A DNA stretch of 64,000 bases from Epithemia pelagica (taxonomy: Eukaryota; Protista; Bacillariophyta), in contig OX337229.1 of the NCBI GenBank assembly GCA_946965045.2, positions 1,054,001 through 1,118,000 of the forward strand, written 5' to 3'. The translations under genes and the position numbers were made by a program. Of the stretch, positions 1-64,000 are shown piece by piece. The notes beneath the pieces were generated by a model. The model had not been told where the DNA came from and searched no databases. It worked only from the letters and a program-made list of their open reading frames with translations. Positions within the stretch are counted from its first letter, which is position 1; each line of letters starts with the position of its first letter.

Positions 1-1
1 G

Positions 2-1132
2 GAGCGAGTGCTGGCCACGGGACCGGACGTGATGTTTGCCGTGGCCGATTTGGATCCCACAGACGATACCATTGAAGTCCTCTGCAGTGAATTTTTTGCC
101 AAACGTGTGTCACTCAAATCCATTCATATCCCTCGTCATGCAAACAAAGACAAGAAAAAGGCTGGACGCAAAAGCTTGCCCAAAGTTGTCTTTGAACGAA
201 CGATTGATGAACGATGCGGTGCTGCCTTTGGTTGCATTTGGGCCGATTTAGATGTGGAAGACACACCACAGGGTCAAGCCTCTCCCATGGTTTTGGATTC
301 GGGAAGTACCGTTCCCTGTCTCAAGCGGGGAGACGACTGCTCTCATTTGTTAGTCACAAGCCACGAGTGTACCTATGCCGAAACGACGGACCGTACCGCA
401 TGGAACCAAATTTCTGAAACCGGAGAGGAAGAGCTCAATGGATCCGGTGGCCATGCGCAGAACGAAAAGGAGAACACTGTCGATGCAATCAGCAGTGCCC
501 CGTCTAATGGTGAAGGAGCGTCATCAGTTTCCTCTGCAGAAGATGGAGGATCTCTTTTCGCCTATCGGATTCCTAAAGATACCCCATCTGCATGGAAGAC
601 ACAGCCATGGATACGCTCTACAGTAGCAACTGGCTTTAAAGTCCAAGGACAACTGGGTAACATGATCAATCCTGGTGCCCCCGGATTTGTGTATACCTTT
701 CACGCCAAAGAGGAGGTGGAAGCAAAAGGCAGGAGAACTCACCGTCCACGAAAACGGCCCTTGATTGCGGTTGCCGGGGATTGTGCGGAATCAGCTTATA
801 TCTTCCGGCCGGAAAAGCACCAACAAGAAGACTCATGGAACGATATCGCTTCGGGGAGAACACAAAAAGATAGAGGATCATCCACTCAACAACAACCACA
901 ACAAAAGCACATGGCCGACCGCGACATGTCAACGAACTACAAACTCATGGCGGAGATTCAATGTCAAGCGACGGTTGGATCGATTGGCATTGGATACGAC
1001 GATTTTCTCTCGTTGCCGACACAGGAAAGTGGATATGCGAAACTTTACATTCCGTGTTTTGAAAAGGATAAGATCCTTGTCTTTGCACTGGGAAGCGGCG
1101 AGGATGTGGATGACGAAGACAATGACTGGTAA
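2..1132 (+). CDS. Hypothetical protein, C-terminal part (5' truncated by window edge); possibly beta-propeller/FG-GAP-like
   Basis: Frame is open from position 2 to the stop at 1132 (>374 aa). It has globular-looking motifs (NPGAPGFVYTF, PLIAVAGD, ATVGSIGIGY) and an acidic C-terminus. The fold is a guess. Confidence 0.7.
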   Translation, partial: ERVLATGPDVMFAVADLDPTDDTIEVLCSEFFAKRVSLKSIHIPRHANKDKKKAGRKSLPKVVFERTIDERCGAAFGCIWADLDVEDTPQGQASPMVLDSGSTVPCLKRGDDCSHLLVTSHECTYAETTDRTAWNQISETGEEELNGSGGHAQNEKENTVDAISSAPSNGEGASSVSSAEDGGSLFAYRIPKDTPSAWKTQPWIRSTVATGFKVQGQLGNMINPGAPGFVYTFHAKEEVEAKGRRTHRPRKRPLIAVAGDCAESAYIFRPEKHQQEDSWNDIASGRTQKDRGSSTQQQPQQKHMADRDMSTNYKLMAEIQCQATVGSIGIGYDDFLSLPTQESGYAKLYIPCFEKDKILVFALGSGEDVDDEDNDW

Positions 1133-2440
1133 GACAAGAGATCATGCTTGAGCACAAATCTTCAGTTCAACATATACAACAAGAAAGCGCTCGTACAGCG
1201 ATTTTCGTTGTGAGCTCCAGTGGTTGAAGCTGCTCATGTATCGTCGCATCAATTTTTGCTCCTTCACGAAATGCTTCAGATGACAAAGATGATGCTTTAA
1301 GTTTTACATTGGGCAGCAGCCCTATAGATGGAGGAATGAGCAACGTTTGTTACCCTCGAAGACACTTGGGCAACAACACAAGCCCCAAGAACATGAAGAG
1401 AGAACCGAAAACCTGTTCGACACTTAACACGTCTGTCTACTTTCAGAGAGCCATTCTCCACTTTTCATCTCCCAGACTCCTATGAACCTTTTCCTCGGTC
1501 TGGTGGGTAGCGTCTTTCCTAAAGAGAAGGAGAAAAACATAGAAGCAGTTTCCCGGAACACTATGCGTTAAGAAAAGCCGCGCCGTACTACAGTTTCTCT
1601 ACAAAAAGATCATTTCCGCAGCATTGCGTATGGTTCAAACTGATATTCTTGCATAAATAGTACGTCTTTCGTTGTTTGGTTCTCTTTGAAGAAAGTAGAC
1701 ACCCTTTCCTCGGACAAGCTTTCCCACAAGACCTCAATCTGAGCACGAGAATGTTTTACCCTCTCCTCTAGGTAGGTACCACTCCTACTCCCATGATCTA
1801 TGATCTATGCGATGGACTCCGTTGGGGTTAGCAGTTACTCCGCTAGAACAACATGAACAAAAGATGAGAGCAGGGGGATTTGGGATTTGCGGTTTTACGA
1901 GAGCCGGCCGTCTATCCGACGGGCGGACATGCCCCACAATAGTTTTTTGTGTATGAATCTTTTGTGACGTATGATCAGACAAAGAAGAGTTCTATGAGCT
2001 GAAGAGTACTTTACCAGAGAGACACAAGAAAGATGGGGCTTTTCTCGGAGTCTCGCGGTCTGGGATGGATGAAGCGATCTTTCAGATCTTTTTATGGTTG
2101 TGTTCTGAGTTGGTCTATCGGGCTGGAATTGCGATTGTATACACGATGCAGTTGATCGGTTTGCGTTCTCTCGTCTCCACGACCAGTAGCCGCCGTGTGT
2201 TTGCTGCTGTTGGGACAAATAATTGCTCTAGGCTCTCTCCACTAGTAACAACCAGAACGGGATTGCGGTAAGTAGACATACATTTGCGTGCCAGAACGCG
2301 ACAACATCCCTTGCAGCCTTTGCAAGATCCACATATCACGCAATCTTCATACGAATCGCTCGTCGTACACGACATCTGTTGTCTCCGAGACTGAAACAAA
2401 GCATCCTCTTCTGTGAAAACAGGACTAGATAGATACAACG

Positions 2441-3182
2441 ATGGGGAAGGACGAAAACGAGGGGGAACCTGAGACCAAGAAAGCAAAGTGAGTGTGCCGT
2501 CACCTGCTTCATCACTGCACGTCCATGAATCTCTTGTGGAAGGACCTCTGCAGCTGAGACGAAGTTGCTTGCGGGAAACCTGAACGATGTCAATGCATGA
2601 TGTTGCTTTATGAAGAAAGATACCATGGAATGTCGTCAACGGGGATCTCGTGTTGGAATACTGTGCTCTATGTTGATGCCGTGAATCTTTTTCCCATGGA
2701 ATTGTACGTCTCACACTACTGCTTTCTTGTATCTACAATTTTTGCTCATGCTCATGAACTTATAGAACCATGACTACTATTACGGAAGGGGTTGAATTTG
2801 ATACTATTGCCCGCGAATGGCGTTGCAAATGGAGTGCCGACGATGATAAGAAATCATTGGCTGAAGCACAAAAGTTGTTGACCTCCGTTGTGGCCGATGT
2901 CAAGGCTGTCGAGGGAGTCAAGGGTGTCCAACGCGTCGTTTGTGGTGGATGTAAGTACCATTGGAACTGTCAGAAAATCATTTAAGGTCTCCGTCGTGTC
3001 GCCTCACTTCCTTTTCTATTTTAGGCTTGGATTTTAAAGTGATCACCTCTCTCACTGCCGAAAAATTTGGAGATTGGGAAAAGGCAAGTTTCAAGCCAGA
3101 AGAGGAGTTTTTGGAAAAGTTGAAGGCCATTGATGGAATCACTCAAGTCGAAACACAAACCTACACTCTCATGCCTATGTAA
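2441..3182 (+). CDS. Small conserved-looking algal protein with a CGGC motif; 3 exons (2441-2487, 2766-2950, 3025-3182), about 129 aa
   Basis: Intron 2951-3024 (GTAAGT...TTTTAG) joins [14 protein letters not shown] in frame. A probable upstream exon [16 protein letters not shown] with donor GTGAGT (2488) and acceptor TATAG (2765) joins in frame to [12 protein letters not shown]. An alternative start is at 2770. Confidence 0.8.
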
Positions 3183-3281
3183 GTCATAAGTCATAATATG
3201 AAGGCATCTATATCTTATCTATTAAGAGAAGAAGTTTCGGGTATTATACTTTTAGTTGGAAAGTTGTTTAGCTGTATGGCA

Positions 3282-4539
3282 TTATTGGTCACTAGGACTT
3301 TTCCCCCATCGCTTTCCCCAATAGTCGTGAAGGAGTGGATCGATCTCTGTGTTTTCGAGCTCTTCTGCCTCTTTCGACGTAGCTGCCTCTTTCATGTCTT
3401 CCTCAGATCCCAATGGCTCACCTTTCATAAAACAAGAATCGAAAGTGCGCAAGATCAAACCACAACTTATGAGACAGGCAGAGCAAAGAGCACAGTGGTT
3501 GCACGGACAACAAGACGGAAACAGCATAAAACCAAATCTTACCTGAATCGGAAAGAGCTTCCACCACATCATCATCCTCATCGTCAAGCTGTCTTTTCAT
3601 CTCTTCAAACTTCTCTTTTTGAGTCATCTTTGCTCTCTGCTCATCCAAATCAACAATCTTATAATCTTTAAACTTTGACTGTTTGTGAAGGGGATTTGGA
3701 AGCACACCTTGGTATTCGGTGTCCTCTTCGTTAATGATATCATCCTCAAAGCCAAGAGGATCATCATCATAACCCCACTTGTACATGTGGATTTGAGTTC
3801 CCAAAACAACTTCTGATACGTGCGACGACCATTTTGGCATGGCATATCCAGCTGTCAAAATTTTACATTGGCTGCCAACAAGCTGCCGCTCCAAGACTGG
3901 TTGGAACTTTTTGAGAGCTTTCTGAGCAAAGAACATGGTAATAATCGTGGCTTCTCGAATCTTTTCCCAGACAGGGTGTTTCTCGTCCATAAGGTCAGCA
4001 ATATGGAATTCGATGTTTGTGGGTTTGGGATGGCGGCGGGCCAAGCGCTCCTCCGCTCGTCGAAGAATTTCTTCGTCCACGTCAATTCCAATACTACGTT
4101 CCAACTTCACATTGTCAACCGCGTGAAAATTAATTCGTCCGTCTCCACAACCCAAATCGACATGGATATCATGTGGTTGAGCTTCCGCCAAATCAAAATA
4201 TTTGCGGTATGCCGACTCTGCGAGCGGAGTCCAGGGGCTCAATGAAGCCTTTTCCATATATTCCTCCAAAGTTGCCCCTTTACCATGGTGGTATGGTGTT
4301 TCCATGTAAAAGGCATCGGGTGTCCTCACATAGTCTTCTTGTGGATACGGATCATAATTGGGCCGTTTGCGTCGAGATCGCACGGAGAACGATCGAGCTT
4401 GCCGTTGTTGTTGATCGACGCCATCGACAAGCGACCATGATTTCTCGAAGCAGCTCTGCCCAAAAGCTCTCAGCTGTAGTTTTCTCACACCAATTCGTGC
4501 CGCTGGAGAGATGAATCCAATCGATCTGCATGGAAGCAT
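3282..4539 (-). CDS. Class I SAM-dependent methyltransferase (FAM173/ANTKMT-like lysine methyltransferase), probably mitochondrial; intron 3422-3542
   Basis: Motif I VDLGCGDGR, SIGIDVD and ATIITMFF...KILTAGY are present, and the Arg/Ser-rich N-terminus looks like a transit peptide. Donor TCAG|GTAAGA and acceptor AAAG|GTGAG join in frame to the last exon (GEPLGSEEDMK...SPSDQ*). Confidence 0.75.
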
Positions 4540-4912
4540 GACAAATTGTTTGTCCTCCTTCTATACTTGATACGCTTATTTTCAGACTTCGACTCGAGAT
4601 TCGAAAGATTTTTGACGGTCGTCGTTGGGGACTGGAGGGAGGCACGGAAGATGGGGGAGAACTACCCCCAAGCAAGGGTGAGTCAGTCACGCGTGATTGG
4701 ATGCACGATGTGCATCCGTATGTACCTTTAGGTACGACCTATGTGCGACCTGGACTCACCCCTGCTTGGGGGTAGGGGGAGAACTGGGATTCGGCGCACA
4801 TGCTTCCGCGGGCGGGCAAGAGTTCCAACTTCCACTTAATGCCGATCCGGCGCGCCAGGCGTGATCCCTCCGTCGACAGCAACGAACAACACACCAAAAA
4901 AACAAAGAAACC

Positions 4913-5387
4913 ATGGTATGCACAGGAAAGGCTCTGCTTCCGGTCGTGATCCTAATCGGGGCTCTTATAGCTGCAAGCATACATGTGAGGAGCCGCGCAT
5001 CGGTAATGGTAAGATTTGTTCCATTGTTGTCACGGTTAGAATTTATGCGGCTTTTTCTTTTCGCAAACAGCTTCAAAATATACTGAATGCTTTCACTCTT
5101 TTGTCACTCATTAATCTTGTGCGCTCAATCCTTATCAGAGTCAAGCGAACATGGTACCTCGGCCCATGATAGGAAATGTTAATCAAGTCAATCGAGAAGG
5201 ACCATGGCCAGAATGCCTTGGTATGGAATCTCCACTGTGTGCAGAATTGATCCAACAATATGCAAAAACTGTTTCCTCAATCGAAGTTGTCGAGGAGGGT
5301 TCCAGGTGTGAGGGCTTTCAACCATCTCGTGTCTGCATCTATGTCAACCCAGAAGGAGATGTTACTAAGATACCGCACAAGGGTTGA
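4913..5387 (+). CDS. Secreted potato inhibitor I (I13) family serine-protease inhibitor; exons 4913-5008 and 5139-5387
   Basis: Exon 1 encodes a hydrophobic signal (MVCTGKALLPVVILIGALIAAS). The phase-0 intron runs GTAAGA...TATCAG. Exon 2 has WPECLG...EEGS...SRVCIYVNPEGDVTKIPHKG, matching the WPELVG...RV...G.V...P..G family pattern. Confidence 0.8.
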
Positions 5388-6108
5388 TTTCAGGTCAAGA
5401 AATCGATGAACCCATAGTCGTTACCAATGTGTGCCATTTTAGTTGTATGATTTGAGTCGAAGGGGATGAGATGGTTTAATTTCTGACTAACCACTGCATC
5501 ATTCTTTTGCATAGTGATACGATTCTCGGAAGAATCAGCTTTGCTTTTTACTACGGAGAGCGATTCCGTACAGAGCATATCCCATTATCAGTGGAATTCA
5601 TGTTTTTCAATAATGACACGGCTCTAAGAGTAATCATGAGCTTGGTAATTAGAAACATCTATTGAATCTTGTTATCTTCATGCCCCTTCTAGTTCATCAC
5701 TTCGCTTACAAGAATCTCATCCTCGTCATCATCTCGTGGACTGCTGATTCTCATGCGTCCAAGTGTCTCGTGGGGACTCCAAAACCTGAAACGAAGCACG
5801 TACATGTTGCTCATGGGAACAACATTTCTGCGTATACCAGGTGACACAGCTAAGCAAACGAACAAAACTATTTGTCCCTACAAAAGTCTTTGCACTCCCA
5901 ATCGAACGCAGGAAATGAGAAACTTTTCCGGACACATAGTTGAAAGCATCCCAACTCTTTTGGACGGCGAGAAAAACCATTGCACGAAAAACGTCCCATG
6001 GATTTTGAAAAGGAATGGAACACTGGAGGCGAATCGATATACTATAAATGTGGTGTGCGTAAATTGTGTATTGATGATGGAGGATATACTGACTACATCA
6101 AAAGGAAT

Positions 6109-6738
6109 CTAGCGTTGTGATCCGCCACGGTTTCCCTTGCCTCCCATATGTTTCGGTACCTTTTGGTATGGTTGACCCGGTTTTTTGGAGCCTGCCTTAC
6201 CCTTGGCGGTGCTCTTGGCCTTGTTGGCGGCCTTACGTTCCTTCAACTCCTTCAATGCCGCCTCCCGAGCCGCTGTCCGCAATTCATTCTTTTGTGCCGC
6301 CTTTTTCTTAATATCTTCCAAACTGGCTCCCACAACCGCACGTTGAACTTTTCCGGCACGGCGAGTTCGTTTCTTTGAAGTTGTTTCGGTTATACCCTTT
6401 TTGTGCAATCGACGCCAGGCCTGTGTCCATACCAATTTCGCAGCCTTCTTTCGCTGGATTGTCAAACTGAAGGCTTTCGATGAACCAAGCCAAATGGGCT
6501 TGGCATCACGACGGATCATAAGCTTCCCATTTCCGGGATAAATACGGTACTCAGAAAGAGCACACAATTCGGCTGTGAAACAATGTGTCCGGAATCAATG
6601 AATAACAGTACGAATCGTGGTGTGAGGTAAAGGAGCTTCATCCATTATTGTGCTCCTTCCCTATTGGTTTCTTATCCTCCGCGGAACTCCTCACTTCGAA
6701 ATAAAAGAATATATGTTTCACTTACTGTTGATAACCAT
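6109..6738 (-). CDS. RPL24: 60S ribosomal protein L24 (eL24); exons 6738-6726 and 6572-6109
   Basis: The spliced N-terminus reads MVINTELCALSEYRIYPGNG. Also present are KLVWTQAWRRLHKKG, VQRAVVGASLEDI and a Lys-rich tail. The canonical intron is 6573-6725. Confidence 0.97.
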
Positions 6739-7222
6739 GGTTGAGTAATGCCCTGACTATAGAACAATCAAGACCTTGACTCTGTTCAACAGGACCCTCG
6801 AACGACGATGATGGTCGAAAAGTAAAGCGATAAGCAGTAAAGTAAAAGGGGGAGCCCCCGGGAAGGGGAGAAAATCCCCCCATTTCATTGACAGGAGGTA
6901 TTACAGAGACTATTGGGTAGATCATTGTAGTTACGGATGCTCCCATTAGTTCTCTCCTTCTGTTGGCAATTGTGCTCTAATGAATAGATACTTTTTGAAA
7001 AGGAAAGAGTAAGCCATCGATTATGGCTCTTTGCTGTTCCGTCTCGTACATTTCTGTTGTTTGTCACGATGGTCGAGAATTGATTATCGCTAGCTAGAGA
7101 AAGCGGATGTTCAAGTGTTGGATGCACTGTCGAACTCTTCAAACCAATGGTTTACGTTTTACAGCTTAGGTTCATGACATACATGGCTTTATTCTGACCT
7201 ACTATATATTGCCTCGCTCTCT

Positions 7223-8080
7223 CTAGGACCAAAAGCTAACATTTCGCGGTTTTGCTCCTTGTCGGTAATACAAGCCGGATGCCTTGTCTTTGAAAAAGGT
7301 TTCTCCATTTTCATAGGTTCGATCTCCATATGTTTTGTCTTGGACAAAGTCTCCTTTCGGCAGTTCGTCTTCTGTGTAGGGATCGTCATAGTAGGGATCG
7401 TAATCAATGCCAAATTCAATCTCAAAGGCTTCAATTTCGTCCTCCGACATGCGATGACTTTGTATTTCGTCGTCGTCCTCCTCATCATCATCATCGTATT
7501 CGTCGTAGTAATCGTCATCTTCTTCTTCCATCACTTGGACACGACGTCTCCGTCGTCCACGACCCAAGTCTTGTGCGGCTGCGCGTTGAGCTGCTTCTTC
7601 TTCTTCCATACGCGGTTTGCCATAGGCACTCCATTCCATGGACGCTTCTTGACGTCTCAGATCGAGTTCCGTCAATGTAGGATCTCGTCGTAACCGTTCT
7701 CTTCGACCCTCCGCCAAGCGCTGTTCCCAAGCATTTTCTTCGAGACGGATGCGACCAAATTTCTTGGCCAGAGCCAGAACCAATCCTAGACCGGCAAATG
7801 TCACGGTAAAGAACCCATCTGGTGTATCAACAATCACATTCAGCGCCGTTGACGATGATTGTTTTTTGCTTGTCCCTGTGAATTGTGGAACAACTGCCGT
7901 CGCCATAGGGCTGTGATGGGCTGGACTCTGGACGTGGTTGTTGACGTTGGGACGCAAAGGGTTCGTTATGAATGCTGGCCGCGCATCTATTCTCTCCATT
8001 CCACCAAAGACGGCAATCACTAATGCCGTCAGCAATGTCCACCGGCTTGCAAACGACAATGATGAAGCCATTGTAGTCAT
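7223..8080 (-). CDS. Hypothetical protein with bipartite plastid-type presequence and one TM helix, acidic C-terminus
   Basis: 285-aa ORF with a signal peptide ending at ARPAF, a Ser/Thr-rich transit segment ending STALN, a hydrophobic FTVTFAGLGLVLALA segment and a Tyr/Asp-rich C-terminal domain. Confidence 0.75.
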   Translation of the reverse strand: MTTMASSLSFASRWTLLTALVIAVFGGMERIDARPAFITNPLRPNVNNHVQSPAHHSPMATAVVPQFTGTSKKQSSSTALNVIVDTPDGFFTVTFAGLGLVLALAKKFGRIRLEENAWEQRLAEGRRERLRRDPTLTELDLRRQEASMEWSAYGKPRMEEEEAAQRAAAQDLGRGRRRRRVQVMEEEDDDYYDEYDDDDEEDDDEIQSHRMSEDEIEAFEIEFGIDYDPYYDDPYTEDELPKGDFVQDKTYGDRTYENGETFFKDKASGLYYRQGAKPRNVSFWS

Positions 8081-8480
8081 TGCAACGATGATGGTTCGTT
8101 TTGTTCTATCGGCAGTCGGCGTGTCAAGGAAAAAATCTTTGTGTCAAAATTCTGTGATGGGATCGCGTTTGGGTCATCACTACATACAGGTCGCGGAAAG
8201 GATTCGAACGAGCAACGGACATACGACTTCCCAGCGTCGGCGTCAAACCCGCTTCAACTTACGTCGACAAGCGCAACACCATCCACCAAGAGGACGTCCA
8301 CAGAACAACCATCAGAGCGCATCCACCAATCTTGCCCGGAAGATCCCAGAACTCTCAAGTCCCTCTCCTCCTCAACGACATCAAGGTATCCGTGTTCTCA
8401 CCACCTCCCAAACCCACATTCCGAAAGAGCGAGAGAGTTTCTGGACTGACCACCCATTGAAAGTGTGACGACAAATCACC

Positions 8481-10511
8481 ATGAAGTTCACCACTGCTGC
8501 AGTTGCAGCCGCTTGCTTCTTGGACTTGTATTCAGGCAGCACCGATGCATTCTCGCCTCACCTATCTGTGCACAATAAGCATGCCGCAAACAGCAAGAGA
8601 GTTGTTCCATTCGGATTGACTGGACTTCCGTCTGCTTCTTCTTCGTCCCTCTTTTCGTCTGTCCCAGATGATGAACTTTACCAACGTCGGCCTCGACCTC
8701 CTTACGTTCCGGGCCAAATTTCCGATCCAGATTATGTCCGAATTTTCGATACGACTCTTCGTGATGGGGAACAAAGTCCGGGTGCGACCTTGACTTCCAC
8801 GGAGAAATTGGAGATTGCCACCATGTTGGCCAAGTTGGGGGTCGATATCATTGAAGCAGGCTTCCCTATTGCCTCTCCGGATGATTTTAGTGCTGTCAAA
8901 CAAATTGCTGATGTTGTTGGCAATTACGTCTATGAAGACGGGTATGTACCAGTGATTTGTGGCCTCTCCAGGGCTAATGAAAAGGATATTCAGGTGGCAT
9001 GGGATGCTGTCAAGGGTGCCAAATTGCCCCGTGTTCATACCTTTATCGCCACGAGCCCCATCCACATGCAAACCAAACTCAAAAAGACACCGGATGAAGT
9101 TGTCGAGATTGCTGTCAATGCCGTCAAATTTGCCAAAAGTTTGGGTTGTAACGACATTGAATTCTCTCCTGAAGATGCAGGTCGCTCTGATCCGGAATTC
9201 CTCTACCGGGTCTTGTCGGAGGTTATTGAAGCCGGGGCCACAACCTTGAATATTCCTGACACCACCGGTTGGAACATGCCTTGGGAATTTGGTTCCCTCA
9301 TCAAGAAACTTCGTGAAAATGTCAAGGGGGCTGACTCTGTTGTCTTTAGTACACATTGCCAGAACGATCTCGGCCTCGCTACTGCAAACTCTTTGGCAGG
9401 AGCTCTCAATGGAGCCCGACAGTTGGAATGCACAATCAATGGCATTGGGGAGAGAGCAGGGAATGCATCTCTCGAGGAAATTGTCATGTCGTTGGCGCTG
9501 AAAGGAGCGACTCATTTTGAAGGTGGTCCAGGAACGGGTAAGTTGTACACTGGAATCAATCCAGTTCATATCACGCCCACGTCCAAAATGGTTTCGGAAT
9601 ACACGGGCATGGCGTGTCAACCACACAAGGCCATTGTGGGAGCCAACGCCTTTCAACACGAGTCTGGAATCCATCAGGATGGTATGATTAAAAACAAGGA
9701 AACCTATGAAATCATGACACCGGAAAGTATTGGTTTGATGCGCGGGGACTCTCAGTCCGGAGCCGGCATTGTTCTGGGCAAGCATTCGGGTCGCAATGCT
9801 GTCGGTACACGTTTGCGTGAATTGGGCTATGATCTCGATGGAGATAAGCTCAATGCTGTCTTTTCACGCTTTAAGCAAGTCGCCGAGCGAAAGAAGGGCG
9901 GAATTGAAGATGAGGATCTGGAAGCTCTGGTGGTGGATCAGGCCGGTCTTTCCAATATGCTCTGGGAGGTGACGGGTCTGCAAGTCGCCACCGGTCTGTC
10001 GGGTATTCCAACGGCTACAGTCAAAATGGTTGGTCCCGATGGTGTGGAACGTTACGTTGCCAGCACGGGTACTGGTCCAGTGGATGCCGTGTACAAGGCC
10101 ATTGATCAAATCATGGGAGTCTCGGTCATTTTGGAAACATACCACTTGAACTCGGTCTCGGAAGGAATTGAGGCTCTTGCCACGACGCGAGTCACAATTG
10201 CTCCGACGTCGGGAGGCCCCAATGATTCTCGCTATGTGCATTCGCAGTCGGGATATCGCAATCGCAAGTTTTCGGGATCCGGTTCCGACACGGACATTAT
10301 GACATCCTCGGCTCGGGCCTATGTGTCGGCCCTGAACAAGTTGCTCAAGTGGAATGTGCGACGAAGAGAGCAGGAACGTGAGGATGTAAGTGCCAATGGA
10401 AGTGCCGATGCCCAAGCGGACGTTGGAGAAGCACAACCCGCGGAACCCATGGAAGTGCAAGAAGTGATTCCCTCCTCAAAGAACTCGAAGCAAAACGATA
10501 AACATTTCTAG
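8481..10511 (+). CDS. leuA: 2-isopropylmalate synthase, plastid-targeted
   Basis: [38 protein letters not shown] and LGKHSGR are present, with the C-terminal regulatory domain ([11 protein letters not shown]). The presequence contains TDAFSP. Confidence 0.97.
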
Positions 10512-10846
10512 GTCATTTTACGTTTACCAACATCTTTACCGTTCGATAGGAGATGGCCCAAAGTTTGAGAAGATTTAGCTGGCTCTTCTTCTTCGAAACG
10601 GGGGTAAACCATCGACATGACTCCGCCAGCAGAACCTGAACGATGATACGCTTGATGGAAGCTTCGGGCAAATAGCAAACATGCGGTCGTGTCTCAACCA
10701 TGGTGCACAAAATGTCAGTTTTGAAGGCTTTGTGAAGTGTAGCCAACCGCCACGACATTTGTTCTGTTCATGTTGTCTGTTTGTCTGGTATGACTTCATG
10801 TGGACGAAACTTTGAAGATTGTCCCAACGGAGGATACCTCATGTTC

Positions 10847-11728
10847 TCACGTCTTTTTCGGTGCGGCCAATCCATCCTCTCCACGTTCCGAGGCTCTTTG
10901 TTCCAACATCCAGGCTGGAAGGTTGGATATTCCTCGTCCTCGTCCCATGCTTCGTTGGGCTAATTGTTCAACATTGCCGGCTCGAGCCAATTCTTCCCGT
11001 TCTTTTTGCAAATGCTCACGGAGTCGTTCTTGTTGTTCCAATGCCTGTTGACGTTCGTTTTCGAGCTGGATTCGTTCCTTCTCAAATTGCTTGCGTTCCC
11101 AATATTGCAAAAGATCATTGGGTACCATGGGATCATAGGGATCGTCAATGAGTTTCTCATGTACCGGCTGTTGTTGTTGTTGTTGTTGTTGTGGATTTTC
11201 GGAGGGATAGAGCTGCGGATTGGTATTGGGGGAGTCCACGTCTTTTGTTGGTTCTTGTGCTCGAGAGGAAAGCGCAGGATCATCGTGTACGTTCATTACA
11301 GCTGGATTCCCTTGTGTATCCGTCGTCATGGTTTCGACCCTCTGAGAAGAAACGATAGTGTCCTGGTTGGACAGTAGTGAAAACTGCAATGGTTTCGACG
11401 ACGATAATGACGACGACGACACCTTGGAGGAGGACTTGTTGTCCACCATTCCAGCTTTCTTCTTGACCGGGGGGACAACCGCAGGGTTCCTTCTACGAGC
11501 TGCCATGGGAACAAAGGCGGGCATTGTCTTTGGTTTCTTTGCGGGTCCATTCTTGGGTGCATCCATGGGACGACCCAACGACTGTTCACCGCCTGCTGTT
11601 GTTGCTGCTGCTGTTTTGGATGGCTGGTGATTCTTGTTGTCTCCCTCCGTCGTAGTCGTCGTATCCGATCCATCTTTTTGGGAGACATTTTTCGTGGCTG
11701 GAAGGTCTCCAAACAGACCTCCATACAT
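10847..11728 (-). CDS. SPF45/RBM17-like N-terminal region protein (low complexity, coiled coil); the 3' end may continue through an unresolved intron
   Basis: The start MYGGLFGDLP, the DPYDPMVPND motif resembling SPF45 (YDP..PNDY) followed by a coiled coil, and GRGRGISNLPAWM support the call. A possible donor GTGAGA lies at 10850, but no convincing downstream UHM exon was found. Confidence 0.55.
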   Translation of the reverse strand: MYGGLFGDLPATKNVSQKDGSDTTTTTEGDNKNHQPSKTAAATTAGGEQSLGRPMDAPKNGPAKKPKTMPAFVPMAARRRNPAVVPPVKKKAGMVDNKSSSKVSSSSLSSSKPLQFSLLSNQDTIVSSQRVETMTTDTQGNPAVMNVHDDPALSSRAQEPTKDVDSPNTNPQLYPSENPQQQQQQQQPVHEKLIDDPYDPMVPNDLLQYWERKQFEKERIQLENERQQALEQQERLREHLQKEREELARAGNVEQLAQRSMGRGRGISNLPAWMLEQRASERGEDGLAAPKKT

Positions 11729-12270
11729 TGTGAGCAAATGAGCCGGTCGACCTTGTCTTGAGAGGTGGATTGGTTTGTTGTGTGTCGCAACAACAACAAA
11801 AAGGGCAGGGCGAGATTTTGTGTCATGGTCGACCTACCTAGATTAACCTTTAACCTTAATTAAGAGTCTAGCTACCAGCTGCTACCCCATCCAAGAAAGC
11901 ATGTCATTTTGTCCGTTGTGCGAGCGCGCCATTGCCCCATAGAATTCGATAGATTCTTTTGCTTCCACTCTTGCTACGTAGGGTGGAACGGCCTCTCTTC
12001 TACGGTGTAGTTTTCCCAGTTCCCCAAAGAAGAAGAATCGTATCAACTTTTGGCGGTATCTTGGACCAGTTCGCCCTGCAACGAACACAGCCATCAGAGA
12101 AGAGCATACCCAAAAACCCTCATCACGAACCCTTTGACTCCACGACCCACTACGAATACTACAGCCACTGTTACACCAGCCAGGACATCATCCTCTTTGC
12201 AAACCAGGAACGATCCTCTCCTCCAGATACTCCTACAATACCAACAACAAGAAACGCAGAACCCACAAGG

Positions 12271-13848
12271 ATGGACGCGAATGTATCCAAAGTGGATATT
12301 TCCCATGACTCCTTTACCCCCAAGTCTCCGCAGACTCCTTCGGCGGCAGCGGAGCATCAAGATAGTTTGACCTTGCGTCATGTCGTGTCCATGGCCTGTA
12401 AATCGCTCGATATAGGAGCCGCCGTCCTTCCACAGCCCTTGTTTAGGCCCGATGTCCAAGATTACGGTGGCGAAGACGTCTTGCACGACGTTGTGGCCAG
12501 TATGGAGACCCCCTATGCCCGAGTGTTGCGACAGGAATTCAATGCGGTGGTAATCGAGCATCATTTAAAGTGGATGCCGCTCCTCTCTCCCAAGATTGCC
12601 GCACACGGTGGGGGACCGTCCGACATTTCCCCCGACTGTCAATTGGGCCGCTACGATTTCTCACAGGCCGACAGCATTGTCAATTGGGCGGCCAAGCACA
12701 AGCTCAAAGTCAAAGGACATGTTCTGGTCTGGCATGTCACATCACCGATCAAGCTACTGGAACATTTGGAGCCGGACCAAGTGCGCGAGGAGTTGAAACA
12801 ACATATTTACACCGTCATGGGGCACTATAGAGGTCGCATCCAAGTGTGGGATGTCGTCAATGAGGCCCTGGCTCCCGATGGTTCCTTGGCACACAACATT
12901 TTTTATCGCAAGTTGGGACCGTCGTACATTGAAGACTGTTTCCGGTGGGCGCACCAAGCAGATCCGGATGCAATCTTACTGTACAACGATAATAAGGTAG
13001 AACGAGTGGGGTCCGCCAAATCCAAAGGGTTTTACCGGTTGCTGTCGGATCTCAAATCCAAGGGTGTTCCCATTCATGGGTGTGGCATGCAATCTCACTG
13101 GAATGCCGCGGGTACCGGACCCAATCAATGCCCAACACCCCGGCAGCTCAAGGAACAAATTCGTCGGATTGGTGAATTGGGATTGACCGTCAACCTGTCC
13201 GAGTTGGATGTCCGAGTGAGTCAATTGGATGCCGGCTTACGGAGTGCGGCTCAGACACAAATTTATCATGATTTGGTGGCCGCCGCCATTTCCGAACCCG
13301 CATGCAATGGCGTGTGGCTCTGGGGCTTTACCGATCGACACACGTGGGTCACCCACTTTTACTACGACGATGAACCTCTCATATTGGACGAGCAATATGG
13401 ACGCAAACCAGCCTATTTTGGATTGCGACAGGCCTTGGTGACCCTCACCCCGCAAGGACGAGTGGGAGGCGATGTCCCGCTGAGTTCGGATGTGGATCAT
13501 GAAGGCACTCCGTGGGGCCAGCCGTGGAGAAAAATGGGCGAACATGATGCCACAGAGGGAGAAGAAGATACCGATCACAATCCGTCTTCTGTGGGGGATG
13601 GTGGTGATGCACGGCCGGATTGGGAGATTATGGACAACAGCAGCAAAGAGTTGCCCGCCTCGGACCGACTACGACGGCCGCAACCGACGCTGGGAAAATT
13701 GGATTCCGATGATATCCTCAATGATAGCGCCAACACGGGAGTGGTCGATCTCAGTTCCCCCATGAGTGCCGATGACGGAGATTCCGAACATGGTGATCCA
13801 ATAGAAATTTCGGTTACCCACGCAGAGAAACTCCCAGAGATTTCTTAA
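12271..13848 (+). CDS. Glycoside hydrolase family 10 (endo-1,4-beta-xylanase-like)
   Basis: EHHLKW, KGHVLVWH, WDVVNEA (acid/base Glu), YNDN, GMQSH, SELDV (nucleophile Glu) and WGFTD are all present. The first in-frame ATG is 12271; the frame is open from 11959. Confidence 0.92.
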   Translation: MDANVSKVDISHDSFTPKSPQTPSAAAEHQDSLTLRHVVSMACKSLDIGAAVLPQPLFRPDVQDYGGEDVLHDVVASMETPYARVLRQEFNAVVIEHHLKWMPLLSPKIAAHGGGPSDISPDCQLGRYDFSQADSIVNWAAKHKLKVKGHVLVWHVTSPIKLLEHLEPDQVREELKQHIYTVMGHYRGRIQVWDVVNEALAPDGSLAHNIFYRKLGPSYIEDCFRWAHQADPDAILLYNDNKVERVGSAKSKGFYRLLSDLKSKGVPIHGCGMQSHWNAAGTGPNQCPTPRQLKEQIRRIGELGLTVNLSELDVRVSQLDAGLRSAAQTQIYHDLVAAAISEPACNGVWLWGFTDRHTWVTHFYYDDEPLILDEQYGRKPAYFGLRQALVTLTPQGRVGGDVPLSSDVDHEGTPWGQPWRKMGEHDATEGEEDTDHNPSSVGDGGDARPDWEIMDNSSKELPASDRLRRPQPTLGKLDSDDILNDSANTGVVDLSSPMSADDGDSEHGDPIEISVTHAEKLPEIS

Positions 13849-14042
13849 TGATATTAGACAGACTATTCACTATTGTAGTCATTGTGAAAAGAAGCTGAAA
13901 GCTGTGGTATTTAGTGAATCGTTCGTGCAGCACAACAACCTGCACACCCACAAACGCTAAAGGTAAAGGTCCAGCGAACCGTCCGTACTGAAGAGCTCGA
14001 CGCCATCGTCATCTCTAGGCAATAAAGTTGAACGTGAAAGAA

Positions 14043-15860
14043 TCACGGAGAACCACTGTCGGAACGGAAAGATGGTCTCAGACACAAATATGCCGCCATT
14101 CCAAAAAAGGGAATGAACTTGGCAATCGCTACCAGAGTGCCACTGTCACCAGTCTCAACTCCTCTTCTCTTCATGTCGTCATCAACAAGCCAAAACTGGA
14201 ACAATCCAAATATTACAAGATCAACAAGGAAGCTTGAACCGACCCGATCAATACTCATTAATTCAATAAACGAGTGCCATCGTTCTACCAGGCCACCATA
14301 CTCTGGGAATCGCCCCAAGAATGCCCACCCAATGGACAAAGTTCCCACGCCTCCCATTAGAGCTCCCAATAAAGGACTTTCACATGCTTTTGCAACAAAC
14401 GAAAGTTCCTCCGTTGATACATTTGTCCTTTGTTCCGTGGAACGTGTCGCCAGGTAAGGCAGGAGGAACGCTGAGGTCAGAAACTGCATACCAACAACAA
14501 TTGGTAACATTCCAAAGAGGTTCGGCTTATCTTTCCGGTCATCGCTCAAGAATCCGGCAAACATGGCTGCCCATGACAGAAGTACATTGAAGACGCCTTC
14601 TAACATTGGATGGACTACCGGCGAAAATGGTAGATTCAGTAAAGGAGACACAAAGAAGAAATTGAGAGATAAATCTCTCACCTCTTCCCATGTTCTTTGT
14701 TCCAGTGCTAATGCATTTGCACCCGGTAAGATACCGTCGGAAAAGAAAACAATCACAACGTAGGCGGACCAGACTACAAGTGGCACAAGTCGTACAGGCT
14801 CCGCAGCGATCTTCCCTTTGAAAGATTTCGAAAACATTTCTACTCCACCTTTCTTTTGGAAACCGGTCGGTTCCAAGAAGTCAATTCCATCCTCGATCTT
14901 TCTTGCCTTACTTATCTTGTAGAATGAGCACCCCCGAGTAAACGGGAGCTCTTGTCCATTGTTCTCAACATGCCATTTGGCACAAACTGCGCTCTGCCCA
15001 TCGACAATATCGTCCACTTCAAATGAAAATGTACTCGGAAAACATTCTGCACAAAGTAGAACGTGCTGCTTCAAGGCTTCTTTCCCAACAAAGGGCTCTG
15101 GGAATGCCGTATCATCGTACGTCACATCATTCTCGAAAAGGTCGGTTACAGCTTCCATGTCGCGCCGATTCCATGCGGCAAAGTATTTTTGTGGCGCAGT
15201 TTTCAGGCTCGTCTTTTCGGCTTCGGTCATGATGTACGAGACGCTAGCATTCTCAGCCGGATTGAGGTTAGGAAACGCTTTTACAATGGAGCTCGCTCTT
15301 TTCAGAATCTTGAGGCCACTTGCTCCCGCTTTGTCCTCTGTTTCCTGTACCCAAAACACATTCTCAATCAAACCATCATTGTTGGCAACAAAGAAGGCTG
15401 AGCCTCGTCCAAACGGTACACAGTTTCCATCGGTTTTGTCCTCGACATGAAACTTGATTGCGGTGGCTCGTTCATCAGATATGCACTCATCAATCTTGAT
15501 TATTTGGTTTTCATAGTCATATGATTCCTTCATTAGTCGAAGTCGACGTTCTAGTGACTCGACACCCGAGCATGGCGAACGAAATGTTGCAAAGTCGAAA
15601 ACACAGTTTTCATCAAAGGAGGAAAGCGCGTTCGCTATTTTGCCATCGTTCCAGTCATCAACGAATTGCTGGGCTGTCGTTTGGAGACTGGGAGTACGAA
15701 TCAACGTTTTCGGGAAGGACCAAGCCAGTGTCCCGTGAATCTCAGATCCCACGACAAGGATAAATGCAATCACATACATTTTCCATCGTGCATTTCTTTC
15801 CTCAAGCCCAAACATCGTTGAAATTGAAAGAGGTGCAACTCGCATTCTCCATTTTGACAT
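14043..15860 (-). CDS. Tandem SnoaL/NTF2-like domains fused to a C-terminal multi-pass membrane domain, probable plastid protein
   Basis: There are two repeats of the NTF2-type pattern (FVDDWN...FDENCVF; YFAAWNRRDMEAVTDLFENDVTYDD...PFVGKE...LPFTRGCSFY). Several TM helices follow, and the N-terminus has a signal-like segment. Confidence 0.8.
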   Translation of the reverse strand: MSKWRMRVAPLSISTMFGLEERNARWKMYVIAFILVVGSEIHGTLAWSFPKTLIRTPSLQTTAQQFVDDWNDGKIANALSSFDENCVFDFATFRSPCSGVESLERRLRLMKESYDYENQIIKIDECISDERATAIKFHVEDKTDGNCVPFGRGSAFFVANNDGLIENVFWVQETEDKAGASGLKILKRASSIVKAFPNLNPAENASVSYIMTEAEKTSLKTAPQKYFAAWNRRDMEAVTDLFENDVTYDDTAFPEPFVGKEALKQHVLLCAECFPSTFSFEVDDIVDGQSAVCAKWHVENNGQELPFTRGCSFYKISKARKIEDGIDFLEPTGFQKKGGVEMFSKSFKGKIAAEPVRLVPLVVWSAYVVIVFFSDGILPGANALALEQRTWEEVRDLSLNFFFVSPLLNLPFSPVVHPMLEGVFNVLLSWAAMFAGFLSDDRKDKPNLFGMLPIVVGMQFLTSAFLLPYLATRSTEQRTNVSTEELSFVAKACESPLLGALMGGVGTLSIGWAFLGRFPEYGGLVERWHSFIELMSIDRVGSSFLVDLVIFGLFQFWLVDDDMKRRGVETGDSGTLVAIAKFIPFFGMAAYLCLRPSFRSDSGSP

Positions 15861-16297
15861 GGAGAAAAGAATGACGAAAGATTGTGATTGTGATGACTCA
15901 TAAATCGCAGTCGCGCATTGTTAACGTGACATTGGTGAAGAAGGAATAGTAGTACTATGTCCCATGATCCAACTACCGGTAAAAGTACCTACCGTAGGTA
16001 GGAGTATGTACAACACAGAGATAGATCTTTGAGAATCAACAATTAGGCGGACACGAAAGCGTCTAGTATAGGAGTAGATAAGCGATCGCGTGGTCAGCTT
16101 AGGCAACGAAAGCCGAGAGCCAATACACTTAGCTCAGACGAAGACCAATGAGAAGACAAACGCTGTCATACTTTGAGATGGGGGTTCGTCCGTGCATTCG
16201 AAGCCCGATCATCGTACGGGGACGAAGAGCTTCAGCAAGCCGTGAAAGTGGGGAAGAAAACGCGTTGACTTCTTGTCATTGAAATATAGCTTGAAGG

Positions 16298-17797
16298 TCA
16301 AGTGCACTCTTGGTCTCGTGTCAAAGTGGACAATTGATGCAAAACAAAATCACCAAGTTCAGAAATGGACACTTTTGAAGCAAACCTCCAACTTCCTGAA
16401 GATTGATTCATTGTGTCCGTCGGAGGAATACATTTTCCTCGCAAACCAAAACAATCGGATAAGATCCTCAAAAGCAATTCTTTGCGTCCACGCAATCTAG
16501 CAGGTTCAAGAATGCAAACAACATCAGCCATGTCCGGCACACGCACCACGTTCAAAGACTTCTCGATCTCTCGAAAGGCTTCATCAGGAGAGCGGTTGTC
16601 AGCTTTGCCGTCGTCGCCTAAAGGGGCAATTCGAAAAACTTTCGGTGTTTGACGAAAAGGATCATTCGTCCCCTTCATATTCTCGATCCTTGTTGTGTAA
16701 GCTTTCCTGGCGCGTTCAGATCTTTTATTTTGTAAGTCCATTTTTTCGCTTATATCGTCTGAAACAAATCGATCTAGAGGAGAAACGTTTGCTGCATTAT
16801 TGTCAAGCATAGGCTGTGTCCGGGACTCAAAGTCTTCCGATAAATTGCCTCTTTCTTCTATTACCATGTTCTGACTTTTTCGCTTCTTTCCCAACCGAAC
16901 GTATTCAACAATGGCCTTGGATATTTCCTGTTCATTCATTTGTGCCAAGGCTTCATTTTCAAGAACATTGGGGTCGAATTGGCGTAAACGATCCTCTATA
17001 CGTCGCTGCTTCCTCAAAGCTGAACTAGCCGACATTTCACGATGTCCCCAGCGCTTTTCATACCATCGTGCTTTCCACTCTGGATCAGACCACATGAGCT
17101 TTTTAGCCTCCGAACGTTTCACATGTTCCTGAGATGGACCTCCTTCAAAGAAATGGGAAAACTCTTCTGCTGCTTCGTCGAGGAGACGGTCATCTTCGAA
17201 AAGTGGAAGTAGATCTCTTCGGCCCATTGACCCTTGCACCTTAACAGATTCCCAGATTTCTTCTTCCTCGCTTTGTTCTTCTTCCACTTCATCCTCATTT
17301 TCGTCACTAGGATCTCTATCTTTCGAAAATTCACCTGACGACAACGAACCACTTACAGGAGCGTCAAAATTCTTGTTGAGGTACTTGAGTTGAGTAGGCT
17401 CCTCCCAGAAGAATCCATTTCTTGAGGAGTCGTCTAGCTGCTGCATATTTCGAAGAGAACGAAGCCTCATCGCCTTGCGACCTTCTGCTTTCGTCCATGG
17501 TCCCCATCGTTTGCGTCTTTGCAAATAGGCTCTGCATGCCAGCAAGGCTTCTGCATCAGAAATCGAATCAAAATCGTCCATGCTTTCCGAAAGATCGCTC
17601 TGAGAATCCTCTATGAAATCTCGCTGCTCTTCATCCTCATGCGGTTGATCGACAAGGCTGGTAGTTTCCTTGCGTCCACCACGTAGTGCTTGACCCCTTC
17701 TTGTTACAAGTAAGAAAGGGCCGTGACGAAAAGACACACAGCACACTACCAGGGGCAGGAAATGAAATGCCCTGCACTTAATTAGCTGCATTCTCAT
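16298..17797 (-). CDS. Hypothetical protein with signal/plastid-type presequence, charged helical
   Basis: Uninterrupted 499-aa ORF with a hydrophobic N-terminus (FLPLVVCCVSF), Trp-containing motifs (WSDPEWKARWYEKRWG) and a C-terminal LRGRKELL...GLRGKCIP block. Confidence 0.7.
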   Translation of the reverse strand: MRMQLIKCRAFHFLPLVVCCVSFRHGPFLLVTRRGQALRGGRKETTSLVDQPHEDEEQRDFIEDSQSDLSESMDDFDSISDAEALLACRAYLQRRKRWGPWTKAEGRKAMRLRSLRNMQQLDDSSRNGFFWEEPTQLKYLNKNFDAPVSGSLSSGEFSKDRDPSDENEDEVEEEQSEEEEIWESVKVQGSMGRRDLLPLFEDDRLLDEAAEEFSHFFEGGPSQEHVKRSEAKKLMWSDPEWKARWYEKRWGHREMSASSALRKQRRIEDRLRQFDPNVLENEALAQMNEQEISKAIVEYVRLGKKRKSQNMVIEERGNLSEDFESRTQPMLDNNAANVSPLDRFVSDDISEKMDLQNKRSERARKAYTTRIENMKGTNDPFRQTPKVFRIAPLGDDGKADNRSPDEAFREIEKSLNVVRVPDMADVVCILEPARLRGRKELLLRILSDCFGLRGKCIPPTDTMNQSSGSWRFASKVSISELGDFVLHQLSTLTRDQECT

Positions 17798-18380
17798 TCC
17801 TCCCTGGTCTACACACAGCTTTGGACGACGACGTCTTATCTCTTCTCCCTTGGCATGATGCTTTCGGCTTTCGGCTTCCCGGGAAACTGGAAATGGAAAA
17901 TGCGACCAATATTCAGTCGCAGAAATCAGTCCCAGCGAGGTCGCATCTCCTGCGGGATAGAGAGTTGGTCATGGCGATCTATGGATAAGTCGAAGTCTAC
18001 CTATTCCTATTCTTCTTGTTATGTCGACGAATTCTCCTCTGTGCAGGATTTCGATGTCGGGGAATTGATCTATTACTCCTGCTCCTACGTTATGTTTTAA
18101 TCCTACCAAGCTAGAGGTAGTGTCTCTCTAGAGTAGAACGGGTCGGTTTTCGGATTTGATGCTTCTTGTTGGCTTTGTTGTGCGGTTTTCTGTGTTCGTC
18201 GTAAGGTTACTTGTGTCGAAAGTCGATAGCGTAGCGCTTCGTCCCTTGATCTGTACTCCTAGATGTGTAGAGCCAATCTTCCGCTCCAAACTCCAAATCC
18301 AATCGCGGATCTGTTGGCGGTGTCGGCATTAGCCATCGGACCATTCCATTTTGTAATTCAAGAAGCCAGAGGAGGCATAA

Positions 18381-18869
18381 GGCCGTTCCTTGATATTCTG
18401 CAAAAACAAAAGTTGGAGGGTGACACGTCACAAAAAACCCGGAAATATGGCGTCAAATCCGGGTTCGACGCTGTTTCAGCTTTTGAGGCTGCAAAAGTTG
18501 GGTCCAACTTTTGCAGGCCGGCAAAAGCTGAACAGCCATTAGGGATAGTGCTTTCTTCTTGCTAGTGTACATTGGGCCCTACAGAAACAAAAATGACGGT
18601 TTAGGATTTGAACGGCGCGCGTTCGACTCCAACGGTCCCCCTAACCTCAATGAAGAGGAAGACGGAACGTCCTCCTAATGTCTTACTTTGATAATTGTAG
18701 TATTCAAATCATCGAAGTGAATATGGGGACTATTGGGGGCCTTGGGGGAAAAAGTGCGGTTATAGGTTTTGGTTTTGTAAATGCCAAAGGACCGCGTGTC
18801 GCGCAATTGTCTACAAAAAGGTGATGTCATGTGTCGATTTTTGTTTTTGCAGAATATCAAGGAACGGCC
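18381..18869. mobile_element. Non-autonomous PIF/Harbinger (Tourist-like) MITE, 489 bp
   Basis: Perfect 31-bp terminal inverted repeat GGCCGTTCCTTGATATTCTGCAAAAACAAAA (18381-18411 and 18839-18869), flanked by TAA on both sides (18378-18380, 18870-18872). No transposase ORF inside. Confidence 0.88.
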
Positions 18870-19619
18870 TAAGTGCAAACTGCACAGAGCGAGAAGTGGG
18901 AGTTAACCCCAAACCCCACAAAAACAGAGAAGAAGACCACACACTGAAAACTCTAAACCTAACAGACGAGCAGAAACCCCCCCCCCAAACATCAGTCCCA
19001 ATCCCAATAATACTCCTAGAAAATTCCATTCGTCAATCGTTCGTTTTTTAGTTTTTTTCAATCTGATTTCGCGATTGGGAGCTTTTGTCCCGACGACTAC
19101 TGTATCTCTTATACACCGAGAGAGCATTTTATCAAATCCAAGATTTTTTATGCTTTGTACCATGATGCAGACCAGAGAACGTGGATACCACTGGTATCAA
19201 ATGCCACAGAAATGCCCAGAGCCATGACTGCATGAGACTGCATGAAGCATAGCAAGACTACCGACCGGAGGTAAACAGCTGTCATTATGGAGTATCACAA
19301 CCAATTTATCTTTTGTGACCACTAAGGATTGTTTGGATTTTTCACCCCACTTTACTGGGGTGCGGGCACTAAATCCAACCTCCCTCCAACACAAACACCA
19401 CATTAGATTTTTGTTGAATTGCCTACCAAGCAGCAAGACCAAGGAGCAAAAGGGAGCAAACTACTTGGATCTGCTTCGTTTTTCTTCTTCTGGTTCCAAG
19501 CGAAGCGACAAAGCCCCTGCTGCAGATTTGCTCCGAGTCCATTTCATTTCGCGGATCATCGTCCTAGCTTTACTAGTTGCAGTGGCCCTGCAGGGGCCAT
19601 CTGAGACGTGGAAGGATCG

Positions 19620-22600
19620 ATGCGCACTACGTTAAAGAATCTCTTTGCACGAAAAAAGAACAAAAATAAGGGTGCAAAAAGTCAATCAACAGGTTCGAGA
19701 ACAGAGGCCGTCTCTGTTCCACTTGCAGCTAGTGCCCCGCCGCTTCCGGCTCCGAAATCCCGTCGGCACCGACAACAACCACCTGTTGCGACCGTGCCTG
19801 TTGTGACCGTACCTGTTGTGGCCGAAACAAAGACAGAGCTGGATGCAAAGCCCAAGGCTGCACCTTCCACAAAACCGGAAAAGCCAGCACCTGCGGCAAA
19901 AATTGATGAGACTGTGTTTGAACGTATACCTGGACCAGCGCAACCAACGGTCTCAAGTACAACCGAAAGTCATGCCTCCGAAAATGGTGATGATGCCTTC
20001 GCGGATGACGATGATGCCCCACAGGTTGTTCTTTCTTATGAATCTATTCCCGTTCTGGAGCAGGTAAAACTGCCAAGAGGAGGGTTTAGTGTCGATACCA
20101 AGGCAGTGGGTCGCGTCCAGGTGGGTGGCCGCATGGATTCGTTGGATCTTTCGGGTTGTTTGCTTTTTGTCCTTCTCACTGTAAACGTTCTCTGTTCATT
20201 TGTGTTCTCAGTTCGGTATCCCCCCTGAAACGATCAAAGACAGTATGCGACTGGGAATTCCTGTACCCCAAGTATATATTGTTCCGGTGGAGAGGTTTTG
20301 CCGCGAAATGGGCCCTGCATTAGGCGTGAATTTGGCTGAGTTTGAGTTTCCTGCATATTTCAATTTTTTTGTGTACAAAAAGCGGTGCATGCTGGTTGTA
20401 GACTCGGATGACGCCGAGGAAAACATAAGGCGGGTGTTCAGTGAGACGTTGCTAGGGCCTGCGCAGTTCCGGAGGGAAGATAATCCAATAGCATTCGAGG
20501 AGGAAGATTTTGCCCCCGAGTTCCCTCGTGCGGCCATACCGAATTTTCAGAAGGAGTTAAAACATTTCCGTATTATGCCAGACGGAAAAGAACTTGTGAT
20601 TGAAACGCTTCTTGATTTCTGCCATTTCGAGACACGAACAGATGGGCACGAAGGTCTTGGTGTTCCACCGCCCCTCGGCGACGAGTCTGAGAGTGAAGTA
20701 ACAGACGATCCTAAAGTTCCAACCAACTCCGGAGCACTAGATTGTGTGGATGATGATGAAGATGAGGAGGAGGAGGAACCCAAGGAAGTACCAAAGGATG
20801 AAAGTGGAGTTGAAAGTCTCCAAACCAAATCAGTTTGGTCATACTCGAAAGCTAAATTCATGGGTAAGTCAGTTAGAGGAATGGCTGAGAGTAAGGACAT
20901 CATCTCACCTATGTTCAAAATATATATCAGGTGATGTGGCTACTATATGGCCATTCGGTGCCACGAAAGAGCAGATTGAAAAGAAATCGATTCCCCGTGT
21001 GGAAGTCTTCAAAATGCCAGGTGGAACTGAGTACATAATTCACGACATTGATGAGAACAATCATATCGTAGGGAAAGCACGTTTCCAGGGCCATGTTAAG
21101 GTTTCGGAGTCAATGAGCGTGGATGGCTTCGGTGGCCATTCTTTTCTGGATGATGTGAATCCCGAGAGCGAGCAAAAACATGAGGAGTCGGAGCCACACA
21201 GACTTGGATCGATAGTAGCAAGTCCTTCTCCTCCTAGTTTTCATCCTCCGTCTTTCGGGGTGACCGTTTTGGGCAATTCACACGGTTTTGACAAGAGTGG
21301 CTCTGTGTCAGGTTACGTTCTCTGGATTAACGGTAGAGGAGTCATGATTGACCCACCACCTTACTCGTCTGCCACCCTGGAACGAGAAGGTATACGTCCC
21401 AGAATGATTGTTGGAATTATCCTGACACACTGCCACGCGGACCACGATGCAGGAGCGTTTCAGAAAGTGTTAACTGGTTCGCCTGTAGTTGTCATCACGA
21501 CACCTACCATATACAAGAGTTTCATCCGAAAATACGCGGCATTGTCAGCTCTGAGCCCTGCTCTTCTCCGTCACAGCCATCGCTACAAACGAGCCACCAT
21601 CGGTGAGCCTCTACGCTTTCAAGGGGCAACGTTTCACTTTATATACACCATTCACACAATACCGTGTGTTGGTTTCAGGGTCGAATGGCGAGGGCGATCT
21701 ATGGTTTTCACAGGCGACCATATGAACATCCCGAAAGCCATTGATAAACTTGAAGAGTCAGGAGTTTTGTCAACGGCCAGAGCTGACGATCTCCGAAATC
21801 TTCCTCTTCAGGAGACGGATGTTCTTCTTCATGAATCTGGGGCTCCGCCGATCCACACACCTCTAGATGTGCTTTTAGACCTTCCTACGAAGGTGAAGAA
21901 AAGGTTGTTTGTGGTCCACACGTCTGCTCTACCACAAGATTGCGAGCTTAAAGTGGCACCGACGGGCACGGGGGGAACAATTAGGTTAGATCAGTTCCAG
22001 CGAGGTCCAAATTCAAATAATCGCGATGAAACTCAACCAATGGACAGAGAGGGACCGGAATCTTCTTCCTTCGGGGACAGTTCTCCGTTTGTGGAGCGTG
22101 ATGATAATTTCATGTGGAATGGCCAGAGCGAGTACGGAACAATTGCGGAAGATCCTGAAAAATCCAGTTCCGACCCGCGGTTGCTAGCCACTTCTCTGGC
22201 TCATTTCAGCTACAATCAAGGCCACAAGAAGGGTGGACGAAACTCCGTTTTCCTTGGTGAAAGCCCCTCACCCCCTCTTGTATCTCTCCGACCAGCTTCT
22301 AGCACTGATGCCTGGTTCATATTAAACCTTCTGAGCGCAGTGCCTTTTTTGTCCAGGTGAGTCATTTTATTGAATGGGTTGAACTAACTGCTGAGATTGT
22401 GTAGTAACTCACCATATTTTGATCCTTTTCATTCATGCAGCTTGTCGTATGCATCAACGATGGAGGTTCTCGAGACAGCGAAGGTTGATGCTTACTCAAC
22501 ACGTGACATCGTTGTGCCGGCCTCACGAAGGAGTCAAGTTCTTTGCCTCGTTTGGGAGGGAACTTGCGCTGAACTCAAAGCAAGAAAGGGTGATAGTTCA

Positions 22601-24055
22601 GGTCGTGCCAGTTCAGGTTTAGTGCCAATCGATGAAGACGAAGAGGAAGAAGAGGAGGAGCAGACTGACGGGGAACCCTCAATTTGGCATGCTGGTGATT
22701 GGACCGGGCCAATCGCGTTACAACCTGACTACCGACTAAGCGGCGAAAGTGAACGCAGCAAAACACACGATGTTGTTGCTGTGTCTCCTGAAGGGGTCAA
22801 GGTTATCACCATAGAATTTTCGATGCTCCATGCAATCTTGAAAGCTGGGTCGTCCTTGTACGGTAGATACCTTGAAAGGAAAACGCATCAGGAAAGGGCA
22901 AAGATGGATGGTTCGCAGAGTGACAGGCTATCAAATGCTACACCCACTGATCAACTTTTAGACGAAGCTATGCGGACGATGAACGTGTTGGAGCTTCTGA
23001 ATTGCAATTCTGCTTTGAGAAAGCTTAGTGCAGTGCAGAAACGTCATTTGGAGAGTTTGGCTGAGGGACCGATTAGTTTCCAGCCAGGCGAACGTTTGTG
23101 GCGTGCAGGAACTCCTGTGGACCGAGCATTCGTTATTGTGTCAGGCACGGCGTCATTTGTTCCCAAGCGGAGAAATGCTGGTTCAGCGGCCTTTCAACCA
23201 GTTCAGAGTGAAAAAGACAAGCTAGGGGATCCCAGTGTTGGTGACTCCATGCGTGTGGATGCCATGAAGGCGATGAAAGAGCTGGGGGTGAAGAACAACC
23301 CAACCCAGGTGGTTCACGATGACGGTTCCATGTCTTCTGCAGAATCTGGTGGAGAAAAGGCTCCGCAGCACATTCATTATGATACTTTGTTCAGCCGCAC
23401 GACCAACCCAGACGCGACTTCTCTAACAGACGCTAATGATTACACGAAACTGAGCCGAGGCTTGCAGAAACGCGCTGACTTCCTAAGGGGGGGATCTGTA
23501 TCATCAGAAATAAGCCCCGAAAGATCCGATGGCGAGAGTGAGGAAGGTGGAGACACTGACCAGGAATCTCAACTTGACTATACGTTCACCGATGAGCAAG
23601 ACCCAGGAACGAGATCAAGGCGAACATCTGTTCTTCGAAGACGCTCCTCCAGAGCAAGATTCGCCAACAAGGTCCTTGGCCGACTATACAGTCGACGAGC
23701 TTTCACGGGAGGACTTGTCTTTAGTCGTGGACACTTTCTTGGTGATGTGTCTAGAATGGTCGCGGGTCTTCTCTCCAGCGATACAGCATCCGAACTCAAC
23801 GAGGATTTTGGTCACCCTTATGGTTTTGGCGACTCAGGTGGGGATGGATTCACTGGAGATAACGTTCTTGAAACGATAACAGAGTTGATCATTCACGAAC
23901 AAGAAGGTGACCACCACATCATGCACAGCTCTACACTCACTGCGGGAAAAGAAGGATGCGTTGTGTTGCTCTTTAGCAAGTCTGCGTTGATTCCGTTTTT
24001 GGATGAGTATCCTGGTCTTCTTCTCAGCCTACTTGGTACGCAGGTTGTTGTCTAG
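19620..24055 (+). CDS. Metallo-beta-lactamase-fold hydrolase with C-terminal cyclic-nucleotide-binding domain(s); 4 exons (introns 20121-20211, 20864-20930, 22357-22440)
   Basis: All three introns are GT-AG and restore the frame (GRVQ|FGIPPETIKD; FM-G-DVATIWP; FLS-S-LSYAS). THCHADHDAG (HxHxDH), HTIP, FTGDH, LHE and IHTP are present, plus a cNMP-like block FQPGERLWRAGTPVDRAFVIVSG. Confidence 0.88.
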
Positions 24056-24245
24056 ATGAAGTTTTGGGAGAGCGAAGAGTCATGTTAGCTAGCACTGGCG
24101 CTTCTAATGATAATGAACGTGAGACAGGAAATCCTATTTCTTTCTCATTTACAGCATTTATCCTAGTCTCACTAGTCACTAGGTGTTCCAAAACGATTTT
24201 TTAAATTGAAAATGTCGAAGATGAAGCCGGACGCAATTCCATTTT

Positions 24246-25115
24246 CTACTTAAAGATATCCTTCCTGCTATCACTCAGGTCTTCCAAAACGAGTTTTGCG
24301 GATGTCCCTGGTACATCAGTGCGTCTTCCAAACACCCTAAATTCCTCTGCTTTGTCCCTATGGACAGCGTCAAAGCCATCGTCCTCATCACGCAACAAAA
24401 CTGGTGTTTCGAGATATTTCAAGCAGCATGTGAGCATATATCTGTGTCTCTCTTGATGCCTTTCATCCGGAAGCTCGTGTGTTTCGCCATACTCTTTGTA
24501 AACTTGCGCAACGAAGTCGTCGAGGTCGACATCAGATTCTCGTTCCCTCCTCTTCAACAGATCGTAGATATCCAAAATATCGCCTTGCTTGAAGATTCGA
24601 GCAGTTTCACGATCTGCTCTCCTCGAAAAGTTGGTAGTTCTTTTGGTCTCAAAACCTTCAATCCTTTCGACCAGAGGCATGCTTTCCACGCGACGTCCAC
24701 CACTGGGGCTCCACTCCTCCTTATCAAAGTCATCCTCCTCATCATCATCGTCGGCTGTTTCCTCGGACCCTCGCAAATGTCGAGGTAGCCTAGGTTGCTT
24801 CTTGGTCGGCGGTTCTGTCGTTGATAATGTCTCTTCTACGACAGGATTGACACGGATGAATTCGAACAAGTCAGGTGCCATTTCTTGGTCAGGTTTTCGT
24901 TTTTGAAGGGACTGGAGATGCTCGTATTGCTGGCGTTCTTTCTCCGACAATTGTGATACGGGATCGAGGTCGTTGTTTCCCGGTGGCTTGGTCGCCGCCG
25001 TTCGTCTCCCTGTCGATCCAATCAATAGACAGCGACGACGACATGAAAGGCTGACAATCCCATTCAGGCTTGAACGCGCAACGGATTTCATCATGGTTGT
25101 TTGGTTTTCATCCAT
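24246..25115 (-). CDS. Hypothetical protein, probably mitochondrial
   Basis: 289-aa ORF with an Arg/Ser-rich N-terminus (MKSVARSS...RRRCLL...RRTAATK) followed by a charged region. No family recognised. Confidence 0.7.
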   Translation of the reverse strand: MDENQTTMMKSVARSSLNGIVSLSCRRRCLLIGSTGRRTAATKPPGNNDLDPVSQLSEKERQQYEHLQSLQKRKPDQEMAPDLFEFIRVNPVVEETLSTTEPPTKKQPRLPRHLRGSEETADDDDEEDDFDKEEWSPSGGRRVESMPLVERIEGFETKRTTNFSRRADRETARIFKQGDILDIYDLLKRRERESDVDLDDFVAQVYKEYGETHELPDERHQERHRYMLTCCLKYLETPVLLRDEDDGFDAVHRDKAEEFRVFGRRTDVPGTSAKLVLEDLSDSRKDIFK

Positions 25116-25249
25116 GGTGTTGTCGGAACGAGATGATGTACACCCCAGTAATTAATCACAAAGATATTACTCAAATCAATAAGCATTATCACAAACCTAA
25201 TGCTCGGTTGTAATATGTTCCTGACTCACCAATCGAACAGCTTCCGACA

Positions 25250-26344
25250 ATGGCGGTTGTTCGTTTGGTCCCCTTTATCCAGAGCTCCCTGTCATTGCCA
25301 CATGTACAAGTCGTCTTGTTGACTACGTGGCTTATTTTATGCTTGGCAGATGGCTATCTTGTGAGACATGTAAACGTGGGAGTACGACGGCAACCATGCT
25401 TTGTGTGCCATGGTCCACGGGATTGTTGCCCAATTCCTGCTGGGCTTGGGCCTCGATTGCAACCTCAACTTCCAACGGCACTTTCTTCGGCCTCATCTGG
25501 AACAGAGTATTCTTCTTCAGAGATATATGATTCCTTGTTTGGAGTGACATTGAAAATAGCTCTGGATGCCAATGGTGGAGTGGCAGAACTCGACAGTGAA
25601 GAATCGGAGCGATTTACCTCACCAGCCTCCCTCGACATGGTACATCGACTACGACGAGATTGCAATGCCGTGTTGGTAGGTCGTGGTACAGTGCAAGCGG
25701 ACAATCCATCGCTCACTGTACGGCGTGTCAAACCGCGTTGTGACGACGAAACTGGAGAGGAAATTCAACCTCTGCGAGTGGTGCTGGATCCCACCTTTTC
25801 CTTGCCTTTGGAGCAATTTTCCAATGAAAAGACGTATCGACTCTTTGATGATGGGCATCCAACAGTGGTCTATCACACACTTGCCAATGTGGACTACGAA
25901 ACACTGGCGTTTCTCGATAGTGTGGAATTTGTAAGACTACCCTCTGTTTCCAGAGAGCACAATGAGAAAATTTCTTCCTTTTCGGAATCAGCTACACCAG
26001 AGGTTGGCAATGACACAGAATCAGCATCAAAGGACACAAATCTGTTGTCGGTTTCCAACATCATGTCAGACCTATCACAACGATATGGTACAAAACACTT
26101 GATGGTCGAAGGAGGACCGATTACAGCACAGAGTTTTTTGAGAGCGATGCTTGTGGACCGAGCGATCGTAGTCAAAGCACCGGTCCGGTTTCGAAAGCCA
26201 CTGCAGTCTGGAATCACATCCAATCTGTTGCAGGATGCAGGCTTGGTACTGTTAGGGACGTATGAACTTGACTCGGATGTCGTGGAATGCTGGTCTAGAC
26301 CTCATCTCGAATGGCCATCCAAAGACATTGAGAGTTGGCCCTGA
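25250..26344 (+). CDS. Stand-alone RibD C-terminal (pyrimidine reductase/DHFR-like) domain protein with presequence
   Basis: VTLKIALDANG, VHRLRRDCNAVLVGRGTVQADNPSLTVR, PLRVVLD and LMVEGG...LVDRAIVVKAP are present. There is no deaminase domain. Confidence 0.88.
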   Translation: MAVVRLVPFIQSSLSLPHVQVVLLTTWLILCLADGYLVRHVNVGVRRQPCFVCHGPRDCCPIPAGLGPRLQPQLPTALSSASSGTEYSSSEIYDSLFGVTLKIALDANGGVAELDSEESERFTSPASLDMVHRLRRDCNAVLVGRGTVQADNPSLTVRRVKPRCDDETGEEIQPLRVVLDPTFSLPLEQFSNEKTYRLFDDGHPTVVYHTLANVDYETLAFLDSVEFVRLPSVSREHNEKISSFSESATPEVGNDTESASKDTNLLSVSNIMSDLSQRYGTKHLMVEGGPITAQSFLRAMLVDRAIVVKAPVRFRKPLQSGITSNLLQDAGLVLLGTYELDSDVVECWSRPHLEWPSKDIESWP

Positions 26345-26493
26345 AACCACTCAACCAATCTCACGAAAACGAAGAACGCGCGAAAGAACGCCAATCGAGA
26401 AAAAGAGAAATGGCTACCATAGAGTATGGGCACTAGTACTAATAGAACACTGTCTTGTGGCCAACATCACGTCTAGAATTATCTGGTCTCTTT

Positions 26494-27596
26494 TCATTTT
26501 AGCAAACTTGGCATGGCCGGCATTGGAATGTGTGATGTCTTTGTTTTGATCACTTCATCAATGATACCATAGTCAACCGCTTGATACGGGGACATGAAAA
26601 AGTCACGGTCCGTATCTTCTTCAATCTTTTCAACGGGTTGATCGGTGTAATCGGCAATGTATTTATTCAACAAGGCTTTGGTGTACAGAATTTCCTTGGC
26701 CTGAATTTCAATATCCTGTGCGGCACCTTGCGCACCACCCAAAGGTTGATGAATCATGATACGTGCATTGGGGAGTGACTTGCGTTTGCCGGGTGTCCCT
26801 GCCCCCAACAAAAAGGCTCCCATACTGGCCGCCATGCCAAAGCAAACCGTTTGCACATCGCAGGGAATAAACTTCATGGTGTCAAAAATCGCCAACCCTG
26901 CCGAAACAGAACCTACAACAAAGAAACAGGAAAATGATATACCAGATTAGAAAATGGCCAACAAAGCAAGCAACCGAATGGACAAACAAGTCTCTCCGTA
27001 GCGTACCTCCAGGAGAATTGATGTACAAGGTAATGTCCCGGTTGGGATCTTGATTGGCCAGATACAAAAGTTGGGCAACCAAGACATTGGCGACTTCGTC
27101 GTTGACGTCCGTTCCTAGCAAGAGAATGCGGTCTTTCAACAAGCGACTAACCACATCCAATTGACCCGATTCGCCATCCACTGTCGGCAAAGGAGGAGGG
27201 CGTGGAGGCTTGGGGGCTGGTTTGGCAGGCTTTTCTGGTTGAGGCTGCAAGAACGAAACATGACAAGGAAAATGGTAAGTGACGGAGTGATTCCAATCAT
27301 CTTGTCCAATAAGAAGGAAATCAAACTGTGAACTTACATCGTCTGGCATCATGTAGGGACTTGAAGAAAGACTTCTCCACCTGTCAAAAAAGGTACCAGA
27401 ACATTTCCAGAAATAAGTGTATAAGAATCCCTCTCTGTAGATGTACAATTCCCTCTCTGTAAGGGAAAAGCTTGACATACCTCATCGTGCCCTGCGACGG
27501 GCTTGAGTTGGCCACATGAAAGGCATCTGTAAAGAATCCCAGACAAAAAAATGTCCACAGTGAGCCAGTCGAGTACAGCCGTGCAACCCGAAACAT
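26494..27596 (-). CDS. clpP: ATP-dependent Clp protease proteolytic subunit, plastid-targeted; 4 exons (introns 27381-27480, 27245-27337, 26913-27006)
   Basis: [18 protein letters not shown]|[14 protein letters not shown] (catalytic Ser), RIMIHQP (His) and DTDRDFFMS (Asp) are present. The presequence contains TDAFHV, and all junctions restore the frame. Confidence 0.95.
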
Positions 27597-28037
27597 CTAC
27601 AACAAACTCATTTCTACACTACTCAAGCCGTAACCTACCGCTTGTCGAAAGCGCAAACGCAGCGACCAAGATTGGTCCAATCTGCCGACGGATCATCATC
27701 ATGGTGGATTCTTTGTGTGTTGCGAAAGATTTTTTGCGTGCAAAAGGATGACGAAGCAGCGACCAAAGAATCAACATCGGCCTGTCCGTCGACCGTCTGG
27801 TCGAAACACGTGGACCCTTTAAATTTTGTGTGCAAGAGCACGTCTGTGGGGGTAGGTGTTTCATCGTATGTGTTGCATGATTGCGACAACCAGAAAAGCA
27901 AATTGAGTGGCACACATGTGTTCGTAGAGGACTTGGCAACCTAACAAGCATACGACAAAGACGAGATTGGGAAAACGAACAACAATACAAAGGAGTGGCG
28001 AGTAGTGCAGTACGAGTGAAGGTGAAGAGATTTGCAA

Positions 28038-30141
28038 ATGTCGCGCAACAATCGCTTTGACGACGGACAGGACGATGGAGGCCGTGGACGCGACTTTGGT
28101 CGACCCGGTGGTGGTTCTCGAGGAGATGGCTACCGAGGAGGAGGCTACGGAAATAGCAGTCGCAGTGATGGAGGGAATTGGAGAAGTGGTGGTGGTGGCG
28201 GAGGCTCGCGCTTCGAGGGAGGAGGAGCGTCTTCCTCTGGACAACGTCCTCGATTGAATTTGAAACCACGTACCGTGGATGGAGGAGCAGCAGCTGCTGC
28301 CAATGGAACAAGCGGCAACGACTCCGAAACGACCAAGTTGTCGAAAATGAGCATTTCGGATCAAGGAGGAGGTGCTTCTGCGGATGGAGACTCGAGGCCA
28401 CGTAGGGAACCGTCCTCGGTCAATACCAGAGCGGCAGCCTTTGGGTCTGCCCCCGATTATCGACACTCGGAGTTGCGAACGCGAGAGGTAGGCTTCTTTC
28501 AAGAGTTCTGGCAAGACTTGGCGGAAACAATGCTTCTAACGTGTTTTTGTGTGTCGTTCCTCTTGAAAATGATAGCAGGGTCGTGCTCCACCAGCCAGTA
28601 CGAATAGGGGTCCACCACCAGTTGCCAACAAGCGGATTGCCCAGTTGGCAGATGAAGAGCGAGAAAGAGACAGGGAACGTGGTCCTCCCGAGGGGGGAGA
28701 TGACCGACGCGGACCACGACCACAAGGACCTCCTCCTGTAGCCAATTCACGGTTTGCAGCTGCCGCTGCCATGGCCAAAGACGAGGGCGACAATAACATG
28801 GATAGTCGTGGTCCGGGTGGTGGTGGTCGATATGCCGATCGGGAGCGTGGACCACCTCCGACACAGAATTCACGCTTCGCAGCTGCGGCTGAGAGTGATC
28901 GAGACGCTCCGTATGATCGTGATTCAGGCGGTGGTGGTCGCTATTCGGACCGCGAGAGGGTTCCACCACCGACGCAGAATTCTCGATTTGCCCAAGCGGC
29001 TGCTGCCGATAGTGACTATCAGGAGCGGGGTCGTGGTCCTCCGCCGGGTCCAAGGTACTCGGATCGTGATCGTGGTCCTCCACCCGCACAGAATTCACGC
29101 TTTGCCATGGCAGCGGCCGCCGACGAGGATTATGCGGACCGTCAGAGAGGTCCTCGTGATCGTGACGGTGGTGGTCGCGATGGCATGGGTAGAGGAGGAT
29201 ATGGTCGCGATGAACGTCGTGGCTATGGTGGTGAGCGACGCTTTGGTAATAATGGCCCTCGGGACTATAATGACTTACCACGTGGTCCACGCAGTTCCAT
29301 GGGAGACTTACCAAGAGGGCCACGAAGTAGTCAAATGGATGACCTTCCCAGAGGGCCACGCTCATCCATGGGTGTTGAGTCTTCGTCTTCATCAAGAGTG
29401 GATGAACTTCTCAAACCCAAACTAAAGAACGTTGCGTCTGACAATATTCTCAAAGCACCGAACGCAAAACCAGCACCGGAACACGAGGCAAATATGCTTT
29501 CTCTTCCATCCAAGGCCCGCGCAAAGGAAGATGACGAAGATCTGTTTATGAAACCATCGAAGAAAGCGGAAAGTAAACCGAAAGAGCCCGAACCTGCCGC
29601 AAAGAAAGAAGCTGCTGCTCCCGCAGTATCAAGCGAAGAATCAAAACGCCTCATGGAAGAATTCGCTTCCGGAACTAGGAAAGGAGAAGATCTCAAAGCA
29701 TGGGTTGAAGAAAATCGTGAATCGCTACCAACGATCGACCAACTTGTTTTTACATTGCTAGTGGAACAAGAGAAACTCAATCCTGACCCAGAATGTGCAT
29801 GGGCAGAGAAGGCAAATTTTGGTGCTGCACTTTTGTCTCTTGTGGAGGATGATATTGTAGGCCAAATGCAAGTGCTCTGGGGAATTCAGTTCTACTGTGA
29901 TAAGATTGGTTTCCCAAAACTTAATGATGAATATATCGTCCAAGCCATGTTCCGAGGCATGTACAAGTATGACTTGGCGGAAGAAGATGCTTTTACGGAA
30001 TGGAAAGAGGACGAGACCGAAGCTTGTGAGAAAGGAAAGCTGAAGGCGATTATCCAAACAGTCGAATGGTTTAACTGGCTAGCTGAAGCAGATGATGACG
30101 AAGAAGAAGACGACGAAGGTGAAGAAGAAGAGGAAGAATAG
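28038..30141 (+). CDS. RGG/DR-rich repeat protein with eIF4B/eIF4H-like motif and C-terminal W2 (eIF4G/eIF5/eIF2B-epsilon-type) domain; intron 28488-28578
   Basis: The phase-0 GT-AG intron joins the 450-nt exon 1 to GRAPPAST...LADEERERD. The motif RPRLNLKPRTV is present. The C-terminus MYKYDLAEEDAFTEWKED...AIIQTVEWFNWLAEADDDEEE has W2 aromatic/acidic boxes. Confidence 0.85.
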
Positions 30142-30264
30142 GCGCTGTTTCTATCACGCCTGTCAATTGGTCGATTCCATGTTAGTGGGATTATTATATA
30201 ATGCATTTGCGAGCAGATATCTATTCCTGACATTGATTTTTCATTCTAAAGTTAAACAAGATGT

Positions 30265-32295
30265 CTACCTTCTCAACCGGAGTTCTTTCATAAGATCATT
30301 GTACTTTGCACTGACCTTCATCAGTTTATCACTTCCCTCTGTCTTTCGTTTTTGGGCATCTTCGATTTGTGATTGAAGACGAGTCTTCTCGCTGGAGGTT
30401 AGCGCTGTTGCAAGTCGCTGTCGTAGAATGCCTTCATCTTGCATTGCATCTGAAATCTCGGTCAATATCGGATTTGATTCATTCAACTGGGCGGTGAAGT
30501 AGTCGACACGAGTTTGTTCGTATTCTTGCTTGGTCTTGTCGCCTTGAGCTCGGGCATTCGAGACTCCGTGCAATGCCTTGCTGACTTCAATACTCAGAAA
30601 AAGTGTCAGAAAGTTTCGAATACCAAAGCCGCCACATCCTGGTCGGATGAGAGGTTGACAGCCATTACCATCTGGACTCTTTGCACATACTCGTTCAATA
30701 AATTCAAAAAATGGTGCTTCATCACTAGCCTTTCTGTGAAGTATTTTGCAGGTAAAGATTTGATACAACAAGTCTTTTCCCTGAATGTCAACCAAAATTT
30801 GGTTCCGAACAATGCTGAGATACTTCTCTTCTGTGATAGAGCTTCTCAAAAGACTGTAGAGGTTCTTGTACCGTGACTGCATTATGATTTGGAGAATCTC
30901 ATCCTTATGTTGCATGCATTCATCATGCCAGCCGGAGTCACCTAGGAAATCGTTTAGGACGGAACTGAGACCATTTTGTGAAAGGTCGAGATCAACAGCT
31001 CCATCATGAGCGACGAGGTTATTGTGATCCAACGCGTTCCATATCTGTGTAGCGCATTCTCTCGATACAATCTTTTGCATGTCAGCAGCATCCAGGACAC
31101 CGTAGTAACTCCGAGGGATATTCAGAAACGTGAAACCTTCACCCGTGATTCGACGTTGATCATTGACCTGCTGCACAAAGCTGACAAGATCTTCGACCCT
31201 GGACGCAACGTGCTGAACGCCCTGTCCAATCTCGTTCAAGAACAAATGGACATGGCCAACTTCGGACAATGCATTGTTGATGGGGAGGTAGACCTGGCTT
31301 TGATCTTTCAAGGCGACGACGGGATCAGTCGTAAACAGAGATGACTTGTTTCCAGCAACAGTGGATTCGATTTGGGCTTCTCCAGCAGCAACTACTCCAG
31401 CATTGAAGTCGACCTTGATGTCAAAACCTAGAGTTTCATTCAGAATATCAAGAAATTCTGTGCGGTGGACAACGTTCGAAACCCAATGATCACAATAGGC
31501 AGGAAAACTGCTGTCAGGGAAGGACGCATCCATCTTGACTATACCAGGCAAGTACCTATGCTTCTGTTGTACTGGCATCTCCATAAACCGTAGCACAGTG
31601 CCTTTATCAGCCTCACAACCATTTTCTGGTTGACTGTGTTGTCGATAAAATGCATAGACTTCCAGGATCCTGACAGAAGCAGTGTCCGAGTATTCCTCGT
31701 AGTGCGAAACGAGCTTTGGTTGACGTTCCATGTATCTTTCGTGTATCGTTTCCACATTGTCCACTAAGAACGCCAACACGGCCACGCCCTGCCGATTGTT
31801 GTGCTCTTTGTAGAATGTTGCAACTTGAGCTGCATCAAAATGGTGAAAGGGGTCTCGTGTTGTTGGCGCCGCATTGTGATCTATCGCTGTCACCAAAATC
31901 TGAATCCCGTTTGGATCTCGAGATGTCAAGAGCACAGAACGAGTGTTGGTCGTAACCGTACTGTTTTCAAGGTTGGAATAGCGGGCACCAGTGACTCGAA
32001 AGCCAAAAGCAACCAGCATTTGTCGAACAACATCACGATTCTGGGAAGCAAACTCTTTTGGATCTGCTTCATTTCCTGATAATCCATTGCTTGAAGTCTT
32101 TCCGACGATAGATGTCCATATGTCCTTCGCTTTCTGTTCGTTCTTTTGATTCAGGGCGGCGCCAGCATCTAGATCCAAGTGTTGACGCTGTCTCGACAGC
32201 TCGTCCAGTTCTCCTTCTAGCTTCTTGTACACATCCAACTCATCGAGATAATCGACGTAGAGATGAACATGGAAGAACGATACTGTTGGAAGCAT
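30265..32295 (-). CDS. 4-hydroxyphenylpyruvate dioxygenase-like (glyoxalase/VOC superfamily) protein
   Basis: YCDHWVSNV, QVYLPINN, GQGVQHVA, FLNIPRSYY, ILVD...LYQIFT, PFFEFIER and GCGGFGIRNFLTLF are present, with His/His/Glu iron ligands. The start is taken at 32295; the frame is open from 32379. Confidence 0.88.
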   Translation of the reverse strand: MLPTVSFFHVHLYVDYLDELDVYKKLEGELDELSRQRQHLDLDAGAALNQKNEQKAKDIWTSIVGKTSSNGLSGNEADPKEFASQNRDVVRQMLVAFGFRVTGARYSNLENSTVTTNTRSVLLTSRDPNGIQILVTAIDHNAAPTTRDPFHHFDAAQVATFYKEHNNRQGVAVLAFLVDNVETIHERYMERQPKLVSHYEEYSDTASVRILEVYAFYRQHSQPENGCEADKGTVLRFMEMPVQQKHRYLPGIVKMDASFPDSSFPAYCDHWVSNVVHRTEFLDILNETLGFDIKVDFNAGVVAAGEAQIESTVAGNKSSLFTTDPVVALKDQSQVYLPINNALSEVGHVHLFLNEIGQGVQHVASRVEDLVSFVQQVNDQRRITGEGFTFLNIPRSYYGVLDAADMQKIVSRECATQIWNALDHNNLVAHDGAVDLDLSQNGLSSVLNDFLGDSGWHDECMQHKDEILQIIMQSRYKNLYSLLRSSITEEKYLSIVRNQILVDIQGKDLLYQIFTCKILHRKASDEAPFFEFIERVCAKSPDGNGCQPLIRPGCGGFGIRNFLTLFLSIEVSKALHGVSNARAQGDKTKQEYEQTRVDYFTAQLNESNPILTEISDAMQDEGILRQRLATALTSSEKTRLQSQIEDAQKRKTEGSDKLMKVSAKYNDLMKELRLRR

Positions 32296-32646
32296 GCTTC
32301 GTTTTCTCTGTTGAGATGTCTCTCTACAAATGGCATCAATCTTGAGTCGACGAAAGATGCTGTGATCCTTCTGCCACAAATGACATGGTCGATGTCATAT
32401 GGTTGGAATTCGCTTCCGATTCTCGACCCGCACACGATAACGACTAACCAAGACTAAAATCCATAACAGGTTCGAGGTCCGACGACGAATACCCGCCCCG
32501 TTTTCCGGATGCCTGCAGAAATAGAACTACCTACAAACTACGGATACAAAAGAGGGCAAAATCAAAATCCTAGAGGAGCACCTACTTTTTCCACTTGCTC
32601 GATTCTCGACATCAAAAGTGATAGCACAACAAATGGTTATTCCTAA

Positions 32647-34455
32647 TCATTTACTCTCCTTTTCAAACTGAACTGGAGCGGTCCGTGGTCCTGCCGTAAC
32701 TTCCATGCTCCCTTCAGCACCAGAGAATCCCTTATGAGGCACAAACTTGTTGGTAGCACCCTCCACGAGCTTGTCGTATTGCTCATCGGCATTGTATTCG
32801 GTTTCCCCTCGGGTAGGTCTATAAATAGATGCCGAAGACGCCCCAGAGGCACCACCGAACAAGGGTTTCGTGTACGTGGTGTAATCATCTTCCCGTCCAA
32901 ACCCAGAATCCATTCCACCCGTCTGATTATACAATCGCGCATCCACGTCGCCACCCAATCCCCCACCTGTTCCAGTGTGGACACCCAAGGCAACTTTTTC
33001 CGAAACATCGCGTTCTTCCTCCAAGCGTTTCTTTTTGGCTTCCATGTTGTTTTCCAAGCGCAGCTCTCGTTCGCGTTGTCGTTTTCGTTCCATCCGCATT
33101 CGCTCACGCTGCCGTGCCGCAACCGCATCGTCCGATTCTTCTTGATTTCCCCTTTCGAAACTCTGATCATCATCATCGTTTTCTTCATCGGATGACAAGG
33201 GCCTTCGCTCAGTCTCATCGGTGGCAGTAGTGTCGGCTACCACGGCTCCTCCTCGTTCTCGTCGAGCTTTATTCGCAAGCTCGCGAAGCTCCTCTTCTCT
33301 TCTTTCTTTTTCTTGCAGCGCCAATTTCTTTTGTACCTGCGATCGCATCCGTACTTCTTGTCGGGCTTGTCGCTCCGCCTCGTAGAGCGACTCGGAGAGT
33401 GTGGCAAAGTTTGAATTGATCGTGTGCTCTCTCAATCCTCGACCATCGGCCGCCAAACGTTTGTCGAGTGGGATGGTGTATCCACGGGAATTTTTCCAGT
33501 TAGAAATACATGCCGGAATGTTCCATGCCTCCCGCTCTTCCTTCGATAGTTTGGTCGGAGGAGCATGCAAAATTGGGACCGGATCCTCCGCTGGTCCTCT
33601 CGGCGCCTTGATGTGTTTGTGCTTTGGAGGCATCATGGGATCGACCTGAGCTGGGACCATTTGAATGACACGTTGCGGAGCCGCTGCAGCATTGTATCCA
33701 GGAGCATCCTCTCGAGGAGTGTAGCGAATAAACTGGGTTTTGCCTTCCACATTTTTCGATGTTTCGGCATTTTGAATGGCAGAGCCCTTGGGTTTGTCCA
33801 AAGCTGTTTTACTAGAAATCAAGGCCTGAAGGGCAGCTTGTGTCCGTTCTGCTTCTGCCTTTTCTTCTTCTTCACTTGGAAGGGCAATATCCTCCGCTTT
33901 GGCCTCCCGTGATTTCATGTCCTCGAGACGCGAATACACCTTCTTGTCGGAATTTGTGCCTCCCTTGACAATGGCATCGTACGAAACTTGTCCATCAGCA
34001 TCCACTTCTGCATTGACAATGGCTCGTGACGCACTCTGACTACCTCGCACAATCGCCCCGGTCTCCTTACTGTCTGTCGTGGGCGCTTTTTTAACATGGG
34101 GATTGCCCATGTGGCGGGGCCATTGTGCCACATGAATTTCTGGGTAGGCTCCTCCATCCTCAAAATCAGCCAACGAACGTGGAACAAAGAGCTTCTGACG
34201 ACGTCGTTCTTCGGGAGGGAGTTTTACCAAAGCAGCCGCGGCACGGCAACGCTGTTCGTACGATGGAACCACCACTGCTGATTTCGGGATGGATGATCGT
34301 GCTTGTGGCTTTGCATTTCTATTTGTTTGCTGTGCTGTACGTTTCAAGGACCCTGAAGAAACTGATTGACCGGATGTTGATTGAGAAGAGGATATTAAGG
34401 ACTTTTGCTGTCCAAGACCAATGTTCTTCGGGGGAGGAAGCGAGAGAGACGCCAT
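32647..34455 (-). CDS. SNW1: SNW domain-containing splicing factor (SKIP/Prp45)
   Basis: DFEDGGAYPEIHVAQWP, DPMMPPKHKH, IPACISNWKNSRGYTIPLDKRLAADGRGL, ERDVSEKVALG and a C-terminal RTAPVQFEK are present. Confidence 0.96.
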   Translation of the reverse strand: MASLSLPPPKNIGLGQQKSLISSSQSTSGQSVSSGSLKRTAQQTNRNAKPQARSSIPKSAVVVPSYEQRCRAAAALVKLPPEERRRQKLFVPRSLADFEDGGAYPEIHVAQWPRHMGNPHVKKAPTTDSKETGAIVRGSQSASRAIVNAEVDADGQVSYDAIVKGGTNSDKKVYSRLEDMKSREAKAEDIALPSEEEEKAEAERTQAALQALISSKTALDKPKGSAIQNAETSKNVEGKTQFIRYTPREDAPGYNAAAAPQRVIQMVPAQVDPMMPPKHKHIKAPRGPAEDPVPILHAPPTKLSKEEREAWNIPACISNWKNSRGYTIPLDKRLAADGRGLREHTINSNFATLSESLYEAERQARQEVRMRSQVQKKLALQEKERREEELRELANKARRERGGAVVADTTATDETERRPLSSDEENDDDDQSFERGNQEESDDAVAARQRERMRMERKRQRERELRLENNMEAKKKRLEEERDVSEKVALGVHTGTGGGLGGDVDARLYNQTGGMDSGFGREDDYTTYTKPLFGGASGASSASIYRPTRGETEYNADEQYDKLVEGATNKFVPHKGFSGAEGSMEVTAGPRTAPVQFEKESK

Positions 34456-34712
34456 GGTCGAGTTCGATTCGTTTCTGGTGTTGTCGGTTTGAGTGTCGAT
34501 CCCACTGGGCCGGAGCTTGAGGGCCTGCCTTATCGAGCTCTCGAGCTTACCGAAATCACGCCAAAATTGGAATCTGACGTCATCATATCCCACCGATGAG
34601 CTCACCCAAAACCCACTTGTTGTTGCATAGCTCTCGATCTAATCTATATATTTTGTAGCAGGTACTCCTATCTCCTAGGAGTATCTTTTTGTGTCCCCTG
34701 GAGATTTTTCAT

Positions 34713-35270
34713 AGAGGTGGCTCACTCGGTAAGCGGCTCCAGCGCTGGAGTTTGTTCCCAATTCTCACGTAAATCTGTAACGGTGGAAGGGTCCAGGGAT
34801 GCTTGTTTCGCAGATGTGATCAGTCCTGCAATACTGAGCGACCTTTCGGAAGAGGAAGCAGTCGCAGGCAATGCAAGATATTTTCTTGCTAGGCACCAAA
34901 TGTTGGGATCTTGACTTACTTTCATCTTCCACATAATGCTCTTCCACCTTTGATGAGTCATCATTATCATTGCAATCAGACATTGTGGAAGGTAGTGTGG
35001 AGCAAATGAATGACATAGGGTCAGTCATGACCAGTGCGGAGCAAATGAATGACATGCAACAGTCAGAGACCAATGTACAATAGCGCTTACCTGCTTACCT
35101 TTCCAGCAAGTCTCACCATAAGATAGATTCACTAGCCTCTAGCTAAGTATTTTCATCCTGGTAGTACAGGTAGTCTTTTCTCCAGCGGACGCGCATACCT
35201 AGCTCCAGCAGAGACGTCTCCAGCGCTTACCTAGCTCCAGCAGAGATGAGCTGTTGCTGGAGCCACCTCT
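34713..35270. mobile_element. Putative non-autonomous Mutator-like (MULE) DNA transposon derivative, 558 bp
   Basis: 11-bp TIR AGAGGTGGCTC (34713-34723 and 35260-35270) with a near-perfect 10-bp flanking direct repeat GATTTTTCAT/AATTTTTCAT (34703-34712, 35271-35280). Both ends share subterminal GGTAAGCG...CTGGAG motifs. An internal minus-strand ORF carries a SWIM-like CxC...C...H. Confidence 0.65.
34994..35071. repeat. Two-copy 39-bp tandem repeat inside the MULE-like element
   Basis: AGTGTGGAGCAAATGAATGACATAGGGTCAGTCATGACC is followed by AGTGCGGAGCAAATGAATGACATGCAACAGTCAGAGACC. Confidence 0.85.
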
Positions 35271-36086
35271 AATTTTTCATGCCATGTCAGGCCACATACG
35301 AAAATCATTATTCACGAGCTTGATAAGATTGGCCTTCAGTCACTTCGATCTTTATATACACAAATAACTACCATAATGTTTGGAGTAATCGATTCACTTG
35401 ACCCTGAGATAATGCTCTAGGTTGTACACCTGAGCATCCTATCCCTTCCACGCATCATCACCACCCAAGAGGACTCCGCAGAGTGCACCAGCGAAGTGCT
35501 CTGAAGTATATCCCTATCCCAGCGACTTCCGAGGGTCGAGTCCGACGGAAAACGCTCTCTTAGACCAACCGTACCGATCAGCAACAATCCTGTCCAGCAA
35601 ACAAAACCCTGTCTATCCACAACGGCAACAACCATTGGTTTACCTGAAGGGTAGCCAAGCTCAACGAATTGCTAACAATCTTACTGATCATTTACAAAAA
35701 CCGAAGAATCATCTTGAAACATCTATCGACAAATATCGTCAACAAATATGCCCCCGCCGCCAACCTTATCAGACAAGTCTCAACTAACAACTATCAAGCG
35801 ATCTACTCAGATGGCTAAGATCAGCGGATTACCATCGATGAAAACTAAAGTCGTTGCTATGATGGGGTATGATGGTGCAAGCACTATGATGTCGACTAAT
35901 CAGTGTGGAAACGGTTAGGAAACTAGCCAACTGCGGTCAAGTGCTTAGGTTCGACTCCTAAGTACTCCATTTTCCTTCGGGTAGCAAAATTTTGAATTTT
36001 CAACAATGAAGACGAATCTCCACGTGACACGTGTGACGTGTACTGGATCGATTTCAGCGCGTCGAAAATCCACCAAAAACACAACC

Positions 36087-37832
36087 ATGAGCTCGTCCTC
36101 CTCGTCGTCGGCTGGTATCCGACGGAATTTGTCTGCCACAACTACCACTTCACTTCTTGCGGTAGCTACGCTTGCTCCAAGAGCCCATGGGACCGCCTCG
36201 TCATTACCAAGTGCGTCGATGCGATGGACAGTTCAAAAGCCTCATGATTTGAGTCGGTCGTTGGATGCAATTCCTGATCCGTTGGCCGTGCTTGTCTCGT
36301 CGTCGACCGGAGAGTCGACGCATGATTCGGCACCTTGGCATAGTTGCCGAGATACATCTCCAATCTTCCTGCAAATTCCTCGAGGTGGAGAGGCCAATGA
36401 TAAGAGTGACGATTCCGAAGAGCACGACCGACCGTCCAGCGAGCATCGGAAGTCGAGTCGAAAGAACAAGAGCAACAAGGCTCATCAGCATGGCTCTACC
36501 GCTGCCGAAAAATCGGAGGGTCGCCAACACAAGCGAAAATCGCATGGGAAAATGAAGGACTCGGAAAAGAAGGATGCAAGCAAACAACCATCATCATCTG
36601 TCCCACCGATCGTTGAGGAAATTTTGCGAGAGGAGGACTACTACGCTGTCTTGGGACTGGACAAACAAGCTGTTCTCAGTCACCCATCCAATGCAGCAGA
36701 TAAGATAAAGAAAGCATATCGAAGACGGGCCTTGCAAACACATCCAGACAAAACAAACGGTGATCGAAGAGCGTTTGACAAAGTTGCCGAGGCCTACGAT
36801 GTACTGTCAGATGAAGACAAACGCAAAATGTACAATCGGTTTGGAAAAAAGGGTGTAGACCAACACGCATCAGGGATGCACAATGCGCATGGAGGTTTTG
36901 CCACTGCGGAGGACTTGTTTCGTTCCTTTTTTGGAGGAGGCATGCCCTCCTCTCAATCTCGCGGCTCCAACCCATTTATGCGACGAAATCGAACCCTACG
37001 ATATCAATTGGAAGTTACCTTGGAGGATTTGTACCAGGGATCGAAACGTGAAATCCTTGTGGCACCACCGGGTGTTGCTGCATCTCATCACACCAAACGT
37101 GTCCAGGTTCAAATACCCCGTGGTGCCTTGTCGGGCCAAACCATTGTGTTGTCGGGCGAGATGGATTTTGACGTTAACGAAACTCCTGGAGATTTGGTCT
37201 TTGAGGTTCGACAACAGATGCACCGAACATTTACCCGGAAAAACCACGATCTTGCCGTTTCGCTCGAAATTCGACTCAAAGAAGCATTGACAGGAGTTCG
37301 TCGTAAAATACGCTTCCTGGACGGCCAAGATCTCGTTCTGGAATCGGCACGACGAGGAGACAACAATGACCCAATCGTAATAAAGGATGGAGACGTGCAT
37401 GTGTTGAAAGGGCATGGAATGCCCAAATCGATGCATGGACATGAATTCGGAGATTTGTATGTTCAATATAAGGTGGTGAACCCTCAGGCAAAAGGAAGCA
37501 ATAGCTTGAGTGCAGAGGAACGAGAACAATTGGGATTTCTATTGGACAAACTTGAAGGAGTATCAAGCAGCTCAGAGCCCCTTTCGAACGAAGAGGCCTT
37601 GCACCTTAAGCCAGGTCATCGTTCGGACTTTGGGGTGGCTAGTGGACAACCGGATCCGCAATCCTTCCATGGCGAAGACGATGATGCTCACGATTCTTCC
37701 CCGTTTTCGGGTCCACATTCTCAGTTTTTCTTTTCCTCCGCAACATCGTCGAACCCATTTTTTGGAATGCGTCAAGAGGGTAGGTTCAATGAAGAAGATA
37801 TGGACGGAAATATGCAGTGTCAGCAAATGTAG
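36087..37832 (+). CDS. DnaJ/Hsp40 co-chaperone (J domain, G/F region, C-terminal substrate-binding domain, CaaX end), no zinc finger
   Basis: DYYAVLG...KKAYRRRALQTHPDK...VAEAYDVLSD, LEVTLEDLYQG, PGDLVF and LKGHGMP...FGDLYV are present, and the protein ends QCQQM. Confidence 0.92.
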   Translation: MSSSSSSSAGIRRNLSATTTTSLLAVATLAPRAHGTASSLPSASMRWTVQKPHDLSRSLDAIPDPLAVLVSSSTGESTHDSAPWHSCRDTSPIFLQIPRGGEANDKSDDSEEHDRPSSEHRKSSRKNKSNKAHQHGSTAAEKSEGRQHKRKSHGKMKDSEKKDASKQPSSSVPPIVEEILREEDYYAVLGLDKQAVLSHPSNAADKIKKAYRRRALQTHPDKTNGDRRAFDKVAEAYDVLSDEDKRKMYNRFGKKGVDQHASGMHNAHGGFATAEDLFRSFFGGGMPSSQSRGSNPFMRRNRTLRYQLEVTLEDLYQGSKREILVAPPGVAASHHTKRVQVQIPRGALSGQTIVLSGEMDFDVNETPGDLVFEVRQQMHRTFTRKNHDLAVSLEIRLKEALTGVRRKIRFLDGQDLVLESARRGDNNDPIVIKDGDVHVLKGHGMPKSMHGHEFGDLYVQYKVVNPQAKGSNSLSAEEREQLGFLLDKLEGVSSSSEPLSNEEALHLKPGHRSDFGVASGQPDPQSFHGEDDDAHDSSPFSGPHSQFFFSSATSSNPFFGMRQEGRFNEEDMDGNMQCQQM

Positions 37833-37968
37833 ACAAGTCTGTTCAAGAATAAGACGCTACTATTGTCATATGAGTAGTGTTAGACTTTGACGTGAATGAA
37901 GTGCTCGCAAAAATGCCCTGTTAATGAGCGCCGCAAATGAGGTCACCCATACTTTGGTCCCTGCTCCA

Positions 37969-39192
37969 TTATGGGTCTATACCAACATATTTAGCACTGT
38001 CCTTCCACAGCAAGGATGCGCCTTCCATGTCTTGGGCACAGGGCCACAACTCTTGAGTATTTCGATTCACCCAGTACTCTCCGGACACGAGATCTTTTAT
38101 TGGTGCTGCAAGGTATGATGTACACCAAGCTCCTTGCTCCGGTGTCTTTTGCAATGTCTGGAGCGCAAAGGCAAAGACAATGTTTGGATAGTACAAGTAC
38201 CATGGCATATTTCTCACGACATCGGTTCTAACAAGACCGGGATGAACGGCCGCCGTAAATAGATTGGGGAAACGCCGGTCAAGTTCCTTGACAAACAAAA
38301 TATTGGCCAGCTTCGACATTTCATACTGTCCAAACAAGGTGTATTTCCTTCCCTTGGTACAAAACAAGTCTTTCAAATCAATGGATTTGGCAAAACTGTA
38401 CGTACTGCTGGTGACCACAAGCACACGGCCATTGTTTGTGTTTAGCATGCCACGGTCTAGCAGTAGTCTCGTCAAGAGGTAGTGTCCCAGATGATTGGCT
38501 TGCATCACCAGTTCATACCCATCTTCAGTCATAACTTGTGTTCCCATCATAACACCAGCATTGAGAATAAGCACATCGACCTTGATCTTTTTCTTTTCAA
38601 GTTCGGTCACGGCCTTTTTCACGGATGCCAAGCTCGACAAATCCATGAGCAATATATCCACTGGCTCGACTGGATCTTCCGGTTTGTGCTTCAACAAATA
38701 ATCGACTATGTCGTTCTTTGCTGATTCTGCCTTGCCAGCACTGCGACAAGCCAAAATAAGTTGAGCACCCTTTAAACCAAGTTGAATGGCAGTTTCCTTG
38801 CCAATCCCAGTGTTGGCTCCTGTGATCAATACCACTTTACGCTCCATACGAGAAAGAGTTGGAGCGCTTCCCCCTTCCACCACATGAATTCTTGTCTGTA
38901 CAAGCAGATAGCCTGACAACGTGAAGCAAATTACACCAAGAAGGACGAAATTTCCTTTTTCGTCGAACGGAATCGCTACGGCCAGAAATCCAACCATCAG
39001 AGATATTCGAAGGACCACGGGTGAAAGGTGTGTCGTCCATGGACATTCACGAAAGAAGGGGAGAAACAACGCGCTGCTAATGGCGTAGACAAAGGCGATA
39101 AATGGCGGAACCCCAATAAACATGACCTTCTCCAAAGGTAGATCAAATATCTTCGTCGTCCATTCCTGCAATATTGACACGATAGCTTCCAT
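37969..39192 (-). CDS. Short-chain dehydrogenase/reductase (retinol dehydrogenase/WWOX-like) with N-terminal TM segments
   Basis: VLITGANTGIG, LILACRS, DLSSLASV, LILNAGVM, NHLGHYLL, YEMSKLAN (YxxxK) and VHPGLVRT are present. Confidence 0.92.
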   Translation of the reverse strand: MEAIVSILQEWTTKIFDLPLEKVMFIGVPPFIAFVYAISSALFLPFFRECPWTTHLSPVVLRISLMVGFLAVAIPFDEKGNFVLLGVICFTLSGYLLVQTRIHVVEGGSAPTLSRMERKVVLITGANTGIGKETAIQLGLKGAQLILACRSAGKAESAKNDIVDYLLKHKPEDPVEPVDILLMDLSSLASVKKAVTELEKKKIKVDVLILNAGVMMGTQVMTEDGYELVMQANHLGHYLLTRLLLDRGMLNTNNGRVLVVTSSTYSFAKSIDLKDLFCTKGRKYTLFGQYEMSKLANILFVKELDRRFPNLFTAAVHPGLVRTDVVRNMPWYLYYPNIVFAFALQTLQKTPEQGAWCTSYLAAPIKDLVSGEYWVNRNTQELWPCAQDMEGASLLWKDSAKYVGIDP

Positions 39193-39500
39193 TATTTCTT
39201 GATTTATAGATGAATTCGAAGGGAAGTTTGGACATGCAGTGGTCGGAAAACTCGATATGTTTGTTGGGGGTAATCTTGGATTTTTGCTGTTTTGCTCTTG
39301 GGGCGCATTGGAAAGTTCGGAGGCAGACTTATTTCGGTGAAAAGTGAATATAATTGGCTCGCCCGGCGTGATTGCCGTGGTGGAGGAGTCTTTCCCTCCC
39401 AGAATTTTCTATCTCTCTGCTAGCTGACCATTTTCGTTAGCTAGAGGAATAGCTCCATCGGATTCCTCATAGACGCGGCATCCGAACCTTGACCTTGACC

Positions 39501-40574
39501 ATGACCAATCTTTTCTGTTTCCGATCCGTTGTTTACGTTCTTGCCTCCCTTGGCGTGGTGGTGGTTGCTAGATCCAGCTACGGGACTGAATCATGCAGAA
39601 GCAACGCCACTCACATGAGTTGGACTCTTGCAAACATTCGCCATAGCGGATCCATCTTGTCAGTTGCCGATGAACGAGACATGTTGCCAGTAGCACCATG
39701 TCGCTGGCAGACGAAACATGAAGCAACCAACGAATTGTACCAATATCTTAGACATCATGTGATGGATTTCGATCTGCCCTTCTTGGAGACAATGGGATTC
39801 CATGAAGAAGGTGATTTGCCGGATGGATTGGACGTTGGCATGATTGGAGTAACGATTGATTATGCGTTAAGAGCGAAAGTTGAATTCGAGTACACGGATC
39901 AGCTACCGCTGGAGATATTCCAGGAGTTTGTTCTTAACTACGCCAATGGCAATGAAGCACGCAGTAATTGGCGTCCTTTACTGTGGCAGAAACTCCGATT
40001 TTTGATCCAACCAACAACCGACAGTATTGCCGATGTCGTGCACAATTTAAATGCAAAAATGTGGAGCCTTCTAGCTCCTCCAGACCAGAAGGTTATCTAC
40101 TTCAAAGCACAATCCACCCCTCTAATTTTTGATACCATGTCCATCTTGGCCTTTGGATATGCTTCGTGCACCGGAACTTCTATACTTTTTGTCAATGCCT
40201 TGCGCACCATGGGTGTTCCAGCTCGCCTCGTCGGCACAGCTGCATGGAATCAACAACGTGAAAAGGGCAATCACAATTGGGTCGAAGTCTGGGATAATGG
40301 AGAATGGTACTTTCTTGAGCCATCTCTTTCCACAGATCCACAGAAACCAGCAGATTCAGTCGATGACCTGGAGCGTGATCCATGCAGTCGTTGGTTTTGT
40401 GAACAAAGTCGGTTCACAGGACATCCATCCAATACGACCTATGTGTACGCGGCTCGGTTGGAATCAATACATCATTCAACCTTTTTCCCACTTGCCTGGG
40501 AATGGACCAATCAAGCAGTTCCAGGAGAAGATGTCAGCCAATTTTATCTCGATCGCTGTGGACAATGTACGTAA
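39501..40574 (+). CDS. Secreted transglutaminase-like (TGc, papain-fold) protein
   Basis: Signal-like N-terminus, followed by FGYASCTGTSILFVNALRTMGVPARLVGT and HNWVEVW...WYFLEP. Confidence 0.85.
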   Translation: MTNLFCFRSVVYVLASLGVVVVARSSYGTESCRSNATHMSWTLANIRHSGSILSVADERDMLPVAPCRWQTKHEATNELYQYLRHHVMDFDLPFLETMGFHEEGDLPDGLDVGMIGVTIDYALRAKVEFEYTDQLPLEIFQEFVLNYANGNEARSNWRPLLWQKLRFLIQPTTDSIADVVHNLNAKMWSLLAPPDQKVIYFKAQSTPLIFDTMSILAFGYASCTGTSILFVNALRTMGVPARLVGTAAWNQQREKGNHNWVEVWDNGEWYFLEPSLSTDPQKPADSVDDLERDPCSRWFCEQSRFTGHPSNTTYVYAARLESIHHSTFFPLAWEWTNQAVPGEDVSQFYLDRCGQCT

Positions 40575-40639
40575 CATTCTAGAATACAATCTATCATTTA
40601 CTAATCATACGGTGGGGCAATGAGGACATGTATACATCG

Positions 40640-41182
40640 TTATGCATTTTCTGGGTTACCAGTGGCGTCCTCGTCAATCGTTCTTTCTTCTGATGTAGTA
40701 GTGTCCAATGCAGAGGACGAAACAAGGTCGCCCTGATTTTCACGTGCCTCACCTTCCATAAAGTTGCAACAGGGATTGGATGTTACATGCTGTTCTGCCA
40801 TTGCTTCTTCCTGTAGAAAAAAGATTGCGTATCCAGTGGCCAAACCAAACACAACCGAAAAAAAGAGTTCCACAGAAAACGTCATGGTGGCAAGCATCAA
40901 GCAATAGCCAAGCAAAGCCTGCAGGCCGTGTAGTATTGTGACCAAAAAGCGCAGTTTTGTTGGGTTCCAACTCGAACGATCATCTGATCGGTGTGCCATG
41001 CGAGCACTCAGGACCACATTTCGTCGAACCCTGGACATTGCCTCAGCTCCAATCGACAACAGAAACACGACAATGATAGCCCACGTGAACTTGGCTCTGC
41101 TGTCAAGAGTCCACTCCGGAAAAAATAGATTCAAGCATGGATGACCTCTATTGTAAGTCCTTCGGAAACCGTCCATATACAT
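40640..41182 (-). CDS. Ctr/COPT family copper transporter (the 5' end may extend through an upstream exon)
   Basis: The N-terminal M-x-M (MYMDGF) precedes LFFPEWTL, TM1 and LQALLGYCLMLATMTF (MxxxM). TM3 carries GxxxG (GLATG). Confidence 0.88.
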   Translation of the reverse strand: MYMDGFRRTYNRGHPCLNLFFPEWTLDSRAKFTWAIIVVFLLSIGAEAMSRVRRNVVLSARMAHRSDDRSSWNPTKLRFLVTILHGLQALLGYCLMLATMTFSVELFFSVVFGLATGYAIFFLQEEAMAEQHVTSNPCCNFMEGEARENQGDLVSSSALDTTTSEERTIDEDATGNPENA

Positions 41183-41602
41183 GATCTTAAGAGGAAGACA
41201 TGTATGTGAGCCTCAAATCGTGAACTGTCAATTATGGATGGGAGTTCGTACTGACCATACCACGTTTTTGTCCACCGTGTGAAAGACAAAACCCGGAATC
41301 ATCTTCCTTAGAAAGAAATAACAGTTCAGCAACTAAGCTCGGGAACGATACCATCGTATCTCTTTGTGTATTGGATATATCGTCCTCTCTGAATCCAATT
41401 GCGACCGTCGGTTTGCCTTCAATATCCTTGAAATGGAGAAGGAAAAGCTACCTCAGCTAGCAAAGCGGAAAAATTCTATAGTTCGACTTCTTCATATTGC
41501 TCATGAGTACATTAAGGGGTTATGTTAGGCGACTAACGACTCTTACAATAGGACAAAAAGACAAATAGTTCATGTAATAGATCGATGTACTTCTAGATTT
41601 CC

Positions 41603-42849
41603 TCACGGTTTCAGTGGTTTCCTTCCAACCATGAGATACATGGTGGTAAAGATTCCTTCGGCACCCGCATCACGGAGGGCAAATCCTCCTGCTTGCAGGA
41701 CCTTTTGCGTCTTGACTGTGCCAGCTGGTGCGATCCAAAGAAGTTCCATCGAGTAAATCACGGTGTTGATGATAATTGCTCCAAGCCAGTTGAACTGGAA
41801 ACGGAAGTTGAACGGGTTCCAAGAAGCCATCAATGGTGTCATCCAAGGCTGGACATCGGGCACAGTCGCAAGGTCGTACTCCGTGACAATTTCAAAGCCA
41901 GCTTCTTTCATGGCATCAAGACAAACCTTGGTATTGACAATGTCGGGGAGACCATTTCCTTCTTCAATGTCTTTTTTCATAGTCTGGTGGGTTGGGTTTG
42001 TTGGATCGTATTTATCCGTCATGCACCATTCGTAGCAAGCAAAAATGGCTCCTGGTTTGATGCATCGGTAAATTTCGGAATAGCACTTGACACGATCGGG
42101 AGCATGGCAAGTGGCTTCAATGGCGTATGCAGCATCAAACTCTCCATCCTTGAAGGGCTGCTTCATAAAGTCTCCTTGAATGGATTTGCACTTGTCTTTG
42201 ACGTATTTGTCTTGTTGTGTCATTTCGTTACCTCGGTTGACTTGGTAGGGATTGAGGGTAAGTCCTGTAATCTTGCATTGCAAAAACTTGGCAATGTTGC
42301 GCATAGGTCCTCCAATACCACACCCGACATCGAGAACACTTTTACCAGGACCAAACACTCCCAAAGTGCCTGCCAACATGTACTCATGACGACGAATGCT
42401 CTCGTAAAAGTTTTCATGAGGGAATTGGTACGAAAAATGAAAGGAAGAGCACCATCCCCATTCATAAAAGACAGTAGCCAGATCATAGTAGGCGTTGACA
42501 AGGGCCTGGTAACTGGAGTTGCGCTCTTCCACACTGGCTTCACGATGAAGCTTGCTGTACTCGTCAATGCCCTTGTCCACGGTCGATGACGAACTCAATC
42601 GTTTCTCCTATTGACGCAAAGTAACAAAAGGTTAGACATGTATCTGGGAGTATCCATAGCAAAACAGAAACACACACGCGGCAGTAGACTTACGTGAGCT
42701 CCCAGTTGCTTCCAAAAGACGTAGCAACGACCCAGTGGATTCGTGTTCGTAAAGACCTGCATCACAGCCAAGGTTGCGACAACTCCAGTGCCGACCACGA
42801 CTTCAAGGCCGACATTGTCATTCATTCTAGGCATCTTCAAGCGATCCAT
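41603..42849 (-). CDS. SMT1: Sterol 24-C-methyltransferase; exons 42849-42694 and 42607-41603
   Basis: YYDLATVFYEWGW, SFHF, VLDVGCGIGGP, YAIEATCHAP, KPGAIFACYEW and IEEGNGLP are present. A phase-0 intron adds an N-terminal membrane anchor. Confidence 0.95.
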
Positions 42850-43178
42850 CTTGGTAGTCTCTCGAGTGATCCTGATCTCTTGTCTTGGATGTGTCGAGCA
42901 GTCGGGAAGATATTATGTACTTCGCTTATTCGACCAATGCCGTTCGACGATGATGTCGTGGAAATGGAGGAGGGTAGATGACGTCATCTAAGATACGCGA
43001 AAAATGACTACCATTGTCATTCCAATAATCCGCGACCGTCCGTCTTTCAGACAGAGAAATCCTTCCCCCGTACGTGTTCTGTTGTCGAGGGAATGCCGAC
43101 AACGAGAGCAACGTCCAAATGCCTTCGAACTATATCTGAAGTTCAAACTCTGGAACATTTGGCGCAGAGGTCGGAAGA

Positions 43179-44900
43179 ATGATGATTCCTGTGATTTCCT
43201 GGTGTCATCGATGGATGCTGTTCTCAACACTTGCTCTGTTATTGGGACGAGGAGGCTTGTGCTTTCATCTTCAACAACAAACACAACAAACCCCAGGGTC
43301 GTCGCCTAATTTTCGAACGTCGACGAGCGCCCGCTTGGCAATCCCACTGTCTAGCACCTTTGCAGATTCGGCATTGAAGCAAGTGGAACGACTTGGGGGG
43401 TTCGTAGCTGAAACAGACGCTGGAGAAGGGGAACAAGAGATTGTATCAGGAATTGGAGGAACCGTGTACGATGGCATATCACTTGCGCAAATCACAGGAA
43501 AGGTGGAAGAATCGAAATCGCAACAGGTTTGGGCGGCGCTGGCGACCCTCGAGAGAGATAGTACGTATGCGTCTGGGTTTGCATGATATCGCTCTGCATG
43601 GTCTCAATGTGTATTTTATCTCTTGCTGCTACCAGTGCAATCGCTTGACAGGATCGCAGGTCAAAAACCCCAGTTGTCTGTCTTAGAGGTGACGTTACTG
43701 TCTGGGGCGGTTCTCTCTGCGGCAGCTGGACCCATTGTGTTTGGTGGACACATTACAGAGTTTTTGGCACCCGCTGCAGCTGCCTTCTCGGCCGCTATTG
43801 GTATCAGCGCCGAATATACCGGGAAAGTTGCCGTGGCCGATGGAAAAGAAGTTGCCGCCTCGGCCTTGCAATGCGCAGCCGAGGCGGAGGGACTATTGGC
43901 CAATGCCGAACGAGCCAAGGCAATCTGTCCTCTTTGTGTGGGAGTCGGAGCCTCGTCGGCAACACTAGCTCTTTTAGTACCCGTTTTGTTGGATACCCTG
44001 GGCGTGAGCAGCAATTTACAACTCATGACAGAGATTTATCTCTTTTGTCCCTTGGTGTCGGTTCTGGCAGCAGCTGTGGCCTCTCTGGCACTGCAAGAAA
44101 CGCAATCGTTTGCCAGTAGAGCCATTGGAATTGGGAACAGACGATTTGCAAGATCGGGAATGGTGGGAAGGACGTGGATGTCCACGTCCGAGTTGATTGA
44201 TCGAAAAAGTGTGGGTGCCACCCAAAAATGGAAAACCTTTAGTTTCTCCGTCTTGCCTGCCCCTCTTTTGGGATCGCTAGTGCCAGGAGCTTTGCCAACC
44301 AAGACAATTGTTGTGGCGGCCATTGCAGCAGCTCAGTCGGCCTATTTTCTCACCTTGGCCGAAAACACGCTCAGTCGCGCCACGGATGCCGTCGCCTTGA
44401 AAGCTCGGAGTGCGGCCGTGTGTGATACCTATGCCAACCAAGGAGCACGCAGCTCGGCAATTTTGCCCTTTACGTCCGCCCTGAGTTCGTTGTGTGCCGC
44501 TGCGACGGCAGCCCTTGTGGAGTTGCCCTTTGTCGAGTCCCTTGCAGCAATGAGTACCACACCGAGCATAATGCTCCAAATCGTGACCGTGTCGGCCTTT
44601 CCGACTCTTGCCGCACTCTTTTCGGCCGCTGCCTCTGTCTCCAAGGCTCGATGTCTGGTGGATGCCGAAGCCGCAAAACAAGCAGCATGCACTCTTGCTC
44701 TCCAATACAATGACGAGGACGGAGATCCCGTTCTAAAGCCCATTCAAGGGGTACGAGAGTTGGTCCGATTGACCGTTGCCTACTCGTTACGAGAGCCGTT
44801 GCGACGTATTCTACGTCGATTAGATGTACGGAGATGGTACAGACGTTTACGTCGCAAGTTCAAGAGAAATGGCCCACGGCGGAAATATAGCCCTGCTTAG
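43179..44900 (+). CDS. Ala-rich multi-pass membrane hypothetical protein with presequence; intron 43561-43635
   Basis: The GTACGT...CCAG intron joins LERD-M-QSLDRIAG in frame. The protein has multiple hydrophobic Ala-rich helices and a basic C-terminus. Confidence 0.75.
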
Positions 44901-45074
44901 ACAACCCTGTAGAAACGATTCCTAAGGAGGCACGTTGGATTGCCCCCTTAAAGCATCTTTAGTCCTTATGTACAAAACTCTTTCTCCATTAGGTTCATTT
45001 GTGCATCATTGTTTACCGGGTGCAGCACGATGCATGGAATACAAGGAACGTCGTTACTGCTCTTTTCGTTGCTG

Positions 45075-46469
45075 CTACAGTCCGAGCCAACTGCCAAAGA
45101 ACACACGCGAGTTCCATAGCGAGTGAATGAATATTACAACCCACAAGTTTTGTGATTTGGTATAAATAATGGCCCAGATCCATCCCAATACCGCGAGTGG
45201 CAAGGCCGCAGTCAGGGACATGTGATGGGCCGAGAAAATGACTCCTTGCAAAAAGACGGCCCACCGAAAGCCGACCAACTTGGTCAAAAACGGCAGGGCA
45301 AAGCCTCGGTAGAGGACTTCTTCCCACCATGGTGCCGTCAGACAGGGTGCAATGTACCCTACCACACTGGCCAAAATATCATTGTGTTCGGGGTTCACCA
45401 ATTGACTCACAACCGATTCCTGGGCATCTTCGAGAACGGAGTGTGGAAGAATGTACTGGTTGGTCAGATCGGCAAGATTGAACAGACAACTACTGGCAAA
45501 GTAGCCTCCAATCACCCACCAAAGCCAATTGGTATTCATGGTGGAACGGAACCATTGCAAGGGTTTGTCGTCGGGTGCTCCGGGGGGATTGTCGGACAAT
45601 GGTTGCTCCTCCTCGAGCACGACAGAAGAGGATGAGTCCGATGGGTTGGGTCCACCAAAGAATTTGGGAGGACGAGGGATCCATTTCAAAAGCAGTGTCC
45701 CCGCTCCCAACCATGTCAAATGGCCCAAGAGTACCACAAGACTCCGATACATGGGGGCCGTAATGGGGAATCCCCTTCCCGACATGCCGTAGAGTAAATC
45801 CTCCCAGAACAAGGAGAACCGTCCGGTCACAAAGTAGGTTTGGATCAACAAAAAGGCGGTTACCACTCCTGTGATGCGATTGCGAATATTGTCATCTGGA
45901 AGGTTCCAGGGTGTGTCGGTCGAATTTAAGCTTTTTTGAATTGATGGACTAAAGGGACGCCAGGGCCCGAGTTGCCCTTGCCATCGACAAATGGCGTAAA
46001 GAGCCACGGAGATAATGCCAGCCAAGGAATCCAAGCCAATGCCCGTGAAATGACACATGGAGTTTGGTATCAATTGAACCGGAAAGACAATATGGTTCTG
46101 AGTAAAATGAGTCAAGTGTACAATGTAGCAGAAAAGGACGACCAATATTTGAACAGGGATTCGAAGAATTCGAGGTTGATGATCATGATCGGATTTCTCT
46201 TTGGAAAACGCAATGGACTGAATCTTGTCGACCAGTGAATTGCACATTACAGTCTTTGGAGACTTTCTCTGTGCCACATTCTTCCATGATATGGCAGACG
46301 AGGGATAAAAGTTGACTGGCGACATTCGCTGCCGATGCTGCTGCCCATGCTTCACCAAAGTGTGTTGATGTTGTTGGAACGAATGTGATGGGAGCAAGTT
46401 CTCTTGGAAAATGACAAACAAAAGGACGTAGAAGAGGCTTCGCCTTAAAGCAAGTCGATGAAGAGCCAT
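45075..46469 (-). CDS. CPBP/Abi (CAAX prenyl protease 2-like) intramembrane glutamic protease, probable plastid
   Basis: APWWEEVLYRGF (EExxxR), FSAHH and IHSLWN are present with several TM helices. The probable start is MALHRL at 46469. Confidence 0.9.
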   Translation of the reverse strand: MALHRLALRRSLFYVLLFVIFQENLLPSHSFQQHQHTLVKHGQQHRQRMSPVNFYPSSAISWKNVAQRKSPKTVMCNSLVDKIQSIAFSKEKSDHDHQPRILRIPVQILVVLFCYIVHLTHFTQNHIVFPVQLIPNSMCHFTGIGLDSLAGIISVALYAICRWQGQLGPWRPFSPSIQKSLNSTDTPWNLPDDNIRNRITGVVTAFLLIQTYFVTGRFSLFWEDLLYGMSGRGFPITAPMYRSLVVLLGHLTWLGAGTLLLKWIPRPPKFFGGPNPSDSSSSVVLEEEQPLSDNPPGAPDDKPLQWFRSTMNTNWLWWVIGGYFASSCLFNLADLTNQYILPHSVLEDAQESVVSQLVNPEHNDILASVVGYIAPCLTAPWWEEVLYRGFALPFLTKLVGFRWAVFLQGVIFSAHHMSLTAALPLAVLGWIWAIIYTKSQNLWVVIFIHSLWNSRVFFGSWLGL

Positions 46470-47066
46470 GTAGTGTTCCCTTGCGTCGTTGCTTGCGACC
46501 AACAGCTTGTTCAGAGAAGGTCCACTTCCAATCCAATGTACATTGGGATTTGGGATCGGCCGACAACAGAAACGAAAAAATCCGTAAAAGAAAAAGGTAT
46601 CCAAAAAGTGTTCTGTCCAAAATCCAAAGATCCTCCGTCGTCTGTCCGACCATCATGCGAAGAGCAGAGAGCATGCACAAAGATTTTCCGCGCACGCGAC
46701 ACCTACAGTATTGCGCGAGCTAGCCGTTGGGCAGTTGGAAGCAATCCTCGTTTGAAACAAGGACACTTGTGAGAAACCAGTAGCTTTCCTGTGTACCGTT
46801 CTACGTATGTTTGGGAAATCTCCTTCTTTCGTTTGCTTCGCATCGAACCACCGCAGCGACCCTCAAAGTTTGTGATTTTGGACCTCACCATAGCCCAATC
46901 AGCGCCCCCAAAACAAGCGACGGTATCCTCTAAGAAGGAGATAACAAAGAACAAGTCCACCCATCATTTCACACACCTGCATCTATTCTCACAAATTTGC
47001 GTGTGAACCACCCTCATTGATATATCCACAAGCGGAAGACGGTACATCCAAGATCGAAACCCACTC

Positions 47067-48640
47067 ATGAGTGCTTCACTGAAAAGACCTGCCGAGACCA
47101 ATGGTGGTGGTCCTCCAGCAAGCGACACTAATGAAGGAGGGGATCTCTCACGACAACGAAAGTTCTTTCCTCGTCTCAAGACGCTCTTGTCCGATGAATA
47201 CGAAGATGTAAGGGAGCAACCGTGGTGGGGACAGGCGTGGAGCTTGAGCGACCGTTGAGATTTGTCATCTGACTCTGTGGTTCTTGGATACCTCTTTCTT
47301 TCGTTGTGTCGTCTCGTTTTTGCAGTTTCTTCGCCAGGTGATTGAAATTGTCGAATCGAACCAATGTGCAGCCTTTCCCATGGCGACGGCTGACACGCCT
47401 TGGGCCGATGCCTTTGAAGCCATTTACCAAACCGTGGCTTCGGATTATGCCTTGCCACAGGGCAAGAATCGTCTTCACAAGTTCAAGGAAAAGATGGTGG
47501 AGTTGTGGAGTGCCATGCAAGGAGAGGTACGTTTCCTTCGTTCGATCGTTGTCCACAACGAACGTTTGCTGCTATGACAAACGTGCTCACCTGGCTTGCA
47601 ATCCATGTACTACCTTGTAGGTTACTCTGGGAGTGAAATCCGACGCCCATCCGATCTATCGCACTGCCTTGAAGCAATGGAAATTGCATCAAAGCGTCAT
47701 GAAAGACAAGACCAAGGCACATGCCACTCCCAATGCCGCCTCCCTGGGTGGACGAGAAGATGGAGGCGAGGGAGGAGGATCCGATCCCGAAATGGAGGAA
47801 GGAATGCATCGTCCTCGCAAAAAGACACGATCGTCTGGATTTGGAGCCGACATTCGAAGGTCCTTGCCATCGCAAGGCGTGCATCATCATCATCCAGCGT
47901 CCCTGGTCGATGTTGATGCGCATGCCCCGGGGGGTGCGTCCAGTACGGCCAATCTGGTCACCATGCCGGGTGAAATGATGGAGAGTTGGTTAAAATCCTT
48001 GTCGCGATTGGAGTTTATGTTGACGGCCGGAGGACTCTTACCCCAGCGTTTGCCCAGTCCCTTGTACGAGTTGCATTGTCTCAAGGCTCGAATGCCCGAA
48101 ACCGAGTTTGATGCCAAAGTTCGAAGTGTCTACGATCAAGAAATTGGCCGCCATTTGGCTCATGTCACGGCTCAATGTCGTACCAGTTCGCAGCCCGGCT
48201 ACCTTCCCCATCTCTTGGAGGGTTTGGACATGTTGCGGCAGTCGCAACAAACCCCGACCATTCGCAAATCCTTGGATTTTGCCCACAAGCACGTCTTGAC
48301 CAAATATGTCACCATGATTTCTCGCGAGTCGCCCACCACCGGCAACAACACTACCAAGGAATTGGGACTGTTGCCGCTCGACTTGCAAACCCCCAAGGCT
48401 CCCGCAGCCCCGGAATCTCCCGTCCAAAATAACACAACTACGACTCAAGCCTCCTCCTTGCCTCCCACAGGAGTGGTCGGGGCACCCGTCTTGGAAGCTC
48501 CCACCGACCATGGCGCGCTGGGTGTTGGTGCCGGTCATGTGGCACCCACCACCACGACGGATGGCATGGCGGTCGAACCAACGGCCAATGAGGAAGAGGA
48601 GGATGTGACGGCGAATATCAAGGATATGACCGTTGTTTAA
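47067..48640 (+). CDS. Hypothetical protein; 3 exons (introns 47208-47325, 47527-47620)
   Basis: Both phase-0 GT-AG introns join ORF fragments in frame (DEYED|FLRQVIE; MQGE|VTLGVKSD). No family recognised. Confidence 0.75.
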
Positions 48641-49215
48641 GAGTCCACGTAGAACTGTGATGGTGTGTGTGTGTTGTGGTGGGGACCAAATCACAACAAG
48701 GACAAGAACGAAACTGCTGTAAATGATTTGTGTGTGTGATTCATCTGCAGGATAGTAGAACATTAGTAGAGTTGATATCTTTGTGTGGGTTTGGAGACCA
48801 TGGTGCTGAAACAGAGACAAAAAAGAGTTCTAGAGAGGAGAACGATTTTCGCAAAGGTAGGGGTAGCTAGTTCGATTCTTCGAAGGGATAGCAAGCCGGA
48901 AAAATCGTGTGTGATTTTTCCAAATTGTCAATTTAAAATCTTCAGTTTTGCACCAGCTGGAGTCGGTTCGTCGCGCCGGCATCCACTAACCGCGTTTCTG
49001 TTGGCTTCCTTTGATTTCCCAATGAATTGCATGTCGTCGACTTCTCTCGAAATGATGCGCCCGACTCAAAAGTATTAACCCTTCAGTCTCCTTTTTGAAT
49101 CAAACAACCTCGAGACACCAGTCCATAGAGTGGGTTCGAGTGGGATATAGGCGTACGTATCACGCACTGTTGACTAGAGTTAAGCAGACTACCAGACACT
49201 GCTCCACATTGGACA

Positions 49216-51105
49216 ATGACAGACAACAACAACCGTTTGGAACTGACGATTCGCCTTTCGAATGGGACGCGGCTCACCATTGACGTGGGTCCAACGACTC
49301 CTACGGAATGTACCGTGTTGCGTGTCAAGGAACGGTTGGTCGACACGTGCCCCGTCGATCGACAACGATTAATTTACAAGGGACGAATTTTGGAAGATGA
49401 TCGGACCTTGCAAGATTATGGCATTGTCACGCAATCCACCTTGTTTTTGGTCAAGGGAACCGCACCACCGGCATCTGCTGCTGCATCGGCCACCACACCA
49501 AACTCCGCCGCTCCTACTGCGACTCCTCGTCCCACACCTTCGCCAAGCTCCTCCTCGACAACCACCACCAATAATAATCCATGGGGCGCGGCTGCCCCCA
49601 GCAACAATGCAAGTTCCATGATGGGCAATACCAACAACAACAACAATAGCATGTCGAACAGCAACCCCTTCATGTCTGGAAACCCCATGGCCATGATGAA
49701 CGACCCCAATCAGATGCAAGAAATGATGAATCATCCCATGATGCAATCCTTGTTGGACAATCCGCAATTGATGCAAAGCATGATGGAGATGCAGATGCAA
49801 TCCAATCCAGCCATGCGGCAAGTCATGGAAAACAATCCAGCCTTGAGACAAATGATGAATGATCCGGCCGTCCTCCAACAAGTCTCGCAAATGATGCGCA
49901 ATCCGGCCGCCTTTCAACAAGCCATGCGCAATCAAGATTTGGCCATGTCGCACATTGAAAACATGCCCGGGGGATTTGCCGCACTCTCGAGCATGTATCG
50001 AGATGTGCAACAACCACTCGAAGACTCCATGCGTGATAGCAACAACAGTGGTACATCGTCGTCGTCCTCGTCTCAAACTAACAACCGATCACAGCTCGAT
50101 GCCGGAGCCTCGGGATCCGCCATGCCCAACCCGTGGGGGGACAACACGAGTAGCAGCAATGCCAACAACAACAACAACAACAACAGTCCATCAAGTAGTT
50201 TGAATGCATCGCCCTTTCCTGGCCTCTTTCCTCCGACTACCTCTGGAGCGTCTGGAAGTACTACGAATAACAATGCCCAGCCAAGCAACCCGTGGATGAT
50301 GCCAGGTGGTATGGGTGCCTCGCTCCTGAACAACAACAATACTCCAGGCAGCAACAATGACATGAACAACGCCATGCTCAACATGTTGGACAATCCGATG
50401 GTCCAACAAATGATGGAACAACTGGTCACTTCCAACCCGGAAATGATTCAACAAGTCATGGCCGCACAAAATCCGGCCATGGCACAACTCTTTCGAGACA
50501 ATCCGGCCATGGCACAAAACCTCATGCGGACCATGATGAATCCACAAGTCATGAGGAGTATGATGCAAGTCCAACAAGCTATGTCCGGTATGCCACAACC
50601 GCCCTCCATGGCCAATAATAACACTACGAACAACAATAATAGCAATCCATTTGCTTCCAGTGCGGCTGCGGGTGGTGGTGCCCTGGATTTTTCGGCCCTG
50701 TTGCAGCAAATGAATCAACCATCCTCCTCCTTGTTGGGTGGTACTCCTCCTTCTTCTGCCATGAACAACCCGTTTCTCGGTGGATTCATGCCTCCGCCTC
50801 CAGCTTCCAACAACATGTTGCCAGCCGATCGATACCGAACCCAACTTCGGTCCTTGTACGATATGGGATTTGACAATGAACAACAGTCATGGGCAGCCCT
50901 GGAAGCGGCTCATGGCAATGTCAACCGGGCCGTCGATATGATACTCGCGGGAGAAGTGCCGGCGCCTGTAGTTGCCACTACAACCACAAGTGCACCGTCT
51001 CCCCCTTCCAGCAACGAAACGGCACCCGCCGACGCGAACACTGCCGAAGAGACAACAGAAGACACGACGGATCCCAAGGATGCAGCAGAAAAGAAAAATG
51101 ATTAA
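49216..51105 (+). CDS. Ubiquilin (Dsk2/UBQLN): UBL, STI1 repeats, UBA
   Basis: The UBL reads QRLIYKGRILEDDRTLQDYGI. The central repeats are M/N/P-rich (NPQLMQ, AMSHIENMPGGF), and the UBA reads RYRTQLRSLYDMGF...GNVNRAVD. Confidence 0.95.
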   Translation: MTDNNNRLELTIRLSNGTRLTIDVGPTTPTECTVLRVKERLVDTCPVDRQRLIYKGRILEDDRTLQDYGIVTQSTLFLVKGTAPPASAAASATTPNSAAPTATPRPTPSPSSSSTTTTNNNPWGAAAPSNNASSMMGNTNNNNNSMSNSNPFMSGNPMAMMNDPNQMQEMMNHPMMQSLLDNPQLMQSMMEMQMQSNPAMRQVMENNPALRQMMNDPAVLQQVSQMMRNPAAFQQAMRNQDLAMSHIENMPGGFAALSSMYRDVQQPLEDSMRDSNNSGTSSSSSSQTNNRSQLDAGASGSAMPNPWGDNTSSSNANNNNNNNSPSSSLNASPFPGLFPPTTSGASGSTTNNNAQPSNPWMMPGGMGASLLNNNNTPGSNNDMNNAMLNMLDNPMVQQMMEQLVTSNPEMIQQVMAAQNPAMAQLFRDNPAMAQNLMRTMMNPQVMRSMMQVQQAMSGMPQPPSMANNNTTNNNNSNPFASSAAAGGGALDFSALLQQMNQPSSSLLGGTPPSSAMNNPFLGGFMPPPPASNNMLPADRYRTQLRSLYDMGFDNEQQSWAALEAAHGNVNRAVDMILAGEVPAPVVATTTTSAPSPPSSNETAPADANTAEETTEDTTDPKDAAEKKND

Positions 51106-51236
51106 CATCCTCCTCGGCTCGTCGAACGACTCGCAGTAGAGATTACATACCACAACTATAGGAACTACATTATCACAAACAAACTGCGTTACCGCATCGC
51201 TTGAGGTCTATTTCAGCGATCCAATTGATTATACTC

Positions 51237-54200
51237 TCACGAGCTTGAAATGCCAAGCGCTTGTTTCAATTGGGTTCGTATCGACGCGGCCGAGCGTTTC
51301 CGTAACATGGAGGTGTCGCTGTCCAATAACTTGACGAGCAAAAAGGCCGAATAATTCTCCCGCAATAAATCGTTCTTGAGTTGAGCGTCATTGGTCCACA
51401 AATCAATCAACTGGCTGAGGCATGTCCTCATGCGAGGAATCGTCTGCTGTTCCTCCATGGAGGAATAGCCATTGTCACACACACTCGACAAGGACGAGTC
51501 GCCCTCGCCGCCGCCAAGACCAAATTCCTTTTGCACATCCACAAGGCGTAAATAGAGACGAAGAGAAATCACCAAGGCTTTGAATTTCACCTGACCTAAA
51601 GTGGGGGCGCTCTCTTCCAATCGTTTTTCGAGAAAGGAGAGACACAACACAATATCCTGGACCGACCAAGATCCAATGTCGTCCAAAGTGTTCTTGTGGT
51701 CATCCGACATCATGCGCTCATGCTTCTCTCTCTCTTTCTTTGATAACCGACTATATCCTTTTTTCACTAAGGACATCATATGTGCAAGAGGCGGAACTTG
51801 AGAGAATGCAATGAAACATAACATGCGACCCATAAACCACGGAAATCAACTCACCTCTTACATCCTCATACGTAGGGCCATAATCAATCTTGAGTTCTAC
51901 CCATTTGTCCATAGGAAAAACGAGAGGCCCCTGTTCAAGCAGAAAGTGTCCCAAGAGATAATGGACTGCACCTTCTGGGTCATGATCGGCTCGAACCGAC
52001 GGCACTTCGACTCCATCAGTTTCGTTTACATAGGATAGAATGTTCATTCTTGCTTCATCGTGCAGTTTGCCAGTTGTGTCATCTGTAATATCATAAAGAT
52101 TCTCTCCTGTTTCGTTCGTCTTGGTATCAAAACTCCAGATTTCACATTCACCATCATGGACAAAATTCTTAAACAAGAACAGCGAGCAATCCTTGTAGTC
52201 ACTCTGGCGAAGTGGTGCATACGTTCCAAGATCAAGCATCTCACCATTTTGAAGTTCGAAACTATCTCGCGGCATTCCGTCCACACTTTTGCAAAAGATA
52301 AACACACCCAGCCCGGAATTTGGGATCATTGACTTTCTAGTTTCAATTTCCAATTTGATTCCTCTAAACTGAAGAGTCATTTTTGGTCGAGAGTGTCCAT
52401 TGCTGTGACGGTCCTCTGGGAGCTGCTCGTACCGAATCTTGTCAGGGACCATCCACACCAAAGGGACGCATTTAGACTCAGCTATTTCCATACGCAACGG
52501 AAAACCAGAGGAAACATCCACCTTTTCCTCATAGCGCAGACATCCTGACCAAGCCACCCTCTCAGTGACCTCAGCAAAGTTCCGAATTGGACGACATCCA
52601 CGAGCACTTGACAGGAGAGCTAGTGACTCATCAATATAGCGCACTTTGAAGACCAAGCTTTTATCAAATCGATTCCGTACACATGATTCAACGACTCCAT
52701 AAAGAACAGAATATTCGTCTTCTAATGGAGCTTTGTGTTGCAGCCAATGTCGGCAAAACCCCTTTCCAACCAAAACATGATCCTCACGCGTGGATATCTT
52801 TAATCCCAAATTCTTCTCATAAATTTCTTCTTCTGCGATCAAAATATTCTTCACTGGAACACCAGCGGCTTTACCTGCGCTCTCCAAACAAGAGAAAACA
52901 CGAGGTCTTCCTGCGAGTTTGCCATGGCGATCAACGACTCTGAAGCGTGCAAGCTTTTCGTGAAGTACCGGGCCTTCATCCATGGAAGGCTTGTCCGTAA
53001 ACAAAAACCTCCAGTTCGGAGGAAAGTGGGGGATGGGCTTCCCACAAACTTCCATTGATAGTTTCGTACAGCTCTGTTTTTGTCATTCCATGTTAAGAGG
53101 ACCGTTTTTACCTGAATGCACCGCAAACACAATATAACTTACCCTGAACAAACAGCAATCCTTGTGGATGGTGGTGCTGTTGCGATTCCCGACACATGTC
53201 GCGCAGTGGCCACAATCGGGCGCTTGACACTGCGCACACTTTCTACATCGCTTTGCCTCCAGTTCACTAGAGTTCCACGACACAGTGTCTGGTGGTTGTA
53301 ATGCCCCTTCTATCACTAGCTCGTCGTATGCCCGAAAATCCTCCCGAACGTCACCATCATCGTAGCGTACACTACAAATCATATCAACACCTTCGCCAGA
53401 CATTTTGCTGACCGTTCCCCAGTGCCAACTTCCGTCGGTGAACTTGGCATAGCATCGAGCTCCCACAGTTGGTCCGTTTGTCCGCTTCTGTGACTGTGAG
53501 GGCTTTGGTTTCGCCCGTCTCTCTTTTTTTGTTTCTTTCGCTAGATTGTCAGCATTCGTTTTGGAATAGAATTGCTCAGTAACGAAATCCTTTATTGAGA
53601 GAAAGAGTGAGTGGAAAAGATTGTCTCAAACGAAACCGAGAGCAACAAGGCACGTACTCGTCGAGGTACAGATGACCGCACATCACCGTCGTCAAAACGA
53701 ATACGATAGAGAAAAACTCGGGAATTCCCCTGTTGTCGCTTTGACGGCGTCCCACCCTTTCGAATGCCTGTGATTTTTCCCCAGTACCATGACTAGAAAC
53801 AACATGAGATAAGACTCCCCAATAGCTTGGGTTATGATGTAAAGGACTTACGTCGGTGTCTGGCCATAGAGCGTAGACTCTGGTGCCAACCGGAGGCTCT
53901 TCGACATCACCGGGAATAGAATCAAGGGCAGTTTTGTCACCTTCAGCTTCGTTAACGACATGCTGCTTTTTGGCCCTTTTCTTGGAACTAGATGCAACTC
54001 CTTTCCTTGACCGATCTGTCTTTGTTGGTGTATTAAGAACTTGCTCATCTCGAAAAGGGGAGGGCAACCTATTAGGAGTCGCACTCGAATCAGGGTTACT
54101 TTTATCGCCTTCAGCTTCCGATACAACTTGTCGCTTTTTGGCCCTTTTCTTTGAATTGGACGCAATGCCTTTTCTTGAACGATCTGCCTCTGTAGGCGTA

Positions 54201-54970
54201 TCTGGAGCTTCCAAATCAAAGGAAGGAGACCGCAATCTAATGGGTGTCTCCCTCTTTCTCTTGGACAATCGGAGAGGTTCTTCAGGCCTATCGCTGTCAG
54301 CAATCGACGGCTCACTTGAACTGCATATACGAGAATCATCTGTTGTTGCGCTCTTGGACAATCGGAGAGGTTCTGCAGGGGTATCACTGTCTGCAGGCGT
54401 ATCACTGTCAGCAATCGACCGTTCACTTGTACTGCATGTGCGAGAATCATCTGTTGATGCGTTGACACTATCAGAAACTTGATTGACTATTGAGGGAGAA
54501 CTCCTGTCTATGGTTGGAACAGGCGATGTCGAGGGCTCGTCTAAATCAGACTCGTTCTTAACCCCACGAATAATCTGCACTGGGGTCTGCTGTTCTGAGG
54601 CTGAGAATAAAGAATGCAATTCATCGGAACAGATTTGAAGGTCCTCTTGAAACGAACGTCCAGGCAAGGCTGGAGGTTTCCTATCGCTCTCATCATCCGA
54701 AAGAGTAAGGTCGATCACCACCTTCTCATGTTCAATATTGGGACGTCTCCTCCATCGCCGGCGCTCCTTGATCCCTTGGCTGGACCGAACAAATACCGTG
54801 GAACTGGTGTAACTCTCGTAACTTTGGGGTAAAGGGATATCCGACAAACGACCGGACAGGTTATTCTCTCCATCGACCGGCATAAACTGTGAAGTCACAC
54901 TTTTTCGAGCTATTGGCCGTGCGCAGTTCTCTCCATTTGACTTGCGATTGTGGATAAAATGGTCCGTCAT
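51237..54970 (-). CDS. Multidomain chromatin protein: 2 Tudor domains, zf-CXXC, possible MBD-like and third barrel segments, divergent SET domain; 5 exons (54970-53852, 53792-53658, 53589-53143, 53073-51855, 51766-51237), about 1149 aa
   Basis: Four GT-AG introns (59, 68, 69 and 88 bp) keep one frame. Tudor 1 is VGTRVYALWPDTD|SWYWGKI...YRIRFDDGD and Tudor 2 is VGARCYAKFTDGSWHWGTV...SVRYDDGD. The CXXC is CRKCAQCQAPDCGHCATC...CCLFR|SC. The SET has SGLGVF, LGTYAP, YVNE and ELKIDYGPTY. Confidence 0.85.
53933..54461. repeat. Two sets of in-frame internal duplications in exon 1 of the Tudor/CXXC/SET gene
   Basis: An about 100-nt unit occurs at 53933 and 54101 (period 168 nt). A 93-nt unit at 54258-54350 is repeated at 54351-54461, where it contains an extra 18-nt duplication. 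Confidence 0.85.
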
Positions 54971-55274
54971 TGTTACAGCGCCACCGTTGTTGTGGTCTTC
55001 GGCAAGTGCAAAGTTACAATAGCTCTATCTCTATGCTCTATCGATCTGATTGTGATAGCTATTCGTATTCTCATCTATCTCATGGATCTGTTCTCCCGAT
55101 CCCGATCGCGCCTACCAACTTCGCGCGCGCGCCGCTCGGGGCCATCGCCCGGAAGCAGAAACGGAGCAAAGGACGGACGTTCATGGTTCATTTCTCTCCA
55201 TCCATCTCAACAATAAATTCTCAGATTCTTCTCTTGTCCATGTCCGCATGTGCATCAGAGAACGAACGGCCGAC

Positions 55275-57524
55275 ATGACCGACACTCAAAGCAACCATGG
55301 ACTTTTGGAACTTCTTCGTCAGCCAGAAAGCCTAGGTATTGCACTAGGTGCAGGACATGATACAGAGAAACAAGAACAGGATCTTCGACGTCAACTGCGA
55401 CAGACGTGTCAGACCCTCTTTCAACGGGTCGAACAATTGGCTGTATTCTACAATCAGCTCCTTCAAAATAATGACAGCAAGACTCTTTCAGGAATTGACC
55501 ACCTGCACTTGGGAGATGAAAAATCCATGAGTGCGGAAATGATATTTGGGCAGATTGAACTCCAGAATACCGCCTTGCAAAAACTTCTCCGCAATGCCAA
55601 CAAAGCTCTCTCCAAGTCGGTCGAATCGGGGAAAGATGTTCGGCTAATCGAAGATGACGATGATGAAAATGACAGTGACAAAGACAAAAATGCCATGACA
55701 CCTGAATCAGATGAGCAGCAATCAGATGATAGTGAAGACGATGACGAAGAACGGAGAATACGCGAACGGATGGACCGTGTCATGGACGAAATGGAAGAAA
55801 GTGAACAGGAGGAGGATGGTATGGAAGAACATTTGAAGGAAAAGAAAGGTGCACATGAGGAAGCTCATCTAGAAGATCCGGCGGCAGAGGAGCTTAATGA
55901 TGGCTTCTTCGATTTCAATGAAATGGAGGCTTTTGCGGATGAGGAAGAGGAATACCTGCCCGATGAGGCTTTTGGTGAAGAAGAGCAGAATGAAAAGGGC
56001 CTTCAAGATACTCGGTCGTTTCATCAGAAATTGCGAGATGGTGATGGGGAACTTGAATCCGATGAAGATGAGGAAGAAGAGGATTTGGTGCTTCGGGCCA
56101 AATCCACTGTTCGACGAAAACGCTATCGAGAAGACGATGAAGTTGATGCTCTCTTCAAACTTTATGAAACCCCCATCGTAGAAGACGATTCTGACGAGGA
56201 TGAGCTGGATGTCACAAAAATGACGGCTGCAGATTTGTTTGGAAAACCAACAAAACGCTACTATGACAAATGGTACGGAGGAAAGAAGAAGCAAGTAACA
56301 CAATCAACACCACAAAATAAAAAGAAGAAAGCTGGTGACGGCGACGATGACTCGTGGGACGAATATGACTTTGAAAATGAGGATGCTGATGAAGTTGTCG
56401 GTTGGAACGATATGCCGAAAACCAGTCAAAGTACAAGAAAAAACATGGAAAATGACGGAGCTGCAACCACTGAAAATGATAAGTCTAAACCGAACGAAAG
56501 TGGTAATGGATCGCCAGTACCCAAAGACCGCAAGGAAGAAAAGTTGAACAAGCAAATCGAAAAACTGGAAAACGATATGATCTCAGAGAAGCCGTGGCAG
56601 ATGAAAGGTGAAATTCCAGGCACGGCACGTCCGGTAGATTCGTTGCTTGATTCGACACCAGAATTCGAAATTGCTTCCAAACAAGCCCCTGTTATCACAG
56701 TGGAGAGGACTGCTGACCTTGAGGAAGTGATTAAGAAACGGATCCTTGAAGAGGATTGGGATGACGTCGTTCCTCGAGAATTGCCAGATGTGGCATGGAA
56801 CAAAAAGAAGGGAGAACTCCCTGAAGTTGGCCAGGAAAAATCGAAACTTGGTCTCGGAGAATTGTATGAACGAGAGTACCTTAAAAAGGTTGCAGGCTAT
56901 GATGTAGATGCAGTAGAAAAGGAAACAGAAGAAGACAAGGCCAAGAATGAGATGAAAACTCTTTTTGCCAATCTATGCAGCAAATTAGATGCTCTCTCGA
57001 ACTATCATTTTGCACCTCGTCCTGTTGCCGATGAAGCCGAAATCAGACCCATTGCACAACCTGCTATTGCAATGGAAGAGGTCCTCCCTCTTCATGTAAG
57101 CGATGCTCGTGGAGTCGCACCCGAAGAAGTTTACGGTGCCAAGCGCGGTAGAGAGGCAGTTCTAAGAGGGGACACCGAATTGGAGCAACGAGACAAGAAA
57201 CGGTTGCGCTCGTCGAAAAAGGCAGCGAGGCGAAAGGCTCGAAAAGAAAAGTTGGCGGACGAGAAGCTCCTATCGAGATTGGAACCTGGCCTTGGCCTCA
57301 ATAATCCGTACGAGAAGCGCAAGATGCGCGAGGAATTGGCGGCCGCCCGTGCACGTGGCAAGGTGTCCAAGGGAGAAGAAGACACACAATCATACGGCAA
57401 GAGTACCACATTCTTCAAGCGCATGCAAAATGAAGCACGAGAAACCATTCTCAACAAACAAGGTGCGGGAGAACCAGAGAAAGGGGCCAAGAAATCTGCA
57501 AAATCTTCGTCGCTCAAGTTGTAG
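55275..57524 (+). CDS. MPP10: U3 snoRNP protein Mpp10
   Basis: Acidic N-half with LNDGFFDFNEMEAF. KPWQMKGE...RPVDSLL, VIKKRILEEDWDDV, KSKLGLGELYEREY, KLDALSNYHFAP, IAMEEVLP and a C-terminal FFKRMQ...SSSLKL are present. Confidence 0.96.
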   Translation: MTDTQSNHGLLELLRQPESLGIALGAGHDTEKQEQDLRRQLRQTCQTLFQRVEQLAVFYNQLLQNNDSKTLSGIDHLHLGDEKSMSAEMIFGQIELQNTALQKLLRNANKALSKSVESGKDVRLIEDDDDENDSDKDKNAMTPESDEQQSDDSEDDDEERRIRERMDRVMDEMEESEQEEDGMEEHLKEKKGAHEEAHLEDPAAEELNDGFFDFNEMEAFADEEEEYLPDEAFGEEEQNEKGLQDTRSFHQKLRDGDGELESDEDEEEEDLVLRAKSTVRRKRYREDDEVDALFKLYETPIVEDDSDEDELDVTKMTAADLFGKPTKRYYDKWYGGKKKQVTQSTPQNKKKKAGDGDDDSWDEYDFENEDADEVVGWNDMPKTSQSTRKNMENDGAATTENDKSKPNESGNGSPVPKDRKEEKLNKQIEKLENDMISEKPWQMKGEIPGTARPVDSLLDSTPEFEIASKQAPVITVERTADLEEVIKKRILEEDWDDVVPRELPDVAWNKKKGELPEVGQEKSKLGLGELYEREYLKKVAGYDVDAVEKETEEDKAKNEMKTLFANLCSKLDALSNYHFAPRPVADEAEIRPIAQPAIAMEEVLPLHVSDARGVAPEEVYGAKRGREAVLRGDTELEQRDKKRLRSSKKAARRKARKEKLADEKLLSRLEPGLGLNNPYEKRKMREELAAARARGKVSKGEEDTQSYGKSTTFFKRMQNEARETILNKQGAGEPEKGAKKSAKSSSLKL

Positions 57525-57540
57525 TAGAGCTTCAGTTGGC

Positions 57541-58656
57541 TCACAAACGCTTGTTTGGATCCTCCAAATTGAGTTGCTCATGCAAGAACTGAATGTACTC
57601 GGGTGTGAAACCACAACAACCACCAACTATTCGGACCTGTAAATCCCGGATCCAGTGTGCCACAAACTCATTGTAGTAGCGCACAGGAGCCATATCAGAT
57701 CGCATTGCTTGTGCTTCGTCTGCTCCTGACAGAGTCCAATCTGGGGCTATTGGGGTCAGCCGATTGGCGTAGGCCCCGAGCACAATGCCTTCTGCTACAA
57801 GCCTTGCCTTGATGTGGTTGTTTGCATGAATAGACGAGAGAGCCTGTGTAATTGCCTCTGGTTCTGCGCAGTTGAATAAAATAGCCGAAACTAAAACAGG
57901 AATTAGATCAAACGTGAGACAATGTTGCACATAATTTGTTTCCACTCGTTTTGTGATTTCTCTCACCCTTGATTGAGTGTTTCGAAGTAAAATCCAAAAG
58001 TCGAAACATGGCAGGCAGAGCTTCTTCGCCACTTCTCAGTTGCGCCACACTATTCAACGTGAAGGAAACGAGCAACGGTTTTCTGGGTGCCCGTTGGTTC
58101 ACTGCAAACGTAGCTTGCATGGACTCTTCCACCGAGGACATGGTTTCCGCGAGAAATCCATCGACGTGCTCGCTCATGGCATCAATCATATGACCGTATG
58201 TTTCGACCCCTTGCTCATGGGGCAAAATAAGATCTGGACGGTACGATTCAACCAATGGACCGAGCGAGCCGAGTACAAACCAACTCGCATTCTCCGTCTT
58301 TTCTCCTCCTCCTGGACAACTTCTCGAGCAAGACGGGCTGCAGTTCCACAATGTTTGATAACGTCGTCCTGCGAAAATCCCACATGCTGCGTGATTCCAT
58401 AAGAATTTGTGGTAATGGCTCGAGCACCGGCCCGAACGAAGGATCGATGAACGTCTTTCAACAGGGTGTGGTAGTGTGGATCCGAGACTGCCAGGGCCGA
58501 CCATGTGGTTCGATCGTCCGGCATACCTCGACGCAAGAGTTCTTCTCCAGTACCACCATCGAGCAACAACACTCCCATTTCATCTCCAATCTTGGCAAGG
58601 TCCTTGAAGGAAGAACTCAACATTGCGGACAAGGCAGCAAACTTTCGACAGGCCAT
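57541..58656 (-). CDS. Homocysteine S-methyltransferase family protein; intron 57891-57966; apparent 1-nt frameshift at about 58300 (start may instead be 58623 or 58578)
   Basis: LLLDGGTGEEL...AGARAITTNSY is in one frame and FVLGSLGP...FLAETMSS is in the next. The last exon has LFNC and IVGGCCGFTPEYI (Zn ligands). Confidence 0.85.
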
Positions 58657-58892
58657 GATGATTGCAGAAAAAGAACATTTCAGTCGCAAAAGAAAACAAA
58701 GATACGATGGACATGGATCGCCGCCTGTCGCGTTGGAGGGAAACTGGATCCAAACCGGGAGACAGCCAGACGTCGTGAGAATGATGAGGGCAAGACGGCA
58801 CGAGGACCACCAAATAAACCCAAAACTTTTCCCACCTCTGTTCTTGCCATCCCAAGGCTTGCATTTTGCCATCAAGAGACAAAGGGCGGCGC

Positions 58893-61478
58893 ATGAGAGT
58901 CGAATTATCTTCCTGGGAGACGACCCGACTATCCATTCCAAGCAGGAGGCGAAAGGCACCCGGCTCGGCTGCCAATTTGGACCATGCCAGCCGAACGCTC
59001 GCTACATCGTTTGTCTCCACCCCTGTGCTTGGCTCTACTAGATGGACCAAAAAATCAAAGCGGGTTGACAATGTGGAAGATAAAATTGTCCCCTATGCTG
59101 TTGTCACGAGTCACGGTCGTGTAGTTGTGGTTGGGAAGCGAACGATAGAAGATGCATCTCTGGAAGAAAGTCGTCAGATTTTGCAATATGAATGTCGACC
59201 TGGTGTTCGCTTCTTTCCAAAAGATGACGGTGACAACTTACCGTGCATTTCGGTTGTCTTCGATGTCGGAAATGACAGATTTGTCGGTGTTCAGGGTGAT
59301 ACCAATCGACGACTCATTTCTTGGTCCGCGTCGTCTACCCCTGAAAATGCTGTTCACACCACGTTGGACCAACCAATACTCAGTCTCGCTCCGTTGCCCG
59401 ATTGCGGTGAGGGACGATCCATTGTTTATGGAACTCTTGGTAACTACGATCTCTTCATTGCCTCATGTGACACGAACGGTTTCAATGTACAGAGATTTAG
59501 CTCGTCCCTCTTGAATCCCAATCTACGCCACGTCGGAACTGTAGCTGTCCTGTACACTGAACATGAATCAGGAAGCAAAAAGAGGAAACAACTCAATGAA
59601 TGTTCCTTCCTCTATCAGATTTTTGCTGATAAGAGGCAGTTCATTGTCGTGAGGCATCGGTTGTCGGGGTTGCAGTCATCCGAATTCAAGCATACAGAGA
59701 GAATAGAACAATTTGTCCCTCTCCAAAGAAACGGCAACTTTCCCGAAGCCGACATTGAGTTCTCCAATCTTTTGGGTATAGTCAGAAATGGTGACTTGGC
59801 TGTACTAAACTTCAGAATAGGGGGAGAGCTCTTCGTTGCTTGTTTGTCCTTGAGACCAAATGTCTCTATACAATCAAGTTTCCAGATGCCAATGGAGACC
59901 AAATCAATGGCTCTTGGACATGAGAATGGTCTGATAGCCCATGTCGGAACTCATCTTTGCCTTTTTGATATTCGCCAAAGAGCACTACTTGCACGGTATT
60001 CACTAAATGACATATTTCCGGATGTTAAAGAAAACACATCACTTGAGGTGGTTGGTGACGCCACCAACTCTCGCATCTTCATGCTTTCGGAGGAGAGCAA
60101 AGAGAGTTGTTGCATCCGTATGTGTTCTCTCTTTTCGACAAGCCGTCTTCGGTTGGCCGATGCAATATCTACAGCGCACGGAAATGGGCTTGTCCGACCG
60201 AACTACATGGCATCCTCGTTCTTGTCACAAGAACCCGACAACACTCATTCAAAAGTCGAGAAGCAAAAGCAGTTTGACCAAGCAGTGGAGATTTTGCATT
60301 CGGCGAGGTCCGCTATCATGACTTCGCGGAAGGGCAAAAAAGTTCCAAGAGACTTTTTAGTCGACAAAGTACTAGAAGCGTCCAATGTCATTTTGGGACA
60401 GGACAAAAATCCTCAAAATGGTGAAACGAGCGCGCCCTTAGTCAATGGCAAGGCGAATGGATCACGTCGATCCGTGACTCCAAAAAATGGTACCCACCAT
60501 GCAAAAAAGTCTCCGTCGCAAAATCAATCATCTGGCAACAAAGCGATTGCAATAGGTACGGTGTTCTCAAAACTCCCTTCTTCCTTCCTTGACGAAGTTG
60601 CAGTTCTTGTGGCAAATCTCGTGGTGGCGTCAGATGCGAATCAGGCCGTTGTGCCCTATCTTGACAACGCCTGTGAAATTTTCCGTGAGATTTTACAAAC
60701 GAAAAAGATTAATGCACGCATGCTACTACGGGACGAAAACGAGAATGCAAATCTTGTTGCGAGACTCTGTAAATCACTGAAAGCTTACAACGACGACAAA
60801 AAGACGCCCAAATACTCCACGATGGAATTTATTTTTGACATGATTCGACTCTGTCAAGATGTTTCAGAGAGTCAATTGGTGCAATTCATGCATCACATTC
60901 TCTTTTCCGAAACCCCATCCAACATAGCAATGTATGTTCGATCCGCGACACACCTGGATGTGGATGATGGTAGTATGTCCACCTGCAATCAGTTTCTTGA
61001 GCTGAACAATTCAAAGGATGATGACGAAGGAAGTTTGCTTTCTGCTCGTGTACTGGTCATGGGAGTATCTTTGTTGATAAGGGAAATTGTGTCATATTCA
61101 TCTTTGAATGGATCTTTGTTGCGACGAGGTTTTACAGAGACTTTCTCACGACAAGAACTTTTCATGCTTATGCGCCTTTTTCCCAAGTTCATTGCATCAC
61201 TCGGATTATCTAAGAGACTGCTAGAATTGCTCAATGCCGTCTGTGACTGCATCTATAGTATGGAGCAGTTATCAGAAGAAGAAGCATCTGCTATCAGCGC
61301 TCTGGAAGAAGTCGTAGCCAACGAAGCAGCATTTTCCGAGTCTCTCTTGCCATACGACGTTGCATTGCGTGATTTTAAGGTGACGCCGGCAGAAGAGAAA
61401 AAAGATTCGGTCCAAGTGCTGGACCTGCTCAACGCACCACCAGTTTCGCCTTACCAGATCGAGCGACTAATTCTTTGA
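58893..61478 (+). CDS. Large hypothetical protein with a beta-strand-rich N-half and helical C-half (possibly Utp8/NOL11-like)
   Basis: Uninterrupted about 860-aa ORF. The domain organisation is inferred from composition only. Confidence 0.75.
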   Translation: MRVELSSWETTRLSIPSRRRKAPGSAANLDHASRTLATSFVSTPVLGSTRWTKKSKRVDNVEDKIVPYAVVTSHGRVVVVGKRTIEDASLEESRQILQYECRPGVRFFPKDDGDNLPCISVVFDVGNDRFVGVQGDTNRRLISWSASSTPENAVHTTLDQPILSLAPLPDCGEGRSIVYGTLGNYDLFIASCDTNGFNVQRFSSSLLNPNLRHVGTVAVLYTEHESGSKKRKQLNECSFLYQIFADKRQFIVVRHRLSGLQSSEFKHTERIEQFVPLQRNGNFPEADIEFSNLLGIVRNGDLAVLNFRIGGELFVACLSLRPNVSIQSSFQMPMETKSMALGHENGLIAHVGTHLCLFDIRQRALLARYSLNDIFPDVKENTSLEVVGDATNSRIFMLSEESKESCCIRMCSLFSTSRLRLADAISTAHGNGLVRPNYMASSFLSQEPDNTHSKVEKQKQFDQAVEILHSARSAIMTSRKGKKVPRDFLVDKVLEASNVILGQDKNPQNGETSAPLVNGKANGSRRSVTPKNGTHHAKKSPSQNQSSGNKAIAIGTVFSKLPSSFLDEVAVLVANLVVASDANQAVVPYLDNACEIFREILQTKKINARMLLRDENENANLVARLCKSLKAYNDDKKTPKYSTMEFIFDMIRLCQDVSESQLVQFMHHILFSETPSNIAMYVRSATHLDVDDGSMSTCNQFLELNNSKDDDEGSLLSARVLVMGVSLLIREIVSYSSLNGSLLRRGFTETFSRQELFMLMRLFPKFIASLGLSKRLLELLNAVCDCIYSMEQLSEEEASAISALEEVVANEAAFSESLLPYDVALRDFKVTPAEEKKDSVQVLDLLNAPPVSPYQIERLIL

Positions 61479-61539
61479 TGCAGTGTGTCTAGATTATGAT
61501 GTAGCTTTGGACTTTCTCCTTGTTTATTCATTCTACTGC

Positions 61540-63336
61540 CTAGTTGCTGTCGGCATAGCTCTTTGCCTTGTGTTTCGGCTCAAACCTAAAGCCGTCAGGA
61601 ACGGGACCGAGCAGCATCTCGGAGATATGAATCCAATCCGAGCTGTGCGGTGAGAGCATCAATGTTTCCAAGTCATCTCTTCCACAAAGGTAGACGGGTG
61701 GTCGCTGGTTCATCTTTTGTGGGAGAACTTCCACGAGTCCAACGGGTACGTAGCGATGTAAGAAGGAAAGCCATTCCAGTAGAAAGCGTCGACAATTGTT
61801 CACGCCCTGCTGATCCGAGCCCCAGTGTTCCAGACCAAATTTGACGAAATCCTTTAGAAAGTCCAGTCGTTCGGAGGAAGAGATATCCCAATGACGTCGT
61901 TCTTTTATCTCCGTTGGTAACCAAGGCTTGATCAGAGCTCCACGTGCAAGCATCGCACAAGATGAGAGACCTGGTTTTGAGAGCACGTTTGTTTCATAGT
62001 CCGTATACGAAAAGATATCACCGTTACCAATCACTGGGATTTGTGGGGATGAGTCCACTTGGCTTTGGGCGACTTTCTGGATATATTCCCAGTTTGCCTC
62101 TTTGGAATAACGCTGCAGTCTCGAGCGCCCATGAACCATGACGGCTCCAATCCCTCCTGTATTCCATTCTTGAATCTTACGTACAAGATCATGGGCAAAC
62201 GGCTTGGCCATGTCCCAACCAGTTCGCATTTTGATAGTGACAGGGCACGACAAGGTGCTTGTTATCGCTGCCACTGTGCTTTTCAGGTTCTTGTCTCGTT
62301 TCATCAGTGCAGCGCCTGCCCCTTTATCACAGACCAGATCTAGCGGACAACCAAGATTCAGATCCACAAAATCGACATTCATTTCTGCTTCAATTACTTC
62401 GGCAACACGTCCAAACTGATCCGGATAACCTCCAGCAATTTGCACTCCGAATATATCTTCTTCATGGTGCCTCTTGAGGAGTGCCCACTCGGACGGTTGC
62501 CCTTGAATCAGATTCGTGCAAAGTGCCATTTCTCCACATGTGATATCTGCTCCAAACTTTTTCATAATCCTACGAAATGGCAAATTCCCAACTGTCGTCA
62601 AGGGTGCAACATACACTTTATTTGAAAAATCGATGAGTTTTCGCGTCGTCGGCAATGGAGACAAAGATGGAGCCTGACTGGGTTGGTCCTCCGGTTTTTG
62701 AGGCTTTTCGGAATTATTGTGTCGCTGTGTTTTAAAAGGATATTTCTTCTTTCGAAGTTGTACAACGGTGTCTCTGTTCAAAGCGTTCATAACCTCTGGA
62801 GGAGGATTCTCGGGAAGAGGATTCATGTCAAGGTTTTCACCCGTTGCCATATTCAAGTGTGATTCGCCCAACCGGCAGTTGACGCCAAATGGGCAATGGC
62901 CTCGTAAACGATAGATCGGACACCCACCCTCCACCTGACTGATGCCCGGTTGTCGAGTGGCCATGAATTCTTTCACATTATGTGAATATAAACACTTTTC
63001 TCCATACTGACACTCAGTACCTCGAATGACAGAGATACAAATCTTTTGATCCGGTGTTATGCGATTATCACGAGGACGCTTCTTTTTGTTGTTTCTCCCT
63101 TTCTTCTCTGGTTCCTCCACAGGTTCCACCCGCAACGGTGGCAACGACGGAGCGCGGCTCTGCATTACAAAATCCTTCTTGACATGCACCGAATATGCAT
63201 CGTAACGATCTTTCTTCGGCGATGATGATGTTTCGACCTTATCATTCTTGGACACCGTTGTCTCCACCTCAGAGCTCGCAGGTGTCGAATCCGGATTCGA
63301 CGAAGGTTTAGGTTTCGTGTCCTCAATTTCCGCCAT
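61540..63336 (-). CDS. DUS3: tRNA-dihydrouridine(47) synthase with CCCH zinc fingers
   Basis: Two CCCH fingers, plus YVAPLTTVGNLPFRR, CGEMA, VDLNLGCP, TIKMRTGW, VHGRSRLQRYSK, IGNGD, ARGALIKPW and EHWGSD. Confidence 0.96.
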   Translation of the reverse strand: MAEIEDTKPKPSSNPDSTPASSEVETTVSKNDKVETSSSPKKDRYDAYSVHVKKDFVMQSRAPSLPPLRVEPVEEPEKKGRNNKKKRPRDNRITPDQKICISVIRGTECQYGEKCLYSHNVKEFMATRQPGISQVEGGCPIYRLRGHCPFGVNCRLGESHLNMATGENLDMNPLPENPPPEVMNALNRDTVVQLRKKKYPFKTQRHNNSEKPQKPEDQPSQAPSLSPLPTTRKLIDFSNKVYVAPLTTVGNLPFRRIMKKFGADITCGEMALCTNLIQGQPSEWALLKRHHEEDIFGVQIAGGYPDQFGRVAEVIEAEMNVDFVDLNLGCPLDLVCDKGAGAALMKRDKNLKSTVAAITSTLSCPVTIKMRTGWDMAKPFAHDLVRKIQEWNTGGIGAVMVHGRSRLQRYSKEANWEYIQKVAQSQVDSSPQIPVIGNGDIFSYTDYETNVLSKPGLSSCAMLARGALIKPWLPTEIKERRHWDISSSERLDFLKDFVKFGLEHWGSDQQGVNNCRRFLLEWLSFLHRYVPVGLVEVLPQKMNQRPPVYLCGRDDLETLMLSPHSSDWIHISEMLLGPVPDGFRFEPKHKAKSYADSN

Positions 63337-63568
63337 GGTGAATGAAAGTGGTTTCTCGATCTAAAATCTAAACAGTAAGAGGGGTGGACGTGAGCTAGTC
63401 CGGAAGACGGACAGGCATCGTGGCATTCCCGTTTCAATCGGTGAAGCGGGAATGGAGGCTAGGCGAAAAATGCGACCGAAAAATGCGTCGAGTGTGGACA
63501 CGTGGAGCATCGCTCCACAAACATCAACGCATCCGTTCCCCACAAAAACGAAAAGTGTGGTCACCACC

Positions 63569-64000
63569 ATGACAATAGGACGCAACAAACAGGTTCTTAG
63601 ATGGAGGCTTCTGCTCCTCCTGGCGCTATGTTTCATGAATATAGTGATAGGACAAGTGGATGTGGTGATAGATGATGTACCAGAAGATATTCCCTTGTCG
63701 TCCGAAGATGCGGCGATGCCACTGGACGAGGGAGCCAATGAGACTGAGACCACAACAACCGAACCAGAGGAAGCAACAATTCAGGTGAATGATTATCTCG
63801 AAACACTAGACAATGAAGCGCTTCGGGCAATATGTGAAGACCGGGGTTTTGATGTAATACCACGAAAGGATGGTCTACCCTTGGAGCGATCTGACTTTTT
63901 GGAAGCGGCCCGTCGCTGTTTAAGCTTGGAGGACGAAATGAATGCAATTTTGGCGCAGAATCCTGATCTCGCGGCAGAATTGGAGGCAGAAATTGCCCGT
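63569..64000 (+). CDS. Secreted/ER acidic protein, 5' part only (runs off the window)
   Basis: ATG at 63569 with the frame open to the window end (144 codons). The signal peptide is LLLLLALCFMNIVIG, followed by an acidic linker and the helical motif YLETLDNEALRAICEDRGF. Confidence 0.75.
   Translation, partial: MTIGRNKQVLRWRLLLLLALCFMNIVIGQVDVVIDDVPEDIPLSSEDAAMPLDEGANETETTTTEPEEATIQVNDYLETLDNEALRAICEDRGFDVIPRKDGLPLERSDFLEAARRCLSLEDEMNAILAQNPDLAAELEAEIAR

Follow-up and report, generated by a model that had tools for sequence, protein, structure and literature searches.

A single protein-coding gene occupies positions 51237..54970 of the window, by which we mean the whole 64,000-nucleotide stretch of diatom DNA that was analysed. 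It lies on the minus strand, as do all features described below. The complete coding sequence runs from an ATG at 54970 to a stop codon at 51237-51239 and is divided into five exons with a summed length of 3450 nt, equal to 1149 codons and the stop. Exon 1 (53852..54970) comprises 373 codons, the last 13 of which open a first Tudor-like barrel; the remainder of this barrel is encoded by exon 2 (53658..53792, 45 codons). Exon 3 (53143..53589, 149 codons) provides a basic linker, a second Tudor-like barrel and cysteines 1-7 of a CXXC zinc finger, exon 4 (51855..53073, 406 codons and 1 nt) holds the conserved core of the protein family, and exon 5 (51237..51766) encodes a likewise conserved C-terminal region together with the stop. 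The intervening sequences are intron 1 (53793..53851, 59 nt, GTAAGT..CTAG), intron 2 (53590..53657, 68 nt, GTACGT..AAAG), intron 3 (53074..53142, 69 nt, GTAAGT..ACAG), which separates the seventh from the eighth CXXC cysteine, and intron 4 (51767..51854, 88 nt, GTGAGT..TTAG, phase 1). The neighbouring genes encode ubiquilin and Mpp10 and no second copy of the gene was found within the window, by which a transposon-borne gene was ruled out.

An earlier, sequence-only reading of this locus had proposed such a spliced model of five exons and about 1149 residues. All four of its joints, each of the GT..AG type on the minus strand, were recovered in contigs of the public run X4, with introns 1-3 removed together on one contig and intron 4 on another. 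The two contigs do not overlap, and the gap between them (51925-51952) falls inside the continuous open reading frame of exon 4. Runs X1-X3 contain the unspliced genomic form. The library type of X4 is not on record; we read it as an RNA library because it contained only spliced forms and its assembly amounts to 39 Mb, compared to 120-197 Mb in the other runs. The joints of X4 also ruled out two other acceptors, ..ctag/cgaaag for intron 2 and ..caag/ttccg for intron 4 (the slash marks the joint). Among the runs, 16 coding variants were counted, 8 of which are synonymous, and the sole variant in exon 4 is synonymous, a pattern consistent with constraint. All motifs quoted in the sequence-only reading were likewise present, namely W/Y/F and DDGD in both barrels, the eight CXXC cysteines, FPPNW, VVDRHGK, FSCLES, LVGKGF, FKVRY, GLG, YAP, YVNE and ELKIDYG.

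Independent evidence for the model came from the orthologue P0015 of Epithemia clementina (KAL7576260), which is annotated as a 'hypothetical protein' of 1207 aa and is 46-60% identical to the protein of the window. This Epithemia protein is contiguous over all four junctions, unbroken across the region of exon 2, and its gene has introns at the same three sites, those of introns 2, 3 and 4. Synteny between the two loci was not seen; the neighbours differ, and the start of the Epithemia contig is close by. The contigs give neither strand nor expression level. With the joints confined to one run of one study and the library type of X4 not on record, the gene model might be an artefact in which unrelated reading frames were misjoined, or the spliced form might derive from a processed DNA copy and not from RNA. 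We regard this as highly improbable and largely refuted: the four canonical introns restore a single frame of 1149 codons, the unspliced form is absent from X4, and the Epithemia protein, which was annotated independently, agrees in the order of its parts and in its intron sites. In many family proteins, moreover, the sequence continues without a break from the exon 4 part into that of exon 5. The locus is thus a real spliced five-exon diatom gene for a chromatin protein of 1149 residues.

The survey of diatom paralogues that had been suggested together with the gene model uncovered a large family. A profile search with exon 4 returned at least 651 cluster representatives (clusters at 50% identity) at E<=1e-3, and 487 at E<=1e-10. 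The named members all stem from diatoms (Epithemia, Seminavis, Entomoneis, Proboscia and Cylindrotheca), and none of them carries a SET annotation. Judged by sequence similarity, the gene therefore belongs to a large unannotated diatom family. In the literature searched, no description of this family or of its architecture was found.

The N-terminal ~360 residues encoded by exon 1 are rich in Ser, Asp, Arg and Pro and gave no Pfam match; two basic clusters within them, KKRAKK(R) and RRRWRRR, resemble nuclear localization signals. The first Tudor-like barrel (53670..53890) is divided by intron 1 and reads VGTRVYALWPDTD before and SWYWG...YRIRFDDGD after the intron, while the second (53314..53469) reads VGARCYAKFTDGSWHWG...VRYDDGD. 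Exon 2 alone matched Tudor_5 and Tudor_3 in Pfam at E 0.1-0.2. The first barrel also resembles the second (tblastn E 8e-4), and the homologous stretch of P0015 matches BAHCC1-like Tudor and Tudor_3. With exon 3, Pfam returned Tudor_5 at E 0.0077 and Agenet at E 0.13 for the second barrel, and the family profile of this exon (A5) matched the Tudors of KDM4A and PHF1 at E 0.016-0.5. The exon pieces of the window reached 12.7 and 16.4 bits against a Tudor cut-off of 31, which was passed in homologues only: the tandem region of P0015 (P0015:340-580) scored 33.1 bits with Tudor_5, and P0024, P0027 and P0033 scored 37-41 bits. Aromatic residues are found at the positions expected for the Tudor motif (W/F, W/Y, F/Y and DDGD). 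Taken together, these matches support two predicted Tudor barrels, and the earlier assignment of both is upheld at the level of the family.

Downstream of the second barrel lies the CXXC zinc finger (53068..53247), whose eight cysteines are residues 115, 118, 121, 126, 129, 132 and 146 of exon 3 and residue 2 of exon 4. Although halved by intron 3, the zf-CXXC (PF02008) pattern CxxCxxCx4-5CxxCxxCx8-14Cx4C is complete across it, as had been read from the sequence. The piece in exon 3, cut short by the exon end, matched Pfam at E 1e-4 to 2e-4 (21.6-22.7 bits against a cut-off of 26.5), and the CXXC of the paralogue P0027 reached 28.1 bits. Against PDB chains, profile A5 matched the CXXC of DNMT1 with 27.4 bits (E 4e-5) and that of MLL1 at E 0.0016, followed by TET3, KDM2A/B, FBXL19 and CFP1. 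CXXC domains that bind CpG carry KFGG and KQ/RQ when of type 1, or HQ and a short linker when of type 3, and it is the dipeptide that reads CpG (PMC3685328). Both KFGG and a KQ/RQ/HQ dipeptide are absent from the finger of the window, the linker of which reads VGNRNSTTIHKD, with ..HKD-C where the family mostly has ..K[ED]x-C. KFGG also occurs in none of 48 CXXC copies of relatives, and RQ in P0018 only. The evidence thus supports a non-canonical eight-Cys finger, and binding to unmethylated CpG is not predicted for it.

The CXXC is immediately followed by a small module, referred to as module A (52798..53067, exon-4 residues 3-92), which is modelled as three strands and two helices with a pLDDT of about 90. 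Across the family, module A always stands directly behind a CXXC, and the two are repeated as a unit, with up to five CXXC-module A cassettes in paralogues. It had been described as resembling a degenerate MBD, and its motifs FPPNW, VVDRHGK and FSCLES are indeed present. Pfam MBD (PF01429), however, gave no match in the window's own module at E<=10, and a match in only one of 79 module A copies, P0035, at 15.6 bits against a cut-off of 21. This sub-threshold match, in which protein 12-61 aligns in register with profile 6-53 of 77 (E 0.009-0.012), corresponds to P about 4e-7 when counted against one pre-named family, and to about 3e-5 once 79 tests are allowed for. Among PDB chains, no MBD was found with family profiles A2 and A4, a PDB search with P0035:1-100 gave chance-level matches only, and features from the ESM Atlas yielded no usable match. 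No MBD appeared in any fold search with module A and the barrel behind it, the Atlas included; the lists were filled by that barrel. The family consensus ..QPxPGLPxGWxFYF..LxGLxLLSPxGxxFRSxExA.. recalls, in our reading, the MBD signature. The window reads ..RVFSC.. where the consensus has ..KFRS.., and its copy is among the least MBD-like ones. We therefore refer to module A as a putative, MBD-like segment.

From these two modules it had been proposed that the CXXC binds unmethylated and the MBD-like segment methylated CpG, so that histone methylation would follow the state of DNA methylation. Such dual reading would fit the significant CXXC homology to DNMT1, the consensus and the in-register match of P0035, the constant pairing of module A with a CXXC and the methylation of CG on transposons in diatoms (PMC8566409). 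We nevertheless consider it improbable, as the known CpG-contacting determinants are missing from the finger and, apart from the RQ of P0018, from its relatives, the MBD searches with the window's module A and with A2 and A4 were negative, the fold searches returned no MBD, and the window departs from the family at ..KFRS...

The next stretch, module B (52504..52797, exon-4 residues 93-190), had been noted as a further barrel-like block with LVGKGF and FKVRY. The predicted structure bears this out, showing an SH3-like barrel with a helix at a pLDDT of 89. Its nearest structures are the BAH domains of EBS, AIPP3 and DNMT1 (BAH1) with Z 5.2-5.7, tied with Tudor, chromo and PWWP barrels. Foldseek returned the BAH domains of BAHCC1 and TNRC18 at E about 0.1, and a fold search of the Atlas the Tudor of PTM/DIR17 with a TM of 0.69. 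Pfam BAH (PF01426) was not matched in exon pieces or family members scanned. The model therefore supports a BAH/Tudor-like barrel.

The remainder of exon 4 (51856..52461, residues ~205-406) is predicted to adopt a divergent PR/SET-type fold, with the motifs NSGLGVF, GTYAP, YVNE, VHYLLGH and ELKIDYGPTYEDVR. An AlphaFold2 model of exon 4 had a mean pLDDT of 73, dropping to 45-60 in an insert of ~60 residues between the two SET halves. With this model, Foldseek ranked PRDM9 first (probability 1.0), followed by SET7/9 and PRDM11/1/3/2/4/5. In the VIA all-against-all structure search, almost all of the best 50 structures were SET or PR domains, with Z 8.5 to PRDM2 (rmsd 3.7, 129 aligned) and PRDM3 and 8.4 to PRDM9 (159 aligned). 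As Z 8-8.5 is 'middling' on the scale of the tool, the case for SET rests on the uniformity of the structural match list. Language-model features pointed in the same direction, with 26 of the 30 nearest clusters belonging to PF00856. The top cluster was a viral SET; despite this, a scan of viral contigs with profile A3 found no relatives and hence no sign of a giant-virus origin.

Standard domain searches, by comparison, did not see the fold. Pfam SET gave no match at E<=1 in the window or 12 relatives, and Pfam scans of every exon piece and of 13, 60 and 79 family members returned no SET, no BAH and no significant MBD. Profiles A1 and A3 found no SET chain in the PDB at E<=10, PDB searches with exon 4, with A1-A4 and with the last 67 residues of exon 4 gave chance-level matches only for the core, and a word-seeded profile search with A3 retrieved family members only and no PF00856 protein. 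Cysteine clusters of the pre-SET or post-SET type are present neither in exon 4 nor in exon 5, the SET fold being preceded by barrel B. The C-terminus has no Pfam match and no C2H2 zinc-finger array, and its conserved region in exon 5 reads KGYSRLS..., ..CDNGY.. and L..LW..D. The models thus support a very divergent SET fold that escapes standard domain scans, and the SET domain proposed earlier, with YVNE at the position of RFINH, is borne out by predicted structure.

Conservation within this fold was compared in 60 family members, the identity of which to the window averages about 45% (35-71%). Invariant positions are K97, D123, N145, E146, H166, Y197, E198 and R201, and G49, G51, Y80, P82, Y167, Y193 and G194 are conserved in at least 90% of the members, as are the GLG motif and the Tyr of ELKIDYG. 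The canonical NH of (R)FINHSC reads NE, with both residues invariant. Catalytic residues were assigned from motifs by eye, with PRDM9 as the reference, and are presumably those of the active site. Because Tyr, Asn, Glu and His are near-invariant in the motifs corresponding to the SET active site, the domain may well be catalytically active.

The PR/SET domains of PRDM9, PRDM2/RIZ1 and PRDM3, the best structural matches, also lack pre-SET and post-SET zinc clusters. The motifs of the window's domain further resemble those of the PR type, with GLGVF close to the beginning, YVN where FINH would stand, and a terminal ELxxxYG..Y. In contrast to animal PRDM proteins, the protein of the window lacks a C2H2 array, KRAB and SSXRD, carries the insert of ~60 residues and has no detectable sequence similarity to them. 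As the Z scores are tied within 1 unit with SET8, Set1, SET7/9 and EZH2, assignment to the PR subtype is tentative. Most animal PRDM proteins recruit other enzymes, and activity is low or lacking in the majority of animal PR domains. It is accordingly conceivable, if clearly the less likely option, that the SET-like domain is not catalytic and serves as a scaffold of the PR type, which would make the protein a multivalent chromatin reader or adaptor that recruits other enzymes. Several of the nearest solved structures are PR domains without known activity, NE stands in place of the NH motif, the domain goes unrecognised by sequence models of active SETs, and the multiplication of the CXXC-module A cassette in some paralogues would fit a binding role. 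On the other hand, the positions matched by motif to the catalytic tyrosines and to the cofactor-binding Asn vary little or not at all in the 60 members, which is more than a scaffold usually needs, and PRDM9 is active and likewise lacks the His of the NH motif.

We therefore favor, as the probable reading, a chromatin protein that is expressed and nuclear and belongs to a diatom family; in this gene, a long, low-complexity basic/acidic N-terminus and tandem Tudors are followed by the CXXC, module A, barrel B, a divergent lysine-methyltransferase fold of the PR/SET type and a conserved C-terminus. The Tudor pair and barrel B may dock on modified histone tails, while the CXXC-module A cassette would contact DNA or a partner protein. 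Together, these reader modules would bring the SET domain to chromatin for the transfer of methyl groups from S-adenosylmethionine to a lysine, most likely on a histone. The nuclear location, the ligands of the reader modules and the substrate are all inferred.

The architecture recalls several known systems. As in SETDB1, reader barrels come first, followed by a small module at the position of the MBD and a SET fold with a large insert, and the Tudors are best matched in Pfam by PF18359, the family of SETDB1 Tudor 1. Compared to SETDB1 (triple Tudor - MBD - pre-SET - split SET - post-SET), however, the protein has two Tudors, an additional CXXC and a putative MBD, lacks the Cys-rich pre-SET and post-SET, and no sequence test places its SET in the SUV39/SETDB type of H3K9 methyltransferases. 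With MLL1/KMT2A it shares a CXXC and a SET fold in one polypeptide (CFP1-Set1 has both in one complex, and in either system the CXXC guides H3K4 methylation), but its CXXC lacks KFGG and KQ, and other domains that define KMT2 (PHD, bromo, FYRN/FYRC and post-SET) gave no Pfam match. Without pre-SET and post-SET clusters and with PR domains as the nearest structures, it is therefore not a relative of SETDB1 or MLL. The sequence-only reading was right in the order Tudor-Tudor-CXXC-(module)-barrel-SET, and its comparison to the two enzymes holds as a loose architectural analogy, not as kinship.

CXXC, spacer and BAH-like barrel occur in the same order in DNMT1, which is the best sequence match of the CXXC and whose BAH1 was repeatedly found among the structural matches of barrel B (Z 5.2-5.5). 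Unlike DNMT1, the protein has a SET fold and not a C5 DNA methyltransferase, its BAH match is weak, and module A takes the place of the autoinhibitory linker. MBD1, with an MBD and three CXXC fingers, also combines such fingers with a (here putative) MBD; its CxxC-1 and CxxC-2 likewise lack the DNA-binding loop and act in protein binding (PMC3685328). The order is reversed compared to MBD1, with the CXXC immediately before the module, and a catalytic domain is missing from MBD1.

When the chromatin enzymes of diatoms and other protists are surveyed, SET proteins are counted by means of Pfam. As no SET annotation was found on this family of at least 651 clusters, it was likely missed by such surveys, and if its members are active, the methyltransferase repertoire of diatoms would be much larger than listed. 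Diatoms carry CG methylation on transposons and are reported to lack DNMT1, and Phaeodactylum has H3K9 methylation (PMC8566409); in an older survey, neither of two model diatoms yielded a homologue of SETDB1 or EHMT2 (PMC3145265). We regard it as a speculative and rather doubtful extension that the family supplies the missing heterochromatin-type histone methyltransferases of diatoms, with the CXXC-module A cassette reading CG methylation of transposons and coupling it to lysine methylation, and that the order from CXXC to BAH-like barrel is a remnant of a DNMT1-like regulatory region. The reader modules, that is the tandem Tudor, the BAH-like barrel, the non-canonical CXXC and a possible MBD relic, nevertheless provide a concrete hypothesis for the targeting of histone marks in diatoms, where CG methylation is restricted to transposons, DNMT1 is reported to be absent and neither SETDB1 nor G9a has been recognised. 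The gene is moreover an example of how ORF-based annotation can overlook a domain when a short, conserved intron interrupts a zinc finger.

When left unspliced, the candidate chromatin gene at 51237-54970 on the minus strand crosses four long ORFs in differing frames. The sequence-only reading had proposed a hidden gene of five exons, encoding about 1149 residues. Its coding sequence, with an ATG at 54970 and a stop codon at 51237-51239, consists of exon 1 (54970-53852), exon 2 (53792-53658), exon 3 (53589-53143), exon 4 (53073-51855) and exon 5 (51766-51237), all on the minus strand, with 3450 nt in total (1149 codons and the stop). Two contigs of the public sequencing run X4 lie on the gene and display four joints, reading CT..AC on the plus and GT..AG on the minus strand, at intron 1 (53793-53851), intron 2 (53590-53657; the cut is read one base to the right), intron 3 (53074-53142) and intron 4 (51767-51854). 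Introns 1-3 are spliced together in one contig and intron 4 in the other; the contigs do not overlap (51925-51952), and the gap falls inside the open exon-4 ORF. The runs X1-X3 hold the gene in uninterrupted genomic form. The library type of X4 is not on record; that it is a transcriptome we infer from the absence of unspliced forms and from an assembly of 39 Mb, compared to 120-197 Mb for X1-X3.

The exon-4 translation matches relatives that lack Pfam annotation. The closest full-length one is P0015 (Epithemia clementina KAL7576260), a diatom 'hypothetical protein' of 1207 residues with 60% identity in exon 4 and 46% in exon 3. P0015 runs contiguously across the sites of intron 1 (..ARWPENDSWYWG..), intron 2 (..LVPRTDFITEQ..), intron 3 (..CCFFRGCTQL..) and intron 4 (..YEDVRVRKGYSRLS..), and three introns of its own gene coincide in position with the downstream three here. 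In many family proteins, ..IDYGxxYExVR directly continues into ..KGYSRL.. at the exon 4-5 boundary. The four joints, the exon sum and the contiguous P0015 confirm the five-exon gene. All searches and folds used either single exons or homologues that are contiguous by nature.

The proposed SET domain stood up in structure but not in sequence. Pfam gave no SET match at E ≤ 1 among 13 family members, PDB sequences gave none, whether the query was the single sequence or a profile of 13 or 60 members, and only family members came back when 5.8 billion proteins were searched with a word-seeded profile. The exon-4 model (pLDDT 73 on average, 80-90 across most SET strands and 45-60 within the insert), however, places a SET domain at exon-4 residues ~205-406 (minus strand) by structural match. 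Its first match was PRDM9 (E 1.8e-3, probability 1.0, TM by target 0.51), followed by SET7/9 and then PRDM11, 1, 3, 2, 4 and 5. In an independent all-against-all search the top 50 were almost only SET or PR domains, led by PRDM2 (Z 8.5, rmsd 3.7, 129 aligned), with PRDM3 at 8.5, PRDM9 at 8.4 (159 aligned), PRDM5 at 8.3 and PRDM4 at 8.0, and next SET8, Set1, SET7/9 and EZH2 at Z 7.6-7.9. The tool cautions that a Z of 7-8 may reflect a common arrangement; with such middling scores, the argument depends on how uniform the list of matches is. Language-model features gave a weak independent lead: of the 30 Atlas clusters nearest to it, 26 are PF00856.

Among 60 members, which share 35-71% identity with the window, conservation is concentrated at the motif-matched active-site stretches, namely G49xG51 in NxGLGVF, G78xY80xP82, K97, D123xT125, Y-V-N145-E146, H166-Y167 and E188..Y193-G194..Y197-E198..R201. 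On a mapping onto PRDM9 by motifs rather than by a residue-level tool alignment, the Tyr of ELxIDYG would take the position that the catalytic tyrosine occupies in SET enzymes, Tyr-357 in PRDM9. Replacement of PRDM9 Tyr-357 by Ser nearly abolishes activity (PMC4919437). Neither a cysteine-rich pre-SET nor a post-SET segment occurs in the exon sequence. Taken together, we regard the protein as probably a chromatin-targeted PR/SET-type lysine methyltransferase, as predicted from its modules: the Tudor pair and a further barrel (barrel B) would bind modified histone tails, a cassette of CXXC finger and adjoining module A would bind DNA or else a partner, and methylation of a nearby lysine would fall to the SET domain. 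The main rival, a non-catalytic scaffold built on the same PR-like fold, appears considerably less likely.

As to the readers, the eight-cysteine zf-CXXC finger lacking KFGG and completed across an intron was recovered as proposed. Cysteines 1-7 are exon-3 residues 115, 118, 121, 126, 129, 132 and 146, and the eighth is exon-4 residue 2, which 90% of the relatives share both in a set of 60 and in one of 79. The truncated exon-3 piece matches Pfam zf-CXXC at E 1e-4 to 2e-4, and with the profile of the family the DNMT1 CXXC comes first (E 4e-5), followed by MLL1, TET3, KDM2A/B, FBXL19, CFP1 and MBD1. These matches place the finger in the CXXC family. In the printed alignment the family linker is two residues shorter than that of DNMT1, with a two-column gap beside KFGG, which is not conserved, and K-E/D stands where DNMT1 has K-Q. 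KFGG occurs in none of 48 CXXC copies of relatives and RQ in only one; the window linker reads ..TTIHKD-C. Type-1 fingers carry KFGG and read CpG by KQ or RQ, type-3 fingers use HQ, and type-2 fingers (MBD1 CxxC-1 and CxxC-2) have no DNA loop and bind protein (Long et al., PMC3685328). With no KFGG and an HKD-C linker, the finger does not fall into the CpG-reading subtype, since KFGG and KQ/RQ/HQ are all missing.

The segment that the sequence-only reading had called MBD-like, here module A, spans exon-4 residues 3-92 (minus strand) and is modeled as three strands followed by two helices; the model of exon-4 residues 1-205 from 60 sequences is confident (pLDDT 88.9, pTM 0.78). We take the family consensus, ..KAQPxPGLPxGWxFYF..(variable)..LxGLxLLSPxGxxFRSxExA..FY..G, to resemble the MBD signature. 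One relative, P0035, matches Pfam MBD in register, residues 12-61 aligning to positions 6-53 of the 77-position profile, but stays below threshold with 15.6 bits where 21 are required (E 0.009-0.012). With MBD named beforehand, this corresponds to P ~4e-7 for one family and ~3e-5 after 79 copies, a real hint. Neither the window's own copy nor the other 78 matched MBD in Pfam, and the family profiles A2 and A4 (the latter of module A) matched no MBD chain in the PDB. MBD was also absent from the fold-search lists, whose queries joined module A to the neighboring barrel B and which that barrel saturated. The window copy reads ..RVFSC.. where the family consensus is ..KFRS... An MBD-derived fold is a tentative assignment, somewhat less likely than not, and methyl-CpG binding is far less likely. 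That one protein senses both methylated and unmethylated CpG, as had been suggested from the presence of both modules, is improbable and not favored, since the residues known to read DNA are missing here from the CXXC and from module A alike. A new point concerns the CXXC-A cassette: the start of module A always coincides with the last cysteine of the CXXC, and in some paralogues (among them P0014, P0029, P0071, P0027, P0034 and P0167) the pair recurs in tandem 2-5 times. The last zinc-binding cysteine of the finger is the second residue of module A.

The two Tudor barrels and the barrel-like block were likewise upheld. On exon 3 alone, Tudor_5 (PF18359, the family of SETDB1 Tudor 1; E 0.0077) and Agenet (E 0.13) stayed below threshold, as did Tudor_5 and Tudor_3 on exon 2 alone (E 0.1-0.2). 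The orthologous region P0015:340-580 passed the Tudor_5 cut-off of 31 with 33.1 bits, and the paralogues P0024, P0027 and P0033 scored 37-41 bits. A profile built from exon 3 and 13 homologues retrieved PDB chains with the Tudors of KDM4A and PHF1/PHF19 (E 0.016-1). Barrels 1 and 2 are similar to each other, and we accept both as predicted Tudor-type barrels. Barrel B, at exon-4 residues 93-190 (minus strand), is confidently modeled as an SH3-like barrel followed by a helix. BAH domains head its structural matches (EBS Z 5.7, AIPP3 5.4, DNMT1 BAH1 5.2-5.5; further Rsc2, BAHCC1, TNRC18 and ZMET2), but Tudor, chromo and PWWP barrels tie with them at Z 4-5.2, and an Atlas cluster of PTM/DIR17-type Tudors gave TM 0.69. 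In the model it is a Royal-family or BAH-like barrel; a finer assignment is not justified.

The sequence-only reading, partly supported overall, had likened the protein to SETDB1 and MLL. The general plan of readers plus writer is common to all three, but the defining features of both SETDB1 and MLL are absent. The catalytic fold is nearest to PR domains, yet the protein has no zinc-finger array and is not a PRDM. Its succession of CXXC, spacer and BAH-like barrel is that of DNMT1, which also gives the top match to the CXXC by sequence and recurs among the structural matches of barrel B. The family is a divergent, unannotated SET family with a novel combination of reader modules. Diatoms are reported to lack DNMT1 (PMC8566409), and a survey from 2011 recorded neither SETDB1 nor EHMT2 in two model diatoms (PMC3145265). 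These reports motivate, but are not evidence for, the speculation that the family supplies the missing heterochromatin-type histone methyltransferases of diatoms, coupled to CG methylation.

At E ≤ 1e-3 the exon-4 profile retrieved 651 representatives of 50%-identity clusters (487 at E ≤ 1e-10, 245 at E ≤ 1e-30). All named members are diatoms (Epithemia, Seminavis, two Entomoneis, Proboscia and Cylindrotheca), the Seminavis one titled 'CXXC-type domain-containing protein'; unnamed ones come from metagenomes and run assemblies, and viral contigs held no relatives. Architectures vary from the core alone to the core with Tudors or with one to five CXXC-A cassettes. Many relatives (P0006-P0009, P0016, P0021 and others) open with 'MC..' right at the last cysteine of the CXXC. 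This may reflect ORF-style gene calls cut at an intron inside the CXXC, such as the window gene and Epithemia both have; in that case the databases lack the upstream Tudor and CXXC parts of these proteins.

Within the window the gene has one copy. Compared with the window at 51200-55000, X2-X4 differ at 17 positions without insertions or deletions, probably alleles or strains; the samples, one for X2 and two more for X3 and X4, belong to a single study. Of 16 coding variants, 8 are synonymous, including the only one in exon 4, and the non-synonymous ones fall in the N-terminal, linker and C-terminal low-complexity regions and in a loop of Tudor 2. The low-complexity N-terminus in exon 1 (53900-54470, minus strand) contains by eye two internal duplications, each in two copies (..TDDSR.CS.SE.SIADSD.P..EPLRLSK.. 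and ..DRSRKG.AS.SKKRAKK..VV.EAEGDK..), and an 18-nt tandem repeat at 54372-54413. X2 contigs are interrupted at 54037-54079, probably because of the exon-1 repeats. In exon 5 (51237-51766, minus strand) and its homologues the C-terminal ~175 residues are conserved (KGYSRLS.., ..F.., ..CDNGY.., ..L..LW..D); they gave no Pfam match and only chance-level PDB matches to long helical proteins.

Membership of a mobile element was rejected given the one copy and the ubiquilin and Mpp10 genes flanking it, and the gene is an ordinary chromosomal one. The convergent ubiquilin-type gene (49216-51105, plus strand), its stop codon 131 nt away, encodes a ubiquitin-like domain, UBQLN1/STI1 repeats, a UBA and very long Asn-, Met- and Gln-rich stretches; the exon-5 X4 contig extends ~115 nt past 51200 into its 3' end. 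On the other side lies the gene for Mpp10 of the U3 snoRNP (55248-57524, plus strand; Pfam E 1e-92). It likely shares a divergent promoter region with the chromatin gene, since the two stand head-to-head with start codons 277 nt apart.
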